Source: an uncultured Acidobacteriota bacterium | Lineage (GTDB): Bacteria > Acidobacteriota > Terriglobia > UBA7540 | Reading direction: 5' to 3' | DNA length: 64,000 bases | Assembly (NCBI GenBank): GCA_963804995.1 | Contig: CAWDSK010000003.1 | Coordinates: 1,344,001-1,408,000, forward strand | Shown here: positions 1-64,000 of the stretch, one piece after another | How the letters are laid out: each line of letters begins with the position of its first letter | Position numbering within the stretch: position 1 is the first letter of the stretch | Program-made: the position numbers and the translations under genes | The notes under the pieces: model-generated | Database searches by the model: none | The model's input: only the letters and a program-made list of their open reading frames with translations | Told to the model about the DNA's origin: nothing

Positions 1-2
1 CC

Positions 3-1157
3 GTGTACCACCAGTTCCTCACCCACCGCCAGATTCTGAGGTCCAAAGCCCAAGTTGGCAAAATTGGGTCCCAGCGCCGAGGCCTGATAAGTGGGATTGG
101 AGGAAAGGTCGACCTCGTAGATGCGGTCCATTTCGATGGCGGAGGGAGTATCGGGTTCCGCATCCCGGACCCACATGTTGAACTGGGTGGGATTCCCACC
201 TGAATCAGTGGTGATGGAAACAATCGGTCCGATAAAGGCCGTACTGGGTAGTTGGGTGGACTGGCTAGGGTTGGGGGTTTCAACCGCCTGGACCTCCACC
301 GTCTTCGCTCCCAGGTTGCCCTGCGTGTCCACGAGGGTGTCCACTTCCACGTAACTGTCTGTCAGGAGGTGGCCAAGATCGGTGAAACCAACCAGGTTGG
401 TGTTGGAAGACACATAGACACTCAAGGCCGGAGCCCCAGACGTGGAGGGGGAGAGAAGCTGCATGAGGAACCCACCCGTGTAACTTGGATTGATGGTGGT
501 GCTCTGCGGGAGAAGCGGGGTGATACTTCTTACAAACCCCGAAAGGTCATCCAATTCGCCATAACCATTCGTGGGAGTAGACGAGAGTTGTGCGGTGCTG
601 ATAACCGGGGTCACTTTGCCGGTGAGCTGCCCGGAGGAGTCCACTTGCAACATACGGAGGGCGTCAAAATCCACGAGCATGACATTCGCCTGCCCCGCGG
701 TGACGACCAGGGGAGGGTTAATGGAGAAAGTCGGCTTGGGTACCGTAAGGGTGGTAGTGAGTAGCTTCACAGGCGGGGTCAAAGTTGGCGCGTAAGTCGC
801 CACCTGCGCGAGTTCGATCGAATAGGTCGCCTGGTCGTAGCTTCCGGCAGGAATATTGGAGACATAAAGGATGCTGGTAAAATCCCTAAGCTGTTCCAGG
901 TTAACCCGAATCGATGGCGCAAATGATGGGGTATTCACAATATATCCCACCTGATTAGTGCCCGAAACGGGCGTCAGACTTAACCCCGAGATCGTGAGAT
1001 TCGCGGAAATTGCATTGCAAATCGGAGCGTCCTGCACAAAAGCCAGTAAGCTGCCTGTGGCTGGTCTCGGGGTAACCGGCGTGGAGGTACCGCAACTCGT
1101 AAGTATTCCGGCAACTAGGGCAATTCCTAGTAACTTCGCCGACGTGAAATTGAACAT
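3..1157 (-). CDS. Secreted lipoprotein, DUF4382/DUF5666-like, truncated by the left window edge
   Basis: Hand-translated open frame absent from the ORF track because it has no stop in the window: MFNFTSAKLLGIALVAGILTSCGTSTP... with lipobox LTSC; then 'LLAFVQDAP', 'NIPAGSYDQAT' and 'VMLVDFD', typical of DUF4382-type domains; AAGGAG upstream. Confidence 0.7.
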   Translation of the reverse strand, partial: MFNFTSAKLLGIALVAGILTSCGTSTPVTPRPATGSLLAFVQDAPICNAISANLTISGLSLTPVSGTNQVGYIVNTPSFAPSIRVNLEQLRDFTSILYVSNIPAGSYDQATYSIELAQVATYAPTLTPPVKLLTTTLTVPKPTFSINPPLVVTAGQANVMLVDFDALRMLQVDSSGQLTGKVTPVISTAQLSSTPTNGYGELDDLSGFVRSITPLLPQSTTINPSYTGGFLMQLLSPSTSGAPALSVYVSSNTNLVGFTDLGHLLTDSYVEVDTLVDTQGNLGAKTVEVQAVETPNPSQSTQLPSTAFIGPIVSITTDSGGNPTQFNMWVRDAEPDTPSAIEMDRIYEVDLSSNPTYQASALGPNFANLGFGPQNLAVGEELVVH

Positions 1158-1414
1158 CCGTCTCAAGGGTCTCCTTTTGTTCACAGTTGGGATAGGCGAC
1201 CGTCCGCGGGGCCTTCCACTGCAGGCCATTAGGTCTGCCGCCGTGGCGGCACCCGCCAAAGACCCGTGCCTTTTCCTCAGATGACATCAACCCGCAGGGG
1301 GGTTATCCGCCCATTCGAGCTTCCAGTCTTCCGAGGCCAAGATTTCGATAAATACAGTGAATCGACCAAAGAAGGCAAGGATTATCCCACCGGGGAGATT
1401 TCCCCGCAAGTCCG

Positions 1415-2587
1415 CTACTCGGGCTTGCGGCGGCGAATGAAGGCTGGAACGTCGAGATCATCGCCTGAGATCTCCGTGGTCACATTGGCAGGCTTCTCCT
1501 CCACCGGCAGCTTCTCCTTCTTGGCGAGCATGCTCTTGACACTTTGTTGCGCGGTGCGTACCGCCGGAGACAACGCGGGGAGCGGCTTTATACCCATCCT
1601 CTCAGATTTGATGCCCGTGGCGATCACCGTCACCTTCACAGCGTCGCCCATGGACTCGTCGTGGACGGCGCCGAAAATAATGTTGGCATTCTCGGCGGCG
1701 GCCTTTTGCACAATGGTGGAAGCCTCGTGCACCTCGTAGAGCGTCAGCTTGCTCGAGCCGGTAATGTTGAGCAAAATGCCGTGCGCCCCGTTAATCGTCG
1801 CGTCTTCAAGCAGCGGACTGGCGATGGCACGGTTCGTAGCTTCCACGGCGCGGTTCTCTCCACTGGCCACCGCGGTGCCCATCACCGCATAACCCATGCC
1901 TTCCATGATAGTTTTGATGTCCGCAAAATCACGGTTGATGATACCCGTGATGGTGATGATATCCGATATCCCTTGCACACCCTGCCGCAGGATGTCGTCG
2001 GCAATACGAAAAGCCTCAAAGAAGCTAGTCCCCTTGTCCACGAATTGCATCAGGCGTTCATTGGGAATACAGATAAGCGTATCAACCGCCTGGCTCAATT
2101 CTGCCAAGCCCTGGTCGGCTTGCATCATGCGGCGCTTGCCTTCGAAGGCAAAGGGTTTGGTGACCACAGCCACGGTCAGCGACCCCAACTCACGGGCCAG
2201 ACTGGCCACTATAGGAGCGCCCCCCGTTCCCGTTCCACCCCCCAGGCCGGTAGTGACGAAGACCATGTCTGCGCCTTCGAGCGCTTCGATGATTTTCTCC
2301 GTGTCCTCGAGCGCCGCCCGCCGCCCGATCTCCGGGTTGCCACCCGAACCCAATCCCTTGGTCAGCTTCGTTCCGAGTTGAATCTTTATTGACGCTTTGG
2401 AAGCCTGCAGGGCCTGGGCATCGGTGTTGGCCACCAGAAAATCCACGCCCTTCACATCCGCCGAAATCATCCGGTTGACGGCATTGCCCCCACCCCCGCC
2501 GACCCCGATGACCTTGATTTTGGCGCCGTCGCGCAGCTCGTCCGAGAAATCCACCCGGAGGTCACCCAAACCGGCATCGTTCCCCAT
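1415..2587 (-). CDS. ftsZ: Cell division GTPase FtsZ
   Basis: [17 protein letters not shown], tubulin signature GGGTGTG, C-terminal [11 protein letters not shown]; start moved to ATG 2587 behind an AAAGGAG RBS. Confidence 0.98.
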
Positions 2588-2609
2588 GATGGCTCCTTTG
2601 CCGCATTCT

Positions 2610-3839
2610 CTAAGCACTTCTGCCTCGCACACTTTTCCAGAGCTTCCCAAACAATCCCGTGTTCTCGCGGGAGTCACGCCGCAGTCGCAGGCGATTCCCA
2701 TGGATCACCAATCCCACGGCCGCCGCGAAGGCCGGATCGGGCAGCGTTTCACCCATATTCTCCAAATCAAAGGGAACGCCCAAACGCACTGCCATGCCCA
2801 GACCTTGTTCGGCAAGTGCTGTCAACCCGCCCAGCTTCGCGCCGCCTCCGGTCAGCACGACACCCGCACCCAATTGCTTCTCCCAACCTGAGCGGCCAAG
2901 TTCTGCCTGGATTAATTCGATAAGTTCGACGGCGCGCGGCTCGATCACCTCGCTCAGCATCGCGTAATTCACGGTGCGCGAGGGCCGCTCACCGACCCCG
3001 GGCACTTCCAACACCGTGTCGATGGGCTTCGAAGGGTCGCGTTCACCCCAAGCTTTTTTCATCTTCTCCGCCTCCGGAATGGGAGTGCGGAGTCCTACCG
3101 CGATATCGTTGGTAAAGTGCTCCCCGCCCACAGGGATCACCGCGGTGTGTTGGACCACGCCGGCATGATAGACAACCAGATCTGTCGACCCTCCCCCGAT
3201 ATCTACCAGCGCCACACCCAGCTCGCGCTCGTCAGCCGTGAGACAAGCTTCCCCGGAAGCCAGCGGCTCAAAAACTGTGTCCTGCACCATCACGCCCGCC
3301 CGGTTCACCGCCGTCACTACATTCTGGGAGGCTGAGGCCGACGCCGTCACCAGGTGAACGTCCACCTCCAGCCGGGCGCCTACCATGCCGACGGGGTCAC
3401 GAATGCCATCTTGGGAATCAAGCAGAAACTTCTGCGGCAGGACATGCAGAAGTTGGCGATCTTCCGGCAGGGTAATATTCTGTGCAGTCTGGATGACGCG
3501 CCGCACATCCTCCCGTTCCACCTCCCGCGTGGAGGCGGAGGTTTTCCCGAGTGTGATCGAACCCCTCGAATTCACACCCTTGATATGCGGGCCTGCCACG
3601 CCCACGTAAGCGGATTCGATAGACACTCCCGCGGCAGTTTCGGCTGCCTCCACCGCCTTCTTCACCGCCAGGACGGTCAGGTCGAGATTTACGATCACGC
3701 CCTTACGCCAGCCCTTCGACTCCGCCGCTCCCAGGCCCAGGACTTCGAGTTTGCCTTCCTCGTTTGGCTTGCACACGAGGGCGGAGATCTTCACACTGCC
3801 AAGATCGAGCCCGACGATATTGTGATCTTTTCGCGCCAA
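2610..3839 (-). CDS. ftsA: Cell division protein FtsA
   Basis: [20 protein letters not shown] and GVVLTGGGA actin-fold motifs; lies between ftsQ and ftsZ. Confidence 0.97.
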
Positions 3840-3904
3840 GCCTGCTTCAGTCCTTTCGCTCGTTCCTTGCGGGTGAAGCCTATCTGGCCCCCCGCCTCGA
3901 TTGA

Positions 3905-4771
3905 CTACGGGTTTACGACCACCTGATTGCGATAGCGCAAATCAACGGTATCAAGTTTGGAGTCCGACTTTTGCAACTCCGGGAGCAGCGCCTGGAAATT
4001 TCGGAACCGGCGGAGGAAGTCCTTGCGGCCGAAGTGCACCTGCACGGTCTGCTGTCCTCTGATCAACAGCGCTTTCAAGTCCTCGGAATCGGTCAAATCG
4101 ACCTCCGAAATCATCCAGCCCGCGCGGGGAACCTCCGTCCCCAATTGCTGCATGAACTCCTGGAAGAGGGCCAAACGCGCGCGGCGTTCATCCACGCTGG
4201 CAACGGTTTCAAGGCCGCTGATCACGGGGAAGTCGAACACGCCGTTCTCCGGCTTCTCGAGGAGCATACCGTCCCCGTCCACCAGGCTCACGCGCCCGCC
4301 CACACTGGCAAAAGCCACCGGGGTTCGCTCCGCGATACTCACGAGCAGCCCATGAGGCAGGATGCGTGTCACCGCCGCCGTTCGCACCCACGGCAGCGTT
4401 TCCACCTGACGCCGCTTGGTATCGAGGGAAACGCGGAAGACGTTGGAGCCACGGCCCTTCCCCGTTAAAGGCAAACTAAGCGCCCCCAGAACCTCCTCAC
4501 GCGAGACGAACCGATTCCCCTCCACTATAATATCTTCCGGAGCGCTCAGCACGAATTGGGGCGAGGTGAGCGCGAAATTGGCCAGCAAGCCCCCAGCGAC
4601 TCCAACGGGCAGCAGGACGCCGACGGCAAAAAGAATCCAGCGCACACGCCCCGCGAATCGGTTGCGTCGCACCGGAACCGCTTTGGGCCGTCGAAGATAA
4701 GGGGATTCCTCTTCGGCATCCAACTCATCCGGTAACGGTACCTCGTCGTGTTCCAGTAATTCCATAACCAT
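3905..4771 (-). CDS. ftsQ: Cell division protein FtsQ/DivIB
   Basis: Single TM segment, POTRA-like region (VEGNRFVS...LPWVRTAAVTRILP), C-terminal VDLRYRNQVVV; dcw position. Confidence 0.92.
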   Translation of the reverse strand: MVMELLEHDEVPLPDELDAEEESPYLRRPKAVPVRRNRFAGRVRWILFAVGVLLPVGVAGGLLANFALTSPQFVLSAPEDIIVEGNRFVSREEVLGALSLPLTGKGRGSNVFRVSLDTKRRQVETLPWVRTAAVTRILPHGLLVSIAERTPVAFASVGGRVSLVDGDGMLLEKPENGVFDFPVISGLETVASVDERRARLALFQEFMQQLGTEVPRAGWMISEVDLTDSEDLKALLIRGQQTVQVHFGRKDFLRRFRNFQALLPELQKSDSKLDTVDLRYRNQVVVNP

Positions 4772-4848
4772 TTATCCCGAGGCGCCAGTAGTCAAAACAT
4801 GGGGCGATTTCATTCAGCTTCAACCTTCCAACCCCTGACTGCTGACTA

Positions 4849-6255
4849 CTAACTTCTAGCTCCTAATTCCTGATTGCTCTCCCTCAACGCTTTTGCCAGC
4901 GCCTCGCTGATCTTCCAGACACTTCCCGCGCCAATTGTCATGATCAAGTCACCCGGGCACGCCTCATCCAGGATTTCGGTAATCACCTGTTGGTCTGACA
5001 ACGCATAACGCGCACTACTGACACCCAATTCATGCATGCGCTCCACCAGGGCCGCAGAAGTGACCCCGGGAATCGGCGTCTCGTTGGCAGCATAGATGTC
5101 CAGGACGTAGACGCGGTCGCAGCCCGCGAAAGAGGCCGCCAGTTCATCCAGCAAGAACTTGGTCCTCGTATAGCGATGGGGCTGAAAGATGGCGATGATG
5201 CGTTTCGTCCTTTGCAGGCGCGCGGCGTCAAGGGTGGCGCGAATTTCCGTGGGATGATGGCCATAGTCATCCACGAGGGTAATGCCGTCAACCTCCGCCT
5301 TGATTTGAAAGCGCCGGTCGGCGCCTCGAAAGCGCTCCAGGCCCTGGCGAATCTGCTCGGCAGTCAGTTCCAGCTCCAAGCCCACCGCGACCGCCGCCAG
5401 AGCGTTTTGCACATTGTGCCGGCCAGGAACCCCAATCGAAAAACGCCCGAGGCTCTTCCCTTTCACAGAGGCGTCAAACATCGAGCCAGACGGGGTGAGT
5501 TCATGAATGCTGCCCTGAACGTCCGCGCCAGGCTCCAGCCCGTAAGTAACCACCCGGCGCCGGAGCTTTGGCATCAGGGTCTTGATCAAATCACGCCAAG
5601 GCGGATCGAAACAAACGACCACGGCGCCGTAAAAGGGAACCTTTTGCATAAAAGAAACAAAGGCGGCGGCAATCTCATCGAGGTCGCGGTAATGGTCCAG
5701 ATGTTCGCGGTCAATGTTGGTGACCACGGCAATCGAAGGCAGCAGGTAGAGGAAGGAGCGGTCGCTCTCATCCGCTTCAACCACCATCAATTCACTTTTC
5801 CCCAGCCGCGCACTGGATCCAAACACATCCAGCCGACCCCCGACGACCACGGTGGGATCAAGATTCGCTTCCGCCAGCATCACCGCGATCATGGAAGTGG
5901 TGCTGGTTTTGCCATGCGCACCCGCCACGGCCACGTTGAACTTCAGGCGCATTAATTCCGCCAGCATCTCGGCGCGGGGGATGACCGGAATCTGGCGCCG
6001 CTGGGCCTCCTGAATTTCAGGATTGGCCACCGGCACGGCGGAGGACACGACCACCACTTGGGCCTGGCTGACGTTTGCGGCCGCATGGCCTTCAAACACC
6101 CGCGCCCCCAGGCTCGCCAGGCGATCAGTAACGGGGGTGGCTTTCAGGTCCGACCCGGAAACTTGAAATCCCAAATTGAGCAGCACCTCGGCGATGCCGC
6201 TCATCCCGATGCCACCTATCCCGACAAAATGAATCCTTCGAATTTTACCCAGCAT
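4849..6255 (-). CDS. murC: UDP-N-acetylmuramate--L-alanine ligase
   Basis: [41 protein letters not shown]. Confidence 0.98.
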
Positions 6256-6280
6256 ACTTCCGCTATTCCTTACTTGCCTC

Positions 6281-7488
6281 CTACGCCTGGCGGGCGAAGG
6301 ATTCGATCAAGTCTGCAATACGAGCCACCGCGTCTGGACGTGCCAGGCGGCGCACACAGGTTTCCATCTGATGGAGCGTATCCGGGGCCGCGAGCAGCCC
6401 GCGTATTTCCCCCACCAGGCGTTCAGGAGTGAGCTCCGATTGCACGATAATGTGCGCCCCTCCGGCACGCTCCAGAACCCGGGCGTTATCCAGTTGGTGC
6501 TGGTCAGTCGCGGCCGGAAAAGGAATCAGCAAAGCGGCCTTCCCGGCGGCGGCAAGTTCGGACACGGCCGTCGCTCCCGCGCGCGAAATAACTAAATCGG
6601 CTTGTGCGAGCGCCCCGGGCATGTCCTCAATGAAGGCGTAAACCTGGGCGGCGAAGCCTTGTTCCTGATAGGTCCTGCGAACTTCATTATAGTCGGGTTC
6701 GCCGGTTTGGTGGATGATTCTAATCCGCCCTGCGTCCCCCGCCAGGAGCGGCAGGCTTGCCATCACGGTTTGATTGATCGCCCTCGAACCCTGACTTCCA
6801 CCCACCACCAGGACAACAAAAGGCGGCGTGTGCGGCTTGGGTGGGATTGCAAAGAAGGTTGGACGGACGGCATGCCCTGTCAGAAGCGCCTTACTTCCAT
6901 AAAAGCGCGCCGTCTCTTCAAATCCCACCACCGCCTTGCGGACCACGGGCGCCAGGAGGCGGTTCGTAAAACCCGGCCGGGCATTCGGCTCAATCAAGAC
7001 GGTGGGAATACCACAGAGCGCTGCCTCCAACATCACCGGTCCTGAGAGGTACCCCCCACGCCTACCACCACGCGTGGTCGAAAATTCCGCAGGATGGCCG
7101 CCACTTCAATCGCTGTGCGCGGCAAGACCAGCAAATTGCGCAGCCAACGTACCCCACCAATTCCTTTCAGCCCGGCGGCATCAACCACACTGAGCCGGAA
7201 ACCCGCCGCGGGAATAAGCTTCGATTCAAGCTGGCGGCGTGTTCCCAGAAATTCGATCTCGTAACACGTCGAATTCAGTTCTCGCTGCTCGCTGCGCGCC
7301 CGCAGTTCCTCCGCCACGGCCAGAGCCGGGAAAATGTGGCCACCCGTCCCCCCCGCCACCATCAAAATGCGCGAGGTCGCGTGGTCTGGGCCAGCCGATA
7401 CAGTGTTGCCGCCGCGAGCGACAACACCAGCCTCCTCAGGTTCAGTCCGGTCCTCCTCTTCGATTCGATCGTGCACGGTGTCCAGCAC
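6281..7488 (-). CDS. murG: MurG glycosyltransferase, split by an apparent 1-nt deletion in a G run near 7052-7057
   Basis: N-half has [14 protein letters not shown]-half has GGSQGS and [11 protein letters not shown]. One extra G restores [15 protein letters not shown]. Essential gene, so most likely a sequencing error. Start uncertain. Confidence 0.9.
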
Positions 7489-7584
7489 TTTCTCTCACGT
7501 CCTAATCAGGAATCATTGTCCCCTCGGCCCCTGAGGGGGTGTGGGGGAATAGGGAAATGCTTTTCACAACGCAAGTTTCCTAGA

Positions 7585-7702
7585 AGGCTGTTGAAAAACC
7601 CTCACGGTGCGAGGTAGCGGCGGGTTTACCCCGCCATATCGCCAACGATTTCAACAGCGGATGGCGGGGTAAACCCGCCGCTACGTCGTTTTTCATCAGC
7701 CT
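7585..7702. repeat. MITE-like element with a nested GTAG REP palindrome
   Basis: Outer IR AGGCTGTTGAAAAAC (7585-7599) / GTTTTTCATCAGCCT (7688-7702), 14/15. Inner perfect 24-bp IR GTAGCGGCGGGTTTACCCCGCCAT at 7614-7637 / 7661-7684. Confidence 0.75.
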
Positions 7703-7711
7703 CCCAGAAGA

Positions 7712-8803
7712 CTAGCTCGCGTGTTGAGAGATATTGAGCAAAATCCCCACGGCCAGCATGTTAACCAGTAAAGATGATCCACCATAGCTGACAAACGGCA
7801 GGGGAATACCCTTCGTGGGGAGCAATCCCAGAACCACACTCATGTTGACCAGGGCCTGGCCGACAACCATCACCGTCAATCCAAGGGCCAGCAACCGCCC
7901 GAAGTCGTCCGAGCAGCCAGCGCTGGCCCGCAGTCCCCGCAGCAGAATCAGAACGAAGACCGTCACGATTGCCAAGGTGCCCAGCAATCCCAATTCCTCT
8001 CCCACTACCGCGAAGATGAAATCCGTTTGGGGTTCCGGCAAGAAGAAGAGTTTCTGCTTGCCCTCCATCAGGCCCAAGCCCGTGATCCCTCCGGTTCCCA
8101 CCGCGATGTAAGACTGGAGAATCTGGAAACCTTTTCCCAGCGGGTCAGCATAGGGGTTCAAGAACGCCAGCACGCGGTTGTGACGGTAAGTGGAATGGAG
8201 AATCAGCCAGTAAACCACGGGCAACGCAGAGAGCCCCGTCAAGGCAAAGTAGCGGAGCTGCAAGCCAGCCGCAAACAGGATCGCTGTCACCACCAAACCG
8301 AGCGCGAGAGTCGTCCCGAAATCCGGCTCCACCAGCACTAACATTCCCATGACTCCCGCTACCAACAGGATCGGCGCCAGAGTGTGTTTCCAGTCGTTCA
8401 CCTGGCCCTTGCGGAGGTCCAGGAAAAAAGCGAGAAAGAGAGCCAAAACAATTTTAGCGAACTCCGAAGGTTGAAGGCTGGCTGGGCCCAGGTGAAGCCA
8501 GCGATGCGTGTTATGGCTGCGGTCGGCAAATAGCACCACGACGAGAAGGATGAACTGCAGGGCCAGGGCCGGAAATACTACCAGCGGACTTGCCAGCCGC
8601 CGGTAGTCAACATTCATCATGACAACCACGGCCACGAGTCCCGCTACCACCCAAGCGAGTTGTCTCCACAGAAAGTAATTGCTGTTATGGTAATTATCCG
8701 CTGCCAATACCGCCGAGGCGCTGAATACCATGAGCGCGCCAAATAGGACCAAGCCCACTACGGCGCCAAACAAAATCTTGTCGGATTGGAGCTGTCGCGC
8801 CAT
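7712..8803 (-). CDS. ftsW: SEDS peptidoglycan polymerase FtsW
   Basis: Multi-TM protein with LQPSEFAK, EPDFGT, LPEPQTDFIFAVVGEELG and LPFVSYGGSS. Confidence 0.97.
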   Translation of the reverse strand: MARQLQSDKILFGAVVGLVLFGALMVFSASAVLAADNYHNSNYFLWRQLAWVVAGLVAVVVMMNVDYRRLASPLVVFPALALQFILLVVVLFADRSHNTHRWLHLGPASLQPSEFAKIVLALFLAFFLDLRKGQVNDWKHTLAPILLVAGVMGMLVLVEPDFGTTLALGLVVTAILFAAGLQLRYFALTGLSALPVVYWLILHSTYRHNRVLAFLNPYADPLGKGFQILQSYIAVGTGGITGLGLMEGKQKLFFLPEPQTDFIFAVVGEELGLLGTLAIVTVFVLILLRGLRASAGCSDDFGRLLALGLTVMVVGQALVNMSVVLGLLPTKGIPLPFVSYGGSSLLVNMLAVGILLNISQHAS

Positions 8804-8810
8804 GCGTTAG

Positions 8811-10814
8811 CTAATCCAGTCCCGGCAGTTTCGGCTGCGGTTGTGATCCGGGGTGCGGCGCGCCCGGGCGGTCTTCACCCTTGACGCGGCCACTCCCTTT
8901 CGCTGGACCTCTTTTGGAGGCGGGAGTCGTCACCGCCATTGCGGCCGCCGGGCGGGCCTCAAAAGGCAATAGTTCGTCCGCGATGGCCTCATGTTCGCCC
9001 GCAGGTTGGGACACTGCAGCTTCGCCATCCAGCACGACCTGCGACTCCATTTCGGGCACTTCCACCGCATCAACTTCGTAGACATACGTCAGCTCAAGGT
9101 GGGACGTGGTCGTGGGCCCTGGTTGCGCAGGGACGCCTTCTTCGGGTTGAGAATGGGTGTGTTTCGCCCCGGAGGGCTCGAGGACTTCCCCCTGCCTCTC
9201 CGGCTCGCTTTCGGCTGCCGGGTTCGGAATGGTTTGCACCGCAGCAGCCTTCTCTTCAGGACTTGAAGCCGGCGGCACATTCACTGCAAAGTTCGGAGCA
9301 GGCGCCGAGGGTTCCATATGTTCCTCAGCGGACTTCACCGGTTCCCCCGCAGCCTCGGCGACTACGGATCCGACAAGTGGGACATGAGCCTCAGGGGGGC
9401 GTGGCGGTCCCCCTATAGCTGGTGCGGGAAGTTTCTTCCGCGTGATTGCGCCCGCAGACACTTCCGTGGCGAGCTGCATTACCAGCTCCTTGAAAACCCG
9501 TCCGCGCTGTTCGTAGTCCTTGAACTGATCGAAACTCGAACAAGCTGGGGCCAGCAATACCGTATCGCCGGGCCGCGACCGGACAAAGGCCTCGCGTATG
9601 GCCGTCTCCAAGTCGCCGGCATGCACGAGTTCCACAGAACCCGCAAGCTGCCCGGCGATCACCGGCGCAGCAGCGCCGATCAGCAGCACTTCACGCACGC
9701 GGTCCTTGAGCAGGGGGAGGAGCGGCGTATAAGGCGCGCCCTTATCTTTCCCACCCATAATCAGGTGCACTCCCCGCTCGAAAGCTTCCAGCGACTTCGC
9801 CGTGGCATCGACACTCGTCGCCTTGGAGTTGTTGTAGAAATCCACGCCCTCGATTTCGCGCACGAATTCCAGGCGATGCTCGACAGCCTGGAATTCCCGC
9901 ACAGCCTTGCGAATGGCGCCAAAATCCGCGCCGAGCGCGCAGGCAGCGGCGGTGGCTGCCAAGACGTCTTCCAGATTGAAATCTCCCCGCAGTGCCACGT
10001 CACGTGTTTCGAACAGCACGCGCTCCAGGTGACGCACGCGATAGCAAATCCTGCCCGCAGAAACAAACACGCCGTCCGCCAGTTCGCGCTGGCGGCTGAA
10101 CAGCATCGGCCGCCCGGAAACCGCAGTTTGGAGCGCGGCCACCCAAGGGTCATCGGCGTTCAGGATGGCAACGTCCTGCGCGCCCTGATTGCGAAAAATC
10201 TGACGCTTGGCCTGGGCATAGGCTTCGAAACTTGGATGCCGGTCAAGATGGTTTGGAGAAAGGTTGAGCATTACCGCCACGTGCGGGCGCAGATGTTGAA
10301 TGCCTTCCAGTTGAAAGCTGCTCAACTCCGTGACGAACATGGTTCCGGGACGGGCGTGGTCGGCCGCGGTGCTCAGAGCGTTGCCGATGTTTCCTCCCAC
10401 GAAGGTCGGGAAGCCGGAAGCTCGCAGCATGTCACCGAGAAGCGCGGTGGTGGTGGTCTTGCCGTTCGAACCCGTGATGCCTACGAGCGTTCCTTCCAGG
10501 AACCAGGTCGCTGCTTCCACCTCGGGATAGATTGGAATCTTCTGCTCGCGAGCCGCCTGAAGTTGCGGGAGATCCCAGGGCACACCCGGGCTAATGACAA
10601 TGGCATCGTGGCCCAGGAAGGTTTTCGGGCGCTGCGCTCCGAGCTCCAGCCCAATCTTCTCTTTGACCAGCAGCGGCAGGAGGTCCCGAAACTCCGCCGG
10701 AGGCTTGAGGTCGCTCACCGTCACGGTCGCCCCGTGGCGCGCCAGGGCGATGGCCGCTGCAAAGCCGCTGCGCGCCAACCCCACCACCAACACGCGTTTG
10801 CCACGAACGTCCAT
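8811..10814 (-). CDS. murD: UDP-MurNAc-L-Ala--D-glutamate ligase with a ~220-aa disordered C-terminal extension
   Basis: VVGLARSG, ITGSNGKTTTT, ELSSFQL, NSKATS, GGKDKG, LAPACSSFDQF; continues in frame to 7 nt before ftsW. Confidence 0.95.
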   Translation of the reverse strand: MDVRGKRVLVVGLARSGFAAAIALARHGATVTVSDLKPPAEFRDLLPLLVKEKIGLELGAQRPKTFLGHDAIVISPGVPWDLPQLQAAREQKIPIYPEVEAATWFLEGTLVGITGSNGKTTTTALLGDMLRASGFPTFVGGNIGNALSTAADHARPGTMFVTELSSFQLEGIQHLRPHVAVMLNLSPNHLDRHPSFEAYAQAKRQIFRNQGAQDVAILNADDPWVAALQTAVSGRPMLFSRQRELADGVFVSAGRICYRVRHLERVLFETRDVALRGDFNLEDVLAATAAACALGADFGAIRKAVREFQAVEHRLEFVREIEGVDFYNNSKATSVDATAKSLEAFERGVHLIMGGKDKGAPYTPLLPLLKDRVREVLLIGAAAPVIAGQLAGSVELVHAGDLETAIREAFVRSRPGDTVLLAPACSSFDQFKDYEQRGRVFKELVMQLATEVSAGAITRKKLPAPAIGGPPRPPEAHVPLVGSVVAEAAGEPVKSAEEHMEPSAPAPNFAVNVPPASSPEEKAAAVQTIPNPAAESEPERQGEVLEPSGAKHTHSQPEEGVPAQPGPTTTSHLELTYVYEVDAVEVPEMESQVVLDGEAAVSQPAGEHEAIADELLPFEARPAAAMAVTTPASKRGPAKGSGRVKGEDRPGAPHPGSQPQPKLPGLD

Positions 10815-10816
10815 TT

Positions 10817-10962
10817 TCAGCTTTCAGCTCCCAGCTTTCAGCTATCAGTAGTGCCGGGCGTTAGCCCGGCAGACCTCAAGCAGATACCGCTTTCAACAAT
10901 CAGCCCCAAGCGACGGGCACTTTAGCTGTAAGCTGATAGCTGATAGCTGATAGCTGACAGCT
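10817..10962. repeat. Inverted pair of heptamer tandem repeats (TCAGCTN / AGCTGAT)
   Basis: tcagctt-tcagctc-ccagctt-tcagcta (10817-10850) faces agctgta-(agctgat)x3-agctgac (10924-10962) between mraY and murD. Confidence 0.8.
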
Positions 10963-10971
10963 ACTATAACC

Positions 10972-12102
10972 CTACCTCAACTTCAATGTCGTCAGAGCAA
11001 AAAGGGCGAAGATCAGCGCGGCAATCCAAAAGCGCGCAATGATCTTCGATTCCTTCCAACCGCTCAATTCAAAGTGATGATGCAGCGGCGCCATGCGGAA
11101 AATGCGTTTGCCCCGCAATCTAAACGACCCCACTTGCAAGATGACGGAAAGTGCTTCCACAACAAAAATTCCCCCAATGAAAGGGAGCAACAATTCCTGC
11201 TTGATCAGCACTGCGACGGTTCCCATGGCGCCCCCTAGCGCGAGCGAGCCCACGTCACCCATGAAAATCTCCGCCGGGTAAGCGTTGTACCAGAGAAAGC
11301 CCAGGCTCGCGCCCACCATGGAACCACAGAAAATGGTCAATTCACCCACGCGAGGCAGGTGCTCCACATCGAGGTAGCCGGAAAAGACGGAGTGGCCGGC
11401 GACGTAGGTCAGCACCGTCAAGGCCCCGGCGGAAATCACCAGGCACCCGATTGCCAATCCGTCCAGGCCATCCGTCAGATTGACGGCGTTCGAAGACCCC
11501 ACCAGGACCAGCACAACGAAAAGCAAGAATGGGAGAAACGCCAGGGGGTAGGTCCAGACGTTTTTCAAAAAGAGCGAAATGAGAAATGTGGGGTGGAAGC
11601 GTTTGAAGAAAGGAAAGGTCAGGGTGGTGGAGTACAGCCCTCGCGCCGACAAGAAGACCAGTATGACCCCGAAGAGGAAGCTGACCAGAATCTGAAGCAG
11701 GAATTTTCCCCGCGCGCTCAGGCCCAGGTTCTGCCGGCGCTGGATCTTCTGGTAATCGTCCCAGAAACCAATGCTGCCAAACGCCAGGGTTGTTCCCAGG
11801 GTGAGCCAAACGAAGATATTGCTGAGATCTGACCACAGTAGGGTGGGAACGAGTATGCAAAGAATAATGAGGACACCACCCATAGTGGGCGTGCCCGCCT
11901 TGGATTGATGGGCCTGTGGCCCATCGGCGCGGATGTACTGGCCAATCTGGAATTCCTTGAGCTTCCGCACCAGCCACGGCCCCAGGACGAGCGAGAGGAG
12001 CAGCGCCGTCAGGCTGGCGTATGCCGTGCGAAAGGTGATGTACCGAAGCAGATTCAGGACATGAAATTCGGGATAGAATTTGAGGTAGAGATAATAGAGC
12101 AT
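10972..12102 (-). CDS. mraY: Phospho-N-acetylmuramoyl-pentapeptide transferase
   Basis: KAGTPTMGG, NAVNLTDGLDGL, IFMGDVGSLALG, MAPLHHHFEL. Confidence 0.98.
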   Translation of the reverse strand: MLYYLYLKFYPEFHVLNLLRYITFRTAYASLTALLLSLVLGPWLVRKLKEFQIGQYIRADGPQAHQSKAGTPTMGGVLIILCILVPTLLWSDLSNIFVWLTLGTTLAFGSIGFWDDYQKIQRRQNLGLSARGKFLLQILVSFLFGVILVFLSARGLYSTTLTFPFFKRFHPTFLISLFLKNVWTYPLAFLPFLLFVVLVLVGSSNAVNLTDGLDGLAIGCLVISAGALTVLTYVAGHSVFSGYLDVEHLPRVGELTIFCGSMVGASLGFLWYNAYPAEIFMGDVGSLALGGAMGTVAVLIKQELLLPFIGGIFVVEALSVILQVGSFRLRGKRIFRMAPLHHHFELSGWKESKIIARFWIAALIFALFALTTLKLR

Positions 12103-12106
12103 GGGG

Positions 12107-13552
12107 TTATACCAAGGGGGTAGGCTCCCGACCGGACCGCGGCGCAGTCCCAGGATTTACCAACGCGCCTCGCAGCAATTCAATCGCCGTTTCCAAGTGA
12201 ACTCCACGAGAACCCTTCACCAAGACCACATCGCCAGGTGAGAGGAGGGTAAGGCAGAAATCACCGGCCTCCTTGGGGTGAGGAAAGAACCGCAGATGGT
12301 CCTTGGCGATCCCCCCCTCCGCGGCGCCCTCCAGAAAGAACCTCGCATCTCCCTGCACGGCAATCAGCCAGGACACACCGCTCTGGGCGCATTTGCGGCC
12401 AACGGCTCGATGCAGTTCCGGCGAGGTTTGTCCCAGCTCCAACATCTCACCCGCCACCACAAGCCGGCGCCGCGCCCCCGGCCACGTGGCCAGCGCCTCA
12501 AGCATGCGTTCCATGGCGAGTGGGTTTGAGTTATAGCAATCGTTGATCACCGTGATCTCGCCGGGCAGTGTAAGAATTTCACTCCGTTGATGTAAATTCT
12601 GAAACTCCGCGAGGCCCCGGCGAATCTCCTCTGGGGGAATCGCGCAGAGCGTTGCCACGGCCGTCGCCGCCAGGGCATTCTGGATATTATGCCGGCCGGG
12701 CAGAGGCAGCGTGCATTCTCCCTCCCAGTCCGGGGTATGGACCTGAAAGGAGCTTCCGCCGCCCACGCCCCCCCTGACTTGATCGGCACGAAAAGACGCT
12801 TTCTCGGAAAAGCCAAATGTCACCACGCGGCCGGGAAAACCTTCCGCGAACCTTCGCACGCGTTCATCGTCTTCGTTCAGGACGGCCACTCCCCGCTCGC
12901 CCCTGGTCGCGAGGTAATCGATCAACTCGCGTTTGGCGAGGGCAATCGAATCCACGGAATCAAAGAACTGTAGGTGCACCGGAGCAACATTCGTCACCAC
13001 CCCGACGTCAGGCTCCGCCAGGCGCGAAAGGCGGGCAATCTCTCCAAGGGCGGACATCCCCAACTCCATTACTGCTACCTCGTGCTCAACCTCCAGGGCC
13101 AGTAACGCCAGAGGCAGGCCATAATCGTTGTTCAAATTGCCCGGCGAGCGCAGCACGCGCAGCCGCCGGCCGAGGAGCGCAGCGATCATCTCCTTGGTTG
13201 TACTTTTTCCAGCGCTGCCCGTGACAGCGATAAGCCGCTTTCCCCACTGGCGGCGAACCTCACGCCCCAGAGTTTGCAGCGCGCCGAGTGTGTCAGCGAC
13301 CGCAAGCAGCGCAGGGCGCCATTCCTCCGGAGCCGCAGCGGCAAATGACCGCTCGACCACCGCACCGGCGGCGCCACTTTCCAAAACGTGCCTGACAAAC
13401 TGGTGGCCATCAAAGCGTGGCCCTCGAAGGGCAAAGAAGAGCTGGCCGGATTGAATCGAGCGAGAGTCAATCGAGTAGCCGGAGACGCAGCGGTGAGGCA
13501 CGGCACTTGTGGTGCCTAGTCGCGCCGCAACGTCACCCATCGTCCATTTCAT
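12107..13552 (-). CDS. murF: UDP-MurNAc-tripeptide--D-Ala-D-Ala ligase
   Basis: SIDSR, VTGSAGKSTTKE, INDCYNSNP, GEMLELG, LVKGSRG; start set at MKWTMG (13552) because the upstream in-frame part is heptamer repeat. Confidence 0.95.
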   Translation of the reverse strand: MKWTMGDVAARLGTTSAVPHRCVSGYSIDSRSIQSGQLFFALRGPRFDGHQFVRHVLESGAAGAVVERSFAAAAPEEWRPALLAVADTLGALQTLGREVRRQWGKRLIAVTGSAGKSTTKEMIAALLGRRLRVLRSPGNLNNDYGLPLALLALEVEHEVAVMELGMSALGEIARLSRLAEPDVGVVTNVAPVHLQFFDSVDSIALAKRELIDYLATRGERGVAVLNEDDERVRRFAEGFPGRVVTFGFSEKASFRADQVRGGVGGGSSFQVHTPDWEGECTLPLPGRHNIQNALAATAVATLCAIPPEEIRRGLAEFQNLHQRSEILTLPGEITVINDCYNSNPLAMERMLEALATWPGARRRLVVAGEMLELGQTSPELHRAVGRKCAQSGVSWLIAVQGDARFFLEGAAEGGIAKDHLRFFPHPKEAGDFCLTLLSPGDVVLVKGSRGVHLETAIELLRGALVNPGTAPRSGREPTPLV

Positions 13553-13653
13553 GGCCGACTTGTTGATGGTCGATTTCGATTGTCGATTGACGATTGAATT
13601 AAGGGAAGCTCTCAGTCTCCAGTAAGGGCGATCCTTAATCGACAATCGTCAAT

Positions 13654-15126
13654 CTACTTCCCGTACCCCATCTCCCGCAGGACTTGGCGCGCAACTTCCC
13701 GGTCGTCAAAATCGATCTTTCCATCTCTAAGAATTTGATACGTCTCGTGCCCCTTGCCGGCCAGAACCACCACGTCACCCCCGCGGGCTTCTGCCAAAGC
13801 TCTACGGATGGCAATTCCGCGGTCAACTTCCGCAAGGTACGGTTTACCCGTCCGCTGTAATCCCACCAGGGCGTCAGCCAAAATAAGCAAGGGGTCTTCA
13901 CTGCGAGGATTATCGGAGGTAAGCACTACGAAATCCGCCAGCGAACCTGCGGCCTCACCCATGCGGGGGCGCTTGGTGCGGTCGCGCTCGCCGCCACACC
14001 CGAACAGAACAATCAGGCGATGGGAGGTCAAATGGCGGGCCGTCCTGAGAACGTTTTTCAGAGCGTCATCGGTGTGCGCGTAATCCACTACGACCAGAAA
14101 GGGCTGACCCTCGTCGATGCGCTCAAAGCGCCCCGGGACCGCTTTCAGATTGGCGATTCCCTCCTCAATTTTGGCGCTCGAAATCCCCATAGCCACCCCC
14201 GTAGAAACCGCTGCCAGAATATTGGCCAGATTCGCCTGTCCGACCAGTGGAGAGGTGATTCGTAGTTCCCCCCTGGGCGTCACGATGGTTGCTTCTGTTC
14301 CCTGCAGAGTTGACGCGGATTGCCTGGGCATCACTTGCGCGTTGCTATTCAAACCGTAGGTCAAGAGGTTCGGATACGGCAGTTCCAGGAGCCGCACGCC
14401 CCAAGGATCGTCAAGGTTGATGACGGCCCAGTCCGGGGGTGAAGATCCCAACCCCTCGAAGAGGCGCCGCTTGGCCTCGAAGTAATGCTCGAAATCCTTG
14501 TGGTAGTCCAGATGGTCCTGCGTCAGATTGGTGAAAACCGCCACCGCAAAGTGAAACCCCCAGACGCGCTCTTGCGCAAGCGCGTGCGACGATACTTCCA
14601 TGACCGCGGCCTTGCCACCCGCCTTCACGAGCTCGGCAAAGTAGGAAACCAAATCGAGAGATTCCGGCGTGGTATTTGTTGCGGTTTTGATTTTGCCGCC
14701 CATGCGGTATTCAATCGTGCCGAAGACACCACAGGGAACACCCGCCGCTTCCAGAACGCTCTCCACCAGATAGGTAATAGTGGTTTTGCCGTTGGTCCCC
14801 GTAATTCCAATGAGCTTGAGCTGCTCTTCCGGGTGACCGAAAAGGGTGCGGCTGGCGGCTGCCAGGGCACGGCGCACGGCCGAGACCTGAATCCAACGCG
14901 TGGCAAGCTCAGCCGGGGCGGCACGCTCGCTCACCACCGCCACAGCGCCCCGCTCCAGAGCATGTGGAATGTACAGGTGACCGTCGGCCTTTTCACCCTG
15001 AATAGCAAAGAAGAGCGTGCCCGGGCGGACTTCGTTGGAGTTGTAAGCGAGAGAAGAAACCTCCACCGTCGCGTCTGCACCCGTGTGCAGAACCGGCAAA
15101 TCGCCGAGTAATTCGCCAAGCTTCAT
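13654..15126 (-). CDS. murE: UDP-MurNAc-dipeptide--meso-DAP ligase
   Basis: ITGTNGKTT, MEVSSH, NLTQDHLDYH, DYAHT, DAP-specific DNPR, AGKGHE. Confidence 0.98.
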   Translation of the reverse strand: MKLGELLGDLPVLHTGADATVEVSSLAYNSNEVRPGTLFFAIQGEKADGHLYIPHALERGAVAVVSERAAPAELATRWIQVSAVRRALAAASRTLFGHPEEQLKLIGITGTNGKTTITYLVESVLEAAGVPCGVFGTIEYRMGGKIKTATNTTPESLDLVSYFAELVKAGGKAAVMEVSSHALAQERVWGFHFAVAVFTNLTQDHLDYHKDFEHYFEAKRRLFEGLGSSPPDWAVINLDDPWGVRLLELPYPNLLTYGLNSNAQVMPRQSASTLQGTEATIVTPRGELRITSPLVGQANLANILAAVSTGVAMGISSAKIEEGIANLKAVPGRFERIDEGQPFLVVVDYAHTDDALKNVLRTARHLTSHRLIVLFGCGGERDRTKRPRMGEAAGSLADFVVLTSDNPRSEDPLLILADALVGLQRTGKPYLAEVDRGIAIRRALAEARGGDVVVLAGKGHETYQILRDGKIDFDDREVARQVLREMGYGK

Positions 15127-15162
15127 TTCCCTCTCGCTTCAAATCACCATCAAAAATTCTTC

Positions 15163-15372
15163 TTCCCTCGCCCCCTTGGGGGAGAGGGGGGACCGCAAGG
15201 CGGAGGGGGCCCCACGTTCTGCTTGTTGTGGGGGTGAGGGGGTCAGCACTCACATGAATGCATTGCGTCAAATTTGTAGAGGGTGTGACGGTTTTGACCC
15301 CCTCACCCGTCTCGCCCCGGCTGGTGAAAGCGCCGGTTGCGAGCCACCCTCTCCCCCAAGGGGGCGAGGGAA
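15163..15372. repeat. CCCTCTCCC-type palindromic repeat element
   Basis: Perfect 26-bp terminal IR TTCCCTCGCCCCCTTGGGGGAGAGGG (15163-15188 / 15347-15372) plus an inner GGTGAGGGGGTC / GACCCCCTCACC pair. Related copies at about 35287, 43680, 44808 and 57141. Confidence 0.8.
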
Positions 15373-15504
15373 ATAACTTCAAAAAAACGCTCTCATCTCC
15401 AAGGTGCTGTTAACCGGCACCTCTTGCCTGTCCGTCCAGCGCTAGCATTCTGCCGCGATCCTGTTGCCGATAGCCACTCCTCCAGTCCAATCGACAATCG
15501 GCAA

Positions 15505-17607
15505 TTACCTTGCCATGCGCACCCAAACGCGCGTGCCGGAAGGCACCTTGATACCCGCCACGGGATTCTGCTCCACGGCCAGCCCCGTTCCGGCCATATT
15601 GAGATCCAGTCCTAACTTTTCACACTCTTCCGCCACGCGGCGCGCGGCCCAGCCGGAAAAATCCGGGACGGACACGAGAGGGCCATCACCCAGAATCACC
15701 GTGCTGGATGCAACCTCATCTTGTGGGGCGCGGCCCAAATCAAGACTTTCAGGTGAAAGCCCCTTTGAGTAGGATGCGGTTTGCACGGGTGATGTGGCAA
15801 CTCCGGGTAGTCCTCGATCCGAAGGAAGGAACCCCGCGAAGTCTCCGCGCTTCTGGGCGGGAGGCCTTGCAGGTAATGCGGATACTACTTGAGGCCACCG
15901 GGAGGGATTGTCTTGCGGGACATTTAAATAACCCAAAGTCTGCTCTGCGATGGATCGGAACACCGGAGCTGCCACGTCGGTCCCGTGATGTGCTCCCACC
16001 GGAGTATCAATGACCACCAGAATAGTCACCGCCGGCCGTGTAACGGGAGCAAAGCCTATAAAGGAAGCTACGTAGTGCGATTTTGAGTACGCGCCGCTGG
16101 CGTCAATCTTTTGTGCAGTGCCGGTTTTACCGGCCGACGAGTATCCTGCCAATTGTGCGGGCTTGCCGGTGCCGTGATCGACGACCGCCGCAAAGATCTG
16201 CCGCATCATCTCAGCCGTGTGCTCGGTAATCACCCGATGACCGGAAGCCGCGGGCAGGGGTTCGTGGTGCGCCCCGAGAAAAACATCGCGCACCACGCGG
16301 GGTTCAAACAGGATTCCGCCATTTGCGACGGTGGAGAATGCCGTGATCATCTGCACAGGCGTCACGCCGATTTCCTGCCCCATGGAGATTTCCCCGATGG
16401 ATATCCCGGACCATCGGCTGGGCGGCTTGAGCAGCCCGCGCTCTTCACCCGGCAATTCAATATCGGTCTTCGCCCCGAAGCCGAAACTGCGTATATAGCG
16501 ATAGAGGCGATCATCGCCGAGCCGCAAGCCCAGTTTGATGGCGCCCACGTCACTCGAGTTGGCAATCACGTCGGTCACGCTGAGGTCGCCAAAGGGCTTA
16601 TGGTCGTGAATGGTGTGGCCCGCCAGCACAATGCTGCCGTTTTGACAGTTGATAACTTCCTGGGGATTAGCCAGGTTTTCTTCGAGCGCGGCAGACGCGG
16701 CGACCAGCTTGAAGGTCGAGCCCGGCTCATAAACCCAGCTCACTCCGCGATCCTCACGGGCGCTGGCTGAACTGGCCCCAAAGTCGTTGGGATTGAAGGT
16801 GGGCTGGTTGGCGAGCGCCAGAATCTCGCCCGTGTTGGGGTTCTGGACGATGGCCACGCCCCCGACGGCCTGAGTAAGTTCAACCGCCTGCGCCAAAGCC
16901 TTCTCCGCGATGTACTGAATCTTCTCGTCGAGCGTCAGCACCAGGTTTTTGCCCGGCGCCCCCGCCCATTCGGTGCTGTGGAAGGTGCGGCGGCGCGCGT
17001 CTGAGGCCAAGAGGACCCGCCCCGGCCTGCCCTTGACTTCATCCTCGCGCGCGTACTCCATCCCGCTCAGACCCTTGTCATCCAGACCGACGTACCCAAT
17101 GACCTGGGCGCCCAATTCTCCTTTGGGATAGAAACGTTTGGGCTCGCGCTGGAAGTAGACGCCTTTCAGGTTCAGGTCACGCACCCGGGCGGCTTCCGCC
17201 GCGCTGACCTTGCGCTTGACCCAGCAGAAGGAGTGCAAGGCCTGGAACCGGCCCAGCAGGTCATTCGCATCCAGGCCCAGCACCGGCGCGAGGAGTGTCG
17301 CCACCATCTTGGGATCCGCAAGCTCACTGGGCACAGCGTAGACCGAGTCCACCCCCAGGCTCATGGCCAGGGGATTCATCTGGCGGTCATAGATGTCTCC
17401 GCGCTGGGGAGCAACCTCGATGGTCCGTTGCTGCTGACGCTGGGCCCGCGCCAGCAAATCCACGTATTGAATAACCTGGAAGTAGTAGAGGCGGGCGGCA
17501 ATGCAGGAAAACCACAGGAGGCAGATTACGCCCACGATCAGTCGCCGCCTCTCCAGGCGAGACCGATCGGGCTTCGCCGCACGAGATTCCGGCTTGCGTC
17601 GGCTCAT
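15505..17607 (-). CDS. ftsI: Class B penicillin-binding protein FtsI/PBP3 with a C-terminal PASTA domain
   Basis: TM anchor, RGDIYDR, EPGSTFK (SxxK), SSD (SxN position), KTGTAQK, C-terminal VPDFSG PASTA. Confidence 0.95.
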   Translation of the reverse strand: MSRRKPESRAAKPDRSRLERRRLIVGVICLLWFSCIAARLYYFQVIQYVDLLARAQRQQQRTIEVAPQRGDIYDRQMNPLAMSLGVDSVYAVPSELADPKMVATLLAPVLGLDANDLLGRFQALHSFCWVKRKVSAAEAARVRDLNLKGVYFQREPKRFYPKGELGAQVIGYVGLDDKGLSGMEYAREDEVKGRPGRVLLASDARRRTFHSTEWAGAPGKNLVLTLDEKIQYIAEKALAQAVELTQAVGGVAIVQNPNTGEILALANQPTFNPNDFGASSASAREDRGVSWVYEPGSTFKLVAASAALEENLANPQEVINCQNGSIVLAGHTIHDHKPFGDLSVTDVIANSSDVGAIKLGLRLGDDRLYRYIRSFGFGAKTDIELPGEERGLLKPPSRWSGISIGEISMGQEIGVTPVQMITAFSTVANGGILFEPRVVRDVFLGAHHEPLPAASGHRVITEHTAEMMRQIFAAVVDHGTGKPAQLAGYSSAGKTGTAQKIDASGAYSKSHYVASFIGFAPVTRPAVTILVVIDTPVGAHHGTDVAAPVFRSIAEQTLGYLNVPQDNPSRWPQVVSALPARPPAQKRGDFAGFLPSDRGLPGVATSPVQTASYSKGLSPESLDLGRAPQDEVASSTVILGDGPLVSVPDFSGWAARRVAEECEKLGLDLNMAGTGLAVEQNPVAGIKVPSGTRVWVRMAR

Positions 17608-17612
17608 CGGAG

Positions 17613-18107
17613 CTATGGCTCGTGTCGAGTTTCCCCACCCACTGCGGAGAAGTTGCGCGCGAGCTCCGGGCTTTCCGAGGAGGCCGCGGCCGGCTCGGGC
17701 TCACCCACGTGAATCACTTGCTGCGGGCTGGGCGAGACCATCCCGAGCTGGGTTCTCGCCAGCGTGTCGATCCTTTCAGGATCGGCCAGCGATGCCTGCT
17801 CGAGCCGAAGCTGGTGATTCCACTCTTCCAGCGCCGTGCGTTCGTGCTTGAATTGCTCGATCTGATAACCGTACCGCACGCACTGGAAATGCTGCCATGC
17901 GAACAGCAGCACAAATAGAAAAACCACAATGCCCAATCCGAGGAGACTGAAACATTCACGGCGACGCTCCACGTCAACTTCCCGCACCAAGCGGGAATTA
18001 TCGATGTGCTTCACAAAGTAGAATTCCGGGAAACTCGCCCGGCCCGCGGCCGGAACGTTTCTCGGACGCCGTCTGGTTCTCGGTAATGTGACTGCTGCTG
18101 TGGCCAT
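17613..18107 (-). CDS. ftsL: Cell division protein FtsL
   Basis: Single TM, coiled coil, LADPERIDTLARTQLGM; lies between rsmH and ftsI. Confidence 0.88.
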   Translation of the reverse strand: MATAAVTLPRTRRRPRNVPAAGRASFPEFYFVKHIDNSRLVREVDVERRRECFSLLGLGIVVFLFVLLFAWQHFQCVRYGYQIEQFKHERTALEEWNHQLRLEQASLADPERIDTLARTQLGMVSPSPQQVIHVGEPEPAAASSESPELARNFSAVGGETRHEP

Positions 18108-18164
18108 CTAAGCACCGGGATACGGGGTTGGGGTAAAACAGCCCTGCTCTCTGTTCCCTGTTCC

Positions 18165-19040
18165 CTATTCCCTGCTCTTCTCAGCCGCCCGTAATTTGGC
18201 ACTGCGCGCGCGTGGATTAAGCCGCACTTCCTCTTCCGTGGGGCGAACCACTTTGCGCGTCAGGATGCGGGCGCTGCCTTCCCGCTGCCAACGCTGGAAG
18301 GTGTGCTTTACAATCCGGTCTTCCAGCGAGTGGAAACTCAGGATCACGATGCGCCCTCCGGGCCGGAGGACACCCAGGACCCTGGCGAGAAACTGCTCGA
18401 GGTTTTCGAGCTCACGATTGATAGCCAGCCGCAGCGCCATGAACGTCCGCGTGGCTGGATGAATTTGGTGGAGGCCCGCCCGGGAGGGGATCGCTCGCGT
18501 CACCACCTGCGCCAGTTCGGTGGTTAATCGATACGGACGGGCCTTCACAATGGCTCGCGCAATCCGGCGCGAGTGGCGCTCTTCCCCCAACTTGTAGATA
18601 ACGTCTGCCAGGTCCCGCTCCCGAGCGCGGTTCGCAAGGTCGGCCGCGGTTTCCTCGGAGCTGGGATCCATTCGCATATCGAGAGGACCCGGCAAATTGA
18701 AGCTGAATCCGCGCGAAGCATCGTCAAGCTGCAGCGAGCTTAAACCGAGGTCGGCCAGGACGCCGTCCGCCGGCGGCAAACCCGTCGAGGCATGCAAGGT
18801 ATCGATATCGGCAAAGTTCCCGTGTAGCATCGTCAGCTTCTCGCCAAAACCCGCCAGCCTTTCGCCGGCTACTTCAAGCGCCTGGGGGTCGCGGTCGAGG
18901 CCCAGCAGCCTGCCGCTCCCTAAGCGCTTTAGGATCTCTTCCGCGTGTCCGCCGGCCCCCAGTGTCGCGTCGATGTAAATTCCCTCGGGCCGGACATTCA
19001 AAAACTCGATGGCCTCGTGAAGCAGAACCGGGAGATGCAT
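18165..19040 (-). CDS. rsmH: 16S rRNA m4C1402 methyltransferase RsmH
   Basis: HLPVLL, DATLGAGGH, DLGLSSLQLD, PLDMRMD, SFHSLEDR, NPRARSAKLR. Confidence 0.98.
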   Translation of the reverse strand: MHLPVLLHEAIEFLNVRPEGIYIDATLGAGGHAEEILKRLGSGRLLGLDRDPQALEVAGERLAGFGEKLTMLHGNFADIDTLHASTGLPPADGVLADLGLSSLQLDDASRGFSFNLPGPLDMRMDPSSEETAADLANRARERDLADVIYKLGEERHSRRIARAIVKARPYRLTTELAQVVTRAIPSRAGLHQIHPATRTFMALRLAINRELENLEQFLARVLGVLRPGGRIVILSFHSLEDRIVKHTFQRWQREGSARILTRKVVRPTEEEVRLNPRARSAKLRAAEKSRE

Positions 19041-19041
19041 G

Positions 19042-19245
19042 TCATCCCAGCAGCCCCTCGGGGCGGGGTACACACCATTCTTCCTGCGGGCCGCCGTGGA
19101 GCAACCTCTCGAAATCGGGCAGCAGATCGATCTCCTCCGCCCCTTCCAGAGCCAGACCGGTCACCGACACGCGCACTCCGGGCCAACGCCCAGAATCTTG
19201 CCCATCAACCGCCTGCCCCCTGCCGACTTGCTCCGTTGCTCCCAT
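19042..19245 (-). CDS. Small hypothetical protein (67 aa) between mraZ and rsmH
   Basis: GGGGAG RBS before ATG; stop TGA ends 1 nt before the rsmH ATG. No recognised motif. Confidence 0.45.
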   Translation of the reverse strand: MGATEQVGRGQAVDGQDSGRWPGVRVSVTGLALEGAEEIDLLPDFERLLHGGPQEEWCVPRPEGLLG

Positions 19246-19478
19246 GGTTTCTCCCCCATCTCCCCAGACCTAATCACTAACTCCCCAGGTCACGGTCAAG
19301 ATTCTCCTGGACTCAATCGCGACTGACCACACAGAGGCAGCCAATGCCGACGCACAGAAGAACCTGAATTACGCACATGTAGGCAATTCCGGCGCTCAGA
19401 AAACTTTGGATTGCCTCGACCGTGGAATGCAGATTCAGCCCCATAGCACCTCTGTATTTCAACCGGAGTCCCGCACCA

Positions 19479-19919
19479 TCAGATTCCCAAATTGCTGAGC
19501 GTTTGCTCGTCTTCGTCGGTAAGCGGCTCGCGCTCCAGGTGCTCGCGGTACCGTTCCAGGTTCCAGACTTCCAGGTAATTCAGGTAACCGAGAACCGCCA
19601 CTTCCCCGTGCATCCCCGCCGACTCGCGCAGCAGCGTGGGAATCAGAACTCGCCCCTGGGCATCGGCCCGCGTGGCCTGCCCCCAATAGTTCGTGCGATC
19701 CAGAAACCGCTTCTTGGCCTTGTTCATCGAAGGCAAGGCAGCTAGCTTATCCTCGATCTCGCGCCAGACCGGAAACGGGTAAAGGCGCGCCGACTGGCCA
19801 TCCAGGCTGGTGACAAAAAAGTCCTGGCCATAGTTCTCGTCCAGGAAAACCTTAAAGGCGGTCGGAATCTTCAATCGACCCTTGGCGTCCACCGTTGCCG
19901 GGTTGTTGCCGCGAAGCAT
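19479..19919 (-). CDS. mraZ: Division/cell wall cluster transcriptional repressor MraZ
   Basis: Two SpoVT/AbrB repeats (DAKGRLKIP, DAQGRVLIP) and LEVWN. Confidence 0.97.
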   Translation of the reverse strand: MLRGNNPATVDAKGRLKIPTAFKVFLDENYGQDFFVTSLDGQSARLYPFPVWREIEDKLAALPSMNKAKKRFLDRTNYWGQATRADAQGRVLIPTLLRESAGMHGEVAVLGYLNYLEVWNLERYREHLEREPLTDEDEQTLSNLGI

Positions 19920-19967
19920 TGGACCCGCCTCAAACTCTAAAAAGGAACTTAAAATCGACCCCGAGTT

Positions 19968-20001
19968 ACACTATCCTCTACTTTCTACCACTTTTGTCCA
20001 C
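19968..20001 (-). promoter_or_regulatory. MraZ-binding direct repeats
   Basis: Minus strand GTGG-ACAAAA-GTGG-TAGAAA-GTAG-AGGATA-GTGT, 10-bp period, immediately downstream of the -10 box. Confidence 0.8.
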
Positions 20002-20003
20002 CG

Positions 20004-20032
20004 ACTATACGGTTGTGTTTGAGGCTTGTCAA
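20004..20032 (-). promoter_or_regulatory. sigma70 promoter of the dcw operon
   Basis: TTGACA-17 bp-TATAGT on the minus strand. Confidence 0.85.
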
Positions 20033-20159
20033 GTGTTTTTTTAGTGAATTTTAAGGATTTAGGGGTTTTCGGTTATCCTTGGCCATTAGCGTTTTATCCA
20101 CCAACAAAATACCACCGGTTGGGGGGAAGAATCCAGTCGGAACCCGGACAGTTGGCCGG

Positions 20160-20816
20160 TCACTCGAATTGCTTCTTGAATTCCGCGAACTGTTGCTGCA
20201 AATCCGCGAGTTGTTGTTTGAGATTTTCGACCTCGGCCTCCAGGTGAAGAAGTTGCCCGCTGGGCACGTGGGCGGGCGATTCGACGGCCGGCTCAGCGGG
20301 CGCGGCTGTCCACTCTGGTTTCTCACCGCCCAGAAGCTGCGCGTAGCGTGATTCCTTGGTCCCAGGCTGCCGGGGCAGTTTCTTTACGAAGGGAGGCTCG
20401 CGCTCACTGAGCTTCTGAAGCGTGGCCTCGAGGGTTTCGAGATCATCAAAGCGGTGCATGCGTTCGGCGCGCGAGCGCAACTCACCCGGCGTCTGCGGGC
20501 CGCGCAACATGAGCTCGCAGAGCAGGGCGGTTTCGCGCCGGTCAAAGTTGAACACTTCCTGCCAACGGTGCGCAAACTTGGTGACTCGACTCTCCGCGGT
20601 CGAATTGGGTCCGGCCAGACCCTTGCGGCTGAGATCGCCGAGCGCGTCCCGCACGGCCTGCTCGTCCAGCGCCATTACGGGATTCCGATTCGACTTCTGA
20701 TTGCACGCGTTGGTAAGCGCATTGAGCGAGAGCGGGTAATAGTCCGGCGTGGTGATTCCCTTTTCGATGAGCGCACCCAGCACGCGCACTTCCCGATCCG
20801 ACAACAGCAGGTCCAC
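20160..20816 (-). CDS. YceH/DUF480 family protein
   Basis: EVRVLGALIEK, TTPDYYPLSLNALTNACNQKSNR, LMLRGPQTPGELR. Confidence 0.92.
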   Translation of the reverse strand: MDLLLSDREVRVLGALIEKGITTPDYYPLSLNALTNACNQKSNRNPVMALDEQAVRDALGDLSRKGLAGPNSTAESRVTKFAHRWQEVFNFDRRETALLCELMLRGPQTPGELRSRAERMHRFDDLETLEATLQKLSEREPPFVKKLPRQPGTKESRYAQLLGGEKPEWTAAPAEPAVESPAHVPSGQLLHLEAEVENLKQQLADLQQQFAEFKKQFE

Positions 20817-20962
20817 AAGACCTTCCTTCCCCCTCCGCGCGAAAAGATTCGCCCGGAGAATGAGCCAGCAAATTATTATAGAGTGCGCTTGTCGAATCTG
20901 CGAGACGAGGGCGGATTTCTTCTTGACAACGTCTTCCCCCGCCGCTAATTAAGGGGCGTATT

Positions 20963-22684
20963 ATGAGAAGCTTTATCATTACACTTTCGATTCTGCTTTT
21001 CACTGCCCGTCTGGCGGTTGGGCAAACCGCTGACACGATCTATTACAACGGGCACGTCATTACGGTGTGGAACGCTCACCCGGTAGTTCAAGCCTTCTCG
21101 ATCCGTGGCGACAAATTTCTTGCGGTGGGCTCAAACGCCGAAGTCATGCGGACCGCCGGGCCGGCAACGGAGAAGGTGGACCTGAAGGGTCTCACGGTGA
21201 CCGCGGGTCTGATTGAGTCCCACGTTCACCCCATCATGTCCGCGTTAGCGGATCGAGATGAAACGTTTGCGCCGCTTAATTCCATTGCGGAGATTCAGGC
21301 CTTCATTCGCAAGCAAGTGGCAGTGGTGCCGCCGGAGCGCATCATCTTTGCCCCCAAAATTTTTGCCACCCGGCTCAAAGAACGCCGGCTCCCCACGCGC
21401 TACGAGCTGGATGAAGCGGCCGGCCAACGCCTCGCCATGACCGACAACGGCTACTCTGCGGCGCTCGACAGCGCGCTGCTGGCCAAGCTGGGAATCACGC
21501 GCGACACACCTCAACCCGCCGACGGCAAAATTATAAAGGATGATAAGGGTGAGCCGACCGGCATCATCCTGGGGGCCAACAAGCTGCTGGAGCCCGCCCG
21601 CCGAACCCGCGCCGCAACCTTTGAAGACAAGCTTTGGGCATTGCGTAGCATGCAGAAGCGTTATAACACGGCAGGCATAACCAGCGTTCTGGACCGCGCC
21701 CAGGACGCCGAGGGTTTTCGGGTTTACGAAACGTTGGAGCAGAGGGGCGAGCTGACGGTCCGCACCTCCGTGACCTTTATGATTAGCGCCCTGGGCACGC
21801 CTGCGGACGTGCGCAAGGAGATTGAGGCGATTCCCCTCGTTACCGGCTGGGGAGACGATTGGGTGCGCGTGGGGTCGCTCAAGACCGTCGCCGATGGTGG
21901 CATGCTGACCGGGACAGCTTATCTCCGCCAACCCTGGGGCGAAAACACCCAGGTTTACGACTACCACGACCCGACCTACCGGGGCGTGCTGCGTGTGCCC
22001 AAGGAAAATCTTTTCGAGATGGCGCGCGTGGCCGATGAGGTGGGCTGGCAGATGACCGCGCACGTGGCTGGCGATGGCGCGGAGGAATTATTGCTCGACG
22101 CATACGAAGCTGCCGACAAAGTCAAATCGATTCGAGACCGGCGCTTCTGCATAACCCACGGCAACTTTACTCCACCGGAGGCGATTGCTCGGGCGGTAAG
22201 GCTGGGCGTGGTTATCGATTCCCAAATTGCCTTGCACTATCTCAACGGTCCCGCCGTGAAAATCCCTTTCGGCCCCGAACGGATGAAGTATTTCGATCCC
22301 TACCGTTCGATGTTTGACGCAGGTATGGTGGTGTCAGGGGGGTCAGACCACATGATCGGATTCGATCCGCGCACGGCCATCAACCCTTACCATCCCTTCT
22401 TCGGCATGTGGATGGCCATCACGCGCAAGACCGTGGACGGCACCGTCTTGGAACCGGAACAGCGCATCACGCGGGAAGAAGCGCTGCGCATGTGGACCAT
22501 CAACGGCGCCTACGTGGCCTTCGACGAGAAGATCAAGGGTTCCATCGAGCCCGGCAAGCTCGCCGATTTTGCCGTCATTAATAAAGACTACCTCTCGTGC
22601 CCGGAAGATGAGATCAAGGATATCGACCCGTTGCGCACCGTGGTGGGAGGAAGAATCGTTTACGACAAACTTCCGACGCAGTAG
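20963..22684 (+). CDS. Secreted amidohydrolase_3 (YtcJ-like) metallohydrolase
   Basis: Signal peptide, GLIESHVH, KTVADG, AHVAGD, GGSD, KGSIEPGKLADF. Confidence 0.88.
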   Translation: MRSFIITLSILLFTARLAVGQTADTIYYNGHVITVWNAHPVVQAFSIRGDKFLAVGSNAEVMRTAGPATEKVDLKGLTVTAGLIESHVHPIMSALADRDETFAPLNSIAEIQAFIRKQVAVVPPERIIFAPKIFATRLKERRLPTRYELDEAAGQRLAMTDNGYSAALDSALLAKLGITRDTPQPADGKIIKDDKGEPTGIILGANKLLEPARRTRAATFEDKLWALRSMQKRYNTAGITSVLDRAQDAEGFRVYETLEQRGELTVRTSVTFMISALGTPADVRKEIEAIPLVTGWGDDWVRVGSLKTVADGGMLTGTAYLRQPWGENTQVYDYHDPTYRGVLRVPKENLFEMARVADEVGWQMTAHVAGDGAEELLLDAYEAADKVKSIRDRRFCITHGNFTPPEAIARAVRLGVVIDSQIALHYLNGPAVKIPFGPERMKYFDPYRSMFDAGMVVSGGSDHMIGFDPRTAINPYHPFFGMWMAITRKTVDGTVLEPEQRITREEALRMWTINGAYVAFDEKIKGSIEPGKLADFAVINKDYLSCPEDEIKDIDPLRTVVGGRIVYDKLPTQ

Positions 22685-22818
22685 GTGATCCGCAAAATGT
22701 AGCCCAGTTAGATAGTTAACGGCGGCTTAGCGGTGGGCCCGGGACGAGGAAGAAGGTCTTTTTCTGTAGGACATTTTGTCAAGTCGATTTCCCGTTTTTG
22801 GTAGGCCTGCTAAGTGGG

Positions 22819-22902
22819 TTTGTTTTCAAGATGTTCTCAGCTTTGGGAAACGAAATTTGTCTTTCCCCGCCCTTTGTTTTCAGGATGTTCTCAGCTTTGG
22901 GA
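22819..22902 (+). repeat. Two 30-bp direct repeats
   Basis: TTTGTTTTCA(A/G)GATGTTCTCAGCTTTGGGA at 22819 and 22873, 29/30 identical, 24-bp spacer. Confidence 0.7.
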
Positions 22903-23153
22903 GAAAAACGTCTTGGTCGGACATAAAGGCGCTACGAAATCCTCGTGTGACCGCGGCTACATAACTCCCTTCCTGCCCAATTGCCCGGCCCTGCCTCGCC
23001 CTCTCCGAGCCTTCCTGCCGAGCCGGACCACACTGTACGATTAAGATTATACCGCAAAAGTAAACAAAGTCAAGCAACGAATTTTGGCGAAATGAAATCC
23101 CCCGCCGGCCAGCACGAGCAGCGAAGAATCGCCCCGCAGGAGGCGCCCTCCGG

Positions 23154-23182
23154 TTGACAAGCGTTGTCAAATATGACAACAT
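23154..23182 (+). promoter_or_regulatory. TA promoter with operator palindrome
   Basis: TTGACA at 23154; IR GTTGTCA-AATA-TGACAAC (23163-23180) covers the spacer and -10 region. Confidence 0.65.
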
Positions 23183-23210
23183 GCAAGGGAAGCATGGACG
23201 GTGAGGAGCG

Positions 23211-23559
23211 ATGATACCGAGAACCCGGCCCGTTTCGTGGATCAGAGGAGCGCTGAAGGACTTCGAGGGATTCCCGGAGGGCGCTCAGGTCGATTTGCCT
23301 CGCGGCGCTGACCATTGTGGCGGAAGGTGGGAAGCCGGACATTGCGAAGCCCCTGCACGGGATGGGCTCTGGGGTGTTCGAGATTGCGCTGCCGTTTCGC
23401 GGAGATGCGTTCCGCGTGGTCTACGCGGTGCAACTCGACCAGGACATCTGGGTGGTCCATGCATTTCAGAAGAAATCCAAGCAGGGGATTAAGACGCCCA
23501 AGCCCGAGGTGGACCTGATAAGAGACCGTCTGAAGAGGCTGAAGGAGATGTTGCGATGA
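23211..23559 (+). CDS. RelE/ParE (Gp49/HigB-like) toxin, apparent +1 frameshift at about 23289
   Basis: RPVSWIRGALKDFEGFP in frame 1 and KPLHGMGSGVFEI...FRVVYAV...VVHAFQKKS in frame 2; removing one G gives AQSICLAALTIVAEGG. Confidence 0.85.
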
Positions 23560-23879
23560 AGAGCGAAAAGCTGGAAGTGGTGCGCGGGAGTGGAAATGTT
23601 TTCCGCGACCTGGGGCGCAAAAGCGCGGATGCCGAGCAATTCAAGGCGATCCTCGCCGCCGAAATCATCAAGGCGCTCGATCGGGAAGGCCTGAGCGTGC
23701 GCGCCGCGCACGCACGCACCGGGATTGCGGCGGCCGACTTCTCGCGCATCCGCAACGCGAACCTCGGGCGGTTTACCGTCGATCGCCTCATGTCGATCAT
23801 CAACCGGCTCGGGGCGCGGGTGGAGGTTAAAGTCCGCGTGCGGCCTGCGATAACCGTCGGGCGCGAGGCGACGGCGTAA
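23556..23879 (+). CDS. XRE/HTH antitoxin (HigA-like)
   Basis: GSGNVFRDLG start, HTH, RFTVDRL; ATGA overlap with the toxin. Confidence 0.88.
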   Translation: MKSEKLEVVRGSGNVFRDLGRKSADAEQFKAILAAEIIKALDREGLSVRAAHARTGIAAADFSRIRNANLGRFTVDRLMSIINRLGARVEVKVRVRPAITVGREATA

Positions 23880-24444
23880 GGGCGCCGAAATCATCAGTCT
23901 GAGGGGAGCCAGGTCTTGAGAGTCTCAGGGATGCGGCAAAAAACTCTAGAGCAGGCTCTACAGATTTCGTGTGTCAGCGTAATTTGAACAGCAACGCGGC
24001 GTTCGTAAACTCAAGGAGACGAGGCAGGTCCAATTCCTTATTGAGGAGTTACGTATACACGGCAGCGGCCAGTTTCCGACAAGGCGAACGTCAAAGTGAA
24101 TTGGGATAGGTAAATCCTACGCCGTTACACGGGAGTCACCTGACGCGGCGACTGTTTGGAGCCATGCTGGGCAGGATCGCAGCGCTGCCCTTGCCAGCCT
24201 GGTAGGCGAGCCGACGACCAAGATGGGATTTCTACGACGAGAGACGCAAGGGGACGGCCAAGCGTCGGAAACACGGGTCGAAGGATGGGTGGTTGCGGCC
24301 TTTGGGGTTCTCGCGAGAGGCACGAATGGCCCCTTCCGTGACCCGCGAAGGCACCGTGCACTGTAAACCCAGACTCAAAGTTGCATTCGGCGGCGGTGAG
24401 ATGTAGGTCATCAAGCGGGCGGGGCTCGATAATGGAGTTTCCGC

Positions 24445-24473
24445 TTGACACTACGCAGGGCCGGGTGTATACT
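24445..24473 (+). promoter_or_regulatory. sigma70 promoter
   Basis: TTGACA-17 bp-TATACT, about 190 nt upstream of the DegT gene. Confidence 0.75.
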
Positions 24474-24664
24474 GCGGGGGCATTATGACCACAATTGTGG
24501 CTTGGCGGGCGGCCACGACTCCGTTGGACGTTCCGGCCCGGAAAGGTCCACCTCTTGGCTGGCAGGTCAATGTCACGAGGTGGTGCTCTTCGAAGTGCAG
24601 CCAGCCTAGAAGTCGGTCCTGCCAAATCTCAAGTTTTCGAATCTTGAATTCATCGGAGGTGATC

Positions 24665-26113
24665 ATGTCCCATTCAAGAAATCCAGAGCGTGGGAATGAT
24701 GCCCGGCCGGAAGCGGCGGGAATCGATCGCCGAGCCTTCTTGGCAGCCACGACAGGCCTTGCGGCTTCATCCCTGCTCGCAAGAAGCCAGCCGGGTGTTG
24801 CCGCTCCCGCTGGGCTTGGATCCAGCCTGACCGCTGCCGCCCCCGGCCCACTGGCAATGCACGGCGGCACACCCGTCCGCGCCGCCATGCTCCATGCCAA
24901 GAACCCCGGCCCCCAGTATTATGACGACGAAGAGCGGCGCGCGGTCCTAGAAGTCATCGACAGCCGCAGCCCCTTCCGCTGGGACCGCTTCGATGGAAAG
25001 GGTCTGCCACCCCACGCCATCAATTTCGAAAAGGAATTCGCTGCGCACCAGGGGACGAAGTACTGCCTTGGCGTAACCTCGGGGACCGCGGCACTAATCG
25101 CGGCATTGGCAGGGCTCGGCGTTGGGCCGGGAGATGAAGTCATTCTCCCCGCCTGGACGTGGTACGCCTGCTACGACGCCATCCTCTTCCATGGGGCACT
25201 TCCGGTCTTTGCTGAGATTGACCGGTCCATGGACATCGACCCGACCGACATTGGACGCCATATCACGCCGAATACCAAAGTCATCATGGCCGTGAGCATC
25301 GTGGGCGAACCGGCGGATCTGGATGCGGTGATGGAGATCGCGCGAAAGCACAATTTGAAGGTCCTGGAGGATGGCGCGCAGTGCGTGGGCGGAGTTTACA
25401 AAGGCCGGCACGTGGGTTCGATTGGTGATGTGGGAATTTACAGCTTCCAGGAAAGCAAGACCATTACCGCGGGCGAAGGGGGCGCGGTGGTGACCAGCGA
25501 CCCGCTGATTTTCGAGCGCGCCGCGCGCTTCCACGACGTCGGTGGCCTGAACAAGGCACACGCCGACTGGCTCGGACAACCACCGCGGCTGAAGCAAATC
25601 GCCGGGGGGAATTTCCGCATGAATGAGTTCACCGGCGGAGTCATGCGTGCGCAGTTGCGCAAGCTCGACCGCATCCTGGCTGACCAGCGGGACAAGCAAT
25701 CCCGTGTTCTGGCGGGGATTACAGACCTGCCCGGACTCGAACTGCGCAAGAAGAATGTCCCGGAGGGCGGAACCGGCTCCCGTGTCCTCATCTGGACCCA
25801 GAGCAAGGAGCAGCGCGACCTGTTCGTCAAGGCCATGCGAGCCGAGAACGTAGCGGCTGGCCCGTCGAGTGGCTCGGTGCCATTGCCCACGGTCCCGTAC
25901 ATCGAGGCCAAACAGGGGATCGAGGAAGGTTGGCCGTCGTTCTCAACGCCACGGGGCAAGGCGATCACTTACGGCGCCCAATGCTGCCCGAAGACGCTGG
26001 AGATTTGGGACCGCTACGTCGAAATCACCATGGACCCGAAATACAGCGATCAGGATGTGAGCGACATCATCTCTGCTGTGCGCAAAGTGTATATGGGCGT
26101 GATGAATTCCTAG
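24665..26113 (+). CDS. DegT/DnrJ/EryC1/StrS PLP aminotransferase with a Tat signal
   Basis: GGAGG RBS; DRRAFL twin-arginine; SGTAAL, GPGDEVI, EDGAQ, SFQESKTITAGEGG. Confidence 0.9.
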   Translation: MSHSRNPERGNDARPEAAGIDRRAFLAATTGLAASSLLARSQPGVAAPAGLGSSLTAAAPGPLAMHGGTPVRAAMLHAKNPGPQYYDDEERRAVLEVIDSRSPFRWDRFDGKGLPPHAINFEKEFAAHQGTKYCLGVTSGTAALIAALAGLGVGPGDEVILPAWTWYACYDAILFHGALPVFAEIDRSMDIDPTDIGRHITPNTKVIMAVSIVGEPADLDAVMEIARKHNLKVLEDGAQCVGGVYKGRHVGSIGDVGIYSFQESKTITAGEGGAVVTSDPLIFERAARFHDVGGLNKAHADWLGQPPRLKQIAGGNFRMNEFTGGVMRAQLRKLDRILADQRDKQSRVLAGITDLPGLELRKKNVPEGGTGSRVLIWTQSKEQRDLFVKAMRAENVAAGPSSGSVPLPTVPYIEAKQGIEEGWPSFSTPRGKAITYGAQCCPKTLEIWDRYVEITMDPKYSDQDVSDIISAVRKVYMGVMNS

Positions 26114-26307
26114 CCAGGAACCGCTTCGCACACGTGGTGTCTGCGGTCTGTCGGTTCCCGGTCATTTTCCCCCCTTACGGGGGACTACGTATTCTACCTT
26201 TGATGGCGCATATCGGCTGTCTACAATGCGCCACTTCTGCTTCGGCGTTGGCGGACTTTAAGCCACGAGGGTCCTGGGTCACGAGACTTTTCATACGGAG
26301 GAGTCAA

Positions 26308-29300
26308 ATGTTCAGACCTACGGGTTTGTTGCGGGCGTTGCTTTGGGTATCAATTTTCCTGCTCGGAGTGCCACTGTCATTTGGAAGCGTTGGCGGCAGC
26401 ATTTCCGGGCTCGTCACCGATCCGAGCGGCGCGGTTATTATTGGCGCTGAGGTTTTGGCGCTCGATACCGCGACTGGGATCAAGAGCCCGAATAAGACCG
26501 ATTCAGCAGGGTTTTACTCATTCCCGTCTCTTCCCATCGGGCCTTACGAGATTCAGGTCCGACAAACCGGATTCAAGGAATTCCGTGCGACCGGTTTAGT
26601 CATTGACGCCAACACCGCGCTGCGCGTTGACGCCACGCTTCAGGTGGGGACTGTGACGGAGGAGGTTAGTGTTTCCGCCACAGCCGTGCAAGTGGAGACC
26701 ACCAATACCCAAATGGGGGAGGTGATCGGAACCAACAAAATGGAACTCGTCCCCTTGAATGGGCGCAGTTATACGGATCTCCTGGCCCTTCAGCCGGGCG
26801 TAGTCCCGCAATCTTCCGGTGTGTACAGCGGCAATAAGGTTTCGGGGGATCTCAACCCGGGCAATCTCTCGGTCAGCGGGCAACGGGAATCTGCCAATGG
26901 ATTCATGGTTAACGGTGGCAACGTCCAAGAGGGGCTTAAAATGGGCACCGCGATCATTCCCAACCTCAACTCCATCGCGGAATTCCGCATCTTGACCAAC
27001 AATGCCGACGCTGAATACGGCAACTATTCGGGCGGGCTGGTCAACGCCGTCACCAAATCCGGCACCAACCGATTGCACGGTGATGGTTTTGACTTCATGC
27101 GTAATTACAACATGGACAGCCGGAACTTTTACTCCCCCACTCGCGGGACCTTACACAGGAACCAGTTTGGTGGCACCATCGGTGGACCCATCCGCCACGA
27201 CAAATTGTTCTTCTTTGGGGACTTCCAGGGGAGCCGGCAAGTGACTGGCGTAGACTCAGGCCTGATTGCTGTCCCCTCCACCGCCGACAAAAGTGGGAAC
27301 CTTTCGGATGTGGCTAGCCAGCTCACGGGTACGGTCACGGGTCAGTATTGGGCCAATCAGCTCTCCCAGAAACTGGGCTACCCCGTCGCTGTCGACGAGC
27401 CCTACTATACGAGCGGCTGCACCAGCAGCGCGAATTGTGTCTTCCCCAACGCCCAAATTCCTCAGAAGGTATGGTCGACTCCTGCGCCGAACCTCCTGAA
27501 ATACTTTCCCGATCCCAATGCGGGCACGTCCTTTACGACCTCAGCTTTCGACAACACCTTGCGGGACAACAAGTGGAGTTCCCGGATCGACGCCAATACC
27601 CGTTTGGGTTTGGTTTCAGGCTACTACTTTTTCGACCAGTACAATGTCCTTAACCCCTACTACGTTTCTCTCCCGGGGTTCAGCGTGTCGAACGTGGGCA
27701 GGGCCCAAAACCTGAACCTCGGCGTTACCAAATCCCTTGGACCCAATGCGGTGAACGAGTTCCGCCTGAATTACGTGCGTAATGTCTACGGTACTACCCC
27801 GATAGGTGGAATTGGTATCAAACTCAGCGACCTGGGATTTGTGGAAGGGCCCGGCACGCTGGGCATCATCCCCCAAATGCCCCCGCAGTATGAAGGCATG
27901 CCCTACACGAGTTTCAACAGTTTCAGCATGGGCACCCCGGAAGGTTTCTCCATCATCTACAACAATACCTATCAGGTGCTTGACAACTTCTCGAAGGTGA
28001 TAGGAACTCACACTTTGAAGTTCGGTGGCGCCGCGCACTACGACCAGATCACCAACAAAGAGTACGGCGAAAGTGAGGGAACCTTCGCTTTTAATGGAGC
28101 AGAAACGGGCGTGGACTTTGCGGACTTTCTGCTTGGAGCACCTTCAGGCTTCAACCAGGGTGTCCAAATTCCGTTCCATACCCGTACGAAATATTACGGC
28201 CTCTACGCGCAGGATAGCTGGCGCGCCCGGCCCAATCTCACGCTGAATTACGGCCTGCGGTGGGAATCCAGCACTCCGTTTTATGAGGCCTTTAACCAAA
28301 TGGAAGCGTTGGTATATGGCGAGCAGTCCGTGGTCTTTCCGGGGTCACCCAAAGGCTGGGTCTTCCCCGGTGATCCCGGCATTCCCACGACGATCGCGCC
28401 GACTCGCTACAACAATTTTTCCCCCCGCATCGGTTTAGCCTATTCCCCCAATGCCTCGGGAGGTTTCGGGGAAAAACTTCTGGGCGGAGCGGGCAAGACC
28501 AGCATTCGTGCCGCCTTCGGCATTTACTATACCGCTTTCGAGGACGGTGAAATGTTCTACGCGGAGGGAGATGCGCCCTTTGGTTTCTTCTATTCCGCCA
28601 TTGCCCCTCCGCTTTTTGCCACACCCTACATTGATCGGCAGACGGGTTTCGTTGAGGGGCAACGTTTCCCCGTCATCTTCCCGCCCGCCAACGCGAGCGC
28701 ACAGCACCCTGATAATAATGTCGACTGGGCCTCGTTCGAGCCAATTTCGAGTTCGCCCGTTTTAGGTACCGATGCCCGCCTTCCCTACGCCGAGCACTAC
28801 AACTTATCAGTTCAGCGGCAGTTCGGCTCGGACACTATACTCAGCCTAAGTTACGTCGGCACACAATCGCACCGGCTTCTCGGGGCAGTGGCATCCAATG
28901 TAGGTAATCCGGCTCTCTGCCTTAGCGTGAGCAAATCGAGCCAGGTCATGCCTGGAACCGGTACCTGCGGCCCCAACGGTGAGAATAGCATCTACTACCC
29001 CGTGACGGGAGGGGTGATTAACGGCACGCGGTCGCCTTTCGGGAACGATTTCGGCAGCAACGATTACTACAATACCATGGCCAACTCCAATTACAACGCC
29101 TTGGAGGCGAGTTTGCGCCACACCTCCGGCCGCAGTGAGTTCCTGGCCGGCTACACTTTCAGCAAGGTGCTCGCCAATGCCTCCTCCTGGGGATCGGGTA
29201 ATGAGATCATTAATCCCATCAATCCCCAGATCAGTAAGGCGCTGGCCGCTTTTGACGTGACCCACAACTTTGTGGTGAGCTACGGCTATCAGATTCCGTT

Positions 29301-29811
29301 CGATAAGCTCTGGCGCCCGAACCGCCTGACCAATGGTTGGGTGATTTCGGGAATCACGCGCTTCTCTACCGGCTTGCCCATACTCCTGCAGGAAGCCGAC
29401 GACCACAGCTTACTCGGCACGGGGGGTTGCACGAGCTCCAACGGCGCGGAGGAGCCCAACTTTCTTGGGGGCGCCCTGGCGGGCAGCGACCCGCGCTTGG
29501 CCAATCGGTCTGCCAAAACGAATCCTTACTTCAACAAGTCCCTGTTCACCAAGGAATCGATTGGACAGCTCGGAACCGCCAATCGGCGATTCTTCCACGG
29601 CCCGGGTCTCAATAACTGGGACTTGGCATTGATGAAGGACCTGCGCTTAACCGAGTCGAAGAAGCTGGAGTTCCGGGCGGAGTTCTTCAACGTTTTCAAT
29701 CACGCCCAATTCGGGCGACCGTCGGGGAACATTCTGAGCTCGAATTTCGGCTTCGTGACCAGTGCCAACGCCCCGCGCATCGGGCAACTTGCACTTAAGT
29801 TCTACTTCTAG
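26308..29811 (+). CDS. TonB-dependent receptor with an N-terminal carboxypeptidase-regulatory-like domain (Oar-like)
   Basis: Signal peptide, SISGLVTDPSGAV, PLNGRSYTDL, AEYGNYSGG, RNQFGGTIGGP, YAQDSWR, terminal QLALKFYF; start after a GGAGGAG RBS. Confidence 0.92.
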   Translation: MFRPTGLLRALLWVSIFLLGVPLSFGSVGGSISGLVTDPSGAVIIGAEVLALDTATGIKSPNKTDSAGFYSFPSLPIGPYEIQVRQTGFKEFRATGLVIDANTALRVDATLQVGTVTEEVSVSATAVQVETTNTQMGEVIGTNKMELVPLNGRSYTDLLALQPGVVPQSSGVYSGNKVSGDLNPGNLSVSGQRESANGFMVNGGNVQEGLKMGTAIIPNLNSIAEFRILTNNADAEYGNYSGGLVNAVTKSGTNRLHGDGFDFMRNYNMDSRNFYSPTRGTLHRNQFGGTIGGPIRHDKLFFFGDFQGSRQVTGVDSGLIAVPSTADKSGNLSDVASQLTGTVTGQYWANQLSQKLGYPVAVDEPYYTSGCTSSANCVFPNAQIPQKVWSTPAPNLLKYFPDPNAGTSFTTSAFDNTLRDNKWSSRIDANTRLGLVSGYYFFDQYNVLNPYYVSLPGFSVSNVGRAQNLNLGVTKSLGPNAVNEFRLNYVRNVYGTTPIGGIGIKLSDLGFVEGPGTLGIIPQMPPQYEGMPYTSFNSFSMGTPEGFSIIYNNTYQVLDNFSKVIGTHTLKFGGAAHYDQITNKEYGESEGTFAFNGAETGVDFADFLLGAPSGFNQGVQIPFHTRTKYYGLYAQDSWRARPNLTLNYGLRWESSTPFYEAFNQMEALVYGEQSVVFPGSPKGWVFPGDPGIPTTIAPTRYNNFSPRIGLAYSPNASGGFGEKLLGGAGKTSIRAAFGIYYTAFEDGEMFYAEGDAPFGFFYSAIAPPLFATPYIDRQTGFVEGQRFPVIFPPANASAQHPDNNVDWASFEPISSSPVLGTDARLPYAEHYNLSVQRQFGSDTILSLSYVGTQSHRLLGAVASNVGNPALCLSVSKSSQVMPGTGTCGPNGENSIYYPVTGGVINGTRSPFGNDFGSNDYYNTMANSNYNALEASLRHTSGRSEFLAGYTFSKVLANASSWGSGNEIINPINPQISKALAAFDVTHNFVVSYGYQIPFDKLWRPNRLTNGWVISGITRFSTGLPILLQEADDHSLLGTGGCTSSNGAEEPNFLGGALAGSDPRLANRSAKTNPYFNKSLFTKESIGQLGTANRRFFHGPGLNNWDLALMKDLRLTESKKLEFRAEFFNVFNHAQFGRPSGNILSSNFGFVTSANAPRIGQLALKFYF

Positions 29812-29833
29812 CACTAAAGTGACGCTGAACGGC

Positions 29834-29881
29834 CCGAGGTCAAGCGCAGGCCTGTGACATCAAGCTCCTGCTTGACCTCGG
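29834..29881 (+). terminator. Hairpin downstream of the TonB-dependent receptor
   Basis: CCGAGGTCAAGC...GCTTGACCTCGG stem; no clear U-tract. Confidence 0.45.
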
Positions 29882-30454
29882 GCAAAACACTCTGCCTCAG
29901 CCCTGCCACCTATCGGCCATTGCCAATACATATTGAAAAAGCATGCTCAAAACGCTGTTGCGTAAATTATCACTGCTCGTGTCCAGGATGGTCGGGTACT
30001 CGAAAACAACCCCTGTGCGGTGCGGCTCCACGTATTACGTTGATGGTCACTTGGATTCGTCGCGTTACAGGAAAAGTGATCAAAGCCCCTAAAAGTGGTA
30101 GCGCAGTCGAATCCCAGATTACCCCCCGAAAGTCGCCAAGGGTTTAGTAATCGCCGCGGGTGTCGCCACACCGGGCACTTTGCCGAGAAACGGCCTTGCC
30201 GCGGAAGTGCCTCGCCACGGCGCGCGCATGGAGGCAGCAGCACCGCCATCGTCCATTACCCACAGCATATTGTTTACGGACGTGCCGGGGTCATCATCCA
30301 AGCTGGCGCGCTAAGATTCTTCTTGCGGTCATCTGCAGACCATCACCGAGGCGCCGATTGCTGCTGATGTTCTTGCCGACGGACAAATATGGTACACTCC
30401 GGCCCACACCAAGTTTAAGAATCACCATCTGAGCGGCGTTGGAGGAGGGCTCCC

Positions 30455-31393
30455 ATGGAAGGATTCGTGACATTTTTCTTCGTAGTATTGATCGTTTTCG
30501 GCATCGGCACGTTCTTCTCAGGGCTGTTCACGGTGCCCACTGCCAAGGCGGCCGTGGTGCAACGGTTCGGCAGATTTGTGCGCGTGGCGGGGCCGGGGCT
30601 GAATTTCAAGTTGCCCTGGATTGAGCAGGTGGTGGCCAAGGTAGACCTGCGCGTGCAGCAACTCGACGTGCGCATGGAGACCAAGACCAAAGACAACGTC
30701 TTCGTGCAGATTCCGGTTTCGGTCCAGTACCATGTGCTGCCCGACCGGGTTTACGAAGCCTACTACAAGCTTTCCGACCCCAAGGAGCAGATTGGCTCCT
30801 TCGTCTTCAATGTGATCCTGGGCCACGTCCCCAAGATGATCCTGGACGAGGCCTTCGAGCGCCAGAACGATATCGCCGTGGCAGTCAAGACCGAACTGGA
30901 TGGAGTCATGGCCGGGTTTGGATATGGCATCGTCAAAGCCCTGGTCACGGACATCATCCCCGACGCCAAGGTGAAGTCCGCCATGAATGACATCAATGCG
31001 GCGCGGCGCGAGCAGGAAGCTGCCAATGCCCGCGGTGAAGCGGAAAAAATCCTGAAGGTAAAACAGGCGGAAGCCGAAGCGCAGAGCAAACAACTGCAAG
31101 GCCAGGGCATCGCGAACCAGCGCAAAGCCATCATTGACGGCCTGCGTGAATCCGTCGAACTCTTTAAGGCCGGCGTCGAAGGCGCCACCGCCAAGGACGT
31201 GATGGTGCTTGTGCTGCTCACCCAATATTTCGACACGCTCAAGGATATCGGCGCCACGGCCCATTCCAACACTATCCTGATGCCGCACAGTCCCGGCGCG
31301 CTTTCTGATTACTTCGACCAGATCCGCAACGCGATTGTGCTGGGGCAGGCGGTCACGAACCCCGTCCCCGGCCAGCCTGGCACACCGGCATGA
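30455..31393 (+). CDS. SPFH/Band 7 domain membrane protein
   Basis: N-terminal TM, VVQRFGRF, ETKTKDNVFV, TQYFDTL. Confidence 0.92.
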   Translation: MEGFVTFFFVVLIVFGIGTFFSGLFTVPTAKAAVVQRFGRFVRVAGPGLNFKLPWIEQVVAKVDLRVQQLDVRMETKTKDNVFVQIPVSVQYHVLPDRVYEAYYKLSDPKEQIGSFVFNVILGHVPKMILDEAFERQNDIAVAVKTELDGVMAGFGYGIVKALVTDIIPDAKVKSAMNDINAARREQEAANARGEAEKILKVKQAEAEAQSKQLQGQGIANQRKAIIDGLRESVELFKAGVEGATAKDVMVLVLLTQYFDTLKDIGATAHSNTILMPHSPGALSDYFDQIRNAIVLGQAVTNPVPGQPGTPA

Positions 31394-31457
31394 AGCCGGT
31401 TTGAAACATCGAGCTGCCGCTGCGACCTGACGCTTTGAGTAGCAAAGGAAAACCACC

Positions 31458-32990
31458 ATGGGAAGAAACGGAATTGGCGGTGTCGCGAAACTTGGCTTGT
31501 GGGGCGCAGTGTTCGTGATGTTTCTGGGGGCGGGGGTCCGTGGCGAGGACCCACGCGTCACCCAGGATGTGAAGCTCGTTGATGCAGTCGCGACGCGCGG
31601 CCCCTTCCAGCCCACCTGGCTATCGCTCGAAAAGTATGAAGCGCCCCAGTGGTACAAGGACGCGAAATTCGGGATCTTCCTGCACTGGGGTGTGTACTCG
31701 GTTCCCGCCTTCGACAGCGAATGGTATCCGCGCAACATGTACATCGTCGGCAGTCCGGTCTACAAACATCACGTTGCAACCTATGGGCCGCCGTCGAAAT
31801 TCGGCTACAAGGATTTTATTCCTCAGTTTCGCGCCGAAAAGTTCAATGCCGACGCCTGGGCGGAGCTGTTCCGAAAAGCCGGGGCCAGGTATGTTATGCC
31901 CGTGGCCGAGCATCACGACGGCTTCGCGATGTACGACCTCTCCTTCAGCGATTGGACGGCGGTGAAGATGGGTCCGCACCGTGACGTGGTGGGGGAGCTC
32001 GAGCGCGCGGTGCGCAAACAGGGACTGCATTTTGGCGCTTCCTCGCATCGCGCCGAGCACTGGTTTTTCATGAACGGCGGCCGCGCCTTTGACTCCGACG
32101 TCAAGGACCCCCGCTACGCCGATTTCTACGGGCCGGCACAATCGGATAAGATCCAACCCGATAAGGCCCATCTGGATAATTGGCTGGCGCGCACGTCTGA
32201 AATCGTCGAGAAGTACCAGCCGGAGGTGGTGTGGTTTGACTGGTGGATTGAGCAGCCCGTCTTCCAACCCTACCTCCAAAGGTTCGCCGCTTACTATTAC
32301 AATCGGGGTGCGCAGTGGAACCGCGGTGTAGCCATCAACTACAAACTCAAAACCTTTCCCGAGCATGCGGCGGTGCTTGATATTGAGCGTGGGCAACTGG
32401 GCGGAACCCGGCCGCTCTTCTGGCAGACGGACACCTCCGTCAGCGTGAAGTCGTGGGGATACATCCAGGGCGACAAATTCCGTTCCCCTGGTTCACTGGT
32501 GGACGAACTGGTGGACATCGTCAGCAAGAACGGCTGCCTGCTGCTGAACGTCGGGCCGCGGCCGGATGGGACGATTCCCGAGGAGGCGCAAACCGTCCTG
32601 CTGGCCATGGGGCGATGGCTCGGGGTGAATGGCGAGGCGATATACGGCACGCGGCCCTGGAAGACCTACGGCGAGGGCCCGACGAAGGTGAACACCGGCC
32701 GTTTTGGTGACGCGGATACGAAACCCTATACGGCGCAGGACATTCGATTCACGATGAAGGGTGACGCGCTTTACGCCATCGCGCTGGGTTGGCCGCAGAA
32801 TGGCAAGCTCACCATCAAATCGTTGGCGGCAGGTTCACCCAACACGAAGCGCGAAATTCGTAACGTCAGCCTGCTGGGCTCGCCCGCGAAACTCCAGTGG
32901 GCGCGCGGTCCGGAGGGTTTGACCATTCAACTGCCCGCCCAAAAACCCGGCGACTATGCCTTCGCCTTCAAGATTTCGCCTGTAGACTGA
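31458..32990 (+). CDS. Alpha-L-fucosidase (GH29), secreted
   Basis: WYKDAKFGIFLHWGVYSVP, EHHDGF, WFDW, VSKNGCLLLNVGP, NGEAIYGTRPW. Confidence 0.93.
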   Translation: MGRNGIGGVAKLGLWGAVFVMFLGAGVRGEDPRVTQDVKLVDAVATRGPFQPTWLSLEKYEAPQWYKDAKFGIFLHWGVYSVPAFDSEWYPRNMYIVGSPVYKHHVATYGPPSKFGYKDFIPQFRAEKFNADAWAELFRKAGARYVMPVAEHHDGFAMYDLSFSDWTAVKMGPHRDVVGELERAVRKQGLHFGASSHRAEHWFFMNGGRAFDSDVKDPRYADFYGPAQSDKIQPDKAHLDNWLARTSEIVEKYQPEVVWFDWWIEQPVFQPYLQRFAAYYYNRGAQWNRGVAINYKLKTFPEHAAVLDIERGQLGGTRPLFWQTDTSVSVKSWGYIQGDKFRSPGSLVDELVDIVSKNGCLLLNVGPRPDGTIPEEAQTVLLAMGRWLGVNGEAIYGTRPWKTYGEGPTKVNTGRFGDADTKPYTAQDIRFTMKGDALYAIALGWPQNGKLTIKSLAAGSPNTKREIRNVSLLGSPAKLQWARGPEGLTIQLPAQKPGDYAFAFKISPVD

Positions 32991-33147
32991 TCCGCCGGGG
33001 GCAAGTGAGGGTACCAGCATGACAACCGGGGCGTTAGAATGCAAGCTTAACACCCTCGTAACAATTGCTTAACGTCCTCCCGGCCATGATAAGAGATGTT
33101 CCGGCGGTTTTTCGCCGCGCAGCTCATCATTAAACCAACCTGAGGAG

Positions 33148-33559
33148 ATGGCTATGGCGCTCAAGATCATCGAGAAGGAATCACACGGAATTATCATCCT
33201 GGAGATGTCGGGCAGGTTGGTGCTGGGGCAGGAGAGCATGGACTTCCGGGCGAAGGTCAAAGAGGTGCTCGAACAAGAGCGACTGGGTCAAGGAAAAATG
33301 GGGCTGGAATACCCGCATCGTGCTCGATCTCGGCAACGTCGGATTTATCGACAGCGCGGGCCTGGGGGCGCTGGTCCACGCTCGCACCGCAGCCCAGAGC
33401 CGCAAGGCCGGAATGAAACTGGCCAACCTCACCAAAAAGATTAGAGACCAACTGAATATCACTAAATTAGTGACTGTCTTCGACAGTTACGATAGCGTGG
33501 AGGCCGCGGTTAATTCCTACCCGCCGGCGGAATCCTCCACCGAGGCGAGTCCCGCCTAG
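33148..33559 (+). CDS. STAS-domain anti-sigma factor antagonist, apparent +1 frameshift at about 33272
   Basis: IILEMSGRLVLG in frame 1 and VLDLGNVGFIDSAGLGAL...ITKLVTVF in frame 2. Confidence 0.85.
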
Positions 33560-33567
33560 CTTTCAAC

Positions 33568-34926
33568 CTACTTCTTCATCAAGTCCAGCACCGCGCTGGT
33601 CAACGCCTTTACCCCGGTCCGCAGGGTGGGCTCCGGCACGGGCGCCCAAAGGCTTGAATGGAGGCCCGGGAGCAGCGTCCCGGTGCGCTGGCTCTCCGCC
33701 AGCTTATCGGGATCGACAGCCCCCAACCAAAGATCGCAGATCGGGATCTGCTGGTTCTCCAGACCGAATTTGCAGAAATCCTCGCTGCCCATAATCGGCG
33801 CCGCCTCAACAACATTCCCCGCGCCCAGGGCTTTTACGAGAACCGGCGCCAAACGGTCCATGAGTTTTGGATCGTTATAGGTCGCAGCGGTGTATTCCGA
33901 ATCGCTAGGCGTGACGATGGGGGCGCGCGATTCCGGAATGCCATTGGCGCTGGCGATACTTTTGGCCATGCGCTCGATGGAGGCAAGAATGCGCTGGCGT
34001 ACCGCTTCTTTGTAAGTGCGGATGGTGAGCTGCAAATGCACGTCATCGGGAATGATGTTGTACCGCGTGCCCCCCTGAATCGATCCCACCGTGACCACGG
34101 CGGGGTCGAAGGGCGAATTCTCGCGGCTCACGATGGTTTGCAGCGCCAGGATGAACTCCGCGGCCGTCACAATGGGGTCCTTGGTCACCTGGGGCGCTGA
34201 CCCGTGCCCGCCAATGCCGCGGATGAAGACATCGACGGAAGTTGAACTGGCCAGCGCATAGCCACGCGTCAAGCCCACCTTGCCGGCCGCCACAGCCGGT
34301 GTATCGTGTTGTGCCAGGACGTAGTCCGGCCGCGGAAAGCGCGTATACAAGCCGTCGTCCAGCATGGCCTTCGCGCCGTTAATGGTTTCTTCCGCCGGCT
34401 GCCCGATCATCACCAGCGTGCCCTGCCATTGGTCCTTGAGTTCCACCAGCAGCTTGGCGGCGCCCAGGAACGCCGTCATGTGAATGTCGTGCCCGCAGGC
34501 GTGCATGACGCTCACCTCTCGCCCGGCGTCGTCCTGGCCGCGGACTTTACTCGCATATGGGAGACCCGTCTTCTCCTCCACGGGGAGCGCATCGAGTTCG
34601 GTGCGGACGAGCACGGTGGGGCCATCGCCATTCTTCATAACCCCCACGACGCCGTATCCCGTCCAATCCGGATGGTTGTTGTATTTGCCCACGTGTTCGG
34701 TGACCGTGAAACCCAACGCCCGAAGTTGGCCGGCCACATAGGCTGAGGTTTTCACTTCGTGATGCGAAAGCTCAGGCGCAGCATGCAGCCATTTGTAGGT
34801 CGCAAGAAGCGATGGCAAATCGCGGTCCACCAAGCCATCAAGTTTGGATTGCTGACTGCGAGCGGCGGGCGCGATCATAAGTGGGGAAATCACCACAAGG
34901 CAGAAGATGGCAGATCGAAGGTTCAC
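33568..34926 (-). CDS. M20 family amidohydrolase (hippurate hydrolase-like), secreted
   Basis: HAAPELS, RTELDALPV, MHACGHD, QPAEE, GHGS, SEDF; GTG start after GGGAGG. Confidence 0.9.
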   Translation of the reverse strand: MNLRSAIFCLVVISPLMIAPAARSQQSKLDGLVDRDLPSLLATYKWLHAAPELSHHEVKTSAYVAGQLRALGFTVTEHVGKYNNHPDWTGYGVVGVMKNGDGPTVLVRTELDALPVEEKTGLPYASKVRGQDDAGREVSVMHACGHDIHMTAFLGAAKLLVELKDQWQGTLVMIGQPAEETINGAKAMLDDGLYTRFPRPDYVLAQHDTPAVAAGKVGLTRGYALASSTSVDVFIRGIGGHGSAPQVTKDPIVTAAEFILALQTIVSRENSPFDPAVVTVGSIQGGTRYNIIPDDVHLQLTIRTYKEAVRQRILASIERMAKSIASANGIPESRAPIVTPSDSEYTAATYNDPKLMDRLAPVLVKALGAGNVVEAAPIMGSEDFCKFGLENQQIPICDLWLGAVDPDKLAESQRTGTLLPGLHSSLWAPVPEPTLRTGVKALTSAVLDLMKK

Positions 34927-35180
34927 AGGATCCTCCCTCAGGAATGGCTGGCTCGCCACTTTCGGCGGGCGGCAATCGATTGCACTGCGTGGCGCAGGGC
35001 GAGCCGCTAGGTCCGCGCCAGTATCGCGGAACTCGAAGGTAGAAGGCAAGGGAAACCGGGGTTCGGGATTGTCAAAGGCACCTGAGAGCCCGCGTAGCGG
35101 GCGTCATCCTGTAGCCCATGGCGAGCCAGCGGCGGCTGAAGATTACGATCCTCACCGCCGAGGTGCTGAGACGCAGAGAA

Positions 35181-35281
35181 AGGCCCACTGGCAGGCTGGC
35201 GCAGAGCGAACGCAGATGTGCGATTCTGGTGCGATTAGATGACGTAAAACTCAGAACTGCGCTCTGATGCGCCAGCCCGCC
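35181..35281 (+). repeat. Palindromic repeat unit containing an unoccupied IS110 target site
   Basis: 35221-35281 matches 35493-35541 joined to 38379-38390 (a second copy split by the IS). Its 5' arm GCTGGCGCAGAGCG is an imperfect inverse of the 3' arm. Confidence 0.8.
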
Positions 35282-35646
35282 TAAGAGACCCCTCATCCGC
35301 TTCGTGCCTCAGCACCTTCTCCCCCTGGGAGAAGGTTGGTAATCAAACCGCCCTCTCCGCGGGGTCGCAGAATCCGCCGTGGCGGGAGAGGGTGTCCCGA
35401 CAAGTCGGGACGCGTGAGGGGTCACTTCGCCAGGCCCTGCGAAAGGGCCGTGGATGAATTAGGCCCGCTGGCGCAGGGTGAGCCCAGCCCTACGATTCTG
35501 GTGCGTTTAGATGACGTGAATCGCAGAGCTGCGCTCTGATGTTATGAAAGCGGCGATGCCTCCTCGGGTGCCGCTAAACTGGAGGTGGTCCAGTTTAGCG
35601 GGCCCTCGGGTTCAGACCGAGAGTTTTGCATCGAGGAGACAAAGCG

Positions 35647-36747
35647 ATGAAGAAGAGTATAACGCCCATTGGAACGCCGGTGGGAGTGGATGTTCACAAG
35701 CGTCGTTGCCAGGTGGTGGAGCTTGATCACGGAGAGATTAAGGCACGGAAGTCGATCGCCAACACGCGGGAGGAGTGGCTGGAGATGTTGACGGAACTTC
35801 CTCCCGACGCCGAGATCGGCCTGGAGGTGAGCACGGCAGGCTACTTTGCCATGAGCGTGCTGGAAGAGGCGGGGTGGCGAGGGCGCGCGCACTGGGTGCA
35901 CACGGCGGGGATCGACAGCAACCGCCGGCAGAAGAATGATCGTTTAGATGCCGAGCGGCTGGCGCGCAAGCTCGCCGCGCACCATCTGGATCCACTGCCG
36001 GAGGCGTGGTTTCCGCCGCCGGAGATTCGCGCCCTGCGTCTGCGCGCACGCCAGCGCTGCTGGTTGGCCCTGCTGCGCACCAAAGCCAAGAATCACCTGC
36101 AAAGCTTGCTGGGGATGCATGGCTTGCAGGCGCCGGGGACCGACCCGTTCGGAGCGGCCGGGGAGAAGTGGCTGGCGGAACAGACCTTGCCGATGCCCTT
36201 GGGCGAAAGCATCCCTCAGATCCAACGCCTGCTGCAGTTCCTGGAGGAGGAGATCGAAATCAGTGAGAAGTACTTGCAGGCGGTGGACGGACAATTCCCC
36301 GAGTTGGCGCTGCTGCGCACAATCCCCAGCATCGGCCCCATCCTGTCCCCGGTGATTTGGAGTGAGATCGGCACGATCGAGCGGTTTCGTTCCGCCAAGG
36401 CCTTGGCCAACGCTACGGGGCTCGTCTCCAGCTTTTACGACAGCGGGGAAGTGAAGGTGTCGGGTCCCATCACCCGCCAGGGATCGCGCTGGCTGCGCTG
36501 GGCCTTCGTCACCGCCGCCCATGTCGCGATTCCATACCCCAATCCTTTCGCGCGGCGCTACCACCGCCTGCGCCGCAGCAAGAAACCCAACGTGGCCAAG
36601 GCCGCCATCGCGCACTCCTTGGCGCGTTGTGCGTATGGAGTTTTGAAGCACGGCTGCCCTTATCGGGAAGACCGTTGGGGCCGCCAAGTCGGCGTACTGG
36701 AGCAGGAAGCCCGTGCTGGCGCTAGGTACACCAAGACCGCGCTCTGA
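35647..36747 (+). CDS. IS110 family DEDD recombinase/transposase
   Basis: VGVDVHK, GLEVST, KNDRLDAERLA, TIPSIGP, YDSG (catalytic Ser region), ITRQGSRWLRWA; GAGGAG RBS. Confidence 0.93.
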   Translation: MKKSITPIGTPVGVDVHKRRCQVVELDHGEIKARKSIANTREEWLEMLTELPPDAEIGLEVSTAGYFAMSVLEEAGWRGRAHWVHTAGIDSNRRQKNDRLDAERLARKLAAHHLDPLPEAWFPPPEIRALRLRARQRCWLALLRTKAKNHLQSLLGMHGLQAPGTDPFGAAGEKWLAEQTLPMPLGESIPQIQRLLQFLEEEIEISEKYLQAVDGQFPELALLRTIPSIGPILSPVIWSEIGTIERFRSAKALANATGLVSSFYDSGEVKVSGPITRQGSRWLRWAFVTAAHVAIPYPNPFARRYHRLRRSKKPNVAKAAIAHSLARCAYGVLKHGCPYREDRWGRQVGVLEQEARAGARYTKTAL

Positions 36748-36757
36748 TAGGGACCTG
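36703..36757 (+). ncRNA. Predicted bridge/seek RNA target-binding loop
   Basis: Stems CAGG..CCC / GGG.CCTG and GGT / ACC enclose GCTGGCGC (36715-36722) and GCGCTCTGAT (36739-36748), which together specify the insertion site GCGCTCTGATGCGCCAGC. Confidence 0.8.
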
Positions 36758-36796
36758 CTCCCGAACAACCTCATGGGGACCAGGACAACCTGGCTA

Positions 36797-37898
36797 TTGA
36801 TTCCTGCATAATAAATGTCCTATACTCCGGCTGGGAGGTGAGTCATGCGCCCAGCCGGAACTCCAGCGGAACTCGAGCGACGGCGTTTGCGAGCTGTCGA
36901 ATTGTTGGCTCAAGGTCATCCCCCCGTGGAAGTAGCGCGGATGGTCGGCGTGGATCGGCGCAGCGTGCGTCGATGGAAAGCGGCCTTCCGAAAGAAAGGG
37001 CGCCCGGCGCTGGAGGCGCGGCCCGCTTGCGGGCGTCCACCCAAATTGTCCGCGTCCTTGACCCGCCGATTGGAGCGCGCGTTGTTGCGCGGAGCGCAGG
37101 CGGCCGGATTTCCCACCGACCTGTGGACCTGCCCGCGCGTCGCGCAGTTGATCGCGCAACGTTTCCGTATCCGTTATCACGTGGACCATATTGGTCGATT
37201 GCTCCATGCGCTGGGTTGGAGTCCGCAAAAGCCCGCCCGGCGGGCCGTCGAGCGGGATGAGGAGGCCATCCGGGCTGGGTCAAGCAAACTTGGCCGGCCC
37301 TTAAAAAAAAGCCCACCGGCTGAACGCCTGGCTGATTTTCCTCGACGAATGCGGCTTTCTCATGGCGCCGCTGGTTCGCCGCAGTTGGCAGCCCCGTGGC
37401 CGGACACCGGTGTTGGTCCAGCGCGGGCGACATCTGCAAAAGGTATCGGCCATTGCCGCCTTGGCCGTGTCTCCCCGCCGCGACCGCGTGCGACTTTACT
37501 TTCGCCTGCATCCCCAGGCCGACATCAGCAGCGACCAAGTCATCGGTTTCCTCCGCTATCTGCACCAGGAATTGCGGGGGCCCTGCCTGCTGGTTTGGGA
37601 CCGTCTCAATGCCCACCGCGCTAAACGCACCACGCAATTCGTCGCCCGCCTTCCGTCACCTGCATACCTTCTTCTTGCCCGCCTATGCCCCCGAACTCAA
37701 TCCCGTCGAGTACGCCTGGGGCTATCTGAAAATGAACCCCCTCGCGAACCGACCGACATTCGAAACTGCGGAATTGGCTGCCCTGGCCCGCCGACACACC
37801 CGGGCGCTGCAGCGCAACCAATCGTTGCTTCGTTCCTTCCTCCGGCACAGCCCACTTTTTTTGCGCCTCACATAGGACATTATTTATGCAGGAATCAA
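36797..37898 (+). mobile_element. IS630 family element
   Basis: 26-bp TIRs TTGATTCCTGCATAATAAATGTCCTA (24/26), TA duplication at 36795-36796 and 37899-37900. Confidence 0.93.
36845..37875 (+). CDS. IS630 transposase (HTH + DDE) in several frames
   Basis: HTH part (GRPPKLS, LWTCPRV, LGWSPQKP), A8G slippery site at about 37303, then FLDECGF, LVWDRL and LPAYAPELNPVE; two extra indels at about 37272 and 37659 (decay or error). Confidence 0.85.
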
Positions 37899-38459
37899 TA
37901 GCCCGTAGAGATGAAAGGGACCGAACCGACTCGGCAAACTCGCATGGCAAGAGCAAGAACCCAACGCCCACGGGGCCGTGCTTCATCCCCGGCAGGCGGC
38001 GGGGAGCCAACCCTCCCCGCCCCCCGGGCTCTACATAAAGGAGGAACGACTATAACTTGGAATAATTCTATAAGATAATACGTACAGAATGGCAGCCGAC
38101 GGCGAAGTCGGCAACCCGCCACTTTGCCGATGGGGTCCGGCGCGTTTTTCAGGCATGGGGAAGCTGTGCCCAGAGCTTGGGAGGGGGGCGACCGCAGGCC
38201 GCCCCGGCATCGTTTCCATCAGCCTCCGACCGGCTATTCCTCAGCGGGTTGCTCGCCAGCAGAGCCCGCCTCCGCTTCACCGGCTGCAGGCCATTCTGAA
38301 GTCGAAGGGGGAAGTTTGTCAAAGGCGATTAAGAAATTCAAAAAATCGGCTTGACACGGCATCGCGGTTTCAGAGATGCGCCAGCCCGCCGCAGGTCAGC
38401 GCTCGCTCATGGGACGTGCAGGCGATTGATTTCAGGGGCTTCCGCGTTTGCCTCGAAAC

Positions 38460-39899
38460 TCACTGTCTATGGGATTGGCCGCCGTGCTGGCGCAGCAACT
38501 CCGCCACGGCCGTCCGGCCAAATCTCACAGCTACGTCCAATGGTGTGGCACCTTGCGTCGTCTCGGCATTGACATTAGCACCGTGGGCCAGCAGCAATTC
38601 CGCGAAGGCCTTTTCGCCGCCGAACGCTGCTTCGTGCAAGGCCGTCATGCCGGTGTCGGAGGTCGCATTGACATCGGCGTTGCTGGCAAGCAGCAGTTCC
38701 GCCACGTCCGTGTTGAAATTCTGCACCGCTATGTACAAGGGTGTATCGCCTCGGAGGCCCCTCTTATTGACATCTGCCTTGTACTCCACTAGCAGCTCCG
38801 CCACGTCTATCATATGGTGCAACTCCGCGGCCTCGGACAGGGGCGTTTCGCGCATGACGTTGTCGGCATTGACATCGGCCTTGGCAGCGAGTAGCAGTTC
38901 CACCACGCCCGCGCGGCCGCTGTGTGCCACCGCCCAGAGCAACGGTGTGCTGCGGGCGTTGTCCTGGGCGTTGACATTGGCCTTGCTGGCGAGCAGCAGT
39001 TCCACCATGTTCCTATCACCGTTGTACGCTGCTATGTGCAGAGGAGTCTGGCCGGATTCGTCTCTGCCGAAGACCAGATCAGGTTTCCTCTTGAGCAGCA
39101 ACCTGAGGGTTTCCAAGTCACCAGCGTCGGCCGTCTCGTGCACTTCGCTGACTCGGTTCGCCCGAACCCCCGCTCCTCCGACGATTTGGATGCCGTTGTT
39201 ACCACCCATGGCGGCCAGCGTGTCTCCGTCATGCAGTGGGTGATCCAGGTGTACTACCTGCCCCCCGAGAACGGGGACTGTGCTCTCCTTGGCAACCGGT
39301 CGAGAGGCTTGAGGCCCGGCCGCAACGTCATGGGAGGCTTTTTGCGCGGCGAGCACGGCCGCCGTCTTCTGGTCGAGCTTACCAGTAACGGGCAAGCCGC
39401 GGTCCGATTGAAACTTCCTTAGAGCTGCCATCGTTCTTGATCCCATCGCTCCGTCAGCTAATCCAGGCGCGTAGCCAAGAGCCTGGAGCTGTTGCTGTGC
39501 TTCCTGCACAGCCTCCTTCGTGCCGCGAGAGCCGACGTTCGAGTAACCGCCGTGCTCGCGCAGGATTTCCATCACGTCCTTGCGACCCTCAGCCGAAGCC
39601 CAATGCAGCGGCGTCCACTCGGCACTGTCCTTGGCATTAACATCGGCATTGCTGGCCAGTAGCAATTCCATTATGTCCTTGTGACCCCTAGCCGACGCCC
39701 AGTGCAGGGCCGTCATGCCGTCGCTATCTTTGCTGAAAACCAAATCAGGGTTTTCCTTGAGCAACGCCTTGACTTTGACCAAGTTGTCATTCCTCGCAGC
39801 GTCGTGAATCTCGCCGCCCAAACCGAGGCCGCTGCATGCCAGCGCGACCAGGATGACGGCGATGAGGCGGATGGTCGGGAAGCAAATGAGGCGATGCAT
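38460..39899 (-). CDS. Secreted ankyrin-repeat protein with a central peptidoglycan-binding domain
   Basis: Signal peptide; many G-x-T-(A/P)-L-H ankyrin units; PG_binding_1-like QQQLQALGY..GLADGAMGSRTMAALRKFQSDRGLPVTG. Confidence 0.88.
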   Translation of the reverse strand: MHRLICFPTIRLIAVILVALACSGLGLGGEIHDAARNDNLVKVKALLKENPDLVFSKDSDGMTALHWASARGHKDIMELLLASNADVNAKDSAEWTPLHWASAEGRKDVMEILREHGGYSNVGSRGTKEAVQEAQQQLQALGYAPGLADGAMGSRTMAALRKFQSDRGLPVTGKLDQKTAAVLAAQKASHDVAAGPQASRPVAKESTVPVLGGQVVHLDHPLHDGDTLAAMGGNNGIQIVGGAGVRANRVSEVHETADAGDLETLRLLLKRKPDLVFGRDESGQTPLHIAAYNGDRNMVELLLASKANVNAQDNARSTPLLWAVAHSGRAGVVELLLAAKADVNADNVMRETPLSEAAELHHMIDVAELLVEYKADVNKRGLRGDTPLYIAVQNFNTDVAELLLASNADVNATSDTGMTALHEAAFGGEKAFAELLLAHGANVNAETTQGATPLDVAVRFGRTAVAELLRQHGGQSHRQ

Positions 39900-40099
39900 A
39901 TTCGTGACTCCTCCCTTCTCCGGATCAATATATCCGAATCCGGCGAGGCATGCCACGGGATCAGCCACCCGGCAGGAGTTTCGGAATCCATAAGGGGGAA
40001 GGGGCTCGACGATGGCTCGGAGCGCATTCGAGGGCGAGCCGCGTCGGCAGGCTCTTTGCTCTTCGCCGGCCAAGCCCGATCATGATGCGTGACGTTTAG

Positions 40100-42114
40100 C
40101 CGAACTTTCGCACTTCAGGGTGTTGAGTTGGGTTAACTCGCTTCTTTTCAGTACAGGCATTGCCAAGGTCTGGCCTACAAACGCAGCATTCCAGCAGGAA
40201 AGATTTCCGGCTGGACCGTGATCCTGGGCGGTGGCTGAGTGGGGAGCACGAGCTGCAGTTCGTGCAACAGGAGCTTTTGTTCGGGTGTCGGCTCGGTGTA
40301 GCGGGGCATCACTAATCGGCGCCCATCCGTGGTCGGGAAAGACACATCGAGCATCTGCATGCCCGCCAGCTTCTCCAGCACCGCTTTCGGCGTCAGGCCC
40401 GGAGCGTGGGCCTGCAGACGCTGTTTCAGCGTCACCCACAAGCCGTACGCCAGAAAGGCAATGAGGATGTGGGCCTCAACGCGATGTTCTATTTGATGAT
40501 AAATCGGCCGAATTCCCAGCTCACTCTTCAAACACTTAAAGGCCGCTTCGATCTGCGCCAGTTGCATGTAGCGGTCCCACAACACCTCGGGATTTTCCCC
40601 CGTCAGATTGGTGCGCAACAGATAATGTCCATCGCGCCGCTCCGCTTCCTCCAACTTGCTGCGCTCGAGCCGGAACTGGAAGGTCTGGCGAGTCACTTCT
40701 TCCTGGGCCTTGGGCACGCTGATCTTCACGAAACCGAAGGCCCGTCCGGCTTCACTCTTGGCTGCTCCGATCTTCATCAGCAACGCATCACGCGTCGGAC
40801 ACACGCGCCGCAAGGCCCGCAGCCTCCACAACAGCCGTGCCAGCTTGCGTCGACGGATGGCCATCTCTTTCGCCTGGCGGCCTGCGCTCTTCGCCAGCAC
40901 ATACAACTCGCCTTCCTCCGCGAACAGTTTCACCTCTACCGACTCGCGCACCTTCCGCCACGGCAGTTCCGTCCACTTCGCTTCGTACTGCCGGATCTTG
41001 CCCCGTGGCGTCCCCACCAGGTAAAACATCTCCCGCCCCGGGGTGCGCATCTCCGCCAGCAGTTCTTCACTGGGAACTCCCCGATCCATCATCCACACCC
41101 GCCGTGCCTTGCCGTACACGCTCTCGATCTTGTCCAGAAAACCGCGCAAGCTGTTCCGGTCGGAAGTATTCCCCTCCATCACTTCGTAGGCCAGCGGGAA
41201 ACCTTCCGGCGTCAGCACCAGGGCGATCACCACCTGCCGACAGTCGAACCGCCCGTCCCGGCTGTAACCGTGGCGGGCTTTGGGAATCGCTTCCGCCTCT
41301 CCTTCCACATAGGTGCTGGTGAGATCGTAGAGGAGCAGATCAAAGCGCGCCGCAAAGAGGTCTTGCCACCGCAGCCGCAGGTGCTGGAACAACTCCGCCT
41401 TGTGCGCCAGTATTCGATCCAGACAACGATAGAGCCGGTCCTTCTCGGCCACCGCGAAGTTCACTGCCAGCAACTCGGCCATGGCGGTCTGATCGAACCA
41501 GTGCCGATGCACACGGAATTCGCTGCCCGGCTCGATCAACCGGTTCACCACCAGCAGCCGTAGCACCTTCTCCCACGGAACTCCCTCGCGCCCTTCCGGC
41601 AACCTCGCCTGCCAGAACTCGTCCAGCTTCAACTGGCGCCACAGCTCGCAGCCCAACCAACAGCCACCGAAGGTGCGCGGCCGCTCAACGCGCATTTCAC
41701 TCAACTTCACTTGTACGCCGTCCACAGCATCCGCAGGAAGTTCGCGGTCCTCCGGGAAGAGGCTCAGGGACGCGAGGACGCGACGGTCCTCGTCAAAAAC
41801 CTCCAGCGTCTTGCGCCACGCGGATTGTTGGCTGTCGTTGATTTCGCCCAGATACAGCACCGTCCGATGCACGACCTTCGAGCGCGACACGCGCCGACTC
41901 TCGACGATGCTGAAATAACGATGTTCCTTGCCGTCCTTTTTGCGTCGATGAATCTTCAGGTGCACGCCCCAGAATGCCAGACCTTCGCGCCCCAGAAAAG
42001 AGGGTAGGTCGGGCCTACAAGCACTCTTCAACCCGCGCCCATTGAAGGCAAAGACCTTGTGCACCGCAAGCTGCCAAAATCAGCCCGGTAGCGGGTGGAA
42101 GTGCGAAAGGCAGG
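40100..42114 (-). mobile_element. IS1634 family element
   Basis: Terminal IRs CCGAACTTTCGCACTTC / GAAGTGCGAAAGGCAGG (14/17); TTAG duplicated at 40096-40099 and 42115-42118. Confidence 0.88.
40175..41965 (-). CDS. IS1634 family transposase
   Basis: RKKDGKEHRYFSIVE, LLYDLTSTYVEG, GYSRDGR, MDRG, IEAAFKCLKSELGIRPIYHQ; intact frame, GTG start inferred. Confidence 0.92.
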   Translation of the reverse strand: MHLKIHRRKKDGKEHRYFSIVESRRVSRSKVVHRTVLYLGEINDSQQSAWRKTLEVFDEDRRVLASLSLFPEDRELPADAVDGVQVKLSEMRVERPRTFGGCWLGCELWRQLKLDEFWQARLPEGREGVPWEKVLRLLVVNRLIEPGSEFRVHRHWFDQTAMAELLAVNFAVAEKDRLYRCLDRILAHKAELFQHLRLRWQDLFAARFDLLLYDLTSTYVEGEAEAIPKARHGYSRDGRFDCRQVVIALVLTPEGFPLAYEVMEGNTSDRNSLRGFLDKIESVYGKARRVWMMDRGVPSEELLAEMRTPGREMFYLVGTPRGKIRQYEAKWTELPWRKVRESVEVKLFAEEGELYVLAKSAGRQAKEMAIRRRKLARLLWRLRALRRVCPTRDALLMKIGAAKSEAGRAFGFVKISVPKAQEEVTRQTFQFRLERSKLEEAERRDGHYLLRTNLTGENPEVLWDRYMQLAQIEAAFKCLKSELGIRPIYHQIEHRVEAHILIAFLAYGLWVTLKQRLQAHAPGLTPKAVLEKLAGMQMLDVSFPTTDGRRLVMPRYTEPTPEQKLLLHELQLVLPTQPPPRITVQPEIFPAGMLRL

Positions 42115-42168
42115 TTAGCGAAAACAAGATTGGCCGAACAGCATCGAGTCCACATGTAACCAGCGGGT

Positions 42169-42295
42169 AGCGCACAGGTACGCGCATTTTGCGTTCCTGT
42201 GCGGCTTTTGCACTTCGTGTTCGCGACGAGAAACATCGTAACGCTGCTGGAATTTGGGAACATCCGCGGAGGAATCTGTCGGCTGACGGATACCT
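42169..42295 (+). repeat. ~126-bp direct repeat, copy A
   Basis: Closely matches 43162-43287; contains a GCACAGG..CCTGTGC hairpin. Confidence 0.85.
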
Positions 42296-42331
42296 GCCCG
42301 CTGGTTTTGTGCGTCGGGCCTTCCCCGCGAG

Positions 42332-42772
42332 CTAAGGGGAAAGCGCAAGGACGGTAAATCCCGCTGAGGCCGCGGCTTGGGATAGCTGCTGATCGCCGGA
42401 AACAAAATTGCGGTTCTTGGGTTGTTGGTGACACCAAGTGAGAGCCGCCGCCAGTTGCAAGCTGTCGGCAGCTCGAAGCTGATGAATATCCAACAATTGC
42501 CTTGCCAATTCCCGCACCGAATCCGCCGGGAGGATCTCTCTCCATCCCCGGCTCAACAGCTCCAGCCGAGCGAGAGCTCCCTTGCGTTCGCGATCGTTCA
42601 AAAGGGCCAAGCGGTGGAGGCGGGCCACCGCGCTATGGATCTCGACCGGAGTTCCCCACCACACCACCGGCAGGCTCTGTCGCAGGTGGGCCTGAGCTTG
42701 GCGGCTGGTGGCCTCCCGAACACAGAGCGGGACCAGCGCACTGGCATCGAAAAACGCCGGTTGCGGTTTCAT
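42332..42772 (-). CDS. VapC/PIN-domain toxin
   Basis: AFFDASALVPL, LRAADSLQLAAAL, FVSGDQQL..AA...GF. Confidence 0.9.
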   Translation of the reverse strand: MKPQPAFFDASALVPLCVREATSRQAQAHLRQSLPVVWWGTPVEIHSAVARLHRLALLNDRERKGALARLELLSRGWREILPADSVRELARQLLDIHQLRAADSLQLAAALTWCHQQPKNRNFVSGDQQLSQAAASAGFTVLALSP

Positions 42773-43059
42773 CTCCCCTCCGCGCGTTCGTCGACCAGGG
42801 CCTGGATGGCTTGACTGTTGGAAACGCGGCCGGTTCGGATCTTGAGTAACTTGTGAATGTCCAAAGGAGCCTGCGGCAAACGCAATTTTCCCGCCGCCAC
42901 TAAAATCAGCTCTTCCTTGCTGGTTTCGGCGACGGAGAGGGGGACGAGCTTCGCCACGGGCAGATTGCGGTCCCGAACGACGATTTCTTCCCCCTGTCTG
43001 GCGTAAGTCAGATACCGGCTCAGGGAGTTCTTCAACTCGGCAACATTGACACTGCGCAT
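42769..43059 (-). CDS. Phd/YefM family antitoxin
   Basis: MRSVNVAELKNSLSRYL...GEEIVVRDRNLPVAKLVP; ATGA overlap with the toxin. Confidence 0.9.
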   Translation of the reverse strand: MRSVNVAELKNSLSRYLTYARQGEEIVVRDRNLPVAKLVPLSVAETSKEELILVAAGKLRLPQAPLDIHKLLKIRTGRVSNSQAIQALVDERAEGR

Positions 43060-43075
43060 GCGGTTTCCTCCTGTC

Positions 43076-43092
43076 ATGGCTATTATAGCCAT
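43076..43092 (-). promoter_or_regulatory. TA operator palindrome over a TATAAT -10 box
   Basis: ATGGCTAT-T-ATAGCCAT perfect IR; minus-strand TATAAT at 43082-43087. Confidence 0.75.
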
Positions 43093-43161
43093 ATCGGAAG
43101 GGGAAAAGGACAACGCTTTTTCCCGAACCCGTGGGCCTGTGGGTCGCGTGCCTGCGAAAGG

Positions 43162-43287
43162 AGCGCACAGGCGCGCGCATTTTGCGCTCCTGTGCGGCTT
43201 TTCATTTCGTGTTCGCGACGAGAAACATCGCAACGCAGCTCGAATTGGGGAAGATCCGCGGAGGAATCCGTCGGCTGACGGATACCT
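43162..43287 (+). repeat. ~126-bp direct repeat, copy B
   Basis: Pairs with 42169-42295 and brackets the VapBC module. Confidence 0.85.
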
Positions 43288-43540
43288 CCTCGCTACCCCC
43301 CTTTTGCCAAAGTCAATTCGGCGGCTTGGCCGACGCCAAAGGATAGTCGAAATTGGCTGTATAGGCATGGGCAGGCGCCAGCGCAGCAACGACTTCGCGC
43401 TCTATGGGGATAGGATTTTGACAAGGAGCACTGTTGCGCAAAACCAACCTTCGAAGCCAGCGCGGCAGGGTGGAGCGGCAACCGAACTGTCGAGCCACGC
43501 TGGCTACCTCGCGCCGCCCCGCCACCTGCCATTCCTCCCA

Positions 43541-45040
43541 CCCCCTCGCAGTACCCCCGACATTCCCCCCTATCGTTATCGACGGTTGCAGCGACGAGGA
43601 TGAAACTTATTTTGAGTTGGGAACTCAGCGCGCTACTGGCTTCGTGAAATTTGTGGCCCAGGGGGTGGAGGATTGAAAGGACCCCCTCACCCGGCCCGCC
43701 CCAGCTGGTGAAAACGCCGGCGGCGGTCCACCCTCTCCCCCAAAGGGGCGAGGGTTATGAATTCCTATCAACGTTCCCCCTCATCCGGGTAGATCAAAAT
43801 GAACTCCCCCCTCGGTCGCCGCGGCGACAGGGGGTTGTAGTTCTTTGGGCAGCGTGGATGCGCCGGTTTTACGCTACCCCCTTGCAGTGCCCCGACACTC
43901 CCCCGTATCGTTATCGGCGGGTGGGGCGACGAACGTGAGAGATTTTGTGGCGAAAGGGACCGTCGAAAACCCTCGGCGAAAATGGGTTGGCTGCGCCGAA
44001 GGCGCTTTGGGAGTGCGGCCGCGAAGCTGCCGCTTTTCTCTCCGCCCGGCGGGTTGCTGTCCCGTCTGCGGCGCGCGGGGGAGCAGAAAGCGGTAGCTCC
44101 GCGACCGCACTCCGAAAGCGCGTCGCGCCCTCGAAGCCACAAGGAACAAAGTTGCGCGGCGCGCGATCGTGCGCCGATCCCTCCGCCGGCGGACGCCGGC
44201 GCTGTGTGGTCTGCGGCTGAGTGCTGGTCGGACTTTCAAACGGCGAACCCGTTCAGGCAAGCACTAAGGCATCCGTTTGGCCCCCGCGCAGTGCCCCCGA
44301 CACTCCCCCCTATCGTTATCGGCGGATTCGAGAAGGAGGGTGACGAAATTTACTGAGGGGTGAAAGCGCCGGGGCGTCCGGCAGGAGCGAATGGAGACGC
44401 CGCAGGGCCGCAAGAGCAAGTCAAAAGGCAAAGCGCAAAAGGCAAAAGTGAGAAGTCGCCACCTGAGAATCCCGCCCCCCTCGCAGTGCCCCCGATACTC
44501 CCCCGTATCGTTATCGGCGGATTCGAGAAGGAGGATGACGAAATTTGCTGCGGGGTGAACGCGCCGGGGCGTCCGGCAGGAGCGAATGGAGACGCCGCAG
44601 GGCCGCAAGAGCAAGTCAAAAGGCAAAGCGCAAAAGACAAAATTGAGAAGTCGCCACCTGAGAATCCCGCCCCCCTCGCAGTGCCCCCGACACTCCCCCC
44701 TATCGTTATCGGCGGTTGCCGCGACGAGGATGAAACTTATTTTGAGTTGGGAACTCCGCGCTACTGGCTTCGTGAAATTTGCGGCCCAGGAGGTGGAGGA
44801 TTGAAAGGACCCCCTCACCCGCCTGCGGGGGGAAGCTGAACTCGTTTACGGTTCCCAGGTACCCCTTCGGTGGGCGTAGGCCCGGCCCGCCCCGGCTGGT
44901 GAAGACGCCGGCTGCGGTCCACCCTCTGTCGCCGCGGCGACCGAGGGTTATGAATTCCAATCAACGTTGCCCGCTCATCCGAGTAGGTCCAAATTAACTC
45001 CCCCCTCAGCCGCCGCGGCGACCGAGGGGCCGGGGGGAGG
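43541..45040. repeat. Five-unit array of a ~45-bp conserved motif with REP-rich spacers
   Basis: CCCCCTCGCAGTGCCCCCGACACTCCCCCCTATCGTTATCGGCGG-like copies at about 43541, 43877, 44281, 44476 and 44671; units 3 and 4 are a 195-bp tandem; units 1 and 5 share about 300 bp. Confidence 0.85.
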
Positions 45041-45319
45041 GGGCTGTAGCGTCCAGCACAGAGACACCACGGGTCGGGGCATCTTGCATTTTGACTTTTG
45101 CACTTTGCCTTTTGCCTTGCCCTTGCAGCCCCGCCGCTCTGCGTCTCCGCGCCTCTGCGGTGAAAAGTATTTCAGGGGATTACTGACCCTCAGGCCCGCT
45201 GTGTTGAAAAATCTTCGTTAGGCCACCCCCGCTGGAAACAAAGTGGTAGGATACTGCCCGCACCGGCGCCCTCGGGGAATGCCGGCAATAGTCGGAATCA
45301 TCAGGAGGTCTCTATCTTC

Positions 45320-46111
45320 ATGCTGCAACGATTCTCAGCTTTACTGGTCTTTACTTTCTGCGCGGTGTCGCTCCTGGCGCAGGCTCCGCCCAAAATCAAA
45401 GTTCTAATCCTTACAGGCGTCAACAATCACAACTGGCGCGCCACCACACCCGTCCTGCGTGACATCCTACAGGCGACCGGACGATTTGATGTTTATGTGA
45501 ACGAGGAAGGAAGAGGCAATGGGCCTGAAACCTTTGCCCCTTACGATGTGCTGTTGCTCAACTACAATGACTACAAGCACACCGCCGGACCGTGGTGGGA
45601 TGCCCGCGCGCGCGAGGCTATGCTTGACTTTGTGCGCAACGGCAAGGGGTTGGTAAGCTACCATTCCTCGAACAACGCCTTCTGGGGCTGGCCTGAATTC
45701 GACAAGATGGTGGGTGGCACCTGGCGTGAAACGGCCGACCACGCGCCTTATCATCCCTACACCGTCAAGATCGTAGACCGCAACGACCCCATCACTCAGG
45801 GCATGCCGGAATCATTCGCGGAGACCGACGAGCTCTATCATCGACTCTCGATGCAACCGAATATCCACCTCCTGGCCACGGCCTGGGATGATCCCAAGAA
45901 CTGCTCCAGGTCGAGCGATGGCTGCGGGACGGGGAACGATGAACCCATGATCTGGACTTTGCCCTACGGCGTGGGGCGGGTGTTCCAAACCGCTCTGGGC
46001 CACGACGTGAAAGCCATGCAAAGCCTCGGCTTCCAGGCAATGCTGGTGCGGGGGACGGAGTGGGCCGCGACGGGGAAAGTCACGATTGCCTTGCCGGCGG
46101 ACATCAATTAA
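45320..46111 (+). CDS. ThuA-like (trehalose utilization) domain protein, secreted
   Basis: Signal peptide, KVLILTG.NNHNW, GKGLVSYH, DELY, GRVFQTALGH. Confidence 0.85.
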   Translation: MLQRFSALLVFTFCAVSLLAQAPPKIKVLILTGVNNHNWRATTPVLRDILQATGRFDVYVNEEGRGNGPETFAPYDVLLLNYNDYKHTAGPWWDARAREAMLDFVRNGKGLVSYHSSNNAFWGWPEFDKMVGGTWRETADHAPYHPYTVKIVDRNDPITQGMPESFAETDELYHRLSMQPNIHLLATAWDDPKNCSRSSDGCGTGNDEPMIWTLPYGVGRVFQTALGHDVKAMQSLGFQAMLVRGTEWAATGKVTIALPADIN

Positions 46112-46718
46112 CAAGTGTTACACCGCCCCGTGACGCGCTGTGGTGGGGCTTCGCGATGCTCCCCGATGCCGGGAGGCGGTTCGTCCGTTTTTGATAACAG
46201 AAAGCCGCGGATGTCATCGCCAGGGCTGCGGTACACTCGTTGGCTGCACCGGCCTACGCGCGAATCCGCGTACGCCGGCGCCATCACTTGACCCATGCCC
46301 TCAGATTCGGCATCGCCTGCTTCGCCACCCTACCTTTAAAGGCGCATGACTATTTGTTAAAGTGGGACTGTCCCACTTGTTGCTCTCCGCGGGGCATAGC
46401 GCGCGAGGTCCCACGAATTTCCCCATCCTTTTGCGTTTTTTTCCTATGACTTTTCTCCTGACGCTCCGCCACGATTCTCTAACTGCTCCTCAAACGGTCA
46501 TGGATCATGCCACGCCGAAATGTGCTAGCCTGCGCAGGCGCGAGGGCGTCCGACAATCTATTTGCAAACTCTTTACAGTAAACTGTTGGGACACTCGTTA
46601 CAATGAAGGTGATGGACCATGCTTGATGGGTCCATTGCCGGGCAGCAGGAAAGAATTGAAGTGGCGCGCCAAGAACTTGTTCGCGGAAATTGGTAATAGG
46701 CAGCACAGCAGATCTGAA

Positions 46719-47513
46719 ATGGCACAACATTCCGGAACTCCCATGGGACCCAACTTCGCCGCTTACTACGACGCGGTGATCAACTGGAAAAAACGGCTGG
46801 CGCGGGAGATGCCCCTGCTTGAGGAACTGGCGCGCGAGGCTGGTTCCAGAATCCTGGTTCCGGCTTGCGGAACGGGCGGGCATGTGGTGGCGCTCGCCCA
46901 GCGAGGTTTCAACGTCCTGGGCTTTGACGCTGACGCAGACACCGTGGAGTTCACGCGCCGGCGGATCAGCGCTGCGGCCACCGCCATTGCTGCGGCGGGT
47001 GGAAAGGCGGAGGTCAGACTTCTCACCCTGGAGCGTGCCGCCGACCTTCATGCTGAATTCGACGCGGCATTCTGTTTAGGTAATGCCCTTCCCGGCCTTT
47101 CCGCTGAGGGCCAGTTGGTGGCAGCCCTGGGGGGGATGACAAGCGTCCTGCGCAGGGGTGGAATCTTTCTGACTCAAAACTTGAACTACGATCTTCGCTG
47201 GCAGCAACGGGCCAGCCATTTTCCCCTCTTGACCGGCGAGACTCCGCGCGAGGAGATTCTGCTGGTCAAGCTGGCGGACTATCAAGCGGCCCATATCAAT
47301 TTCCACGCCATGTTTCTGGCGCGCGAAAAGCCCGCGGGAAAATGGCAAGTCCACCCCCGTACGTCCCGGCAGATTCCTCTTTTCCAACAGCGCTTGACCG
47401 ACCTCGCGGCGCAGGCCGGCTTGGGCGAATTCATGTTTTGGGGCGACTACGCCCACTCACCTTTCGACCCGGGAAAATCCCACGACTTGATTCTCCGAGC
47501 GCAGAAACTTTAA
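46719..47513 (+). CDS. Class I SAM-dependent methyltransferase
   Basis: ILVPACGTGGH motif I, FDAAFCLGNAL, VLRRGGIF; start uncertain. Confidence 0.82.
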   Translation: MAQHSGTPMGPNFAAYYDAVINWKKRLAREMPLLEELAREAGSRILVPACGTGGHVVALAQRGFNVLGFDADADTVEFTRRRISAAATAIAAAGGKAEVRLLTLERAADLHAEFDAAFCLGNALPGLSAEGQLVAALGGMTSVLRRGGIFLTQNLNYDLRWQQRASHFPLLTGETPREEILLVKLADYQAAHINFHAMFLAREKPAGKWQVHPRTSRQIPLFQQRLTDLAAQAGLGEFMFWGDYAHSPFDPGKSHDLILRAQKL

Positions 47514-47524
47514 CTCGCATACTG

Positions 47525-48328
47525 CTATTGGTTGGGTTCTTTGGGCGGAGCGTTGGGGGGATTGGTCAGGAGCTTGTTCAGCCCCTCCAGGATGTGCTGC
47601 TCCTGTGGAGAGAACTGCTCCTTCACTTTGGGACCGTCTAGGAAGCTCTGCCGTTGGCTGGGAGGAAGATCACGAAGGCGGAGGAAGGCCTGATTGACAG
47701 CTTGGCGCCGCTCCGGAGAGAGCCGGAGCCATTGGGGAAAAATGGCGCGCGCCTCCTGCCGCTGGGCGGCGGAAAGACCCCGGAAGATGTCTTCGCGGTT
47801 ACGCATGACCTCCTGCTGGTCGGGCGTCATGGCGTTCCAGCGCTCCAGGCGCTGGCGGACAATCCGCTGGGTCGCGGGGGAGAGACGCAGGAATCGAGGG
47901 TCGGTCGACATGGCGCGCTCCTGCTCCTCCGGTGACAAGGCGCGCAGACGCTGGATTTCTTCGCGCTCGCGCACGACTTCCCTTTCCGCCGGGGTCATGG
48001 CGTTCCACTTCCGCAAACGCGTGCGAATCTGCTGCTGGCGCGCGGGAGGCAATTGCTGGAAACGGGGATTATTGGCCATGAAATGGTCCTGCTGCTCAGG
48101 TGGCATTTCGCGGAGGCGTTGGAAAAAGCCTCCCTGGCCAGCAGGCGGCGGCTGCGGGCGGCCCGGCAGCCCCCCCGGGTGGAAAGGACCCTGTCCACTC
48201 CACCCCCGGGCCGGGATAGGCGGGGGGGAAAGGAGAATCCAGAAGAACAGAAGGCAGGTCAGGTCAGGGATGCGCCAGCGCCGCCAAAGCAGAGTGCGGG
48301 AAGCAGGCACCGCAAGCTCAGTCGGCAA
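47525..48328 (-). CDS. DUF3106-like Gln/Arg-rich helical protein
   Basis: Repeated WNAMTP/LSPE helical units; downstream of an anti-sigma factor; start uncertain. Confidence 0.72.
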   Translation of the reverse strand: MPTELAVPASRTLLWRRWRIPDLTCLLFFWILLSPPPIPARGWSGQGPFHPGGLPGRPQPPPAGQGGFFQRLREMPPEQQDHFMANNPRFQQLPPARQQQIRTRLRKWNAMTPAEREVVREREEIQRLRALSPEEQERAMSTDPRFLRLSPATQRIVRQRLERWNAMTPDQQEVMRNREDIFRGLSAAQRQEARAIFPQWLRLSPERRQAVNQAFLRLRDLPPSQRQSFLDGPKVKEQFSPQEQHILEGLNKLLTNPPNAPPKEPNQ

Positions 48329-48920
48329 CCTTGGGGTCTCGCTTCGGAAGCTCCGAGAGTATATCGAATTTCGCGACCAGATCATCATCATCTAATGCCC
48401 GGGCGTCTTCGTCTTCGCCCGAAGATGAACTCATGGACTTAAGCTCGGCGGCCGGCTTAGGCGAATTCTTCACCTGACCAGACGCCGCAAGCGCAGGTCC
48501 AAGCTTTGCCACCTGCGGGGGAGTTTGGGCGGGTGCCGTCTGACCGGACGGCTTCGTCACCAGCGCCGAAAGCTTTGAGACGGGAGGTTGACTGCGAGTC
48601 AGCCACACGACTCCGGCTATGGCCACAACCCCCAGCGAAACCAGCGCCAAGGTTCGGGCCCAGCGGGGGGCCGCCAGGAAGCCCCAGGCGGGGCTGCCCG
48701 CCGGTTGCGCACCCACCGCCTGTCGCACGCGCGCATCAAACCAAGCGGAGGGTTGCGGCGACTTCCACCCCTCCAGCACAGCGTCGAGCCGCTCGAACTG
48801 TTCCGCAGCCTCGCGACACCGGGGACATTCCACCAGATGCATGTGGACCTGTGCCGCCTCCCGTTGATCCAGTAAACGGTGAGCGTAGCTAAACAAGTGT
48901 TCGCGTTCAAGGCATTTCAT
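48318..48920 (-). CDS. Zinc-finger (zf-HC2) transmembrane anti-sigma factor
   Basis: HLVECPRC (HxxxCxxC) plus a TM segment; coupled to the ECF sigma. Confidence 0.88.
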   Translation of the reverse strand: MKCLEREHLFSYAHRLLDQREAAQVHMHLVECPRCREAAEQFERLDAVLEGWKSPQPSAWFDARVRQAVGAQPAGSPAWGFLAAPRWARTLALVSLGVVAIAGVVWLTRSQPPVSKLSALVTKPSGQTAPAQTPPQVAKLGPALAASGQVKNSPKPAAELKSMSSSSGEDEDARALDDDDLVAKFDILSELPKRDPKVAD

Positions 48921-49498
48921 ATCTGACCCTCCCGGAGCAGGGGCTCAAGGCGCTCACGCAGCGCCTCATAGGCTCGGAAGAGAAGTGATTTCACAGCGCT
49001 TTCCGAAACACTCAGAATTTTGGAGATTTGGCGATAATCCACTTCTTGATACTTGTGCAGAATGACTGCCGCGCGTTGATTCTCCGGCAGCGAGGCGACA
49101 GCTTGGCGAATCAGGCGTGCACGATCGCCTTGGATCAATCGCTGCTCGGCCGTCGGGCGGGTGTCGACGAAGCGATCAAGGGGGATTCCGCCCTCAAGAT
49201 TTTCGCTTGCAGTTTCAGGAACCGCATCTTTCCGGTCGCGAATCGCATTGAGCGCCAGGTTCGTGGCGATTCGATAAAGCCAAGTCGTGAAGCGCGCCTC
49301 AGGCTGATAGCGCTCCCGCGCCTTGTACACGCGCAAGAAGACTTCCTGCGCCAAATCCTCAGCCAACGCGGTGTCACGCACCATGCGAAATAGATAGCTC
49401 ACCAACGGCACACGGTAGCGGCGTAGCAGCGTCTCAAAGGAAGCAGCATCGCCACTCCGAATCCGCTGCATCAAATCGAGGTCGGACTCCATGGCCAT
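48917..49498 (-). CDS. ECF sigma-70 factor
   Basis: AEDLAQEVFLRVY, FTTWLYRIATN, LPENQR, AVKSLLFRA. Confidence 0.93.
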   Translation of the reverse strand: MAMESDLDLMQRIRSGDAASFETLLRRYRVPLVSYLFRMVRDTALAEDLAQEVFLRVYKARERYQPEARFTTWLYRIATNLALNAIRDRKDAVPETASENLEGGIPLDRFVDTRPTAEQRLIQGDRARLIRQAVASLPENQRAAVILHKYQEVDYRQISKILSVSESAVKSLLFRAYEALRERLEPLLREGQI

Positions 49499-49597
49499 GG
49501 TTGCCACACTATATACAACACTTTGGCCGCAAAATAGTTGCGGAGATTTGCCTTTCCCACGCACCAAGCCTTTCCTCTGTTACAATCTGGGTTTCTG

Positions 49598-50002
49598 ATG
49601 ACCGAGCAGAAACCCATCCTGGTCACCGCCGGCATCATACGGAGTGGTGACCGAATTCTGATCTGCCAGCGCCACCGCTCAGACGCGTACGGTTTACAGT
49701 GGGAATTTCCAGGCGGCAAGGTGCAAGAGGGCGAAGGCATGGAGGCGTCACTGCGACGGGAACTTGCCGAAGAATTGGCGATCCAGGCGGAAATCGGTCC
49801 GGAAGTTTTCCGTCTGCGCCACCGATACCCGGACCGTTACGTGGAAGTTGTTTTCTTCGCGATTAAAGGCTACCACAGCGAAGTCCGCAACCAGGTTTTT
49901 GAAGCCATCGAGTGGGTGCCGCGGTCGAGACTTTCTGCTTACAATTTCCTGGAAGCGGACCGTGAGTTGGTAAACCGTATTTCCAAGGGGGAGATTGTCT
50001 AA
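49598..50002 (+). CDS. NUDIX hydrolase, MutT/NudG-like
   Basis: WEFPGGKVQEGE...LRRELAEEL Nudix box. Confidence 0.9.
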   Translation: MTEQKPILVTAGIIRSGDRILICQRHRSDAYGLQWEFPGGKVQEGEGMEASLRRELAEELAIQAEIGPEVFRLRHRYPDRYVEVVFFAIKGYHSEVRNQVFEAIEWVPRSRLSAYNFLEADRELVNRISKGEIV

Positions 50003-51146
50003 CCATCAACCGTCCAATCCGGCGATGATCATCACCTGCCCCGGCTCGGGAGCCACGCGGTTCGCGGCGTGCGCGCTCGGAATATCGCGCATATTTCTCT
50101 TCCTCGCGACCGTGGCATTTCTGCAACCGGCAATTCTCCCCGCTCAAGTGGAGACAGTGGAAGGTCCCCGTTCGGCGGCCGTCTGGTCCAGCCACGGACG
50201 CATCGAGGGTCATCTGGGTTTGAAAGCTTCGGCAGAGGCCGCGTTCTCACCGGACAGTTCCCTGCTGGCGGTGGTGAGCGAAGAGAAAGTTCTGTTGATG
50301 GACGTCAGCACGAGCGATGTCCATAAAGTTCTGAAGCCGCACTTGCCTGAAATTGAGGACCTGGAAATTCACTCCGCGAGTTTTATCGACCCCCATCAAC
50401 TATTCATGCTGGCCAACGGGGTATTCCACATTAAAGGCAAGGGGCAAAACTTCCCCACACCCTTATTGGCGTTCCAGTGGGATACCACGGACGACAAACA
50501 GATTGGGAAGCTCGATGCCGTGGGCGCCAAAGGTGGATTCACGCCCGCCCGATACTTTCCGCAGATCGGTCATCTGGCAATTTACAAGGATGGCAATTTC
50601 GATCTTTGGAATCCGCGCACGGGCCAGGGTGGCCGCGTCACCGTCCCCGACCTGACCCAAATCCCCAACATTTACGAGTTTTCTCCGGACGGCAATTGGC
50701 TGCTGCTGGCTCAGATTCAGACCAGCTCCACCGCCGACCCCACGGTGGTGGCAATGAAGGAGCACAAGTTTGTGGATTCCCTGCGCGGGCACACGGGCAC
50801 CGTGCTGAGCCTGGCTTTTTCCCGCGACAGCAAGAAAGTGGTGACCTCGTGCGAGGATGGCAAAGTGCGGGTTTTCTCCGCAGGTGATTGGAAGCTCCTC
50901 CAAACGCTCACGGGGCATCACGGCCCGGTACACTGGGCGGAGTTCTCTCCCAACGGAGAGTGGATCGCCTCAGCCGGAGAAGACCATACGGTACGCGTCT
51001 GGTCGGCGGCCGATGGATCGTTGCTCCAAACCTTGCAGGAAAGCCAGGAACCCGTGCTCACGGTTACGTTTTCGCCGGATAGCAAGTTCATCGCAGCATC
51101 CTCGGAGAACCTGGTGCACATCTGGCAGCGGCAGGGGGGAAACTGA
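49995..51146 (+). CDS. Secreted WD40-repeat protein
   Basis: LRGHTGTVLSLAFS, LTGHHGPVHWAEFSPNG, EDHTVRVW; start uncertain. Confidence 0.85.
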   Translation: MSNHQPSNPAMIITCPGSGATRFAACALGISRIFLFLATVAFLQPAILPAQVETVEGPRSAAVWSSHGRIEGHLGLKASAEAAFSPDSSLLAVVSEEKVLLMDVSTSDVHKVLKPHLPEIEDLEIHSASFIDPHQLFMLANGVFHIKGKGQNFPTPLLAFQWDTTDDKQIGKLDAVGAKGGFTPARYFPQIGHLAIYKDGNFDLWNPRTGQGGRVTVPDLTQIPNIYEFSPDGNWLLLAQIQTSSTADPTVVAMKEHKFVDSLRGHTGTVLSLAFSRDSKKVVTSCEDGKVRVFSAGDWKLLQTLTGHHGPVHWAEFSPNGEWIASAGEDHTVRVWSAADGSLLQTLQESQEPVLTVTFSPDSKFIAASSENLVHIWQRQGGN

Positions 51147-51296
51147 GGGGGATTAAAGCTTCCACACCCGCCTTGACGGCACACAGATACGATCACCCGC
51201 AGCCGGTCGCCCGCCCCTCAACCCCAAACCTCTTCGACTTGTGATAAAATTTCTTCTGTTCAAACTATTCAGGGGCTTCGACGAAGTAGAACCCTT

Positions 51297-52724
51297 ATGC
51301 TCAAAGTTGGAATGGTGAGTCTGGGTTGTCCCAAAAATCTCGTGGACAGCGAAGTGATGCTGGGATTCCTGGCGCAGCAGGGGTACGAGCTGACGCCGCG
51401 CCCGGACCAGGCGGACGTAATTATCGTCAACACCTGCTCGTTCATCCAGCCCGCCAAGCAGGAATCCATCAACACCATTCTGGAGATGGCCGAGTACAAG
51501 AAATTCGGCAATGCCCGGAAGCTCGTCGTCGCGGGATGTCTGGTGGAGCGCTATCGGCAGGAAATCCTGAAAGAAATCCCGGAAGTGGATTTTGTAATCG
51601 GTACGAATGAGCTTGAGCGGGTGCTCGAAGCGTGCGGGGATTCAGGCGACCGGCGTTCTGCTGCCGCGCCGGCCGAGCCCTACTTGTACCATGAGTTCAC
51701 ACCGCGCGTGCTCTCCACTCCCTCTTACTCTGCGTATCTAAAGATCGCCGAAGGCTGCGACCACCCCTGTGCGTTCTGCGTGATTCCGCAGATGCGCGGG
51801 CGTTTTCGTTCGCGCCGTTTCGCTTCAGTGATTCGCGAGGCTGAGAACCTGGCGAAACAAGGCGTGCGGGAAATCGCTATTGTGGGCCAGGACACGACAA
51901 GTTACGGTGAGGATCTGGGTTTGCGCGACGGCCTGGCTTCCCTGCTGCGGGAGTTGGGCGCCATCCCCGAGCTCGTCTGGGTGCGCTTTCTTTATTGCTA
52001 TCCAAACCGGCTGACCGACGCTTTGATTGCGGCCGTGGCGGAAACCCCCAAGGTGGCCAAGTATTTCGATATTCCGCTGCAACACGCGAGCCCCGACGTC
52101 CTCAGGCTGATGCGGCGCGGCTCCAATGGCAAGCAATTCCTGCGCCTGCTGGAAAAGATTCGCACCGCGATTCCAGGCGTGGCGCTGCGCACGTCGTTCA
52201 TTGTCGGCTTCCCTGGCGAGACCGAGGACGATTTCAAAGCGCTGTTGGATTTTGTCGCGGCGGCGGAGTTTGATCATCTGGGCGTTTTCCTCTATTCCAA
52301 CGAGGAAACCAGCCGGAGTTTTGAGTTGCCGAATCAGGTGCCGCCGCAGGTGGCTCGCCGCCGGCAGAAGCAGTTGATGGCCGCGCAGCAGAAAATTTCC
52401 CGGCGCAAGCTGCGGAGGATGATTGGAGAATCCCTGCCCGTGCTGGTGGAAGGCCGCTCGGAGGAAACGGAGCTCCTCTTCCAGGCCCGCAGTGAGCGGC
52501 AAGCGCCGGGGATTGACGGTTGCATTCTCATCAATGATTTCGACGGACCTGAGCCCCAGGCAGGCGACTTTCGCTGGGCCACGATTACCGGGGCGGGCGA
52601 CTATGATCTGATAGCGCGCCTGGAAGCGCGAGTCTTTGCGGAAAAGCTGGCTGCCACAGTCCCCGTCGCGGCCCTGAGCCCGCTGGTTCAGATCCAACCG
52701 TTAGCGGCGGCGACGTTGAGCTGA
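51297..52724 (+). CDS. rimO: Ribosomal protein S12 methylthiotransferase RimO
   Basis: SLGCPKNLVDSE, NTCSFI, radical SAM CDHPCAFC, IVGFPGET. Confidence 0.96.
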   Translation: MLKVGMVSLGCPKNLVDSEVMLGFLAQQGYELTPRPDQADVIIVNTCSFIQPAKQESINTILEMAEYKKFGNARKLVVAGCLVERYRQEILKEIPEVDFVIGTNELERVLEACGDSGDRRSAAAPAEPYLYHEFTPRVLSTPSYSAYLKIAEGCDHPCAFCVIPQMRGRFRSRRFASVIREAENLAKQGVREIAIVGQDTTSYGEDLGLRDGLASLLRELGAIPELVWVRFLYCYPNRLTDALIAAVAETPKVAKYFDIPLQHASPDVLRLMRRGSNGKQFLRLLEKIRTAIPGVALRTSFIVGFPGETEDDFKALLDFVAAAEFDHLGVFLYSNEETSRSFELPNQVPPQVARRRQKQLMAAQQKISRRKLRRMIGESLPVLVEGRSEETELLFQARSERQAPGIDGCILINDFDGPEPQAGDFRWATITGAGDYDLIARLEARVFAEKLAATVPVAALSPLVQIQPLAAATLS

Positions 52725-52733
52725 AGTGCGCAC

Positions 52734-52931
52734 ATGCGTTGCCCGATCTGTAAGCATAGCGTGACGTGGGAGGGCAATCCGTTCCGCCCTTTTTGCAGTG
52801 AGCGCTGCAAGATGATCGATCTGGATAATTGGCTGTCCGAGCGCTACCGGGTCACGGCGCCCCTTGAAACTGAAGAGGAGGGCCCGCAAACGGAGAATTC
52901 CGAGCTTGACCTCAAGGGGGAGCGTGACTGA
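52734..52931 (+). CDS. yacG: DNA gyrase inhibitor YacG
   Basis: CPIC...RPFCSERCKMIDL.W. Confidence 0.93.
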   Translation: MRCPICKHSVTWEGNPFRPFCSERCKMIDLDNWLSERYRVTAPLETEEEGPQTENSELDLKGERD

Positions 52932-53406
52932 ACGGCGGGCGGGGCTGGCCATCTGGATTGCAACCGCCGGGGGCGCTGGTTATTTCCCCATCGCGCCGGG
53001 AACCGCGGGATCAGCGGTGGGTGTCCTGATAGTTGTGGGCCTGGGCTTGCTGCACCTGCCCGGCGTCTGGTCGAGCGTCATTGTAGGGATCGTCGCTCTG
53101 TTCCTTTGCGCGGTGGGAGTTTGGGCAGCGGGAGAAGCGGAGAAGTTTTTCGGGCGTGTCGACCCGGGGCAAGCGGTCATTGACGAAGTTGTGGGCCAGA
53201 TGCTCACGTTTCTCTTGATGCCGCACGCCTCATGGAAATGGCTGCTGGCAGGCTTTTTGCTCTTCCGGGCCTTCGACATTGTCAAGCCCTTTCCGGCCCG
53301 GCAGGCGGAGCGATTTCCGCGCGGCTGGGGTATCATGTTGGATGATGTCGTGGCGGGCTTGTACGGTTTGGTGGTGCTTTCGGTGGCGGGATTAGTCTTC
53401 CCATGA
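52924..53406 (+). CDS. pgpA: Phosphatidylglycerophosphatase A
   Basis: APGTAGS, DPGQAVIDEVVG, FRAFDIVKP, GIMLDDVVAG. Confidence 0.95.
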   Translation: MTERRAGLAIWIATAGGAGYFPIAPGTAGSAVGVLIVVGLGLLHLPGVWSSVIVGIVALFLCAVGVWAAGEAEKFFGRVDPGQAVIDEVVGQMLTFLLMPHASWKWLLAGFLLFRAFDIVKPFPARQAERFPRGWGIMLDDVVAGLYGLVVLSVAGLVFP

Positions 53407-54483
53407 GTCTGTGGAGAAAAACGGAAAAAGCGGAAAACGCTATGGGCACAACAGGAGGGCCAGTTAAGGACCGGCCCCAGGTCGCAAGTGTCATTCCGCG
53501 TGCCGCGATACCCGGCGGAGAAATCTCCGTGCTGGGAAGTGGCTTTGCGGATAACGGCCACAGTCGGCCGCTGGTGCGCTTTGGTGATCGGCCGGGCAGC
53601 GTGTTGCTCAGTTCAGCGGGCCGGCTGATTGTGCGTGTCCCCAACGACGTGGTCAGTGAGGACCTGACCGTGCAAACCGGCTTGGGTATAAGTGCCCCCG
53701 TCCCGGTCGTCGTGGGCGTCACCATTGCTGAAAACCTGCACCCCGTCGCCAATCCCGCCCTGGACACCGCCGGCAACATCTTCACCACCTTCAGTGGCAG
53801 CCGTGGGCAGAAGGTTGCGACTTCTGTTTTCAAGGTCGATCTCAACCGCGTGACGCATCCGTTTCTGCACGACGTGATGAACGCCACGGGCCTGGCCTTC
53901 GATCGCGAGGGCTACCTCTACGTGTTCGAGCCGGATAGAGGGGGCGATCTACCGAGTGACGCCGGACGGCCAGCGCTTGAGCTACGCCGAAGGCATGGGG
54001 GTGGCGACGGGAATCGCCTTCGACGAGAAGGGGAATCTCTACCTCGGCGACCGCACCGGCACCATCTTCAAGATCGGCCAGGACCGCCAAATTTTTGTTT
54101 TCGCCACCATTGAGCCCAGCGTGGCGGCTTACCACCTGGCCTTTGGCCCTCAGGGAAATCTCTACGTGACCGGCCCCACGACTTCCAGCTTCGACCACGT
54201 GATTTGCATCTCTCCCAACGGCCAGGTTACATCCTTTTATCGAGGCCTGGGGCGGCCGCAGGGGTTGGCTTTCGACGTCGAGGGTAATCTTTATGTGACA
54301 GCATCGCTGGCAGGAAAGCGTGGCGTGGTGCGATTGACCCCCGACGCCAAGGCAGAGTTGGTGGTCTCCGGCTATGACATTGTCGGACTCGCCTTTGGCC
54401 GCCACGGCTCCATGATTCTTGCCACCCACAACTCGCTGGTCGATCTCCATGTGGGCATCGAGGGGATGCCGCTGGTGAAATAA
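53403..54483 (+). CDS. IPT/TIG + NHL/SMP-30 beta-propeller protein, apparent +1 frameshift at about 53925
   Basis: TIG-like N-terminus and repeated TG(L/I)AFD..GNLY; removing one T gives YVSSRIEGAIYRVTPDG. Confidence 0.8.
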
Positions 54484-54574
54484 TCTTCTGGCTGTCAGCA
54501 GTTAGTTTTCAGCTTAAAGACCCAACGGCATTGTGCTGGCTGATTGTTAAAGTCCGATCGCTGACTGCTCAACT

Positions 54575-55810
54575 ATGGATGCCGAAATCATCGCCGTCGG
54601 TTCGGAACTTCTGACCCCGCAACACACGGACACCAATTCACTCTACCTCACTGACAAGCTCAACAGCCTGGGGATCCTGGTCCGGTTCAAAACGATTGTC
54701 GGGGATTCGCGGCACGATCTTGGCGCAGTTCTGCGCGCGGCGCTGGCCCGCTCCCCTCTGATCCTTTTGACCGGCGGTCTGGGGCCGACCGACGACAACC
54801 TCACTCGCAACGTCGTGGCCGAAGTCCTGGGCCGCCCCCTGCACGAAGTCCCGGAAATCCGCCGGCGCATCGAAGAACGCTTTGCCCGCCTGGGCCGGAG
54901 CATGCCGGGAAACAACCTGAGGCAAGCCCAGGTGCCGGAGGGCGCGGATTGGCTGGAGAACCGGAATGGCACGGCGCCGGGAATCTGGATCGAGCATCAC
55001 GACAACATTGTGGTGCTGCTACCCGGCCCGCCGCGGGAACTGGAGCCGTTGTTTGACGCAACTTGCGTGTCGCGCCTGGCGCGTGTGTCACCGGGCGAAC
55101 GCATCAAGACGCGCGTGTACAAGGTGGTGGGCTTGCCGGAATCAGAAGTGGACCACCGCATCGCGCCCATCTATCGCGTCTACCACAACCCCGCCACCAC
55201 GATCCTGGCCTCGCTGGGCTCAATCGAAGTCCACCTGCGCGCCCGGTCCGCGAGCGATATCGAGGCCGAAGCCCGACTCTCCGAACTCGGCGACAAGATT
55301 GAGCTGGCCCTTGGCGACCACGTCTATTCGACCCAGGGTGAAAGCCTGGAAGAAGTCGTGGGCATGTACCTGGTGATGCGGCAGAAGACTGTCGCGGTGG
55401 CGGAAAGTTGCACGGGCGGATTGCTGGCGGAGCGCCTGACGCGCACCGCCGGAAGTTCCAGTTACTTCCTGGGCGGGGTCGTCTGCTACAGCAATGAGTT
55501 GAAAACGAAATTCGCAGGAGTGCCCGCCGCCTTAATCGAAGCGCACGGTGCGGTTTCACTGCCCGTGGCGCAGGCGATGGCAGAGGGCGTGCGGGCGCGC
55601 ACGGGCGCCTCGATCGGTGTAGGGATCACCGGGATCGCCGGCCCCGGCGGGGGCAGCGCTGAAAAACCCGTCGGCATGGTTTTCGTTTCACTCGCCGATG
55701 AACGTGGAACCCAGGTACGAGAGTTTCATTTTCCCGGCCCCCGCGACCGCATCCGCCAATGGGCATCGCAAATGGGATTGGAAATAATTCGCCGGAGAAT
55801 TAGAGACTGA
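54575..55810 (+). CDS. cinA: Competence/damage-inducible protein CinA (MocF + PncC domains)
   Basis: AEIIAVGSELL, TGGLGPTDD, GTAPG, AESCTGG, TGIAGPGGG. Confidence 0.95.
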   Translation: MDAEIIAVGSELLTPQHTDTNSLYLTDKLNSLGILVRFKTIVGDSRHDLGAVLRAALARSPLILLTGGLGPTDDNLTRNVVAEVLGRPLHEVPEIRRRIEERFARLGRSMPGNNLRQAQVPEGADWLENRNGTAPGIWIEHHDNIVVLLPGPPRELEPLFDATCVSRLARVSPGERIKTRVYKVVGLPESEVDHRIAPIYRVYHNPATTILASLGSIEVHLRARSASDIEAEARLSELGDKIELALGDHVYSTQGESLEEVVGMYLVMRQKTVAVAESCTGGLLAERLTRTAGSSSYFLGGVVCYSNELKTKFAGVPAALIEAHGAVSLPVAQAMAEGVRARTGASIGVGITGIAGPGGGSAEKPVGMVFVSLADERGTQVREFHFPGPRDRIRQWASQMGLEIIRRRIRD

Positions 55811-56359
55811 GTGCGCGCTTTCATTGCCATCGATTTGCCGGATTCTCTCCATGCCGCGCTGCGCGAGACGCAGCAGACCTTTCGCAGCGCTGCGCCGGAC
55901 GCACGCTGGACCCGGCCCGAAGGCATTCACCTTACGTTGAAGTTCCTGGGCGAAATCTCCGACGCGCAGGTGAAACAGGTCGTGGAATCGCTCGCGCAAA
56001 TCGGCAAGTTCGAACCGTTTCGCGTCGACGTACAAGGCTTTGGATTTTTTCCCCAGGCTCGCCGGGCGCGTGTGTTCTGGGTCGGGGTGGAAGCGCCGCC
56101 GGCCCTGGCGGAACTCGCGGCGCGCGTGGAACGCGAGATGGAGAAGGCCGGGTTTCCACGCGAAGACCGTGCCTTCACTCCGCATTTGACGCTGGCGCGT
56201 TTTCAAGTACCGCGCCCGCAGCCCGAACTCGAAGCGGCAGTGGCCCGCCAGGAAACTACTTCCCTGGGCGGGTTCGAAGCCTCGGAATTTTTTCTGTTTG
56301 AGAGCAAGTTATCACCGCAAGGCGCGCAGTACCGGAAGGTGATGCGCTTCCCGCGCTGA
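55811..56359 (+). CDS. thpR: RNA 2',3'-cyclic phosphodiesterase
   Basis: Two HxT motifs (IHLTLKFLG, PHLTLAR); follows cinA. Confidence 0.93.
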   Translation: MRAFIAIDLPDSLHAALRETQQTFRSAAPDARWTRPEGIHLTLKFLGEISDAQVKQVVESLAQIGKFEPFRVDVQGFGFFPQARRARVFWVGVEAPPALAELAARVEREMEKAGFPREDRAFTPHLTLARFQVPRPQPELEAAVARQETTSLGGFEASEFFLFESKLSPQGAQYRKVMRFPR

Positions 56360-56397
56360 AACTGCGAAGCCCCGGCGCTCGACCGCCCCGAAAACCC

Positions 56398-57012
56398 ATG
56401 ACTGGCTTACTGACCACCCTGCTCGCTTATCTCCTCGGATCCATTCCCTTCGGATACTTGATTGTCCGCTGGCAAAAAGGCATCGATGTGCGCAGTACGG
56501 GCAGCGGGTCAATTGGCGCCACCAACGTGATGCGCAATCTTGGAATCATCGGCTTCATCGCTACCTTCATTCTGGATTTTGGCAAAGGCATGGGTGCGGT
56601 TTTGCTGGCATCCAGATTGACCGCGGGCGAGCCACGCTGGGTCGCCGCGGCGGCGGTCGCCGCCATCCTGGGGCATTGCTATCCCGTGTGGCTGAAGTTT
56701 CGCGGAGGAAAGGGTGTGGCAACCGGTGTAGGCGTCTTCATTGCGCTCGCACCTTTGCAAGTGGCACTCGTTCTCGTCATATTCGCCATCGTGCTGGCGA
56801 TTTGGCGGTACGTTTCCCTGGGTTCAATCATCGCCACGGCGGCGTTTCCGGTTCTACTCCATTTCATGAAACACGCGCCGTTTCCCATCGTGCTCGGCGC
56901 CGCGGGTGGCGCGCTGATCATTATTAGCCGCCACCACGCGAATATTCGCAGGCTCTTCTGTGGAACGGAGAGTAAGGTAGGAGGGAAGAAGGCAGTGGGC
57001 AGTAGGCAGTAG
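56398..57012 (+). CDS. plsY: Glycerol-3-phosphate acyltransferase PlsY
   Basis: YLLGSIPFG, GSGSIGATN, GHCYP, FRGGKGVAT, HHANIRRL. Confidence 0.95.
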   Translation: MTGLLTTLLAYLLGSIPFGYLIVRWQKGIDVRSTGSGSIGATNVMRNLGIIGFIATFILDFGKGMGAVLLASRLTAGEPRWVAAAAVAAILGHCYPVWLKFRGGKGVATGVGVFIALAPLQVALVLVIFAIVLAIWRYVSLGSIIATAAFPVLLHFMKHAPFPIVLGAAGGALIIISRHHANIRRLFCGTESKVGGKKAVGSRQ

Positions 57013-57140
57013 GCAGTAGGCAGCGAGCGCTTTGTGCGAGTCCCGACAGAGTCGGGATAGGCAGCAACACCTTGGAAGGGCGGGGCTTGTGGTTTTTGAA
57101 TTCACAAGTTTTAAATTGCTCCTAAGCCCCGCGCATGTAA

Positions 57141-57353
57141 GTGACCCCTCATCCGGCCTCCTACGTCAGCCACCTTCTCCCCAGGGGAGAAGGCTATTAT
57201 CTGAGGGGGGTCGCGGCCACCGGCCAAATTGCAGAACCGTTCTTTGCGTAAACTGCCGGAGAACCATAGATTGAGTAACAGCCCTCTCCGAGGGGAGAGG
57301 GTGGACCGCCGCCGGCGTTTTCATCAGCCGGGGCGGGACGGGTGAGGGGTCAC
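57141..57353. repeat. CCCTCTCCC-type palindromic repeat element
   Basis: GTGACCCCTCA...TGAGGGGTCAC ends with internal hairpins; same family as 15163-15372. Confidence 0.72.
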
Positions 57354-57382
57354 TTGGGAGTTCAGACCACGGACAGCTCTAT

Positions 57383-58382
57383 ATGAAACGTCTTGCCATC
57401 ATTGGCGCGGGAAACTGGGGCACGGCGCTGGCAGCGACGCTCGCCCAGCTCGGCCATAGCGTGACGCTGTGGGCGTACGAGGCTGAGGTCGTCCGAAAGC
57501 ATTCAATCCCGGCACGAAAATGAGCTCTTCATGCCGGGGAGCAGGTTGCCGGAAAGTATTTCCGCTACGGGCGATCTGGCGGAAGCCCTGGCCGGCGCGG
57601 AGATTGTGGTAACGGTGATGCCCTCCCACGTTTGCCGCACGCTCTACCAGCAGATGCTTCCGCACCTCCAGCCCGAGATGATTTTCGTAAGCGCCACCAA
57701 GGGAATTGATAACGACCGCCTGATGCGGATGAGTGAAGTCATTCGCAGCGTGGTGGAACAGAAATTCCCGCCCCGCCTGTGCGTGCTTTCCGGCCCGACC
57801 TTCGCCAAGGAAGTCATGCGTGGCGATCCCACGGCAGTGGTCGTGGCCTCGGACGATCGGGAAGCAGCTCAGACAGTGCAGCGGGAATTTTCTTCGGGCG
57901 TGCTGAGACTCTATACGTCCACCGACGTGGTGGGAGTTGAGCTGGGTGGCGCGGTGAAAAACGTAATCGCCATTGCGGCCGGAGCGGTGGAAGGATTACA
58001 GCTTGGGCACAACCCCACGGCGGCGTTGATCACGCGCGGCCTGGCGGAAATGACGCGCCTGGCGTGCGCCTGCGGGGCGAAACGCGAAACGCTGGCGGGC
58101 CTGGCCGGCATGGGCGACCTGGTGCTGACTTGCACGGGCGAATTGAGCCGCAATCGCACGGTGGGCGTGGAACTGGGAAAGGGCCGCAAGCTGGACGACA
58201 TTATCGGGTCGATGCGAATGGTGGCGGAAGGCGTAAAAACTACCGCAGCCACCGTGGCACTGGCCGCCAAGCACCAGGTGGAAATGCCCATCACCCGGCA
58301 GGTGCACCGGATTCTCGAAGGCGAACTTTCCCCGCGCGAAGCCATCCGCCAACTGATGGAGCGCTCGCTCAAAGAAGAGTAG
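57383..58382 (+). CDS. gpsA: NAD(P)H-dependent glycerol-3-phosphate dehydrogenase, apparent +1 frameshift at about 57494
   Basis: LAIIGAGNWGTALA in frame 1; SATKG, LSGPTFA, ELGGAVKNVIAI and GDLVLTC..SRN in frame 2. Confidence 0.93.
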
Positions 58383-58586
58383 CGAGCGTAGCGCCCCGAT
58401 GCATCGGGGCGGTTCTTCCTGACCCGAATCTATCTTGGTGAAGAAACTGGCGCGGCCGCCCGTGGTTGAGGTTTGTGGGTTTTGCAAAAGAAGAGCTGCG
58501 GACCCCAAAAACGGGGGACCGCGCTACAAAACACGTGTGCATCACGCTTGCCCTCTGCACAACACGATCAAATCCCATGAACAAAG

Positions 58587-58726
58587 GTAGCGCAGACCTC
58601 CGCTGTTGAGGTCTGCGGTTCTTCCTGAGATGCATCCTCCCCAATCCGAGTGCATCCCCCTGTCGTTGAGATTTGTGGTTTTCGGTAAGAAGAGCCGCAG
58701 ACCTCAACAGCGGAGGTCTGCGCTAC
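58587..58726. repeat. GTAG-type REP inverted pair
   Basis: Perfect 32-bp IR GTAGCGCAGACCTCCGCTGTTGAGGTCTGCGG; related GCGGACCCCAAAAACGGGG..CCGCGCTAC units at about 58498 and 60070. Confidence 0.8.
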
Positions 58727-58898
58727 ACCCGCACTTCGTGGGCCAGGCCCGAGCATTCCGCGTGACGTTCAGCGAAAGCCAGATTCGCACGACAGGATCG
58801 GGTCCACAGGTTAACCAACGAGTGGACGTTTATCAAAATAAGAGCCGCAGAGTTTGAATGGCACAAACTCTGATGCGCTACCCCGTTTATTTCGAGAC

Positions 58899-59900
58899 CT
58901 AGAAATGATAGTCGAGAATGACTTCCGCCGGGGCGGTGGAGGGCGGGGCGAAGCGCATCTTAACCGCCGCTCTTAAGGCGCCGGCTTGCAGGGGCTTGGG
59001 ACCGCTGAGAACTACCACATCCGACACTTCGCCTTTTTGGTCCACGGTAAGTTTGATTTGGAGGTCGCCTCCAAGGTCACGGGCGTCAACGGGGTACTGG
59101 GCCACTTCCGGGTGGGTGATCAGCAAATCCGGCGGCGCCTGAACCACCTTGGGGGCTAAGAACAAGATGGCATCCTTCGAATGGTCGTGGTGAATCAACT
59201 CAAAAGCGAATACCGCCCGTTTTGTACAGGGAGTTGGTTGAGGCGGGGTACAAGCAATCAAGAAGCGGGGGGATTGGATCATACGCACCGCGGCTGACGT
59301 TAGTATTCCATTGTCGCTCTTCAGCATGCGCAAGTCAGCGAGTTGTCCGTTTCTATCGATGGTGACTTCAAGAGCTACCTGCCCTTCGATCCTGCGAAGA
59401 ATAGCTTCCTGAGGGTATTCCGGCGAAAGCGGAGTCAAAACGGACTGCCAGTCTGGGTAATACTTCCACTGCTGCGCGGAGCGGTTCGTGCCAGCCAGCC
59501 CGAATTGCACCTTTACCGTTACATGGACAGGCAACTGCGGACTGGGGTCGAACTTCCATTGGCCTACGGCATCGCAAGCGGCCGCCGCCAACAATGGGTG
59601 CCCGCTCAGGGTTTTGACGGATTGGACACTGCCGTCCGCAGCCACACTGACGTCAAGTGAAACATCCCCTTGCATGCCGGTGATCATGGCCTCCGGCGGA
59701 TACACGGGGTTGACCCTTTGTTTCAAAAGCAGCCCCGCGGGCCCCGAAGTGATGAAGTGGAATTGTGGCTGCACATTTTCACTTCGGCTTTTGTCCTGGT
59801 CCGAATTCTGTCCGGCCGCCGGAGGAGCTGCGGCCAAGAGAATCAAAGCACCGCAAAACATCAGATGGGAAAGAATAGTGAGGGCCGTAGGCTTGGGCAT
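58899..59900 (-). CDS. TonB family protein with three TonB C-terminal domains
   Basis: N-terminal hydrophobic segment; three YP-containing units (VYPPEA, EYPQEA, QYPVDA), each followed by a G.V/L...V pattern. Confidence 0.8.
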   Translation of the reverse strand: MPKPTALTILSHLMFCGALILLAAAPPAAGQNSDQDKSRSENVQPQFHFITSGPAGLLLKQRVNPVYPPEAMITGMQGDVSLDVSVAADGSVQSVKTLSGHPLLAAAACDAVGQWKFDPSPQLPVHVTVKVQFGLAGTNRSAQQWKYYPDWQSVLTPLSPEYPQEAILRRIEGQVALEVTIDRNGQLADLRMLKSDNGILTSAAVRMIQSPRFLIACTPPQPTPCTKRAVFAFELIHHDHSKDAILFLAPKVVQAPPDLLITHPEVAQYPVDARDLGGDLQIKLTVDQKGEVSDVVVLSGPKPLQAGALRAAVKMRFAPPSTAPAEVILDYHF

Positions 59901-60114
59901 GTCCACCTCCGCAAGACCATTGGAACCATTATAGCTTGCCTTATTCGAGGTGCAATCTAAAGGTTGCTTGAACACTGAAGGACTGTGGGCTGCCACGGGC
60001 CTCTACACTAAACATGCTTCGGGTGGCTCATCATCCGGCAAGCCGGCCCATTTCTGTAAATGAAGAACCGCGGACCCCAAAAACGGGGGTCCGCGCTACA
60101 AGACATGTTCCCCT

Positions 60115-61495
60115 CTACTTCTTTTTTAAATCCTCCGGCTCATCAATCAGGCGGCCGAGCATTTCATAGACACGCATCAGCGCGTGATTCACCATCCGCT
60201 CACCCGCCCCTACTTCGATAAGCGTGGCGGTGCTGGCGGCGCCGTAGCCACCCCGCGAGGCGGCGAGCACGGTGGGGAAATACCCAAAATCCCCATTCGC
60301 ATAGCCCATGAAAAAGGCGTCGGGGACCGGGCAGCGATTGCGCCAATCGTTTTGGAAATCCACAAAGGGCTCGCCCGGCATGGTCATGAAGGCGATGCGT
60401 TTGTTAATGAGCAGCGTGCCCACAGGCAGCCGCATGGGTTCGTGGTAATTGCGGTCAAAGCTCGCCGCCGCTTCGGCGCCCCAGGAGGTCAGCATGGCGG
60501 CGCGGAATTTTTCCACGTTCCAGCGCAGGTGCATATCCAGCAAATCTTCGGTGAACTGCAACTTCGCCTCGGGCTCCGGCTGGGTCACGATGCTTTTCGC
60601 CACCCGCACGGCTTCCTGGCCAATGCGATCGCCCGTCCAATCGCGGCGCCCCACGGCGTCCTCCGTCAGCGGCGTGACCGCGTAGAAGGGATTGATGTCA
60701 CCGTCCCCGCCTTGCAGGAAGAAGCAGACCGGGGCCGCGCGGGAATTTTCCTTGGCGAACGCCCGCTCCACGGTCACGTCCATCACCCCCGGCCAGTCGG
60801 CGGAGTATTGCAGGTTGTCAGGACCAAAGATTACCGGATGGCAAGCGTAGTTCACCAGGATGGCAATGGGGTCGCCGGCCGTGTTGTCGATGCGCAGGAT
60901 CGACACCGTGGGATCGACGGGCGACGTCGGCACCATGGTGTGGTTGATCATGAACCAGCCGAAGCGGCCGTCGGGTTGCTCGCGCAGGCGGTTATGGCCG
61001 ATGTACGCCACACCGTAGCCCGTCCCCAGTTCGAGCTTCTACGGCACTCTGGAGCGCTGCCCCGAGCGCGCCCTCGACCTTTTCCAAGACCGGGGTTTCC
61101 CAGTCGGGGCCCTCGAGCGGTGGATACTCATCGGGGATGTCAGGACCCGCATGGCTGTGAATGCCTGCCTGCAAGACGTAGGTGATGCCGTATTTCTCCT
61201 TCGCGTCCCGGCGTAAGCGCTCAACCCAGGCCGGAGCGAAAACCCGGCCCAGGTCACAGACCACCATGGCGATCCGCTGCTCCCCGGTCTCCAAAACCAA
61301 CACCCGCGCGTACAGCGGGTCCAGGATGCCGGTCGCCCCTGCCGTGCGGCTGCCGTATCCGTACATCTTCAGTCCCAGAGGCGGAGTAATGTCCACCTTG
61401 GCGGCGCCGGCTTTCATCGTGGCGCCCAGACCAATAATTGGAAACATCCATACGGCTATACACAAGATAGATAATTTCCGCATTGCGCTATGCAT
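60115..61495 (-). CDS. Neutral/alkaline ceramidase N-terminal-domain hydrolase, apparent +1 frameshift at about 61030
   Basis: Signal peptide, AGAAKVDITP, DPLYARVLVL and HSHAGP; then NYACHP, SADWPG, PGEPF and GYANG. Confidence 0.82.
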
Positions 61496-61802
61496 GAGGC
61501 CTCCCAAACACTCCAGGATCGGATCGCAGGGCGACACTCTACCAGCCCGGGGGACAAGGTTCAAGGGTCTCGGCGTCACCCTCCGGGTTCCATCAAAGTC
61601 CGCACGAGTTGAAAAAGGCCCCTCCCGGGTCGGAAGTCCCGGCGTCAGAAATCCGGGTAAACCTCGCGTCAGGGTTATGCTATGCTACGCGCCGGTGACG
61701 GGTGTTCGGTCATTATGACAGTGGCGGCGTGTCCCACATGTTGCTCAACGCGGGGCAAAGCGGGCGTTGTCCCACGTACTTTTCCAAAAGGAAGGATTTC
61801 GA

Positions 61803-63129
61803 ATGGTTCGAGACCCCAAGGCAATTTTTCCCCGTTCAGCTCAAATGACAGAGATTTCACGCCGCTACGTTGCGGGTGGAGCAAGCAGCGCGGTGCGCTC
61901 CACTGCGAAGCCGTTGCCACTCTTCTTCCAGTCCGCATCCGGCTCACACATGGTCGATGTGGATGGAAGGACGTATATCGATTACGCCCTGGCATGGGGT
62001 CCGTTGATCCTGGGGCATTGTCATCCCGCGATTGTCAAAGCAGTGGAAGAGCAGATCCATAAGTTCATGATCGTCGGCGCCCAGCATGAATTGGAAATCA
62101 AGGTGGGAGAAAAGATTTGCAAGATGGTTCCAGGCGCTGAACTCGTGGCCTTCAGCAGCACAGGCTCTGAGGTCGTGCAAATGGCATTGCGCCTCGCGCG
62201 GGCGTTCACGGGCCGGAGCAAGTTCATAAGGTTTGAAGGACACTATCACGGCTGGCACGATAATGTCCTGGTCGGCTACCATCCCAAACGTGTGGATGGA
62301 AAAGTGGAGAATCCCCCCTATACGGAAGGCGCGAACGAGAAGGCCGGGGAGGAAGTGATTGCTCTCAATTGGAACGACCTCTCCGAGCTTGAATCCGTTT
62401 TGAAGGCCCGGCATGAAGAGATCGCGGCGATCATTACCGAACCTATTCTGTGCAACTGCTCCTGCGTCATGCCGGCGCCCGGATATCTGGCGGGGATGCG
62501 GGAACTGGCCACGCGCTACGGTGTGGTGCTGATCTTCGATGAAGTGATCACGGGATTTCGCGTCGCACCCGGGGGAGCGCAGGAGTTGTACGGAATTACC
62601 CCGGACCTGTTGACTCTCGGCAAGGCCGTAGCGGGCGGCCTCCCGCTGAGCGTGGTGGCGGGAAAAAGAGAAATCATGGACCTGATCGCCCAGCGCCGGG
62701 TCATGCATGGCGGCACCTTCAACGGCCACCCGGTGGCTCTAGCGGCAGCGCTTGCAACGCTTGAGACTCTGGACGCCAATCAGGGCGCGTTGTTGCGACA
62801 GGTCCGAAAAATCGGGGAATCATTGATGGAGGGAATCAGGAAGCTGGCCAACGAAGCGGGAATCCCCATCCTAATCAATGGAGTTGGCTCGGTTTTTCAT
62901 GTATCCTTCACTCATCGGACCGAGATGCGGAATTTCTGGGATACCCTCGATGCCGACGTGCGGGCCCGTGACGTGTTCCTGGGAGCGTTGGTGGAGTCCG
63001 GAGTCTACCCACTCCCGGATGGCCGGTGGTACGTCTCCGCAGCGCATGACGAAGCGGACGTTCGAAGCCTCACTCGCAGCGGTCCGCGAGGTATTTCGAA
63101 AACATAAGCAGCAACTGATTCCGGCCTGA
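61803..63129 (+). CDS. Class III aminotransferase (glutamate-1-semialdehyde aminomutase-like), apparent +1 frameshift near the 3' end (about 63062)
   Basis: DVDGRTYIDY, FEGHYHG, IFDEVITGFR, LGKAVAGG, GTFNGHP; corrected end DVEASLAAVREVF. Confidence 0.87.
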
Positions 63130-63236
63130 GCCATCAAGCCGTTGTATCTGCAAAAAGGGAATGCGCAGAGTCGCAACAAAAGTGAGAGAATAGGTTCAAG
63201 GGCCAAGAGTTAACGCCAAAAAAGTGAGGTCAAATC

Positions 63237-63998
63237 ATGGATACTAAGCAGCCCCGGTCAAAGTCCAGCAAGACTACCCGAAGGAATTTTCTTGAAACCA
63301 GCAGCGTGGCTCTCTTGGGCCTCTCCCTGCCAGCCCATACACCTGCTGCTGTGCGCAGCGGCTCGTTGGCGGTGTCCGGAGGCACCCCCACCGTTACCGT
63401 CCCCCACGAAAAGTTCGAGGAGATCGTGAAATGGCCGCGCTACGGCGAGGAAGAGAAGAGTGTGATCACGCGCCTCCTCGACAACAATAAGTTCTATGAT
63501 GAGATTCCGGTACTCGAAAAGGAGATGAAGGAGTACTTTCATGCGCCGTTCGTGAAAACGCAGATGAACGGCACCAGCGCCTTGCTCTCCTTGTTCTTCG
63601 CGCTCGATCTACCGCCGGGCAGCGAAATCCTGGCCCCCTCTTACACAGCCTGGGCTACCACCGCGCCGATGCACATTTTCGGTCTGGTGCCGGCCTTTGT
63701 CGACATCAACCCCCGCACCATGACCTTCGATGTCGAGTACGCCAAGAAATGCGTGAACAGTCAAACCAAAGCGGTTCTTCCCATGCACGCGTTTGGAATG
63801 CCCTGCGACATGGACGTGATCTCCGACTTTGCCAAAGAGCACGGCCTGATTGTACTGGAAGATGTTGCGCAGGCGTTCGGAGCTTCGTTAAAAGGAAAGC
63901 TCCTCGGCACCTGGGGTGCAATGGGTATCTGCAGTTTCCAGGCCAGCAAGATCCTGCCGAGCATCGAAGGCGGATTGGGAATCTACCAGACCCGTGAG
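63237..63998 (+). CDS. DegT/DnrJ/EryC1/StrS aminotransferase with a Tat signal, truncated by the right edge
   Basis: Hand translation MDTKQ...TRRNFL..., NGTSAL, EDVAQAFG, SFQASKILPSIEGG; GAGG RBS. Confidence 0.87.
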   Translation, partial: MDTKQPRSKSSKTTRRNFLETSSVALLGLSLPAHTPAAVRSGSLAVSGGTPTVTVPHEKFEEIVKWPRYGEEEKSVITRLLDNNKFYDEIPVLEKEMKEYFHAPFVKTQMNGTSALLSLFFALDLPPGSEILAPSYTAWATTAPMHIFGLVPAFVDINPRTMTFDVEYAKKCVNSQTKAVLPMHAFGMPCDMDVISDFAKEHGLIVLEDVAQAFGASLKGKLLGTWGAMGICSFQASKILPSIEGGLGIYQTRE

Positions 63999-64000
63999 TA

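What the first reader, a model, noticed from the sequence alone, without database searches (positions are those of the whole stretch)
35538..38390. IS110/IS1111-like bridge recombinase whose RNA guide, insertion site and a spare empty target are all readable in one window
Seen: the element is bounded by GATG on both sides, and rejoining the flanks gives GCGCTCTGATGCGCCAGC. The same 18-mer is intact at 35259-35276 in a sibling repeat. At the recombinase 3' end an internal loop (stems CAGG..CCC / GGG.CCTG and GGT / ACC) carries GCTGGCGC (36715-36722, reverse complement of the right target arm) and GCGCTCTGAT (36739-36748, the left arm), together covering all 18 bases. A second loop carries AGAGATG, matching the left side of the predicted circle junction (TCAGAGATG|TTATG); its other strand matches only weakly (AAC). 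Circularisation would create TTGACA-18 bp-GATGTT. Known: IS110/IS1111 DEDD recombinases use such bipartite RNA guides, and IS1111-type elements have a 3' non-coding region and sub-terminal IRs. Inferred and unusual: the target loop lies almost entirely inside the last codons of the ORF (dual coding), and the apparent specificity is long. This is a candidate new programmable recombinase ortholog.
Basis: partly seen in the sequence, partly recalled or inferred. Interest (0 to 1): 0.92.

Follow-up and report, generated by a model that had tools for sequence, protein, structure and literature searches.

The report
RNA-guided IS1111-type jumping gene, confirmed
This is a real insertion sequence of the IS110/IS1111 kind. 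It finds its landing site with two short stretches of its own RNA, and relatives with changed stretches land at correspondingly changed sites, so it is a well-supported new member of a known kind.

Summary
Window 35542-38378 is a 1,733-bp IS110-family element of IS1111 architecture. It sits at GCGCTCTGATG|CGCCAGC in a REP-like repeat, and an empty copy of the site lies at 35259-35276.

- **Copies:** the genome holds 4 copies of this element and 4 of a 66%-identical sibling that uses another site.
- **RNA structure:** across 90 relatives the 3' RNA scaffold covaries; 21 of 26 pairs change on both sides.
- **Guide matching:** the two loop strands track the flanks. I saw at least 6 right-guide classes, each with its cognate flank, and 0 of 2,000 shuffles reached the observed match.
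- **Order of the guides:** the top-strand match lies 5' of the bottom-strand match, as published for IS1111 seekRNAs (PMC11187229).

Caveats:
- The window copy's donor loop is split by a nested IS630-like element.
- The ORF/loop overlap is common in the clade but unconstrained.
- The conserved specificity is about 15-16 bp, not 18.
- The donor loop cannot be tested by covariation.
- RNA expression is only hinted at.

Verdict: new member of a known kind.

Side finding: a roughly 190-250-nt structured module in the 3' non-coding region is shared with IS3-, IS21- and IS256-type elements across Terriglobia and matches no Rfam family.

The parts
35259..35276 (+). Empty copy of the target site (GCGCTCTGATGCGCCAGC) in a sibling REP-like repeat
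   Evidence: It is the only exact 18-mer in the genome. The host repeat family gives 45 matches in the genome.
35531..35541 (+). Left half of the occupied target (GCGCTCTGAT + G of the shared GATG)
   Evidence: The other copies keep only GCTCTGATG.
35542..35646 (+). Left end and 5' non-coding region. It holds the left subterminal inverted repeat AAGCGGCGATGCC (35548-35560) and a perfect 13-bp hairpin (35571-35583 / 35589-35601).
   Evidence: pairs I24 and I12, mapped from L002 by +34040. The LE start GTTATGAA is conserved in every relative where a left end was found.
35647..36747 (+). IS110-family DEDD recombinase ORF (366 aa). Its last ~16 codons overlap the target-binding loop.
36699..36761 (+). 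Target-binding loop. P1 is 36699-36706 / 36754-36761, P2 is 36710-12 / 36750-52, and the P3 hairpin is 36725-27 / 36736-38. The right target guide GCTGGCGC is at 36715-36722 and the left target guide GCGCTCTGAT at 36739-36748.
   Evidence: covariation; guide/flank covariation.
36762..36796 (+). 5' part of the putative donor-binding region: strand CGAACAAC (36762-36769) and the 5' half of its hairpin, cut by the nested insertion
   Evidence: helices 4 and 5 covary.
36797..37898 (+). Nested IS630-like element (1,102 bp) with a TA duplication at 36795-96 / 37899-900 and terminal inverted repeats. Its HTH and DDE_3 domains are spread over three frames. It is the only copy in the genome.
37899..37960 (+). 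3' part of the donor-binding region: hairpin remainder, left donor guide AGAGATGA (37907-37914) and a further covarying hairpin
   Evidence: AGAGATGA is invariant in the 12 sequences of A1, as is the RE end CAGAGATG.
38140..38324 (+). Conserved structured module of unknown function, shared with the 3' non-coding regions of IS3-, IS21- and IS256-type elements in other Terriglobia
   Evidence: No Rfam match.
38351..38378 (+). Right end: -35-like TTGACA (38351-56), right subterminal inverted repeat GGCATCGCGGTTT (38358-70) and the terminal CAGAGATG
   Evidence: The last 26 nt are 91-99% conserved in 65 distinct relatives.
38379..38385 (+). Right half of the occupied target (CGCCAGC)
   Evidence: It is the same in all 4 copies.

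Best explanation
The element is an IS1111-type member of the IS110 family: a DEDD recombinase gene followed by a bridge/seekRNA.

**Target recognition (supported by comparison).** In the RNA an internal loop closed by covarying stems carries two guides. [quoted passage not shown] This directs orientation-specific insertion, without duplication, into one variant of a dispersed palindromic repeat. Crossover lies within the GATG shared by the target and both ends.

**Donor recognition (inferred).** A second region carries AGAGAUGA, which equals the right end, and a weak AAC/AYAAC match to the left end GTTAT. It would hold the circle junction.

**Inferred by homology with ISEc11 and IS621.** These steps are excision to a circle, a junction promoter (TTGACA in the right end, 18 nt, then GATGTT), co-transcription of the recombinase gene and the RNA, processing, and a recombinase tetramer.

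**State of the window copy.** It has an intact ORF, target loop and ends. Its donor region is split by a 1.1-kb IS630-like insertion, so it probably depends on the identical RNA from the three uninterrupted copies.
For: - **Protein family:**
- **Copies and sites:** there are 4 copies of type A and 4 of sibling type B (66% nt identity) in one genome. A sits at GCTCTGATG|CGCCAGC and B at ACCGTGATG|GCTACC. In the same scaffold A carries GCTGGCGC...GCGCTCTGAT and B carries GGTAGCCAT...GAACCGTGAT.
- **Empty sites exist:**
- **RNA structure (12 sequences):** RNAalifold gives 35 pairs, 17 with compensatory changes.
- **RNA structure (90 hits):** the covariance model finds 90 hits in 98 sources. On 81 distinct rows 97.6% of cells pair, against 32-54% with slid partners. 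21 of 26 pairs change on both sides, and 0 of 500 shuffles reach the observed values.
- **Left guide versus left flank:** 64 unique pairs average 3.61 of 4 variable positions complementary, against 2.69 when shuffled (0 of 2,000 shuffles as high).
- **Right guide versus right flank:** 57 unique pairs average 6.19 of 7, against 5.33 when shuffled (0 of 2,000).
- **Fine covariation:** GGATTGCGC pairs with CGCAATCC (L073). GCGTAGCGC pairs with CGCTACGC (L066). GGTAGGC pairs with CCTACC and ATTGTGAT with ATTGTGAT (L104). GTGTCGTGAT matches exactly (L081).
- **Guide class is uncoupled from the protein tree:** 11 changes on 57 proteins.
- **Order and strands of the guides** are as published for IS1111 (PMC11187229, sections 8-9 read). 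The strand rule and rG:dT tolerance are as for IS621 (PMC11208160, passages read).
- **Weak expression hint:** in one wetland metatranscriptome the contig depth over the RNA region is 71-148, against 0-14 over the ORF body, while two DNA runs are flat there.
Against: - There is no direct evidence that the RNA is made, processed or bound. rests on contigs of 88-95%-alike relatives, and the tool warns that such depth cannot rank parts of a gene.
- The donor loop cannot be tested by covariation, because both ends are invariant in this clade. Its right-donor match is only 3-5 nt, and no closing stem is predicted.
- The single-sequence fold has z = -1.47.
- Exceptions: L062 has A-type guides but a B-type left flank. 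L071 and L063 have right flanks lacking the expected CG. L021 has the right flank CGCGGACG. L058 matches only 6 nt on the left. L054 is a deleted relic.
- The right guide sits in a register shifted by 1 nt between the GCGC-type and GCCAT-type loops. I cannot explain this.
- The junction -10 is weak.
Confidence: 0.9

Rival explanations
1. The recombinase recognises the palindromic repeat by protein-DNA or DNA-structure contacts alone. The target-like strings inside the element would then be captured repeat sequence with no guiding role.
For: The targets of both A and B lie in or next to hairpin-forming repeats. The two A strands can pair with each other in the single-sequence fold.
Against: The strings lie in a scaffold whose stems covary. 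They change in step with the flanks in at least 6 classes, down to single-base swaps. One string is sense and the other antisense to the target, as the published mechanism requires.
Confidence: 0.04
2. The window copy is an inactive relic. With its donor region split by the nested IS630-like element it can neither guide itself nor be moved.
For: The insertion at 36797-37898 lies inside covarying helix 4/5 of the donor region. A fourth copy (C6:1008222) has a frameshifted ORF, so decay does occur.
Against: The ORF, the target loop, both ends and the flanking target halves are intact. Three other copies encode the identical RNA region. seekRNA works when supplied separately from the mobilised mini-IS (PMC11187229, section 10 passages).
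Confidence: 0.3
3. The overlap of the ORF tail with the target loop is true dual coding, and the C-terminal peptide has a function.
For: In 60 of 77 relatives the ORF runs past the 5' strand of P1. In 28 of 77 it ends in the left guide strand: at the TGA of its TGAT in 27 and at a TAG in 1.
Against: The stop falls at five different places. Sibling B ends 11 residues after RWGR. The tail residues change with the guide (AGARYTKTAL, GSHRSTKTVP, RSARSTKTAV). The Pfam and NCBIfam matches end before the tail.
Confidence: 0.05

Closest known systems
IS1111-family elements with seekRNA (ISEc11, ISPa11, ISKpn4, ISPst6; Siddiquee et al. 2024, PMC11187229; abstract and sections 6, 8, 9, 13 read)
   Same: DEDD transposase, subterminal inverted repeats, long 3' non-coding region, and insertion without duplication into repeats or hairpins (ISPa11 into REP). 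The RNA has a top-strand match 5' of a bottom-strand match. The junction promoter is the only evident promoter.
   Different: - The host is uncultured Terriglobia.
- The target loop begins inside the annotated ORF.
- The 3' non-coding region is much longer (about 490 nt after the ORF) and carries an extra conserved module.
- In the GCGC-type loops the two matches abut rather than overlap.
- Nothing has been tested at the bench.
IS621 bridge RNA system (Durrant et al. 2024, PMC11208160, passages read; structures 8WT6 etc.)
   Same: The left guide pairs with the bottom strand and the right guide with the top strand. A core is shared by target and donor. rG:dT wobble is tolerated. Right-donor pairing is weak or discontiguous. 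The paper predicts bridge RNAs in 93% of IS1111 elements, in the right end, often with multi-loop donor regions.
   Different: In IS621 the RNA is in the left end, upstream of the gene, and the order of the guides is reversed. The protein similarity is remote (E about 1e-12, C-terminal domain only).
ISPpu9 of Pseudomonas putida (PMC12288879; search listing and abstract start only)
   Same: [quoted passage not shown] This is a precedent for a modular extra RNA in the 3' region.
   Different: I looked for no sequence relation. The module here is shared with other IS families, not found as free-standing copies in this genome.

Membership tests
IS110 family (DEDD recombinases) | N-terminal RuvC-like DEDD domain (PF01548) and C-terminal PF02371 domain with the SG motif | tested here: met
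   PF01548 E 9.5e-13 and PF02371 E 6.2e-20. NF033542 scores 190 bits against a cut-off of 140. YDSGE aligns with ESGS of ISCro4. My assignment of D15/E60/D98/D101 as the DEDD residues rests on recall plus invariance in A2.
IS110 family | Site-specific insertion without target duplication | tested here: met
   Four copies sit at the same site, and the flanks rejoin to a sequence found intact elsewhere. Only the 4-bp GATG is shared by the end and the flank.
IS1111 group | Subterminal inverted repeats of 7-17 bp | tested here: met
   pair I24: 13 nt, 85% complementary, starting 7 nt from the left end and ending 8 nt from the right end. Note that 47 inverted pairs were found in the element in all. 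This pair is singled out by its position and by conservation of the ends.
IS1111 group | Longer non-coding region downstream of the transposase gene | tested here: met
   There are 105 nt upstream of the ORF and about 490 nt downstream in the uninterrupted copy.
Bridge/seekRNA-guided elements | [quoted passage not shown] | tested here: met
Bridge/seekRNA-guided elements | A donor-binding region complementary to both element ends | tested here: inconclusive
   AGAGATGA equals the right end (7-8 nt). The left-end match is only AAC or AYAAC. The ends are invariant, so no covariation test is possible. Of three variant cases, two are wobble-compatible and one is a mismatch.
Bridge/seekRNA-guided elements | The RNA is transcribed, bound by the recombinase and required for transposition | not testable with these tools
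   There is only a weak hint from metatranscriptome contigs.
Bridge/seekRNA-guided elements | A promoter formed at the circle junction | tested here: inconclusive
   TTGACA (conserved in relatives), 18 nt, then GATGTT. This was read. I did not scan the joined sequence.
IS630 family (nested element) | TA target duplication, terminal inverted repeats, and a transposase with HTH and DDE_3 domains | tested here: met
   (the 32-nt ends match in inverted orientation at 94%). The ORF is split over three frames.

The most novel reading that the evidence does not exclude
Downstream of the bridge RNA, the element carries a structured RNA cassette of roughly 190-250 nt (window 38140-38324). The cassette has been exchanged between unrelated IS families in Terriglobia: IS110/IS1111 here, and IS3, IS21, IS256 and possibly IS6 elsewhere. 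It always lies just 3' of the transposase gene and on the same strand. That placement points to a transposon-accessory RNA that has not been described, for example a 3' stabiliser or terminator, a regulatory switch, or an RNA aimed at the host. A second, smaller point is that this clade retargets naturally by exchanging 3' modules between co-resident elements.
Probability: 0.4. Interest if true: 0.7.

Novelty: new member of a known kind. Interest (0 to 1): 0.45.

Why it matters
**For the field of bridge recombinases.**
- The clade is a compact natural experiment. There are about 90 relatives with one scaffold and at least 6 target classes.
- Two classes live side by side in one genome, and filled and empty sites are both readable.
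- It gives ready-made orthologs and loop-swap predictions for IS1111-type systems, which are less studied than IS621.
- The target loop can sit inside the annotated ORF. The covariance-model search in PMC11208160 is described as run in the non-coding ends, so searches of that kind could clip such RNAs.

**What does not change.** The mechanism itself is already known, and NCBI's own model already names the protein an RNA-guided transposase.

**The open item.** The shared 3' module would be the more surprising result if it proves functional.

Tried and rejected
**Bridge RNA and element**
- Rfam 15 gave no hit at E<=1 on window 34500-39500. No bridge-RNA family matched.
- The single-sequence fold is not significant, so I rely on covariation instead.
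- The earlier-findings look-up returned nothing.
- The careful tree search did not finish in 300 s. The quick IQ-TREE tree was used.
- RNA evidence: both RNA runs hold only small shares and are kept as contigs. No starts, ends or strand can be read from them, and parts without cover mean nothing.

**The 3' module**
- I considered a TnpB/IscB-type omega RNA, because of the variable sequence right after a conserved 3' end. I rejected this because the upstream ORFs are IS3, IS21 and IS256 transposases, not TnpB.
- I considered a small ORF (FFRHGE...GYSSAGCSPAE), because 4 of 4 A/B differences in the core are third-position in one frame. I rejected a single ORF because the length of the variable part is 1, 0 or 2 mod 3 in 12, 8 and 1 of 21 instances, and the stems show compensatory changes.
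- I compared it with the Solibacter-1 and Soil-1 motifs (PMC2864571, supplement 5 passages). Their sequences are unlike it.
- Rfam on six other-context loci found only a group II intron elsewhere in L150.
- A long-range 5'/3' closing helix of the module rests on invariant pairs only, so it is not supported.
Full report
**Observation.**
- With one GATG assigned to its right end, the element spans window 35542-38378.
- The flanks GCGCTCTGAT(G) and CGCCAGC rejoin to an 18-mer that stands intact at 35259-35276 in a neighbouring copy of the same repeat.
- ORF 35647-36747 (366 aa) matches PF01548 and PF02371. It also matches NCBIfam NF033542 'IS110 family RNA-guided transposase' at 190 bits against a cut-off of 140.
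- Its closest solved relatives are the ISCro4 and IS621 transposases (E about 1e-12, C-terminal domain, SG motif aligned).
- Window 36797-37898 is a nested IS630-like element. It has a TA duplication, inverted ends, and HTH and DDE_3 domains spread over three frames. It occurs once in the genome.

**Copies in the same genome.**
- A DNA search of the window's own 7.55-Mb assembly found 4 copies of the element at 99-100% identity and 4 copies of a sibling at 66% identity.
- Three type-A copies lack the nested insertion, which gives a native length of 1,733 bp. One of them has a frameshifted ORF.
- All four A copies sit at (GC)GCTCTGATG|CGCCAGC. One left flank reads GCGGCTCTGAT, so only 8 nt on the left are common to all.
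- The four B copies sit at ACCGTGATG|GCTACC(C/A)GC.
- At the same place in a conserved scaffold, A carries GCTGGCGC...GCGCTCTGAT and B carries GGTAGCCAT...GAACCGTGAT.
- Empty sites exist. The 18-mer occurs once, the 16-mer GCTCTGATGCGCCAGC four times, and the B 15-mer once.
- The A target lies in the 3' arm of a dispersed palindromic repeat of roughly 100 nt, which gave 45 matches in the genome.

**Relatives.**
- The protein was found in 16 of 137 genomes of the order. This tally includes the window's own genome and one unpublished genome.
- It was also found in 14 loci of named MAGs, nearly all Terriglobia or Acidobacteriota.
- In metagenome contigs 117 stretches encoded a relative, of which the best 80 were kept.
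- RNAalifold on 12 diverse 3' regions predicts 35 pairs, 17 of them with compensatory changes.
- The structure has an 8-bp outer stem, a 3-bp stem (CCC/GGG or CCU/AGG, 6 sequences each), an internal loop with the two guide strands, a capping hairpin (GGU/ACC or GGG/CCC), then a second hairpin and a third.
- A covariance model built on 14 sequences found 90 matches in 98 sources.
- On the 81 distinct rows 97.6% of cells pair, against 83.4% in shuffles and 32-54% with slid partners. 21 of 26 pairs change on both sides, and 0 of 500 shuffles reach the observed values. That alignment is fitted to the model, which favours the structure. The MAFFT-based result is independent of it.

**Guide and target covary.**
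- Of the 90 hits, 75 had a recognisable left junction and 70 a right junction.
- Right-guide classes and their flanks, as unique pairs:

| Right guide | Right flanks seen |
|---|---|
| GCTGGCGC | 13 CGCCAGC and 1 TGCCAGC (rG:dT) of 17 |
| GGTAGCC(A/C/T) | 32 of 33 GCTACC |
| CGTAGCGC | 2 CGCTACG and 1 TGCTACA |
| GGTAGCGC | 1 CGCTACC and 1 exception |
| GATTGCGC | CGCAATC |
| GGTAGGCA | CCTACCG |

- On the left, guides and flanks agree at the four variable positions. Examples are ACCG, CTCT, GTCT, ATTG, GTCG and ACTG. U/C and G/A differences are readable as wobble pairs.
- Left guide: cognate pairs average 3.61 of 4 variable positions, against 2.69 when shuffled.
- Right guide: cognate pairs average 6.19 of 7, against 5.33 when shuffled. 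In both tests 0 of 2,000 shuffles were as high.
- Relatives are not independent, so the count of distinct classes is the sounder figure.

**Exceptions.**
- L062 has A-type guides and an A-type right flank but a B-type left flank.
- L071 and L063 have right flanks that lack the expected CG.
- L021 has an unrelated right flank.
- L058 matches only 6 nt on the left.
- L043 has a 19-bp tandem duplication of its right end.
- L088's right end was mis-detected by my pattern.
- L054 is an internally deleted relic.

**Guide class versus protein tree.**
- Guide class does not follow the protein tree. On a quick tree of 57 distinct proteins the 7 classes need 11 changes, where 6 is the minimum.
- L059 and L062 are 100% identical over the first ~600 nt and 85-95% identical afterwards, and they carry different guides. 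This fits recombination between co-resident elements, and it would also explain L062's hybrid flanks.

**Comparison with the literature.**
- Siddiquee et al. (PMC11187229; abstract and sections 6, 8, 9, 13 read) describe the IS1111 pattern. The elements have subterminal inverted repeats and a long non-coding region downstream of the gene.
- They also report an RNA that co-purifies with the transposase. It has a top-strand match 5' of a bottom-strand match, and no promoter is evident other than the junction promoter. The element here has that order.
- Durrant et al. (PMC11208160; passages read) state four points that bear on this element:
  - the left guide pairs with the bottom strand and the right guide with the top strand;
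  - the core is covered by all guides;
  - rG:dT is tolerated;
  - right-donor pairing is discontiguous.
- They also predict bridge RNAs in 93% of IS1111 elements, in the right end, often with multi-loop donor regions.
- The weak, unclosed donor region here fits that description. It cannot be tested by covariation, because LE (GTTATGAA) and RE (CAGAGATG) are invariant in this clade.
- Subterminal repeats are present: 13 nt at 85% complementarity.

**The two points called unusual.**
1. **ORF overlap.** Among 77 hits with an intact anchor, the stop falls at or before the 5' strand of P1 in 17 and between P1 and P2 in 13. It falls in the right guide in 5, in the P3 hairpin in 14 and in the left guide in 28.
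   - Overlap is therefore common in this clade, but the tail is variable and follows the guide. It is overlap, not constrained dual coding.
   - It has a practical consequence. The covariance-model search in PMC11208160 is described as run in the non-coding ends (passage). I did not find overlap discussed in the passages I read, and supplements I did not open may bear on this.
2. **Specificity.** The 18-bp match holds at the window site and the spare site. Across independent insertions about 8 nt on the left, the G, and 6-8 nt on the right are matched. This is within the 13-20 bp listed for IS1111 members in a review table (PMC13604230, passage).

**An unexplained detail.**
- The 12-nt 5' loop strand has the same length in all classes.
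- In GCGC-type loops (A and three other classes), the base that pairs with the last G of GATG is loop position 10, and the two guides abut on the target.
- In GCCAT-type loops (B) it is position 9, and the right guide also covers the AT of GATG, so the guides overlap by 2-3 nt.

**Expression.**
- Only contigs could be laid. In one wetland metatranscriptome the summed contig depth over the bridge-RNA region (L002 2639-2882) is 71-148, against 0-14 over the ORF body. Two DNA runs show no such excess.
- The contigs are 88-95% alike, so they come from relatives, and the tool warns against ranking parts of a gene by such depth. I count this as a weak hint only.

**Side finding: a conserved module in the 3' non-coding region.**
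- The same call showed very high depth, in the DNA runs too, at L002 3066-3187.
- This is the core of a conserved module (window 38140-38324). It is 89% identical between A and B, against 66% for the elements overall.
- It is present in 34 of 65 distinct 3' regions of the family and absent from the short-region relatives.
- A 73-nt core was found in 63 of 301 sampled Terriglobia genomes and in 10 of 13 families. This tally includes the window's own genome and one unpublished genome.
- In those genomes it is not next to an IS110-family gene.
- I scanned 28 upstream same-strand ORFs, plus one ORF lying further upstream in L143:

| Pfam result | ORFs |
|---|---|
| rve + HTH_21/rve_3 (IS3-type) | 14 |
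| rve + HTH_23 | 1 |
| IstA + IstB pair (IS21) | 2 |
| Transposase_mut (IS256) | 1 |
| DDE_Tnp_IS240 (IS6; the further-upstream ORF of L143) | 1 |
| No Pfam family | 10 |

- In a three-copy IS3-type element the module lies inside the element, between the transposase gene and the right inverted repeat.
- Its 3' domain shows compensatory changes:
  - CCGG/CCGG alternates with CTGG/CCAG.
  - GCGGG/CCCGC alternates with GCAGG/CCTGC and GCGAG/CTCGC.
  - TGCT/AGCA alternates with TGCG/CGCA and TGCA/TGCA.
- The length of the variable part is not held modulo 3. The module is not in Rfam, and it is unlike the Solibacter-1 and Soil-1 motifs. Its function is unknown.

**Verdict.** The element is a new member of a known kind, in an unusually informative natural series. 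This copy's own donor region is broken by a nested insertion.

Noticed in passing
window 38140-38324 (L002 2996-3180): A conserved structured module lies in the 3' non-coding region. The same module is found just 3' of IS3-, IS21- and IS256-type transposase genes in 63 of 301 sampled Terriglobia genomes. Its stems show compensatory changes, it matches no Rfam family, and its function is unknown.
   Followed up: partly
window 38293-38322 (L002 3149-3178), minus strand: A promoter-like site (TTGACA, 18 nt, CAGAAT; 10 of 12) sits inside the module and points back into it. Both hexamers lie in blocks conserved among the IS110-type copies. It could drive an antisense RNA.
   Followed up: no
window 36797-37898: A nested IS630-like element with a TA duplication, present once in the genome. 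Its reading frame changes at least twice, once near an A8 run at 37313-37320 and once inside the DDE_3 domain. Either it is decayed or the assembly has indel errors.
   Followed up: partly
G000:C6:2029413, C6:1340064, C6:541161, C3:1258436 (L005-L008): A sibling IS (66% nt, 58% aa identity) in four copies. It targets ACCGTGATG|GCTACC, just 3' of a short hairpin (CGGTCAG...CTGACCG). Its ORF stops before the target loop.
   Followed up: yes
alignment A4, loop columns 22-33: The right target guide sits in a register shifted by one base between GCGC-type and GCCAT-type loops. The first type abuts the left guide on the target and the second overlaps it by 2-3 nt.
   Followed up: partly
L059 and L062 (metagenome contigs): These are mosaic elements: 100% identical over the first ~600 nt, then 85-95%, with different guide classes. 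L062 has a B-type left flank and an A-type right flank, as expected from recombination between two inserted copies.
   Followed up: partly
L043 2242-2291: The last 19 bp of the right end (CATGGCAGTTTCAGAGATG) are duplicated in tandem before the target half-site.
   Followed up: no
window 35185-35290 and 35462-35541: Two neighbouring copies of a dispersed palindromic repeat of roughly 100 nt (45 matches in the genome). Only a few copies carry the exact target.
   Followed up: partly
window 35571-35601 and 35605-35630: The left end holds a perfect 13-bp hairpin, followed by a terminator-like hairpin with a T run just upstream of the recombinase start. The sibling element has a different hairpin at the same place. 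This may attenuate read-in transcription.
   Followed up: no
L007:1419-2456 (sibling protein): A sub-threshold NCBIfam match to the TIGR-Tas RNA-guided endonuclease model (E 9.5e-10, 38.8 bits against a cut-off of 100) over residues 123-254.
   Followed up: no
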